A stretch of 64,000 bases of DNA from Saccostrea cucullata (lineage: Eukaryota). Both the position numbers and the translations under genes were made by a program. Positions 1 to 64,000 of the stretch are shown piece after piece. The DNA lies in NCBI RefSeq assembly GCF_032062105.1, contig NW_026940997.1:806001-870000 (forward strand). Direction: 5' to 3'. Position 1 is the first letter of the stretch. Every line of letters starts with the position of its first letter. Under the pieces are notes generated by a model. The model saw only the letters and a list, made by a program, of their open reading frames with translations. It was not told the DNA's origin and did not search any database.

Positions 1-14000: not shown

Positions 14001-15060
14001 CTGTGAGACATGGAGACTGGTCTTTGGAATGAAACTGTATAAACCGAGGTCCTGTGTCACAGTAGGTGCTAGCATGAAAAAGACCCCTCATTGCTCAATT
14101 GTTGTAAGTGCTGAGTATACTGTAAACAGGATTACTTTCGCCCCGTGTTATTTTCGCCCTTTCACACTTGAAAACAATTTTTTCCCGTTTTAAATTCACC
14201 CAGCCATAGCTTTGTTTAAGAAATTATACTGTATTCTTTGAATTCGCCCTGTTTTAAATTTGCCCAAATGAGGATAGGGCGAAAGGGGCGAAAATAAAAC
14301 GGGGGCGAAAATTTCCCTGTATACAGTAGTACAAAATTTGCCAATCTCCACCAGCAAGTCTCCAAATGAGTGAAAAATTCTTGAGTGGGACAGTTAACAA
14401 CATACCCGTACAAACAAAACAAATCAAATGTAATGGTTATTCAATGATAAGACAATAAATACATACCTGGACCACTTTTACTTGGGTAATCTGGCTCAAA
14501 ATTTCCCAGAACACCTGGTTTTACTACAGCTACTGGTCCGTGTGTCGGCTCGGCTATAGCCTCATCAGCTGGTAACTCAAACTTTCCTCCTTTCTGAGCT
14601 AAGACTGGATTTTCAACAACATTCTGGATGTTCTTCTGTTGCCTTTTCTTCTCTTGATACCTTGCAACCTACATGCATGGGGAGAAAAAAAATCAAAACT
14701 TGTGTTTACTCATACTAGGATTTACATATATTGTTTGGTGCAATTATAAGTGCATATGCACTTCTTTTTATTTGAAGGCCCTATTCATTAACATAATAGA
14801 AAACATTAATCTTTAAGTTTATTATTTTATAATGTTATTAATTGCAAACATGTTTGTACTTTTGTAATATTCAAATAAATTCATATAATGTTGGTTTATT
14901 AAAATCATGAATATACCCTGAGTTTTTTCTTGATCACTTCTGGACTTTCGTCATCAGCAGGACGCTCAAAGTGATGAATGATCAAGGGCACAACAATTAT
15001 TAGTGTTATCACCACTATTCCCAACTTTAAAATTGCGTTTCTTCTGTATCTAAGCCTCAT
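8040..15060 (-). CDS. GALNT7: Polypeptide N-acetylgalactosaminyltransferase 7-like (GT27 plus ricin-type lectin), 619 aa
   Basis: Coding exons (minus) 15060-14917, 14668-14467, 13600-13462, 13214-13048, 12758-12551, 11590-11417, 11134-11017, 9985-9866, 9595-9374, 9069-8968, 8672-8547, 8177-8040 = 1860 nt, all phase-consistent. Type II TM segment, DAH (DxH), WGGENFE, C-terminal lectin. PGVLGNFEP and [12 protein letters not shown] are characteristic of the GALNT7/pgant7 subfamily. Confidence 0.95.
11199..11370. repeat. Intronic tandem duplication, ~91-bp unit x 2
   Basis: GACTTGG...TGTGATATTTAAACTCTATA...ATGAAATTTAATAAATAAT repeated at ~11199 and ~11290. Confidence 0.75.
11892..12421. mobile_element. 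MITE with ~105-bp TIRs and perfect 9-bp TSD (Academ/AcademH-like termini)
   Basis: Ends aAGCTGCAGATCTGTA... / ...TACAGTTCTGCAGCTA; ATTAAAAGT duplicated at 11883-11891 and 12422-12430. Confidence 0.85.
13910..14425 (+). mobile_element. tRNA-derived SINE with Meta-like central domain, interrupted by a MITE
   Basis: A-box-like GGGGCAGTGGTTAGAGC, B-box-like GGTTTGAATCCC, central GGTCCTGTGTCACAGTAGGTG, CAAA-type tail. Related copies at 26958-27117 and 22505-23170. Confidence 0.75.
14120..14326. mobile_element. TA-flanked MITE (Tc1/mariner-like) nested in the SINE
   Basis: TA|CTGTAAACAGG...TTTCGCCCCG and CGGGGGCGAAAATTTCCCTGTATACAG|TA. Confidence 0.8.
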
Positions 15061-15705
15061 TGAATTTATGATGTGGTCTGAAAGAAAAAAACTTACAAAT
15101 AAAAAAATATATATATTCAATTTTCCTAATATTTTCCATTATGTACATTTACATACATGTCTAATTTTGGTACATCTTGAACTTCATGAATTAATTATGA
15201 ATATACAAAATAGATAATTTGGTTACACAACCTCAGGACCTTTTTCTCTGTGTTTACTATATGTTAGCTGTATATAGCCTCAAGCACCATGGATATTCAT
15301 GTACTATTATTTTAATGCATATCTTATAAAAAATATTCTCATATAACACATAATACTCAAAGATATTTTATATTAAAATTACTCTTTGTATATTATATGA
15401 TCTTTAACTGCTAAATAGATATACAGTATTCCAGAATAATTATAATGACAGGTGTTATGCTGAAAGAGTGAACGTCAACGTGGCCAATATATCGTATGCA
15501 TAGATATGGGGAATATAATGAGGTCACACGTATGCTATGCAATAAAAATGTTTGAAATACACACCTTCACAGGAATGTTCTTTCCTTCAACTTGGATGGA
15601 ATAAGTGGTATACTTGTAAAAATAGTTACAGTGCCAAAGAGGTTCTCATTAGATGTTTATGGGTTACTATTTGTTAAAAAGTTGAGATACGTCGGTGAAT
15701 TCAAA

Positions 15706-15713
15706 CCGGAAGT
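15706..15713. promoter_or_regulatory. ETS-type motif CCGGAAGT, candidate GALNT7 promoter element
   Basis: Exact CCGGAAGT about 630 bp upstream of the first coding exon; motif match only. Confidence 0.25.
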
Positions 15714-15823
15714 TTGAGCAGTAAAGTGATTATAAAGAGAAAACATGGACTCCACTTTTTCCCGAAATGATCAACATCGAGTTGTAAAGTTCTCGCATTC
15801 TCATAAAAAACATTTTAACATCA

Positions 15824-16379
15824 TTTTATGTCTCTGGATCGAAAGATCCCGGGGTATATTGTTTTTGTCCTTCCTGTCTGTCTAGCTGTTTTTCTGTCTG
15901 TCTGTTGTCAACTTTAACCTAGCCCAGAACTATTGAGTTGGTGAGGCTATGGCTTTCATATTTTACAGGTATGACCTTTCTCTGGGTACCACATTTGACC
16001 TCTTGACCCTAGAGTTTGACCTACTTTTACAAAAAAAAAATACTACTCTTTAACCTTGGCCATACTTTTGAACAGTTGGAGCTAGGGCTTTCATATACTT
16101 CACAAGTGTAACCTTTCAGCTGGTATAAATGTTTGTGACCATTTGACGTTGACCTATGAGTTTGACCCACTTTTTAAATCTTTCACCTTGTTCATAACTT
16201 TTGAACAGTCAGAACTAGGGCTTTCATTTTTCACAGGTGTATTCCTTGTAACACAACCTTTGTTTTGGGTACCAACACTTTTGACCTTGACCTTTGGAGT
16301 TTGACATGCATTTGAGAGAATTCAACTCTCGCCATAAGCTGCCATACGGGGGCATCAGTGTTTCACAAACATATCTTGT
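15824..16379 (+). mobile_element. Non-autonomous Helitron/Helentron-type (HINE-like) element
   Basis: T-rich start, 5' hairpin, (GTCT)n, TGACCT-rich internal repeats, 3' GGGGGCATCAGTGTTTCACAAACATATCTTGT. Related fragments at ~16870-17400, ~60150-60683 (minus) and ~61060-61385. Confidence 0.7.
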
Positions 16380-17445
16380 AATGACATGAGATTAAGCTCC
16401 ATAGATTGTATGATTTAAGCGGTCCAACATCTCATCGACAGGTCCAACATCGATCTCACTCAGATGTCCAACATCGATGGGTGTCAAAAAACAGGTCTTG
16501 TGAAATCGTGATGTTATTGAATTAATATAAATTTATTTGATTACATTCAGCAAAGGATAAAAATATGAGCCCATTCCTCGATCCCAAAAATACAACTTTT
16601 TTTATCCTCAGAAAGTTACAGAAACAGTTATTTAATCAAATAAAGCATATATTTCTATCAGAGGTTGCGCTCTATACAAAAGATTGAAAAAACAGCTTTT
16701 AAAATAAATGGAATTTTTAATCGATTTTTTGAAGCTATGAGGAAAATTACGTCAATTTTTTTTAATAGAAATGCAGTCACCAAGAGTCTAAAAGATAAAG
16801 TCAGAAAAGGTTTCGCTTTTTCAGAAATTCACAGGGAAAAAAGGCCCTACGTGAACCTTGTTCTTTCCATGCTTTAACCTTGGTCATTTCTTTCGAACAC
16901 TAAATAGTGCTTCTAATGACATGTCCTTTTGACCCTGACGCACTTAAAAAAAAAAAAAACTTTAACCTTGGCCTTGACTTTTGAAGTGTTAGAACCATGA
17001 CTTTCATATTTCACATGCAATTGTTTTGTGACAAGATATTCTTTAGACACCTACAATCTTGACCTTTTAACCTTGACATTCTTTTGCAAAACATTAACAG
17101 TTTGTCATAAATTTTGAACAGTTGGTGTTATGACTTTTATATTTCATATATGAATTTCTAATGACAAGGCCTTCTCCTGGTCCCTGGGTATCATTAATTT
17201 TGAATTAATTTTCAAAATTTTAATCCTCGGTCATAACTTTTGAAACCAGAATGGTCGGTGCTTGTGTTTTCATTTATTTCACAAGTAGGACGTTTTACCT
17301 TCTGATCTCGGAGTTTTACTTGCATTATATGAGACTTAAGCCTTCGCTAAAAAAAAATTGTCGAATGGGTGTCTAAAGTGTTTCACGGACACATCTTGTT
17401 TTCAAAGGAAACGATAATTTTTTTTTGACGTACGACGCATGGCCC

Positions 17446-17560
17446 TGTGGCGAATCTCAGTAATCTCGGTGGAGATTCTGGATAGGGATTTGGTCTTTGA
17501 CGCCCACTGTGGGCGTCCATTGACCACGACCAAAGAATCTCCACCGAGATTGTGGCGAAT
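17446..17560. repeat. Nested GC-rich foldback flanked by a direct repeat
   Basis: Outer arms 17462-17479 / 17534-17551 (18 bp, perfect); inner GACGCCCAC-T-GTGGGCGTC at 17499-17517; TGTGGCGAAT at 17446 and 17551. Confidence 0.75.
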
Positions 17561-17757
17561 AATATTGTTCCGAGGAGGCTGGGTTGGGGTGACAAAATTT
17601 AACGAGCTCTGTATAGTTAAATGAAATGCAGAAGGGTAATAATACAAGCTCCGCACTATATTTAATAGGATCGACAATCTAATTTTTTTCATTAAATTTT
17701 ATAAAATAACGTATTATTGAGACAGTCGTTTTTCAGTGGGTGTGGGATTTGTGTATG

Positions 17758-17760
<3 letters not shown>

Positions 17761-17830
<70 letters not shown>
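17761..17830. repeat. (AG)35 microsatellite
   Basis: Perfect dinucleotide run. Confidence 0.99.
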
Positions 17831-17832
<2 letters not shown>

Positions 17833-18911
17833 ATAAATAGATATAGTTCGAATTTCAAGCCCCAAAAAGTCTCTTAGGGTTGGACATCTGAATATGACGT
17901 CATCTACATCAGCTGCAGTAATTGTAATGCATTCTTGCAAATTCTTGATTTCAAAGAGACCCATGGATACAGATTATTTTACAATTTATACTCGCATTTC
18001 TCACATTCACCCCAAAGGAAAAATCTCCCAACAAGTTAAATTGGGCCTTTTTGTCGGACTGAGCTGACCCCGTCAGGTCAACTGCAACGAGGCGTCTGCT
18101 GACGACTACATTCACGCGGATCTATTTTTAGCAGAATTTGGCTTTAACCAACAGGTGAGAGATCTAAACAGTTTCCGGAGATCTTCCTAGAGCTCCGCGA
18201 GGAATCTCACACCTGCTACTGAGCGCTAAACGACGTGTCCACGCTGTGATCTCCAGCAACCAGGTTAGTTATGTCATTCTGTAGTAGGCCTATACTTTAT
18301 TGTCAGGATTTTCCTTTGAAAACTTTATCTAGCTATCTTTGATTTTTTCATATTTTGATTCTTTTGGTATGTGACACACAAAATAGACTTTTTAGGAAGG
18401 CGACATGGAGCATTATACATTGTGTAGGGTGGAGGCATTAAGAGGTACCTGAATGGGCAGGACAGTGCTGTACATTACTGTGAGTCAGAGTGTCAGTCAT
18501 AGAAAATGCAGAATAAGATTTTGATGACAGAAAAATCATTTCTGAAAAGCATAAAATGGACATGCATTCCAACAGTCCAAAATATGCTTTGTGACATAAT
18601 TCATAATTTATTGAACTTAATGATATATGATGATCAAATCACAATCCTCAAAATTATTTATTAACGTGAATCATATAAATAAAATTAATATTAAACAAAT
18701 TAATTTGTTTTCCAATAGCTAAGGCATGTACATGAGAAGTTCCGATTTCATTCCACTCTGCAGTCATGCAGTAATTGTTTTAATCTGTTGGGAGTAAGAG
18801 GGTTAACAAGATTATCAGAAATGTGAGAGGGGAGGGGGCTTCAAATGGGGCCATCAAGGGAGATAAGTATAGAGTGATGGAAGGAGGAGCAGTAACTAAC
18901 AGACTACCAAC

Positions 18912-18978
18912 ACTGATAGTAAGGCACATGCTAATTAACATGTATAAATACATGTTTAGCATGTGCCTTACTATCAGT
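18912..18978. repeat. 67-nt near-perfect hairpin
   Basis: ACTGATAGTAAGGCACATGCTAA / TTAGCATGTGCCTTACTATCAGT (23-bp perfect arms) plus inner ACATGTAT / ATACATGT. Confidence 0.85.
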
Positions 18979-19009
18979 TAAATTTAACAAAGGGAAACAC
19001 TTTTAGTAT

Positions 19010-19270
19010 ACCGGTCCCTGTAAATATGGCGCTAAAATAGGTGCCGTCGAAGGCGATGTACAATATATAGATGATCGCGTGAGCGATCGACAAAAAATCA
19101 AAGTGTAATGCTCTTGAATTGTGAGATTTTTGTGAGAAATACATGGATTTAACAAATAATAGCTAATTACTAGTCATTGATTGATCGAATTGAGCATCAA
19201 CATCAATTTGAAAGGAACAATACTCTGAATATGGACACTAGGAGGTCAGGATATCAAACTGCAGTTAACG
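19010..19270 (+). promoter_or_regulatory. Candidate RIN promoter / first exon
   Basis: CpG-enriched patch, YY1-like AAATATGGCG at 19022-19031, ATG at 19231 and strong donor G|GTAAGT after 19270. An alternative candidate donor CAG|GTTAGT follows 18263. Confidence 0.4.
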
Positions 19271-20380
19271 GTAAGTCGCTTTTACAATAACTTGCCTAAA
19301 CTCAGCGCTCAAAATTGGTCATGTTTCGACATTAGAGTTGATTCAACTGAACTTTCCATAAAACTTTCATGTTCTTTGTTAAACAAAAGTTTCATGAACT
19401 AAACCAAAGTGTAAGATGATATGTCAGCACGATTCGACATTGGGTTGATTCATGCAAGTTTTTGGTCAGAAAAGGCACTTATAGTAGTGCCTTTTGTATG
19501 CAAAAATCACATAAATTAGCCCAAAGTCAGGAAGATTACAGAGTAGATTTATAAAACAACCCCAATTTTAAAAACTATATAACCTAACCCTAATCACTCC
19601 ATCGGATGCATTTTGTTGAAGCGAGTGGGAAATTGCGGTTTGTTTACGTTCAGCATAGCAACGGCAAGGGAAATAACTGCTCATGCACAATCGCGTGATT
19701 CTGGGGACCGGATACTAGAAACTTCCCGAAAAAGGCGCATCCAGGGCTGGTGTGCTGGTGTGCTTTCCCATTTGAAATTTTTGTATGGAAATTTTATGGG
19801 TCTATTATCCTACACAGCCACCTTACCCTCTGCCTTCTACTGAATCTTTTCTTTATTACATATTGCCATTGTGCACCTCCTATTTTACTTTTTGATTCGA
19901 TACATATTTTTGGTTTCCCTCAGCAAAACATGGACACTTCCATTATATTCATATTGGAGGTGGGGGTATCATTTAGAGGGCTCATTGCTCACAGTACCTC
20001 TAGTTAGTTTTGATTTCACATACGTTCTTAAAAAAAAGTGAAAAAGAGCAAGAGCCATCTTATGCATAAATTGGCCCTGTACTTATATCAATTAATTAAC
20101 TATCACCCTCTTTCCATTTTCATATATCAAAATAAAGTAGACACTTGATGCTTTCATGTTCTATAATGAAATTTTATTTTGAGAATCCAAATATTTGAAA
20201 ACAGGCTTTGAGAAATTGAAATGTTCTTAAAATTTGCAGAAAATATACGTATTTGACTACCTTCAACAAAGAATTAAAATATGAGCACAGCCCACGATCC
20301 AAAAAAAAAAAATGTTTTTTGATCTTCAGAAATAGACCTTTCATTATGTATTGGCATATTTTGGATCAGAGGTTGTGCTC

Positions 20381-20789
20381 TAGGGCTGGGCAATAATATC
20401 GATATTTCAATATATTGCAATACAATGACAAAATGTATCGTATCGCAATACGATTTTGTAATATCGATATATTGGCAATATGCTAAGATTAAGGAATTTT
20501 GTCATTAAATATAAAAATGGACCTATGAAAGTTTGTTATTAAGCCAAACAGTATGACAGAAGTTGTTTTGTGGGAACATTTCAGAGCATAACTTTAATGA
20601 AATCAACAATTTTTTTTTTCAGTGTTGGTTACTTATCATAGTTATGTACATTCTGCATGTAAATTAAACTAAATATAGTAAGAAAATGTCATTTAAATTA
20701 CATTGAAAATATTGCAATACATATCGCAATACAGTTACAAATATCGCAATATATCGCAATACGAAATCTCGGGTCAATACCCAGCCCTA
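20381..20789. mobile_element. hAT-type MITE with perfect 8-bp TSD
   Basis: TAGGGCTGGG...CCCAGCCCTA; TTGTGCTC at 20373-20380 and 20790-20797; subterminal ATCGCAATA repeats. It sits inside an older repeat (~20250-21041) whose uninterrupted relative is at ~16540-16877. Confidence 0.92.
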
Positions 20790-21800
20790 TTGTGCTCTAT
20801 ATGAAATATTGAAAAAACGCTTCAACTTTAGGTCATTTTCAAAGGAATTTACAGGATATGAGAAAAATGACGCATTTTATGACCGTCATAATGCATTGAC
20901 TAGATGTGAAATTACGTCACAATTAATAGATACGTGGTCACCAACAGTCCAAGTGATAAATACTGCATTTGCAACCTAAACTGAGCGGTTTTGAATTTTC
21001 AGAAATTCTCAGGGCCAAATTAAGCCCAAAGTGGCTCTACCTCTTTTGTAAATTTAAATGTTACAGTTAAGTAAAAACAAGAAGAAAATATATCAGGGAA
21101 GAAATTTGACATTATTTAGTAGTAATTGATATTGCAAAATTGAAGAAAAAAAAAACATAATTTATATTTTCATCTTGTAATAATTCCTCTGGTTTTCTCA
21201 ATTTACAGAGCACTGAATTTCTAGGTGACTGGAAATTTAGGCACTTATTATTGTGATTTTAACTTCTAAATTTCAAAAAGTTTAAATCTTAATTATTTTT
21301 AAAAATAGATAATTGCTATTGAAATTGTCAGAAGTATTTAAAAAATATAAAGAAATTCATAGTTTCTTTGCATTTGAACCATTGTACATAATTTCCAGAA
21401 AGTTTTACAAAAATTATCTATAGACAATTAATCTAACCTTGATCGACTTCTGGCTTCTAATACAAATATCTCAAACTGGATGCAAGATGTTAGAAGAATC
21501 AATATGGCTCTGAAATTAAAAAAACTGAACATTTTCCCTTCTTGGTGACCATGGCAACAATATTATTTCATTAACTTGGTCAATATTTATATAATGAATA
21601 TACAACGTTAGTTCTATCAAATTAAAGTTTTTATAAAGGTGAAATATATTGTTTTGTTATTGTTTATGTTAAAGTTTTTCCAATGTAACATTTATTATTA
21701 TAGTGAATATTGAGTGTTTTTCAGTATATGACCTGTATGGCATGCAGAATGTGTGCACACAATACAACTTACGTACATGTACAACAATCAATTTCAAATA

Positions 21801-22006
21801 CTGTAGAAGTACTTTTTTCCGCATGGTCTTAATTTACGCTATGTACACGGTCACAAATTTTCCGCGGAAATTTGTCCAAGCGTACTTTATATAAATGTAA
21901 AGCATGTAGTGACAATCTAGAAAATCCGCGTAATTTTCTATCCGCAGATTAAACAGAAATTGAGATTCTGCGAAATTATGACCCCGCGGAAAAAGTATGT
22001 TTACAG
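21801..22006. mobile_element. TA-flanked MITE
   Basis: TA|CTGTAGAAGTACTTTTTTCCGC ... GCGGAAAAAGTATGTTTACAG|TA; same architecture and length as 14120-14326. Confidence 0.75.
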
Positions 22007-22164
22007 TATTTCAGTATCATGCTTGACAGTGAACTATAGCATCAACAATAGGTTAATGCCTAAACGAGTGCTTTAAAAAAGAAAGTAATTGAGTCATCAT
22101 TTATCCACCTTAACGTGTTAAAAAAAACTCTCCTCATACTCTTCTCATGCAGGCACATTACTTT

Positions 22165-22239
22165 TAACTGCTTGTATGGTAACTGCTAATAAGGTAACTG
22201 CTCATAATATGGTAACCGCTCATATGGTAACTGCTCATA
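22165..22239. repeat. Short tandem repeat, ~15-bp unit (GGTAACTGCTCATA) x ~5
   Basis: Read directly from the sequence. Confidence 0.75.
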
Positions 22240-22612
22240 CATAGCTCAGTGACATAAAGAACAGGCATCAATAGTGATCTTTATGTACAAGAACAGTCCA
22301 ATCTCATCAAGTACATGTAAAGCAAAATAAGAGTAGTGAAAAAATTATTATGCACATTACGACTATAATGCTTACTAAAAGTTTGAAGAAATGATAGCCA
22401 AAGTTTCACTGAATATCAGAATTTGTGTGCAGTGAGCTCTTGTTTACAAATGTGTAGGTAACGGGGTTGGTAGGGGAGGCTTAGTACCAAAAATTTCTTT
22501 TCAATAAACGTTTGTGTAGAATTTTTGACTCGTACTGATTGAGATAACCCACCCATTGCCAGTGGAGGGCTGCAAATTCAGTCCTGTTCTTATTCACTTA
22601 TGGCAGGGATTC

Positions 22613-23068
22613 TTTTTCTGCACCCGTTCGATGAAGGGAGGGCATATTGCTTTGCTGTTGTCTTTCGTTGGTTTGTCTGTCAGATTCCACCATCAGTTTC
22701 CGTTCATTTTCTTCACAGAGGTTGCACATATTGAAATTAAATTTGGTATACAGATTTATCATAAAAATATTTTGTAGTTCAAGTTTTATTCTGGGTATGA
22801 TTGGGCCATTTTGGACAGAGTTATGCCCTTTGGACTAAGAAAAATTCCAATTATTAACATTTTCCATTCATTTTCTTTGCAGAGGTTGCTTATATTGAAA
22901 TCAAATTTGGTATACAGATTAATCATAAAAATATTCAAGTAAATTTATGTTTTGGGCATGATCGAGCCATTTTGGACAGAGTTATGCCCCTTGGACTTCC
23001 AAAAATTCCAATTACTTTGGGGGAGGTGGGCATACACCGTGGTAAGTGTATTACAAACATATCTTGTT
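22613..23068 (+). mobile_element. HINE-like element with two ~164-bp monomers, inserted in a minus-strand SINE (~22505-23170)
   Basis: Monomer landmarks at 22705 and 22869; 3' ACAAACATATCTTGTT end; SINE halves on either side. Confidence 0.65.
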
Positions 23069-25470
23069 ATGTTAGGGCCTACTGTGACATGGGACGTCAG
23101 TTTGTATGTTCTCATCCAAAGGACTGGCCTCCATGTCCCTAAGTGGGACTAGAACCCACAATACAAGGATCAACTCCTTTCAATACTAAATTCTATCCAT
23201 ACTCAACTACATTACCTTTACTTGACTATACTGCAAGAAGAAGTGAGTGTGTTGGGGGCAACTGGCCTTTCAATGAATAGTTCTGTTTGGAAAAGAGAGG
23301 GGGAGGCAAGCTGGTCCCCCTCCCCCCAAAAATGCTGTGTGCCTGATAAGATATTCAATTTATTATCAATGTGCAGGTTGAACAAAGTCTCAATATATAA
23401 ATGGATTCTAGAAGGAATGATTCTCATATTTGGAAAATCAATTATTAGGAAATTGAATTCATGGAAAAATGTCTAATGAGTTCTTTGCATGTGGGGAGTG
23501 GCCTGGTTCAGGTAAAATTCTTAAAAATTGGGCATAGATTTGTGGTCTGTGGTCAATCTTGTTATCTGCACCCCAAGACATAATCATAAGGAAGCCTTTA
23601 AATTCATTCTCCATTTTAAGGTGTTCTTATGCTATAAGGATCTTTAAAGGTACCTTTTTTTAAAAAAAATTGCAACATGCAACTTGAATATTCTTTAAAA
23701 ATTGTGGTTTTTGGTATTGTCTTTGATTTGAGGGAGTGCACATTGGGGTATTGGGACAGATTTTATTGGAGATGATAAATTCACTTGAAGTCTACTGAAA
23801 CGTTTGGTTTCCTTTGAACCTGTTACCAGCTACCAATTTAACAGTTGATAACCATCAAGCCAGGGAAGTTGGTTCATTTGTAAAGTGTCTCTGTGGTTTA
23901 TTAAGAAATAAAACATTCGGCAGAGGATGCTAGTAACATTAAAACGTTTTATGTAAATAGTGAATCTTTTTCTCATTAGCTTTTTGATTATTGTGCCAAA
24001 CCCCCCATTACACCCTTGACTAGTTACCATAAACAAGGGGACTGGCAAAGGATTCTGTAATGTAAAGACAATTGCAGATACATGTAGTTTGAGATTGTGT
24101 TATTTATTAGTAGCTGCATGTACAAAGGAAGAGCTGCATGATTTAGAACTGTTATATTAATTATGTATTTTTCTAAATTCTGTTAGCGATATCTGATTAT
24201 CAAGAGTGTGTTTTTTTCTTTGGTAAATTAGAATGATTTCCCCAGTTACTCAGGTTGCCATATTAAAGTGCTTCCAGATTACAAGATCTGTTTGTCTGTC
24301 TGCTAATATAAGGTGCATTCAGAGAAACATACATGAATTTGTGGTCACACATGAGACTAGATTATTTATTTGCAGACCAGTATGGAGAAATTCTTGTAAA
24401 CAAAGGAATTTATAAATATAAATGATCAATGGACTTTTATGTTGCTGCCTGTTTTTATCTTAAGGGACACAACTTTATATGTGAAGAACTTGGGCTAGTT
24501 CATATACTGATAAGGAAAATTTCATAGTGTAAAGGTATGTATAGAGTATAAAAATTATACAAAGCCATCTTTTCATTTGCAAGACATTTAAATCATTTTA
24601 AAGCCATTAAAACGTTGCCATCTGACAGGTATTAATAAAGTGATTAAATTCGGCATTACCATAACAGATCATGTGTCACATTTCATATCCCCGGAAAACT
24701 GACAGACTTGGGCAGTCTCCTCTCCCCGTTACACTGACTGATCATTTATAATTATCATCGAGACTTTTTTTGCTGTGTGTTAATGAACATGGAGGGTTTT
24801 ATTAGATGCAGTAATTTCTGAAACATAAAACCATTAAATACCCTGTAAACATGGGTCATGGGAAAGGTTTTGTTATGCAGTGTTTGACACAAATCAGGGT
24901 TAAGTAATTCCGAAACATTATCCGCAAATCCTTATTTAAATATATATATAGCACTCTATCAGTTGAATTCATCAAAGCTATTGATGATTGTTGATTGAAA
25001 TTTTTTCTCATAAATCATAAAAATTTCATTATTATACCTTTACACTTAATGTTAACTTTAAATATTATGGGAGGGATAATGGAATAGATTTTACTTTAAT
25101 TGTCATAAAAGTCTGTCTTATCGGGAAGTGTATCTTTGACAGAAGATTAATTATCATTAGAATTCAAAATGGAGACCACCTATTTTGAACTATATAACTT
25201 TATCTAGTTATAGAATGCTAAAATTTAAGATTTTTCACATGTAACTTGAGAAAATAGAGAAAAATGCAAAGTAAGATTTTTTAAAAACACAACTCATAAA
25301 TAGCCATATGCTATATAACCAAGGTGTAGTCAACTTGCGTGCCAAGTTATATTGAAATCAAATCAAAACTAGGAGGAGTAGTGTTTTTTTTTATTTTTTT
25401 ATTAAATTTCTGTGAAATTCCTTAAAAACACTATTCCTCCTACAGTTTTGGCAGTATTGTAGATTCCTTA

Positions 25471-26730
25471 TTAGCTCTACTGGTCAGAGACCAGAAGAGC
25501 TTATGCGATAGTAATGCGTCCGTCGTCCGTCCGTCTGTCTGTCTGTCTGTGTGTAAACAATTTTTCAAAATGCTACTCCTCCTACAGTTTTGGTCTGATT
25601 TCAATAAAACTTGGCACACAATTAGATTACACTAAGATACATAATTCTGTGCATCGGTTTTTGATTTCGATGAATGATGTTGCCATGGTTACTAAAAATA
25701 TAAATTTCTGTGAAATTCTTTCAAAATGCTACTCTTCCTACAGTTTTGTTCGGATTTCAATATAACTTGGCAACACAAGTAGATTACACTAAGATACATA
25801 ATTCTGTGCATCGGTTTTTGATTTCGATGAACGATGTTGCCATGGTTACTAAAAATAGAAATTTCTGTGAAATTCCTTTAAAACACTACTCCTCCTACAG
25901 TTTTGGTTTGATTTCAGTATAGCTTGGCACACAAGTAGACTACACTAAGATCAGGAGGAGTGGTGTTTTTTTTTATTTTTTTATTAAATTTCTGTGAAAT
26001 TCCTTAAAAACACTACTCCTCCTACAGTTTTGGTTTGATTTCAATATAACTTGGCACACAAGTAGACTACACTAAGATGCATAACTCTGTGCATCGGTTT
26101 TTGATTTTGATTAATGATGTTGCCATGGTTACTAAAAATAGAAATTTTAGTAAAATTCTTTCAAAATGCAACACCTCTTACAGTTTTATTCCGATTTCCT
26201 ACATTTTTTGAGTTTTATTGATTTGGCACATGTATAAAGCCCTTCGGGCACACAAGTACCAACCCGTTTTACACTAAGATCAAAAAATGATACCTTATTT
26301 ATATTTACATTTGTGACTTGTTCATACTTTAAATTTTGATTGTTACTTTTAACGTGTGAAACATTATTTTTCAAACCCAATGGCATGTATGTAATCGACC
26401 CTTTATGACGTCACAGAGAAATTATGTCGAACGTTTATCCAAACGCACATCTATGACCTCTTGACCCCATACCTGTATTTATACAGTTATAAAAACGCTT
26501 GCTTTCAGCAGTGTTATATAAAGGAAAACATTTGCAAATGTAAATATTATAACTTAGCACACAAGTAGACTACACTAAGATACATAATTCTGTGCATCGG
26601 TTTTTATTTTGATGAGCTGCAAGGATCATTTTTCTATTTATTGCTGTTTTAAAGTTTCCCAACTGCTACTTTTCTCTTCCTGTGATTTAAATATAAACCA
26701 GTAGAGCTACAGTCTCAACAGAGACTTCTT
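25471..26730 (+). mobile_element. HINE (family A) with ~156-bp tandem monomers
   Basis: Subterminal IRs AGCTCTACTGGT / ACCAGTAGAGCT, (GTCC)(GTCT) microsatellite, 3' hairpin AGTCTC..GAGACT, T-rich flanks. Confidence 0.88.
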
Positions 26731-26957
26731 TTTTTTTGTGAGTACTTATTATTGCGAATGGGCTCTTCGACATCAAATCGCAAGAAAATAATTCGCAAAT
26801 GGACAGTTGATCAAAAGATTTTACATATATTTCAGCACCATAAAATAAAATCAAGGAATTTTATTTCCCGTTTGGTGCTTACGTGATAGTTAATGCAATG
26901 CATATGATTAGGAATCTATAGTACACAACTAGTGATAGATTATTAGTTTAGTGTAGG

Positions 26958-40700: not shown

Positions 40701-43700
40701 CAATATGTGTGACCTTGACTTAACTAATTCCAAATTTGAGTTTAGCTCAGTTTCAAAAAAAATGTTCTGAGATTTTATTTTATTTTAATTGATTTAGAAA
40801 TTCCAATCACTTTTTGTATTTTTATCTCTATATCTTGAATCTTTAGATATTTTAAAGATTTGACTTTATAAATATGTTGGTAATGAGAAAATTAACTCAA
40901 TGCAATGGGACTTCATTTAGCTGTTTCAGTGGGATGAATCACTATATACCATGATACAAAAGGCCAGAGCTGTGCTATTAAGTTCTGTATATGAATAAGA
41001 AAAAAGAAATTTATATCTTCTTTTTGTCATAGTGAACAATCAACTGATGACCAATATGTAGAAAACAGGGTACATTGGGCAGGCATTCATGTTCTATAGA
41101 TATATTTCTAGTATTATATCTATAGTATCAAAGCTAAAATCAACGGTAATTGCTTGTCTTTAGAACTTTTCATTAACTTGAAATATATAGTGTATATAAC
41201 ATTAAAGCTATTTTTTTTCTTTTGATTTTAGATGAAAATAGAGATTGTAAGCAAAAGACACCAGAATCCAAAATTATTGATTACATTTGCAGGTTTGTTT
41301 TCATTTACTTTAACATTCAAAGTTTTTGAATGTTCCACAATGCATTTAATAAAGGTTGACATCTTTGAATCACGCCTTTGCTTTATTCAATTTCTAAACA
41401 ATTTTTTTCTCCATGTTCTAAAAAATTATGTAAGTGTATGCATACAAAAAAATCAGTAAAAATCTGCTTGGTATCAGCATTGTGATGTTATTTTACAGGC
41501 TTTCTAAAGATAAAAAGACAACATTTGGCTGTACCATAGAGAACTTTATACAGTGTACATTGGAAAGCCAGGAAACAAACCCACACCATGTCACCAGAAA
41601 TGTAAGAATCACTCATTTTTAGATTATAAACATGCACATATAGTTATACTTATAAAAATATGCTTTTACAGTAAGTTTACCCTTCTTTAGAAAATATATA
41701 TTTGCTGTTCATTGGAAGAGGAAGTTAGAAGATTGAGCATATTAAAGGAGATAATAATAGATTATCTGATAATTTCTTCATAATTATCTTTGTTGAATTA
41801 TGTTAAAATTTGAAAAAAAGAATTCAGATAGGTCAGTTTTAAAAAATTGTTTGCTGCCCTCTTGCAACCAACTGACTAAAATTGGCCCGACTCAGAACTT
41901 TTTTACATTTTAGGACACAATTTATTTTTCTTCAACAAATATGTTGAAATTTCCTGGAAAAAAAGATTTTGCCTCCTACTAAACAACCCAATAATTTTAT
42001 TCTGAGTTGGGAGAGGGCAAGCAAACATTATTTTAAAGATGGCCTCATCAGTATTTTTTAATTTTAGGTTCGTCAGTTTATGACTGGAATAAGGAACTAT
42101 CTGGTCAAGCATGGGGAAGGTGAGCTGGAAGACCTGATTGAGCATGAGCGCGCTCGACTGAGACAGAACGAGATCCTCAACATTGACAACATCATCGAGC
42201 GCTCACTCCACATCTGTGTTCTCCATCCACTAAAACTCCACATCTATGACCTCTTTGTCACAGAGTACACAAGGTCAGGATTTAATCAGGGCACCTGCTT
42301 TAGTAGCAAATATTTTGAAATGTTCCATAAACATGATAAAAATTTCATAAAATAAATCCTATTGTTATCATTAAAGATGAACTGAATTATAGAATCCTGA
42401 TGAGATCCTATCCCTGTTTATCTTACAGGTGTCTATCAGTGTCTGTCATGTGATAATTTTTATACATGTCTTCATTCAGAAATGGTAGTTTACAGAAGCT
42501 CTCCAGCAACATTAAATATGCCAGAACAAAGTCAGCTAAAGACATAGGGATCAGGGTGAGTGCTTAGATTCCAAGACAGGTCTTGGTCAATGAAAGAAAC
42601 TCTTGATATCAGGGAATTTAATAAAGTTTATGTTGGAAGATAAATATTTGCCAAACATTATCTTCACCCCCCAAAGCAGTGACTTTAAGTAATTGAGATA
42701 GCATTTTGCCTAGGTTTGGGAGTAAACATATTGAAAAAGGCATAGTTATAAAATTAAGCATAAGTGGTTGCTTCTCTACTTGACAATAAAGGTAATTGAT
42801 ATTCATGAAATAGGGAACAAAGTCAGTACTGTTAATTTCTTCGTTGTAGCCTGATATTCCTCTCCCAGATTCTGGTACCATGGATACCATTAAGAGCCAT
42901 CTACACAGTATGCAGAAAGCATACTCTCCTCTAAAGAAAATGGAGCATCTACTGGCAGCAACATCTACTATCTACAAATGTGTAAGTTATATAAATGTTA
43001 AGCCTGTCAACATCTCTCTTTGGAGAGGATGTTGTGATTGCAATCAGTTTCAAAGTACATTGATTAAAATTCTCTGCCTTGTGTTGTTGTTTGGATGGCA
43101 CAACAAATAGCAAAGGAATACCATAACATATTAAAGAAGATTATAAACAATCACTTAATTAATCAAAAATGTGTAAAGCACAGAAATCAGATGCCACAGC
43201 AACCATAGACAAATAGAGGAACCAAACAAGTCTCAGAGAAACTATTGCCAGTACAATAGCAGTTGGTCATAAAAAACTCACAAAGAAACTATATGTGTAA
43301 TTTGTATTATCATGGAGGACTTTGCATTAAGTTCACATTTACCTAGGAATAGGAAAGAGTGGCTTTCTGTATGTAATAATTTTTTTGATAAATAGAAGTT
43401 CAAAATTTTATAAAATATTTTTTAGATGACACAAAATATCAGCAGAAAGGAGGGAGTTGTGACAATAGGAGCTGATGGTAATTATAATTTTATGTCATTT
43501 TACAGTCTACTTCAGATATACATGTATTGAAGTTTTAGGGATTTTAATATATAAACCAAAGTTGAAAATAAGCGAAATTGGATGTTGAAGACATTTAAAA
43601 ATCCTAATCTCTATCTAAAACATCTAGACAAATATGAACCAATATACATGGTTAAAGTTGTGACACTTACACAGTTTGTTAATTAAAGCTTTGTATTTAA

Positions 43701-45250
43701 TAAAGTCTGACATGTTTATTTCCTGATCTTAAGGAAGGAATTCCCAGACTAACTTGAACTCAAAAGCTTGTGTACATGTTTATCATTGATAAAGAGTGCA
43801 TGCACCAATCCTACGTTAATTTGCATTTAGATTTCACAATTTAAACTATGCACATGTGAATTTATTTTAATTAATGAAAGACGTTTTTCTTTCATAACAT
43901 ATTCTAGTATGTACTTCATCTTTGTAGATTTCTTGCCAATGTTGATCTTTGTGTTGGTGCATTGTGGGATGGTGGCAGCAGAAATAGAGGCTGACTATAT
44001 GTGGGGGCTAATTCATCCCTCCCTGCTCAATGGAGAGGGGGGATACTATCTCACTTCTCTCAGCAGTGCTGTACTAGCCCTCAAAAACTTCCAAAATATG
44101 CAGGGAACACCCAGTGATTCTCAGCAGGTAAATGACTAATAAAGACTTTAAAATCAAAACTTAACACATGGAATGTGATATCCCTATTACAGAGTAATAT
44201 ACATAGAAATAATGTGTATCTCATTAACATGTTGAACTGTTGATTTTTTGTTACAAAACACTGACTATTTTCAGATTTAGCCAAAACTCTGGGTTATACA
44301 TGCTTTTTTCTTGTCAATAACTTTATATAAGGTTGACAAATACATGTAGCTACTCGTGTATTAGACATTTTTTTTCAATTTCTGTTGTTATTGTTTGGAT
44401 GAAGCATTGTTTCCGATAACTTCAGGTGGAGGTCCCGGCTCTTGGTGACATGGAGGGTTTTTTGAAGGTAGCCATTCCTGATGAACTGCGGGATGCGATC
44501 ATCTGGAAAACACTCCCTGTCCGACCTAACATGAATACTAAGGATGTCTGTAAGTTACAGCCAATAAAGTTCAATTAATGGACCATTGTTGTTAAAGTCC
44601 ATGGACATTATAGAAATTCTTCAGGATTTTGTGCTTATATTTTTATCTAAAAGCAGGCTTAGAAGTTCATATTTTATGTTGTTGTAGGTTCCATGATTGC
44701 TCATAAGTTCCGGATCACAAACCCCCAGGACTACGGCCTTTATCTACTGGTCCAGGGAGAAGGTACGTATAAATCGACACATGCTGAACATATAGTTATA
44801 CAGGGAAATTTATATTTCTCAAAAGGCATTGCGATTGATGAAAATACATATATTGTTTGATAGTAAGGCAACATTTGGATTATCTGAACCAAATGTCTAT
44901 TCATACACTTCCACTTTCTTGATAAACTACTCAGTTTGCTTACTTTGTTCTGTCTCATCCTATTCCACATTTTTTTTTTTTTTGCAAACCTTAACATTTT
45001 TAGTTCATATTTATTTTTAATTCTGTAAATGATTTAGATTACATGTTTATTACACTAGAGATTCTTGTGTATGATTTGTTTAAGAGTGACTGATTTTTGT
45101 TTTACAGAAACTCGTCTTGGTGACATGAATATTCCTCAGGTGATAAAATCTGAGAACAGCTCCCATGGAAAACAGCCAGTATTTGCTTACAAACGCAATG
45201 CTGCAATCATAGCCTGGCCCATGTCAGTCAAAAGGCAACAGAACTGCTGA
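28794..45250 (+). CDS. Ras and Rab interactor (RIN/Sprint family; SH2, long disordered linker, RH, VPS9, RA), about 1343 aa
   Basis: Exons 28794-28853, 32934-33031, 36782-36929, 37547-37735, 37991-38267, 38391-40478, 41232-41292, 41499-41601, 42068-42273, 42480-42555, 42850-42981, 43426-43477, 43928-44127, 44426-44549, 44688-44762, 45108-45250 = 4032 nt, phase-consistent. SH2 (ERLTKTHPIW...GTFIIRNS), VPS9 (GADDFLPML, GEGGYYLTS), RA (KTLPVRP...PQDYGLY). The first three exons are less certain. Confidence 0.9.
29126..29912 (+). mobile_element. HINE (family A), second copy, 156-bp monomers x ~4
   Basis: Same termini as 25471-26730; monomer landmarks at 29311, 29467, 29623. Confidence 0.9.
31170..31790 (+). 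mobile_element. Degenerate HINE (family B) fragment
   Basis: TTTAGCTCACCTGAGC start and diverged 166-bp-type monomers, immediately upstream of the intact copy. Confidence 0.65.
31803..32872 (+). mobile_element. HINE (family B) carrying a 166-bp Cg170/HindIII-like satellite array
   Basis: GCTCACCTGAGC / GCTCAGGTGAGC subterminal IRs, GTCY microsatellite, monomer landmarks at 32161, 32327, 32493, 32659 (period 166), 3' CCATGGGCCTCTTGTT. Confidence 0.92.
33116..33642. mobile_element. Degenerate relative of the 11892-12421 MITE
   Basis: TAGCAGCAGATCTGTA...TTCTGCAGCTA termini, similar length (527 vs 530 bp); TSD not preserved. Confidence 0.65.
35265..35720 (+). mobile_element. Degenerate HINE family A copy
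   Basis: GAAGAGCTTATGCGATAGTAATG head and decayed ATAACTTGGCACACAAG monomers. Confidence 0.65.
36991..37386. mobile_element. hAT-type MITE, second copy of the 20381 family
   Basis: TAAGGCTGGG...CCCAGCCCTA with a colinear interior; TSD degenerate. Confidence 0.8.
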
Positions 45251-46391
45251 ATGCAAAGAGAGTACAAGAATGAAAAAAAGATGCTCAATTTGAAGGAGAC
45301 ATTTTTTACATGAATTTTTTCACTGTTGAATCTTTAGAATTTCTCAGTTGAGTAAAAGGGATTTTTTTTATTAAGAGATTTGTGTGAGTTACAGATCAAA
45401 ATTTCAGTGAGGCTTAAAGAAATCTGTATTAAGTTTCTGCTTGAATTATTGATACACTTTATCAAATTTCCTTCCTCTCAAACAAAGTTTGGGGGATTTG
45501 ATACTAAGTCATAGGAATCTTTTTTTCTCTCAACATGTTCTTGCAATCATTTTTGTGCCATAATCTTCTAATGGATAGACATTGCAAGCCCATACTTTAT
45601 ACAAGGATTGCTTTAAGGTTTGTCATGACATTGATTTACTTGCAGATTAAGCAAAAAATCTACATCCAGTTCATAATTTTCTAATGAAGAAACATGAAAA
45701 GTTCATACTTTTGACAAAAATTACCTCAAACCTGAGGGCATATCATTACCTTGACCCAAGATCATTTAATCAAGTTCAAGGTCACTTGGGAAAAAAATAT
45801 ATCTCTTCTGTCCCGGTCATGTCCTTTAGTGGAGGAATATTTGAACCTCATTCTTGGCACAAAAATTTCTAAATAATTCATGAGTACTTGAAGCTACTTT
45901 GTGACAATTAGATTTCTCTGACATGAAGTAATTTTCAAAAAAAGCCTATTTTAACAAAATCAAGGTCATAAATAGAGAAAAATATATTTTGATAAATTGG
46001 TCACAGAACAAAATAAAAATCTTGTATGCAACATCAAAATTGGCCAACACCATATGACTGTCTCTTAGATCCCATTGGCTTATTGTTTTCTGAAGGGTTG
46101 AAGTGTTTCTAAAGAAAAAATTCTAAAGATAAAATCTGATAAGTTTTTAGTTTGATACTGAAGTAAAGAAAAATTAATACAAACAATAATTAGCTGTATA
46201 ACTACTCATAAATACTATATTTTCTAATAATTACTTCTGAATCAGTAATTTTATTCAAATCACACGTATTTCATTGCTTAGTTTGCCTTGACAGAGATAT
46301 GTATTGCTTGATTACAAAGCAACAAAGTTAAGGCTAGCAATTAAGCTTTTGTGACATACTTTAAAATTAATTCCATTGAGAGGAAAGACAT

Positions 46392-49300
46392 TTTTAGCTC
46401 TTCTGAGCCAAAGGCTCAAAGAGCTAATGCTATGCACCCATTCTCAATATAAGGGCTCAAATAATGTCGCCTCATTTTCATTTAGAAGAAATACCACTGA
46501 TGTAATTTTTAAATCAACATGATAAATAGTCATATAACAATGAATAAGAATTCATATAATTATTGAAAGGGTAATATATCAAATATAGTACCCTATTTGA
46601 AATGTACGTTACTGTCGCCGAGGCAAATATTATGCTGAATCCCCTCTGTGTAATATATAGTTTTGATTCTCAAGTAAAAATTTTCTGATAAGTTAAACCT
46701 TGTATCATATATATTTCTTTTCATAACAATAAATACATTTTCTTTGTGATAATAAATAATTTTTATTGTGCAATGTCCCTGTCGCTTAATTCTATTTCAA
46801 CCACATTACAAGCAAACACAAAGATTATACACCTGATAGTTTTGTTCTCCTTTGTTTATTGATGGGCTAAATTTGAAATTTCAAAGGATTAATTACTCCT
46901 ACTTAGATAATGTAACATGAAATTGAACAATTTGAGCAACTTTTATAAATATGCGGAATGAAAGAAAATCGTAGAGATAAGAAAGAAATGTACGTTACCT
47001 ATATTCTTCCATTAAGAATATATATTAAGTAGAAAAAGAAACGACTCTGAATAAGCAACCCCTTGTATCCTGTAAACTGGCAAAGACGTTTTGCTTAACA
47101 CAATTAAAAATTATTTTTTACATAAAAAGTGATCATTTGAAATGTACGTGACTGAAATGTACGTTACCATGAAATTCGAATTAAGTGAATCTCGCACGAA
47201 TTTTCATGTATTCTCATACTTTCACACAATCGAATGTGTACACAAAGGAAAGTTTCAAAGGTTGGTGGTCGGCTAAATCCCAAAATTAATGAAAAGAAAC
47301 GTTTCTGCTGAGGATAAAAAATATATTAAGGTCAATTATATGTAATATAATTTTGATACCTGGTATATATTTCTGAATACGAAACCTGTATGATGCATTT
47401 CTTATGATATGCAAGTTCAACTAGTATCAATATATTGCGTGTCTAACGTACGTTTGTGGAACAGAATTGATTTTATATTTGAAATGTACGTTACGTATGG
47501 TAACGTACATTTTGCGTATTTCTAACTGACATTCTTATTTTAATTAGTCAATGAATTGCGTTTACACGAGCGAAAAAAAATTATCGTTACAATCCATTTG
47601 ACAACTGACCACATAAATCCATCTAAATGCACCCCCAATCCTCGTAAATGTGGTAGACTGTTACCATATGCTAGAAAATTTATTTGTAAGTGTCTTGTCT
47701 TATATTCATCTTTAGCAACCTTTTTGCAGTTTGTTTACTTTTTATATGCGACTTTTCGTCAATATTAATTTAATTGTTGTTGATAATTTAAAACAAGGTA
47801 TAAGCTTATAATTGGTAAAAAAAAAAACACAAAAAAGAAAAAGAAAACAAATAAACCCTGAATACAAGACGGTCACGTACATTTCAAATACTGAAAGGCA
47901 CACAATACTCAGTTTTGTTTAAATCATTTTAATTTTGGGTTATATTTTTCCAGATCTGCTGAAAAGCACGTATGTTTGTGTTTTGACAAACGATGTTGCA
48001 ACATACTAAATGAAATTGTTAACAAGACTGTCGATGGATATATTCGGAATAGATTTATGTTAAGTTTCAATGGCCAAACACGAGCATTTGTTAGATCATA
48101 GCAAAATACTGTCTCTTATTTTTTTTGTCTGTACCCTTGCACACAGGTAGAAGTAACTAGGCTACGACCGGTGTCAATTTCAGCGAAACAGCACAAAGAA
48201 TGGTAATGAACTGAGGTGGAGGGGACTCCCTAATAATATGTGAAATGAACGTTACCGAAGTGACGTGACATTCATGTAGTTGATGACAAACAACCTCGTT
48301 TGCTACATTATGATTTCTTATATTACTGCGTTAAAACGCTTTATTGAAATGATTTTTATGTCAATAATTGCTTTTTTTCAATATTTTCTTATTACTAATT
48401 TACATATTATTACAAGCTTGAAATGTACGTTACCTACTCATATTCTGAGGCAATCGTGTCTTTATAGTGGTGATTGTGACATATAACACAATGTGATTAC
48501 ATAGGGAATCTTTTTTGGAATAAACTGAAACAAAACGATGAATTTTTAGATGAATTTTAAGCTTTTTATTAAACAGAAATATATCTTGAAATGTACGTTA
48601 TATTTACGTAGTTTTCTAAATCGACATGGATATATGTTAAAAAAGACAGTAACTACAAAATAAAATTTTACTACATGTACATGTTAAGTTCCAGTATCTA
48701 TAGAAAATGACAAGATTCCAAACTGATCGCTCTAAACAAAACAGAGAGAAGAATTTCAAGCATATATTTAAAATAATGTTTTTATACATCTGGATCAAAA
48801 AGTAACCTTTGTTTTTTGAAAGGAAAAATCAAACGCACGTTCGTATGCCGAGAAAATATGTTGCTGAGAGAGTTGGTAGGATGTGCTGGTGTTAAGATGA
48901 GATATTCCAATTGTGATTTTAATGACTACATTTTTTTTGACATATCTTTTTGGACATTGAAGAAAGAGTAACGTACATTTCAAGCTACATTTCTGAATAA
49001 AATCACCCTCTACTTTACCGTCTTGTCATTATTCCGTGTATTAAAATTTGATGAAAAAAAATCTGGAAACAAAATCTTCAGATACTTTCTTTCAAAGGTA
49101 ATTGATAGAAAAATTGTTATCTTGAACTTCATTTTTTAAAAAATCAGAGAGGCATTTGTGCCCTTATATTGAGAATGGGTGTACGGCCATTTGTGCAGTG
49201 TGCGTCAACTTTTTAGAATATGGGCCATAACTCAAGAACCCCTTGGCCAATCAGTACCAAATTTGTCACAGGGTATCCTTGACCCAAGGGCTACCATTTG

Positions 49301-51000
49301 TACTAAAATAAGGGTTGGGACCCTTAAACAAGGGGAGATAATCAAGAAAACAAAACCAAAAGTACTGGTTGCTAAAAAATCTTCTTCTCCATAACTACCA
49401 GGCAGATTTTCACCAAACTTACATACAAGGATCAGGATATGTCGAAGATTAAAATTTGCACGGGGAATTACCCTGGGGCAAAGGGTGTGGTCTCAAGGTC
49501 ACTTCAAAGTTGACCTAAATTTACAATTAATACAAACGTGTATATTTTGCTTACTATAAGGACTAGGATCATCAAGTCTTGTAAGTTGATGCATCTTACG
49601 ACTTCACATCATGTTAAATCAAAAGTAGGTCACGGTGACCTACTTTTTGAATTTTGTGGGGATTTGTTTTTAAATTGATTTGAAGGCATATTTTGGACAC
49701 TTTAAGGCCTATGATCATCAAACTTTGTCAGTTGATGCATCTTGGGTCCTCAAACAATGTCAACTTAAAATTAGGTCACCGTGACCTACTTTTTAAACTT
49801 TATGACTTATCTTTTTAAAAACATTAAATCCCATTATTTCAGACACTGGGAGGTTTAGAATCATCAAATCTTGTACTTTGATGCATCTTGGGACCTTAAA
49901 ACATATTCATGAAAAAGTAGGTCACCATGACCTACTTTTTGAATTTTGTCGACATTTGTTTTCAAATTGTTTAAAATGCATATTTTGATTACCTTCAGAC
50001 CTACGATCATCAAACTTGGTCAGTAGATGCATCTTGGGTCTTTGAAAAATGTCGACCAAAATGTAGGTCACGATGACCTACTTTCGACATTTTATGGCTA
50101 TATTGAAGTATCTTAGGTATTTATTGGATTAGAATTGGCTTAGAATCATCAAACTTTGTGAGTTGATGCATCTTGGGTTTTCTGAGATTGACGACCAAAA
50201 AGTAGGTCATGGTGACCTACTTTTGACATTTTTTGGCTATTATTAAGTATCTCTGGTACTTATTGACCTAAAATCATCAAATTTTGTCAGTTGATGCTTC
50301 TTGGGTTTTTGGAGATTGTCGACCAAAAAGAAGGTCACAGTGACCTACTTTTGACATTTTATGGCTATTTTTAAGTATCTCAGGCATTTATTGGCTAAGA
50401 ATCATCGAACTTTGTCAGTTGAGGCATCTTGGGTTTTCGGAGAATGTCGACCAAAAAGTAGGTCACGATGACCTACTATTGAATATCTCAGGTACTTATT
50501 GGCTTAGAATCATCAAATTTTGTCAGTTTAGGCATTTTGGGTTTTTGGATAACATCGACCAAAAAGTAGGTCACTGTGACCTACTTTTGACATTTGATGG
50601 CTATATTTAATTATCTGGTACTAATTGGCTTAGAATCGTCAAACTTTGTCAGTTGATATAAATTTTCAGAGAATGTTGACCATAAAGTAGATCACAGTGC
50701 CCTACTTTTGAATACTTATTATAAGGCTTAGAATCATCAGTCTTTGTCAATTAATGCATCTTAAGTCATCAGAAAATTTCAATCAAAAGGTAGGTCAGGT
50801 CACTGTGACCTACTTATGGTATTTTATAATTATATTACAACTGTATAATATCTTCAGTCTTAACTGGCTAGATATTATCAAACTTTGTAAGTTGATGCAT
50901 TTTGGGTCTTATGATACTAATAGAGTTGGAGGCTTCTAATAGAAGTGATAGATTGTACAATTTATCTGAAGAGCGATTCAAGGCCCTTGGGCCTCTTGTT
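46392..51000 (+). mobile_element. HINE (family C) with 146-108-bp monomers, split by a nested TIR element
   Basis: 5' TTTTAGCTCTTCTGAGCC..GGCTCAAAGAGC; 3' TGAAGAGCGATTCAAGGCCCTTGGGCCTCTTGTT; tandem array ~49560-50900. Confidence 0.85.
46435..49181. mobile_element. 2747-bp non-autonomous DNA transposon with 28-bp CAC-initiating TIRs
   Basis: CACCCATTCTCAATATAAGGGC(T/A)CAAAT at both ends (1 mismatch); 11 internal copies of TGAAATGTACGTTAC; no transposase ORF; flanks TG / TA. Confidence 0.9.
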
Positions 51001-52139
51001 TATTATGTTGTAAGATATTACATCTTAAAAATTTTTTTGTTTAAATTTGTAAAAAAACAAAATGTGTTAAAGCTGAATGCATTATATATTCTCTTTCCGT
51101 CCATAGCATTTTTTTTCTATGCAATATTCCATATACACATTATGTAAAATGACATTCATTAACAAAATGGAATGTTTTACTGTGATCCACTTTATTTTCA
51201 TTATAAACCATTCCATGCACAGTTGATATTTTATTTCATGCAGTTCTGCATGCAGACTTCATGACTGATATTTTTTTGATATATGGAATAAATTATTAAC
51301 AATGTATTGACAGAAGTTAATGGTAAGAGCTGCTCTTGTGTATTTCATTTCCATACCATTCATTCACTTGTTAACCCCCCCCCCCTTTTTTTTTGAATTC
51401 ATTTGTATTTCTATGCAGCACTGTTTATATGCTGGTAACACATTGCTTTTCCCAATTTTACCTCAGCTGACCGAGGCATACATAAAAAGTCTGCAATTTA
51501 TCATTACTTTGAGTTATTTGTGTATTTGTATTGTTAAAGCTTTTTTATGTACCACTCATATATCGCTGAATTCAGTAGTGATGACAGAGTGAATGATCAT
51601 TGAAAACTGAAAGTACAGTGTATATATCAAGTTTACATGTGCCATATTTTCAGTATTATTTTGCATGCATCATCAGTATCTGTAAGTTTGTACTCTTATT
51701 TTTTTTCAGAATGACATTTCTTTCATCCGTCATACATGTCTCAGCATTATTTTTGGTATTTGTGTTTTGTGCTAAATGGTACAAAATTGTCCAAAGATAT
51801 GGATTTTTTCTATATTTAGCTCTAAAAACCGATTTTGTTGTCATTTTAAGCTGCAATAGCTTTGGTGCATGTACCTAGTAGGTACACTGTTGGTTGTTAT
51901 GTGACAATGTTAAACAAGTTGTTGTGATGTTATATTGGAGAGAAAAAACTCCTATGTTCTTTTTATCACAAATGTAGTGAATAAAAGTTATCTAAATATT
52001 ATCTAGTGTTTGGGTTTTCATTTTGATATCAATCATATCACGCATAATCAGTTTGTCAACAGAATATTGCAGTAATGTATTAAATAAAATCCTAAAGTAA
52101 ACAAATAGTTAAATGGGTTCATCATGAAAAGTGTAATCT

Positions 52140-52790
52140 TTTTAGCTCACCAGAGTGAAAGGCTCTTAAAAGTGAGCTCTTCTGATCACATTTTGTCAGA
52201 AGTCTATCTGTCTAGCTGTTTGACTTCTCTCCAAGAACTACTGGGCCATTTTAACCTTAAAGTATCATTAGATTAGATAAGGTGAAATTCAATTTATACA
52301 AATAAGGGACGTCATCCTCATCCAAGGGGGGATAATTAAAAATATGTGAAAAAATAATGACATTTTAAAAAAATTCTTCTAAAGAACCTCTGAGTCAAAA
52401 AAGTTGAAACTTAAGTAAAACCACCCTTCTGTAGTGTATCAGGTTTGTTCATAGCATGGTCCTCATTGATAGAGTGGCGCCACAGTAGGTTTTACTGAGC
52501 AATAATGAGGTAATGTATTCATGTTTGTTTAAATCATGGCCCGGGAGGACTTGCAATTATCAAATTTTACAATAGAATAAAAAACGTGAGAAAAAATCTT
52601 TATAAAATACTTAAATTAATCATGATGTAACAAATATTGAAGCATCTTCAGGTCATGTTCAGATAATGAACACCCTTCTCCTTCCCAAAACCTTGATCTT
52701 TTACATTTAAGTTTTTTTTCCACGACTGATTTTTGCCTTTTCTTAAGCAAACTTTCATGCAGGTGAGTGATGGGGCCCATGGGCCTCTTT
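52140..52790 (+). mobile_element. Degenerate HINE family B copy
   Basis: TTTAGCTCACC... head and CAGGTGAGTGATGGGGCCCATGGGCCTCTT tail. Confidence 0.75.
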
Positions 52791-54113
52791 GTACAAATAA
52801 ACATACTTTATTTATAGCTCCAAACCTTCGTTATGTAAACAAGGTCCATGTCATGGTTTTGTTCCATAGATTAATATACTAATATATGTTCGTTCAAAGT
52901 AGATAATTTCAATAAAAAAGTTAATTTTAAATACGATTCACAGTTTCTATTGATTTGCTGAATTTCATTTGTTATCAATATAGTATTTTCAATATGTAAA
53001 CAAAAACAAGGCACACGCCTTGTTTACATTATGAAGAACTTAAAAGTTCTGTATCTCATTTCTTAATCAACAAATGATGTTCAAATTTTTGCTTATCATT
53101 AGACGATGCTTTAGGAAGGAATTATAAACATTAAAATAGGTTTTAAAAATTCAGTTGAAACTGTGTCCATACCCCTTTAAAGATTGACAAAAAGTTTTAT
53201 TTGAATATGTACGTTTTTTAACCTTTCATATTTCAGTACGCTTTTTTTGCTCGGTACAATTAAAAGCAGAAGTCCCTGGTGAGACTGTAGCTCTGCGGTT
53301 TTGAATTTAACAAGTTGAAAATTGTACTTATTATCGAGCGCTGGAGGATCTGTGGCTGTGTTAATGTGTACATTGGGAAACGATTCATATTTCCGTTGTT
53401 AGATGAAATATTTTCTTAATATCTTTCATAAAAATTATGAATAAAAGCTGTTTTTTTTAATTTGTTTAATAATAATTGTAATTGTCATTGTCTGTTTTTC
53501 ATTTGAGTGTGTAAGATATAATCACAAAACGTTATGTCCCCAGATATCAATTTGAGATACAGAGTGTTTAATTAATTAATATTGAGAAAAATATTATAGG
53601 GAGAAAAAAAATACAGTTGCATATGTCACAATGACATATTTCAACACTTTGCATTTACTGTGATACATGACTATCATAGTGAAAACATCAGCATTATTAC
53701 ATGACAAATATTTAGGGAAGGGTAATTTTTTTATTTCAGTAACGGGAGAAACACTCCAAGCCTTGTATTCAAAATACTATAAATACCTTTATGTGCGTTT
53801 GAATATAAAAAGACCATATCCAACTTATAATTTTAATATAATTTACATAAAAAGAACGAATTACTTTTTATTTACGTTTAAAAAAGTTAACCTTTTCTTG
53901 ATAAGTTTAAGAAAAATGAGATTTCAATCCATACTCAACATGAGCAGGTCACAATTCATGGAATCTACATTATCAGCACGTATTTCAAGAGACAAATCAT
54001 AACACCGCCCTCGAAATAGTTTTAAGGATTTTGAAATGTATCACAAGACCACCAAAATACGTGTCTGGTGTAAGATATCAAGAACAAGTTCCGTTGAAGG
54101 ACTCGGAATGACC

Positions 54114-57100
54114 TCAATTATTGTTGTTTTCTTTCTCAAAGTATACAAAGTCCTGAAAACAAAAAAAAAAACAACAATACAGATAGAATGCATTCAGTGA
54201 TTCATAATGCATATTCTGGTCATTTTTGATAATTTGTCTTACCACAAGAAAAATGGCCCCAAAAAGCAAAGCTTTGCTTGAAACAGCCATGTCTAATGGA
54301 ACTGTAGGTAAAAAGAAGAAGCAATGATTCCATCCATCAGTTTTGTTAATGTATATATGCGGGTATAGCGAATTCACTAACTCTATACACATCATATATA
54401 CACTGTAATATTAATAGCTAGAGTTAACTCATCCCTGCAATATGAATCTTGTCTAAAAGTCTCAAGTTCTCTTCATGCAATGGGCTGGTACGAATATAAT
54501 TTACTAATTACTAGTAGTAATAAGAAGCGATTGAATACATACATGTGACTCCAAATGTATCGGCATCAGTGAACATTTCACGTCCACATCCGGCCCAGCG
54601 CTTAAACATCCGGCCCAAAACATTTTGCTCCGTCAAGTCCGTAATCTATAAACGGCATGAAGAATAACAGATGAAGAATAATAAAACTCTTCATATGGCT
54701 TACCAATATTTCTTCTATATACAGTTCAAAAATACACATCTTTCTGATAACTTACAGGAAAGTCAATGTCATCTGTGCAACATATATTCTGGCATCCCCA
54801 GCAACACGGTCCACGGATGACGTACATTGGTTGCCGGTTGGCGTCAAAAACGCGAATATGAGGTTTCCATTTTGAAGTTCTGCAAATTACAAGGGATAAA
54901 GCAGTCCAGTATTTCGTACCCGCATTAAACATGTACATGTATGTGAGAAGGTTATTTGCAACCTTATATCTAGCTAAACTCACTGCTGTTTGGCATAACC
55001 GATGATATTTCCGACTGGAGCCTCGATCTGGACTTCATAACCACAGGAAGAGTCGGTTGCACACCAGCAACATCCAACACAGCAGACGAAGTCATGACGG
55101 ACCCGCATCACCTCCTTAAAGTATCAAATATTTACTGCATGTACTTACTCTGTGTGGAAGTTTCCAGTACAACCCCCCCCCCCCCCCCGAGCTTTCCTTT
55201 AAAAGGAGGGTAATGGCCAGCATTCATTTCATAGAGACAAAAACATATAAAATATAATTTAAATGAGCGGAATTACTTTAGAGAAATTTTAAAAGCTGAA
55301 ACTATTGAATGCCAATGTTCCCTCAATCTGGTAATGCCTTTTAACTTGAAGTTGTCAGGACTAAGTTTAAAGGTTTGTAGGTAGTTGAATATAAAAAAGT
55401 AATTTAGGTGTTAATAAAGCCCACCGATAAATTTTCTTGTCTAGTTAGTATGGAGGCCTACCCCCTCCCCCCACTTCTCTGCAAAGATAGACATAATGTA
55501 TAGAAATTGAGTATCAGGCCATAGGTTAAGCCCCTCCCCCCCCCTTTCAACAAGCACCTTGCAGAGTAGTTAGGGAAAGTGGTTGTGTTTGAAATTTGCT
55601 TCCGACGCCAATGCTATTATACTCTCTTGCAGAACTGCAGATGCAAAAAGCATCTTACATGTTACGTATAGTTTGACCAGAAATCCAAACCTTCTCACCT
55701 GACCATTATTATCTGTGACGTGCATAACGTATTCCCTGTTTGGTCCACAGCATTGTCTGCCGCAAAAGTCGGATTCTGTTCATGTAAAATAACAAATTTT
55801 ACTTTGAGTCGTAACTGATGAAGATCTCAAAATTTTCCTGATATGTCACAGGTTATTTTCGACAGACGCTATCATGGAATAATATTAAAATATAAGCGAG
55901 ACAAATTTTCCATTTTGTGTGTGTAGGGGTGGATGGGGTATATAATCTACGCTAATACAATAGTTTACGAGATAAAACTTTCACAAAGAAGGATCTCTAA
56001 TAATTCTGTAATTGAGCGAAAATTACTAGTAAATTCTTGTGAATAAAAACTTAACCTTCTTGGGCGAAGTAGCACTGCTGTCCCACGCTGTTCATTACGT
56101 CATACTTATTCCTCGTCTCAAAACCAGTAATAACTGTAATTAAGAAAAATCACATTTACAACTCGTAATATATCATGAATTGAAACCCTTTAGGTGTCTT
56201 TCATAAAGCTAGGTATGAGCACATTTCTCTTTTAAGCCCCACCTTTGTGAACTGAAAGACAAAAAATATAAAGCAGTGGATCTACTTTACAGATCTGCGC
56301 TTTCCTTGACATCAATGTAAATTATGTAAAATAAGTGCTCATGACCTAAGAATTGAAAAAGGCAGATATGAATCTGTAAAAAATAATGCTGGTCAAAGAA
56401 TCCCCTTAGATAGAAACAAAAGAATATGTTTAATGTGTAACCAAAACAATATAGAAGATGAATATCATTTTCTTACTGAATGCCCATTATATACTGAGGA
56501 GAGAGATAAATTTTTTCGTGATATCTCATTACTAAACAAAAGTTTCATATTATTATCAAAAGGAGACAAATTTCTCTGGTTAATGTCTAATGAAGATAAT
56601 CTAATTATTACAAAGCTAAGTGAATATCTTGTCAAAGCCTTCAAAATAAGGCATAATGCCATGAGTTTTCATAAATAATGTTATAGACACATATTTATTT
56701 GTAAACTGGTATATATGTATATTGATAATATTGATTTTGATTGCATGTTAATTAACAATTTGATAACCCCAACTGCTGCATCTACATGTCCAGTTACTTG
56801 TAATATTATATCAGATATATACATGTGTGTGTATGTGTGTTTATGTTTGTATATGTTTACTATAACCTTTCTTTTAGAACTTTCTATCTTGTCATTGTAA
56901 GAAACCTTTATGCCTTCTGGGCCCAAAATTGGAAATAAAATTATCTTATCTTATCTTATCTTATCTTATGTATTATTTCCCTTGCATAACTACCGGGCCC
57001 GGTACACTTTTAAAAACTTCTTTCACTTATTTATATTATTAATTACCCAAATCACGCACCATCCTATTCATGAACTACATGAACACTATTTCTCTATTCA

Positions 57101-59828
57101 CGCCTAAATTTTACAAACATCTTATTCAATATAAAGCATTTTGGTCATTAAAATTTATTTGAATGCAAAGAAATGTTCATTAGTTATAGATCTGTTAACT
57201 TAAAACATGCGCCAAAAAGTTCATTGCCTTTTTAACAACTCTTTTCCTAGGTATCAGTTTAAATAAGGCTTTAAAACATTACTACTTTTTCAAATATACA
57301 TGGAAATGCATAATGACTCTTACATCTTTCCGTATATATGTTTAGCTTTAGGAAAAATTCAATGTTTAAGATTAATACAACACTTTTTAATTTTTTCATG
57401 TTGTTTGAAAATCGATAATTACACACTCTCTAGTAATTCTATCCGCTGTTTCACAATGATCTGGTCCAAAGCTGACAAATAATCCATCCCCGGGGGTCCA
57501 CCACCCGCCACAGACTCGGGGTTGTTCATCCATTCCACTCCTGGAATGACATAAGAAAAAAATTATTAATTAAAGGTGATCATGCTATCATAAGCCTTAG
57601 AAGGTGATCATGCTATCATAAGTCTTGGACCATTTACCCACTTTCCAGCATCGGTCAATTAACTACCTTTCACTCCATAATTCTAGACACATTATTTAAC
57701 TAATCTGTATATTTTAGCCATCTACCTACCCTTTATAGTCGTCTCTACAAGTGATAAACTCGCTTGGTTAAAATCATGTGTTCGATTGCTGAATATTCAC
57801 TTCAAGCGAGTTTGCCTGTAGAGACAACTATAAATGGTTGGGAGGTGGATAAAATATACATATTGGCTACAAAATGTGTCTAGAATTAGGGAGTGAAAGA
57901 TAGTTGATTGACCAATGCTAGAAAGTGGAAAAATTCTCCCCAAAAGTGCGCAAAAAAATTGCGCCATAAATTGCACCTTTCTGCATTAAGGGATCTGTAC
58001 TAGCGTTATGGTCAAAGACAAATATATAAAACCATAACGCTACAGATCTGCAGCTAACCGAATGTTGTTTAGAAAGCATAATATCGTAAGTATCTGTTTA
58101 CGTCAGAGGTCAAGGTTGAGAGTTGGGGGTGGGGTATAAAGGGGCATAGAAAAAGTCAGAAATAAAGTTTGAACTCACCTTGTCTGGGCGCGGAGGGGCT
58201 TATAAAACACAACAAGAGGCCCACAGGCCTTATAGGTCACCTGAATATCAAGTAACAACTTTCCAACAATTGAAGTTGGTTCGTGTTTTAAACCAGAGGC
58301 CGTGAAATTCACAATTTTGGAGGAGGCACCACTTGCTTATCATAACTATACACTTAGCATGCTTACTTTGGTTACTTAATACCCCACGATAGATCAGAGT
58401 AATAAAGAGAAAATGCATTTCCACTTCATAACAAGTTGTTCACCCCACCCCACTGACCATGGGGCCACAAATTTCAAAATTTTGGAAATTTTATCATTTA
58501 TTTTCTTTCATCATAAATGGTTGATTAATACCAAAGAGCAGATTTCAAAGCATTAATTTATTTTCAGACCATGTACCCCCTCTCCCCGATACCCCTGACC
58601 CAGGGGCCCTGAAATTAACCATTTTGCAAGATGTACCTTAATGTCTTCATCATAAATAAATATACTACTAGTACTTAGATCATTGGCATAATACTCTGGA
58701 GGAAAGGAGAAGAATTTCTAAGAATTCGTGCATTTTCACTATATAATCATTAGAGCCCTGCCCTAACACCGGAACCCCGACTCAGGGGCCATGAAATTCA
58801 CAATTTTGGAAGAGGCATCCTTCCTCATCATAACTATGTATATAGTTCATTGGTTTAAGGACAGACGAGACGTTCCTTAATAATAGATAAATTTTTCTAA
58901 GAGTTTGACATTGAAGTATTGCTACTTAAACATGTTTACTCACAAAAAATTGAGATACCTTACCAGGCATTTCTGCAAGATACCAGCGGTAGTTTTTCTT
59001 ATATAATCCTTTGGGGAAGAAAAATAATTTTTTAATTTTAAATATTTAAGTGTTTGGATTTATTAAAAACGTTTAGAAACTGGTTTAGAAATCAGAATGT
59101 TATTAAAATTTTGAATATTTTTCATACATTACGAAGATATACAAAACAAATGTTGAGGAACGTCTCGTCTGACCTTAATACGCAGGAGCAGAGAAGAAGA
59201 TTTTTATAAGAATTAATGCATTTCCACTATATAGAGCCCCGCCCTAAGCCCCTAACACCAGAACCCCTGACCCTGTGGCCATGAATTTCACAATTTTCAA
59301 AGAGGCACTCTTGGTCATCATAACTATGTACTTAGTTATCTTGTTTAATACCCAGGCACAGATTTTCAAAGAAACAATACACTTTTACTATATGATCTAT
59401 ATAGCCTTACCCAAACACCATAACCCCTAACCCTGAGGCCATGCATTTCATAATTTTGATAGAGGGTTCACTGCTTATTGCAATCATGCCAACAGTTTGA
59501 CTGCTTGATGTGCAGGGGTGAAGAAGAAGATTTTTAAGTATTGCATATTTTTGGTGGTTTTAGCCTATCCCCTCAGGCCCAGGGGACAGGAAAAGTGAAA
59601 TTCACAAATTTTGTTCCCCTTTACCCATAGATGCTGTATACCAAAGTTGGTTGAAATTGGTTCAGTGGTTCCAGAGAAGAAGCTAAACATGTTTACGAAC
59701 GACGTAGGACGATGGACGAAAACAGATACAAGTAGCAATGGGTCACCTGAGTTGACCTAATAATAAAGCTTGAACTCACCTTGTCTAGGCTGCATCTGAA
59801 TAGGTTGCCACGGCTGCTGAGTCGCCAT
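54114..59828 (-). CDS. Phospholipid scramblase (PLSCR family), 257 aa
   Basis: Coding exons (minus) 59828-59780, 57540-57427, 56133-56056, 55775-55699, 55114-54984, 54879-54756, 54645-54543, 54301-54243, 54152-54114 = 774 nt. Motifs PPGMDYLSALDQIIVKQRIELLE, GFETRNKY, Cys clusters, DADTFGVTFPLD, KALLFGAIFLVDFVYFE. Possible 5'UTR exon donor near 61920. Confidence 0.93.
56322..56972 (+). mobile_element. 5'-truncated non-LTR retrotransposon (RTE-X-like 3' end), antisense in a scramblase intron
   Basis: ORF2 C-terminal zinc-finger-like region HDLRIEKGRY...RICLMC..IEDEYHFLTECPLY, stop at 56678, 3'UTR, AATAAA then (TTATC)n tail; possible TSD TTATGTA at 56322-56328 and 56966-56972. The clade assignment is from memory of the motif. 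Confidence 0.85.
57638..57928. mobile_element. Foldback MITE-like element, ~130-bp arms
   Basis: CCACTTTCCAGCATCGGTCAAT...AAACTCGCTTG vs CAAGCGAGTTT...ATTGACCAATGCTAGAAAGTGG; followed by an Academ-like end (AGATCTGCAGCTA, ~58056). Confidence 0.8.
58211..59763 (-). mobile_element. HINE-type element with irregular tandem monomers
   Basis: Minus-strand 3' end CAGGTGACC...AGGCCTGTGGGCCTCTTGTT, GTCC-type microsatellite near 59700, repeated GAAATTCACAATTTTGG monomers. Confidence 0.75.
58859..59174. mobile_element. Kolobok-type MITE (TTAA TSD) nested in the HINE
   Basis: TTAA|GGACAGACGAGACGTTCCT ... AGGAACGTCTCGTCTGACC|TTAA. Confidence 0.88.
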
Positions 59829-60398
59829 TTTTAAATTCTATACCTACAAATTATAGACAATTAAGTGCAATCAATTCAGCTAATTTTAAGACACAATTGG
59901 CCCAAGGTCATTACGCTCACCCGAATCACTCAGATCCCGCTGTACTTAATCAGCAGATTTCCCCCGTTTGTGTACCTACATGTATGTATGTAAAACTCGA
60001 TTTAAACAAACATGAACCTACATCTGCCGAGGATGTCTTCATATAAAAATGACTGATAATTGCTTTGCTGTTCTAGAGAAGTTTTTTGTATTATATTCAC
60101 ATTTAGAACTTTTGCTCCCCATCATATCTAATTGTTCTACCTCTGGAAACATGCTTTCAATAAGCTTAAATTTACACTAAATCGTGAAGTTTTCACACGT
60201 TTCTTAATTTCTGACCAAGTGGGTCAAACTCCAAGGTCAATGTCAAAAAGTTAATACCCTTAGAAAAGTCTTGTCATAAAAAAAAACACATGAAGTAGAA
60301 AACCCAGAGCAACAAGAGTTCTTCAGTTATGGTCAAGGTTAAAGTTTGACAAAAAACGCTTTTAAAAGTGAGTAAAATGTTAAGGTCTAGGTGACAGG

Positions 60399-60471
60399 CA
60401 TCGCCGGATACCCACGGGTGATCTCATCTTTACTCATCACGTTATAAGTAAAGACGAGATCACCGGCGTTG
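60399..60471. mobile_element. 73-bp hairpin mini-element with imperfect 9-bp TSD
   Basis: CATCGCCGG...CCGGCGTTG ends; inner 18-bp arms 60417-60434 / 60447-60464; GGTGACAGG (60390-60398) and GGTGAAAGG (60472-60480) flanks. Confidence 0.65.
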
Positions 60472-63400
60472 GGTGAAAGGTCAAATTTTTTAATGCCCAA
60501 AAGGAAGGTCTTGTCACAAGGAATACGTATGTGAAATATGAAAGTCACAGTTCCAACCAATAAAAACTTTAGTGCAAATTTAATGTTTTTGCGGACAAAC
60601 AGCTAGACAGACAAGCGGACAGAAAACGGACGGATAGAAAAAATCATAGATCCCCGTATCTTTGATTACGGGGACATAAAAATGAAAAAAAAAAGTTAGG
60701 AGGATATGACGTAACATTTTTTCTAGTATCTATAAGCCTGAAATTCTTTATTATGGTCGCAAGAATTAATGAGCCATTTTATTCCTTTTATCGATTTTTT
60801 AAAACTTTAAAGACCTTAGTTCCGTGTTAAGTTTTAACAAATTGAACGCTTATTATTCCCTAGTGCTTTAATGGCACTAGCTCGAGATACCCGTATTTAT
60901 TCATCTCCGTGTTTCTCATATAAATCGTTGATCAAATATGTACGGCTAAATTATAAATCCATTTTTATTAGCAAGTATTATTCATTCAATCAATGAATAC
61001 ACACATACGTACATCCAAATTGGATGCACACATGAGTATATGCACTTTCAAAATACTTTTGAAAAATTTTAATCTCGCATAACTTAATTTTGAACAATCA
61101 GTGCAAGGGCTTTAATATTTCACATGTTTACTAGAATTTATTATAACAAGGCGTTCCCCTGGATATCTTAAATTTGACCCTCTGGCCTCGATCTTCGAGT
61201 TTGACCCACTTCAAAAAACTTTAATCTTGGACGCCATAACTTTTGAATGGCTAGTGTCTGGGCTTTAATATTATTGAGACATGTTCTATGTCATCTCTTC
61301 ACCTGGAGTTTATTTTGAATTTGACAAGCATTAACATTCGTCCATAGCTGCTATACGGTGCCATCCGTATTTTACAAACACATTTTTTCTTGATTGCTTC
61401 TCAAACATATTGGTCATTTTCAATGTTTGTTCGTCTCCATGAACTAAAGAATAGTTTTTGCTTCTTTTAAATAAACATGAAATTTACTCAGTAAAGTTTT
61501 TTTTTTAAATATTCCAGACCTATACTACAAAAAGCACACTGGATAATTTAGATAATTTTGTTTTTAGTTTTAGAAAGTAACACAACCAACAGTTTTAATC
61601 TTTCAAATTCAAAAAGATCTATTAAGATGTCTATAACCCATGATATTTCAAACTATCTTAATATAAAAAGCCAGAAAAATATTCAAAATCTAGAAAAACA
61701 CATTCTTTTTAAAAGATTTTTTTTTATTTTTAATTTTTACATTCCTTTAAAATTTGTCAAAAGTGCTTTCTGGATCTTTGCTCCTAAATTCACTCGACGT
61801 TTCATTCTAACCAAATTGAAAAGATTCTTAACCGATTAATGCTTGGATTCTAAGTTTAAAAAAAAACATTGAAAGAGTAAAAATTTATACATAAGATTTT
61901 CTGATACATGTAAGACATACCTTTTGGAGTAACAGCTAGGAGTCCTGTGTACAGAATGTGCTTACAGTCTACAGAACTTCGATCTGTTTCAGTTATTTCA
62001 AAATTTGTTAATGTTCAAACCATGGGCATGGTGACTTAAGCCGATTGATATATTTGGTATATCTAAAGCGTTAACAAACAGAAATGGTCGCTTTATCCGT
62101 TCTAATAATGGAGATTCTATATACACGTATACTTGTGTAGTAAAAAAAATGTGGTCATTTAAACTTCTGGACAATATTTCTCCTTCTTTAGTTTGGCATT
62201 TAAAGACAACCAACTGTCCAACTGCTTTACTAAATATAAGCGTTTAAACAGCCATCATTAATCAACTTATGTATTAATCGGAAGACTGAATGTGCATGTG
62301 TGTGCAGTTGATAGTAGAAAAGTCCGTTGTAACATAAATTGTTAAGCCAGCAATGATCGTGTGAAAAGTAATAGTGTCATTTATTAAAGAGACAGTATGG
62401 CGCATCTCATCAAAAGCAGACTTGGTAAAAATTTCCGATAAGATTTGGAATATTTTTAAATTCTCATAAATGTACACACTTTCACAAAATTAAAAGTTTC
62501 ATAAGTAAATAATTCTGATTAAAAAAACAGCTCTGCATCAGCCACAATTATAAAACGAAACAATACATGAAGGAAAAACAACATTTTTTTTTTCATTTTG
62601 TTCATAGTGTAATACAAACCACAATTTCAACAATTCTAGAAACAAATTTGCAAAATAAAAAACAATTGGTCGCTAAATTGGAATTTTCTGTAGATGAGGT
62701 TAAAATAGAGGTGTAAACATTTTTTTTTTTTTGAAAATGATGAAAATAACAATGTTTTCGCAAATGGTGAAAATACATGTAACAATTTTCAGTAAAATGA
62801 ATAAGGTTAGCCGCATAAAATTTATTTTTTTAATTCAAAGGTTAATAGTGTTGCAATTTAAAGTAACAAAAAATTCTATTGACTGATAATGATGTTAGCA
62901 GAAAGGTAGAATTTTGAACGCAATTTCTGAATATTTTGAAAAATTATTAATCACATCACTTACAACCCAAAAAGTGCCTGAAATATTGACCAATCCAGAC
63001 ATCCAATTTTTTAGCTTATATCATGTATCCTTAAACATAAAATAAGTTTAATATACTGAGCAAATTTAAGACAAATCAATGTTAAAAACTAAATTAACAT
63101 AAAAATAAACTGGTGATCTTTCACTTTTAGATTGAACTCCCCTAGCAAAAAGGGTCTTACTCCTTCAAGGGACATGGAACTGTTGTATTGATGTTTTGTT
63201 TGCAATTTGATTTTTTTTTCTTTTAATTAAAATAAGGGTAAGGTTAGTAAACTGAATTGAATTGACATGCAAATTCTTGGAATTCATTTTGTGTGTCAGT
63301 CAAACACGTACCGAAATATTTAGTTTCAATAATTATTAAAAGGAAGTTTCTAAATGTGCTTATATGTATACATGTAATATTTCTGACTGAAATTTTCTAG

Positions 63401-63836
63401 CAACATGTAAGTCATGTATATACAAAAATTTTAATAAAATACATGTATTCACTTCAAATCTGTGTTCAAGCCTCTGAATTCAATGTTGAGCCAGCATAAG
63501 TAAAAAATATGGATGCAATGTTTCTAAATACAGTAAATTAAGGGAATGTAAAATAAAAAATTGTCTGCTAAATAAATCCTTTTCATTTTTCTTCAAGATT
63601 GCTTCACTTTAAGTGAAAATAAAACAAATGTAACAAAAATAAAAATATAAAATGTATGGAGGTTACTAAAATGTCAATGAATATCACAAAGTATAAAAAT
63701 AAATATAATATATCGATAAAAATGGTTACAATTTTCTTCTTGGTTTGTCTTCTGTTTCATTTGTAAGTAATAGCAGTGGTACCCCTCCTCTGAATATAAA
63801 TTAATATAAACCCTGTATAGTTCTTTCATTTCTTTT

Positions 63837-64000
63837 TTAATTGTTGTTGTTCTTTTGTTGCTCGTAGTAGAGGAAATCCTATAAGAATATGAAAACATGT
63901 CAATAATTTAAGAGTAAATGGATCATGAGTTGAATATGGTCAACCAGGAATGGAACAAGACTTACCACAAGAAAGAGAGATCCAAACAACATGGCTTTGT
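63837..64000 (-). CDS. Second phospholipid scramblase paralog, last two coding exons (partial)
   Basis: Exon >64000-63966 encodes KAMLFGSLFLV; exon 63878-63837 encodes DFLYYEQQKNNNN*. Same splice phase and sequence pattern as the end of the 54114-59828 gene. Missed by the ORF track. Confidence 0.85.

Follow-up and report, generated by a model that had tools for sequence, protein, structure and literature searches.

A tandem array of paired AGGTCA sites in the window analyzed here, a 64,000-nucleotide stretch of the Saccostrea cucullata genome, makes up the central repeat region of a HINE, a non-autonomous Helentron, that occupies positions 46392-50999. We put at about one in two the probability that these pairs are a protein-binding cis element kept for the propagation of the transposon and probably read by host nuclear receptors. 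The strongest constraint on the pairs was found in the replicating lineage of the element, and for this reason we favor what the preliminary description of the array had offered as its alternative, namely that the palindrome is kept for the element's own replication. We refer to the HINE of the window as family A (called "family C" in that description); families B and C below are other HINEs with different ends. The features of the element are as follows.

46392 to 46434, + strand: 5' end of the family A HINE, with a T-run, the 5' subTIR (46396-46406), and an internal inverted repeat
46435 to 49181, unstranded: non-coding transposon that lies nested in the HINE head and splits it, bounded by 28-nt terminal inverted repeats (CACCC...GGGTG)
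49182 to 49567, + strand: remaining, non-array HINE head, with AGGTCA at 49496 and TGACCT at 49511 (9-nt spacer)
49568 to 50825, + strand: central array of ten monomers (146/139/128/121/108 bp), each with a 33-nt box followed by AGGTCA-nnn-TGACCT, normally 59 nt past the box start
49627 to 50811, unstranded: nine perfect IR3 sites matching the estrogen response element (ERE) consensus, at 49627, 49773, 49919, 50065, 50204, 50332, 50460, 50568, and 50797
50689: degenerate tenth copy, AGATCA-cag-TGCCCT
50965 to 50999, + strand: 3' end of the HINE, with the 3' subTIR (50965-50976), the hairpin AGGCCC-TT-GGGCCT (50981-50994), CTTGT, and then a host T

The nine perfect palindromes described previously were present with the positions and spacers given then. 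Each matches the consensus ERE, AGGTCAnnnTGACCT, exactly, and 100 shuffles gave a mean of 0.07 such sites and a maximum of 1. The degenerate copy was likewise found, and the start-to-start spacings of the ten sites are 146, 146, 146, 139, 128, 128, 108, 121, and 108. Two details needed qualification. The arms AAAAGT and ACTTTT, which had been attributed to every monomer, are both perfect in only four of the ten copies (49627, 49919, 50204, and 50568). The spacers do vary as listed, but within limits: each of the nine is either CGG, CCG, or CGA or differs from one of these by a single CpG transition, and the same triplets or their CpG-decay products make up 791 of 860 spacers in other family A copies, so that spacer variation carries little information. 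Helical phasing of the 146-, 128-, and 108-bp monomer lengths was considered and dropped as too loose.

The element does not start near the array: the HINE 5' end lies at 46392 and a 2.75-kb element interrupts the head. This nested transposon (2,747 bp) is probably flanked by a 4-bp target duplication (TATG/TACG); a 16-nt motif recurs several times inside it, in both orientations, and we take its ends to be Chapaev-like. In DNA run X2, one contig joins 46434 to 49187; the contigs of four runs over the window insertion were dominated by other element copies. The subterminal inverted repeats, AGCTCTTCTGA at 46396 and TCAGAAGAGCG of other copies, match at 10 of 11 positions, and the 3' subTIR copy of the window carries one further change relative to other copies. 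As in HINEs, an inverted repeat (TTAGCTC...GAGCTAA) lies near the 5' subTIR, a palindrome stands behind the 3' subTIR (50981-50994), and the central repeats are tandem, fixed in orientation, and without coding capacity. This combination of subTIRs, inverted repeat, and hairpin is HINE anatomy according to PMC4067079 and PMC7492417; the part of PMC8268682 considered here defines end boxes only. At the insertion points, the 5' junctions were T-rich, T begins 47 of 70 of the 3' flanks, and the flanks showed no duplication by eye. In the left module, where HINEs carry a microsatellite, heads of family A hold just one to three GTGTGCG units; microsatellites are clear in families B and C.

When the animal's own genome (1.17 Gb) was searched at the DNA level and 40 of 4,066 candidates were scored, copies were 84-93% alike, and most of them share both ends, with a T-run, a subTIR, and an internal inverted repeat on the 5' side and a subTIR, a hairpin, and CTTGT on the 3' side. 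An exact 22-mer from the family A head occurs 1,253 times in the assembly. Of 80 head-anchored loci, 46 held the whole element in the stretch that was retrieved; these had a median length of 2,086 bp and 8.7 perfect sites per locus. Counts from this assembly are somewhat inflated, since a number of its contigs are duplicates or alleles of others (we dropped 9 of 107 loci as duplicates). No autonomous partner was identified by its ends, as none of 20 intact Helentron ORF loci had family A ends on both sides. We also note that at L006-L008 one family A copy sits in the T-run of another copy's palindrome right arm. Other HINE-type arrays of the window, with 156-bp monomers or 166-bp Cg170-like monomers, lie at 25468-26198, 29124-29830, 31173-32870, and from 52143 onward, and a 45-bp tandem array at 4018-4490 (10.7 copies) is open on both strands for ~157 aa.

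Conservation was assessed in 960 monomers from 98 non-duplicate loci, anchored without reference to the motif on the upstream box by a box weight matrix, which replaced a best-match anchor that missed most monomers (370 recovered). We kept 860 of the 960, dropping 100 as truncated or poorly matching, and left out two tail clusters. Monomer types of family A are position-specific. Across the 12 type consensuses, variable columns numbered 0 of 12 in the half-sites, 4 of 12 in the arms, 17 of 33 in the box, 19 of 20 in the linker, and three of three in the spacer; the Fisher p value for half-sites was 0.001 against the box and 0.09 against the arms. The monomers of families B and C align gap-free to family A at 41-60% identity. 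In 15 consensuses from the three HINE families, 11 of 12 half-site columns were invariant compared with 1 of 12 in the arms and 10 of 33 in the box. Half-sites are therefore more conserved than the linker, the box, and, across families, the arms, as opposed to the equal conservation that, in the preliminary description, would have counted against its reading. Families B and C were first located through the AGGTCA motif itself; a motif-blind search anchored on the box then gave 30 matches, of which 23 had AGGTC(A/G)nnnTGACCT at an unchanged offset, and in the other seven the pair was disrupted by indels or substitutions. The distance from box to site was 59 nt in 757 of 842 cases despite monomers of mainly 128, 146, or 108 bp, and the spacer was 3 nt long in 715 of 719 sites.

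Not every HINE needs the pair, since both half-sites are degraded in the final monomer of family B and the Cg170-type monomer consensus of the window has no AGGTCA IR3 pair. In more distant monomers, whose homology is less certain (~33-46% identity in a forced alignment), AGGTCA occurs either as IR1 together with direct repeats or in direct repeats alone, at roughly the same distance from the monomer start as the family A sites. Half-sites are invariant across the 12 types, but inserted copies do lose sites. In motif-blind monomers the perfect site was retained in 465 of 588 and lost in 123 (21%), so single copies are not strictly preserved.

This loss is nevertheless slower than that of neighboring sequence. 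Inserted copies lose sites at ~0.6 of the neighboring rate: relative to type-invariant columns, rare half-site substitutions in dispersed copies stood at a ratio of 0.58-0.66 (34-42% lower, p 0.0002-0.009). Measured against all other monomer sites the ratio was 0.66 (84 vs 128), or 0.69 once alleles of other types were removed (p=0.014), and against the element head it was 0.91 (singletons; 49 vs 53.6) and 0.79; we prefer the within-monomer comparison because sample sizes differ for the head calibration. Ten same-site pairs, in which one locus was seen twice and differences postdate insertion, leaned the same way, with 8 of 1,356 half-site positions changed versus 135 of 12,907 elsewhere (p=0.12). 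The deficit fits filtering through many source copies, and equally weak host selection or lower mutability.

Whole-assembly counts, in which each pattern was compared with its reverse as control, place the estrogen-type arrangement among several. IR3 sites numbered 18,516 (control 108); family A flanks accompany 11,454 of these, and both flank bases are missing from 1,547. IR0-2 numbered 7,604 (control 101; mostly IR1 among the matches listed), IR4-6 908 (control 106), and DR0-2 91,587 (control 466). The glucocorticoid (GRE) palindrome, taken as a comparison motif, showed no excess in the same assembly (109 vs 129 in the control). Paired AGGTCA is thus enriched in many geometries, IR3 is a minority, and the estrogen geometry is not special. 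The single AGGTCA hexamer is modestly enriched and the pairs strongly; in a hexamer-versus-reverse screen of 157 kb chosen without the motif, AGGTCA occurred 134 times against 76 and fell outside the top 20. The proposal in the preliminary description that a mobile repeat may spread clustered receptor sites is supported in part: the carrier is a HINE and it does spread the family-flanked ERE sequences counted above, but the ER-specific form of the proposal is weakened because related monomers use AGGTCA, and in larger numbers, as IR1 and as direct repeats. One such 146-bp HINE monomer, at L061:1420-1968 (G000:C11), has thousands of copies and carries AGGTCA-A-TGACCT (IR1) followed by direct TGACCT repeats; we take this IR1 to have the geometry of ecdysone/FXR elements. 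Separately, a different repeat family at ~1490-1520 of L063 and L066 carries AGGTCA-G-AGGTCA-ATACG-TGACCT (DR1 plus IR5).

Two readings would explain the conservation of the pairs without a receptor. In the first, the palindrome would act as a single-strand structure, a hairpin or cruciform, in rolling-circle copying or array rearrangement, and its likeness to an ERE would be chance. Family A sites do form hairpins of -6 to -12 kcal/mol whose loop is 3 nt long, families B, C, and D retain 6-7-bp stems at about -5 kcal/mol, the change from 128 to 108 bp begins directly behind the right arm, and for the conserved 12-nt palindrome in each core repeat of DTC84 of Donax a role as rearrangement hotspot has been proposed (PMC3879986). 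However, symmetric double changes were found in only 2 of 172 altered half-site pairs and 5 of 291 altered arm pairs, so neither shows the compensatory change expected of a hairpin; the arms, which form half of the stem, diverge until only two to four of six positions pair in relatives; and direct-repeat families retain the hexamer with folds of 0 to -3.3 kcal/mol, that is, without a hairpin. We consider a structural role rather unlikely, and because sequence and position are kept where pairing is lost, we infer sequence-specific protein binding in preference to a hairpin. In the second reading, the ancestral monomer would have had the motif by chance, and amplification, conversion, self-templated repair, or low mutability would have retained it. 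Copy-number effects would account for the genome counts, 21% of monomers are broken, and the same-site deficit points to something acting on each copy by itself, which could be mutational. Neutral retention nonetheless seems distinctly unlikely, given that between families the neighboring columns diverged to 41-60% identity but 11 of 12 half-site columns did not change, that conversion should shield box columns equally yet the box varies more, and that self-repair predicts symmetric changes half the time when almost none were seen.

Host genes offer a further reading, in which the arrays serve as enhancers for the ligand-independent ER and wire neighboring genes to it. The consensus EREs are perfect, an ER gene is present, and inserted copies show residual half-site conservation. 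Published work reports that snail ER binds GGTCAnnnTGACC, the consensus ERE, without ligand while snail ERR apparently did not (PMC3778743), that oyster ER is constitutive (PMC3886901), and that human ER has a preference for C(A/T)G spacers (PMC2853111); CTG and CAG together are 292 of 860 family A spacers. Yet CTG and CAG are equally plain CpG-decay products, IR3 is a minority arrangement of AGGTCA, and the C. gigas HINE arrays, in the sequence displayed, lack three exact IR3 variants while DR0 is common. The window copy, moreover, is not at a promoter: two genes converge on it, each probably with its 3' end facing the element. These ends rest on ORFs and weak Pfam matches: on the + strand a SH2-VPS9 (RIN-like) gene with its probable last exon at 45059-45250, and on the - strand a scramblase-like gene of three exons (Pfam E 1e-4 to 8e-3, below cut-off). 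We regard host use of the arrays as improbable, and return to the reading in which the pairs serve the transposon itself.

Candidate readers of the pairs are present in the host. Searching the genome for zf-C4 domains gave 80 matches, and 30 loci were read. An ER gene, with exons encoding CEGCKA (the ER P-box) and the D-box PATNT, lies on G000:C449, and its best solved matches are AncSR1 and ER. ERR (CEACKA) was also among the 30 loci, and other domains there look to us like NR5A, RXR, HNF4, and COUP-TF. Three ERR-like first-finger exons (CEACKA) on G000:C12249 and C21470 (L157, L158, L160) represent either allelic contigs or a duplication. Another candidate reader is the transposase: RepHel itself may recognize AGGTCA, although the one Helentron protein scanned had OTU, Rep, PIF1, and endonuclease domains and no nuclear-receptor-type finger (zf-C4).

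Helentrons bearing such proteins are common, with at least 150 Helitron-domain matches in the genome and many open frames of 2,600-2,850 aa. We surveyed the 6 kb upstream of 39 intact Helentron frames (20 plus 19; L229-L248 and L269-L288, with L287 skipped and L274 probably a duplicate of L244). These leaders held 129 HINE end motifs, every one on the transposase strand (~0.6 per kb), compared with 6 and 6 by strand (0.06 per kb) in 20 control stretches from Helentron-bearing contigs. Family A was found in 11 of 39 leaders and three or more IR3 sites in 12 of 39, versus 0 of 20 controls. This stacking is not specific to the motif, as the commonest HINEs in leaders are of the Cg170 type, whose consensus has no IR3. 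In 16 of 20 fetched Helentron loci, a T-rich stretch that ends in AG, much like a splice acceptor, precedes the first ATG; since the ORFs mostly start directly behind this AG, the HINE stack may occupy a 5' intron. Comparing Helentron flanks in pairs did not define the true Helentron ends. Directly behind the ORF, two related Helentrons (L250 and L253, on C2992 and C12771; 89% aa) have in common a 3' array with a period of ~431 bp that contains AGGTCA clusters.

If the pairs are kept for propagation, each monomer would offer a putative protein dock that aids copying of the element. A host nuclear receptor might open chromatin over the element or, alternatively, drive transposase transcription where arrays lie in Helentron leaders; copies with intact sites would then leave more daughters. 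Perfect ERE geometry would be one family's version of the motif and effects on host genes a by-product. Weighing against this reading, each element has 10-13 redundant sites, so that the loss of a single one may matter little. A bolder extension, which we regard as doubtful, is that bivalve Helentrons are nuclear-receptor parasites: AGGTCA clusters of ER, EcR/FXR, and RXR/GCNF type would dock host receptors, each HINE family tuned to a different one, and the arrays, stacked one way in transposase 5' leaders where the constitutive mollusc ER drives transposase, would ride along.

Published systems share parts of this picture. Cg_HINE of Crassostrea gigas, especially CL6 (PMC7492417), resembles family A in its subTIRs, 5' inverted repeat, 3' palindrome, apparently T-rich target, and fixed-orientation ~146-bp monomers rich in AGGTCA/TGACCT, but CL6 carries AGGTCA as direct and everted repeats. 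Arrays here also differ from Cg_HINE in having 10-15 monomers and, in family A, a microsatellite that is at most vestigial. Three exact IR3 variants (the only three IR3 spacers searched) and IR1 had no matches in the sequence displayed in the HINE supplement of PMC7492417, and its text, as far as available, does not link the AGGTCA motif to nuclear receptors. The nearest structural precedent is DTC84 of Donax trunculus (PMC3879986), which likewise has ordered, position-specific core-repeat variants with a conserved palindrome in each; its palindrome, TTGTCCGGACAA, is spacerless and is not a known receptor site, and the authors state that experimental evidence of proteins binding such conserved boxes is missing. 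Helitrons of Caenorhabditis (PMC6927752) supply most genomic copies of a transcription-factor site (HSE) in dense clusters, which also lie upstream of the Rep-helicase gene, comparable to the Helentron leaders here; by the same route as proposed there, leader arrays could allow receptor sites to raise transposase output. The factor differs, and binding and induction were demonstrated for HSEs, whereas family A is known from sequence. Alu repeats carry functional EREs (PMC2853111) and mouse SINE B1 carries Nr5a2 motifs (bioRxiv 10.1101/2022.05.17.492379), which are also nuclear-receptor sites spread by mobile elements, although these elements are retrotransposons with mostly single imperfect sites as opposed to tandem perfect arrays. 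Our search of the openly accessible literature text found no paper that connects bivalve HINEs with AGGTCA or with nuclear receptors, and none that describes HINEs stacked on one strand in the leaders of Helentrons.

These observations bear on both host and transposon biology. Few targets of the ligand-independent mollusc ER are known, and as most perfect EREs of this genome come from one transposon family, motif scans for oyster ER targets would mostly report transposons. If Helentrons were receptor parasites, their more than 100,000 sites would in addition sequester host receptors or divert them. That HINEs stack on one strand in the leaders of Helentrons is relevant to how they are related to their autonomous partners. 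The conserved boxes of bivalve HINEs and satellites have long been assumed to bind protein, with no candidate, and AGGTCA supplies a named and testable one.
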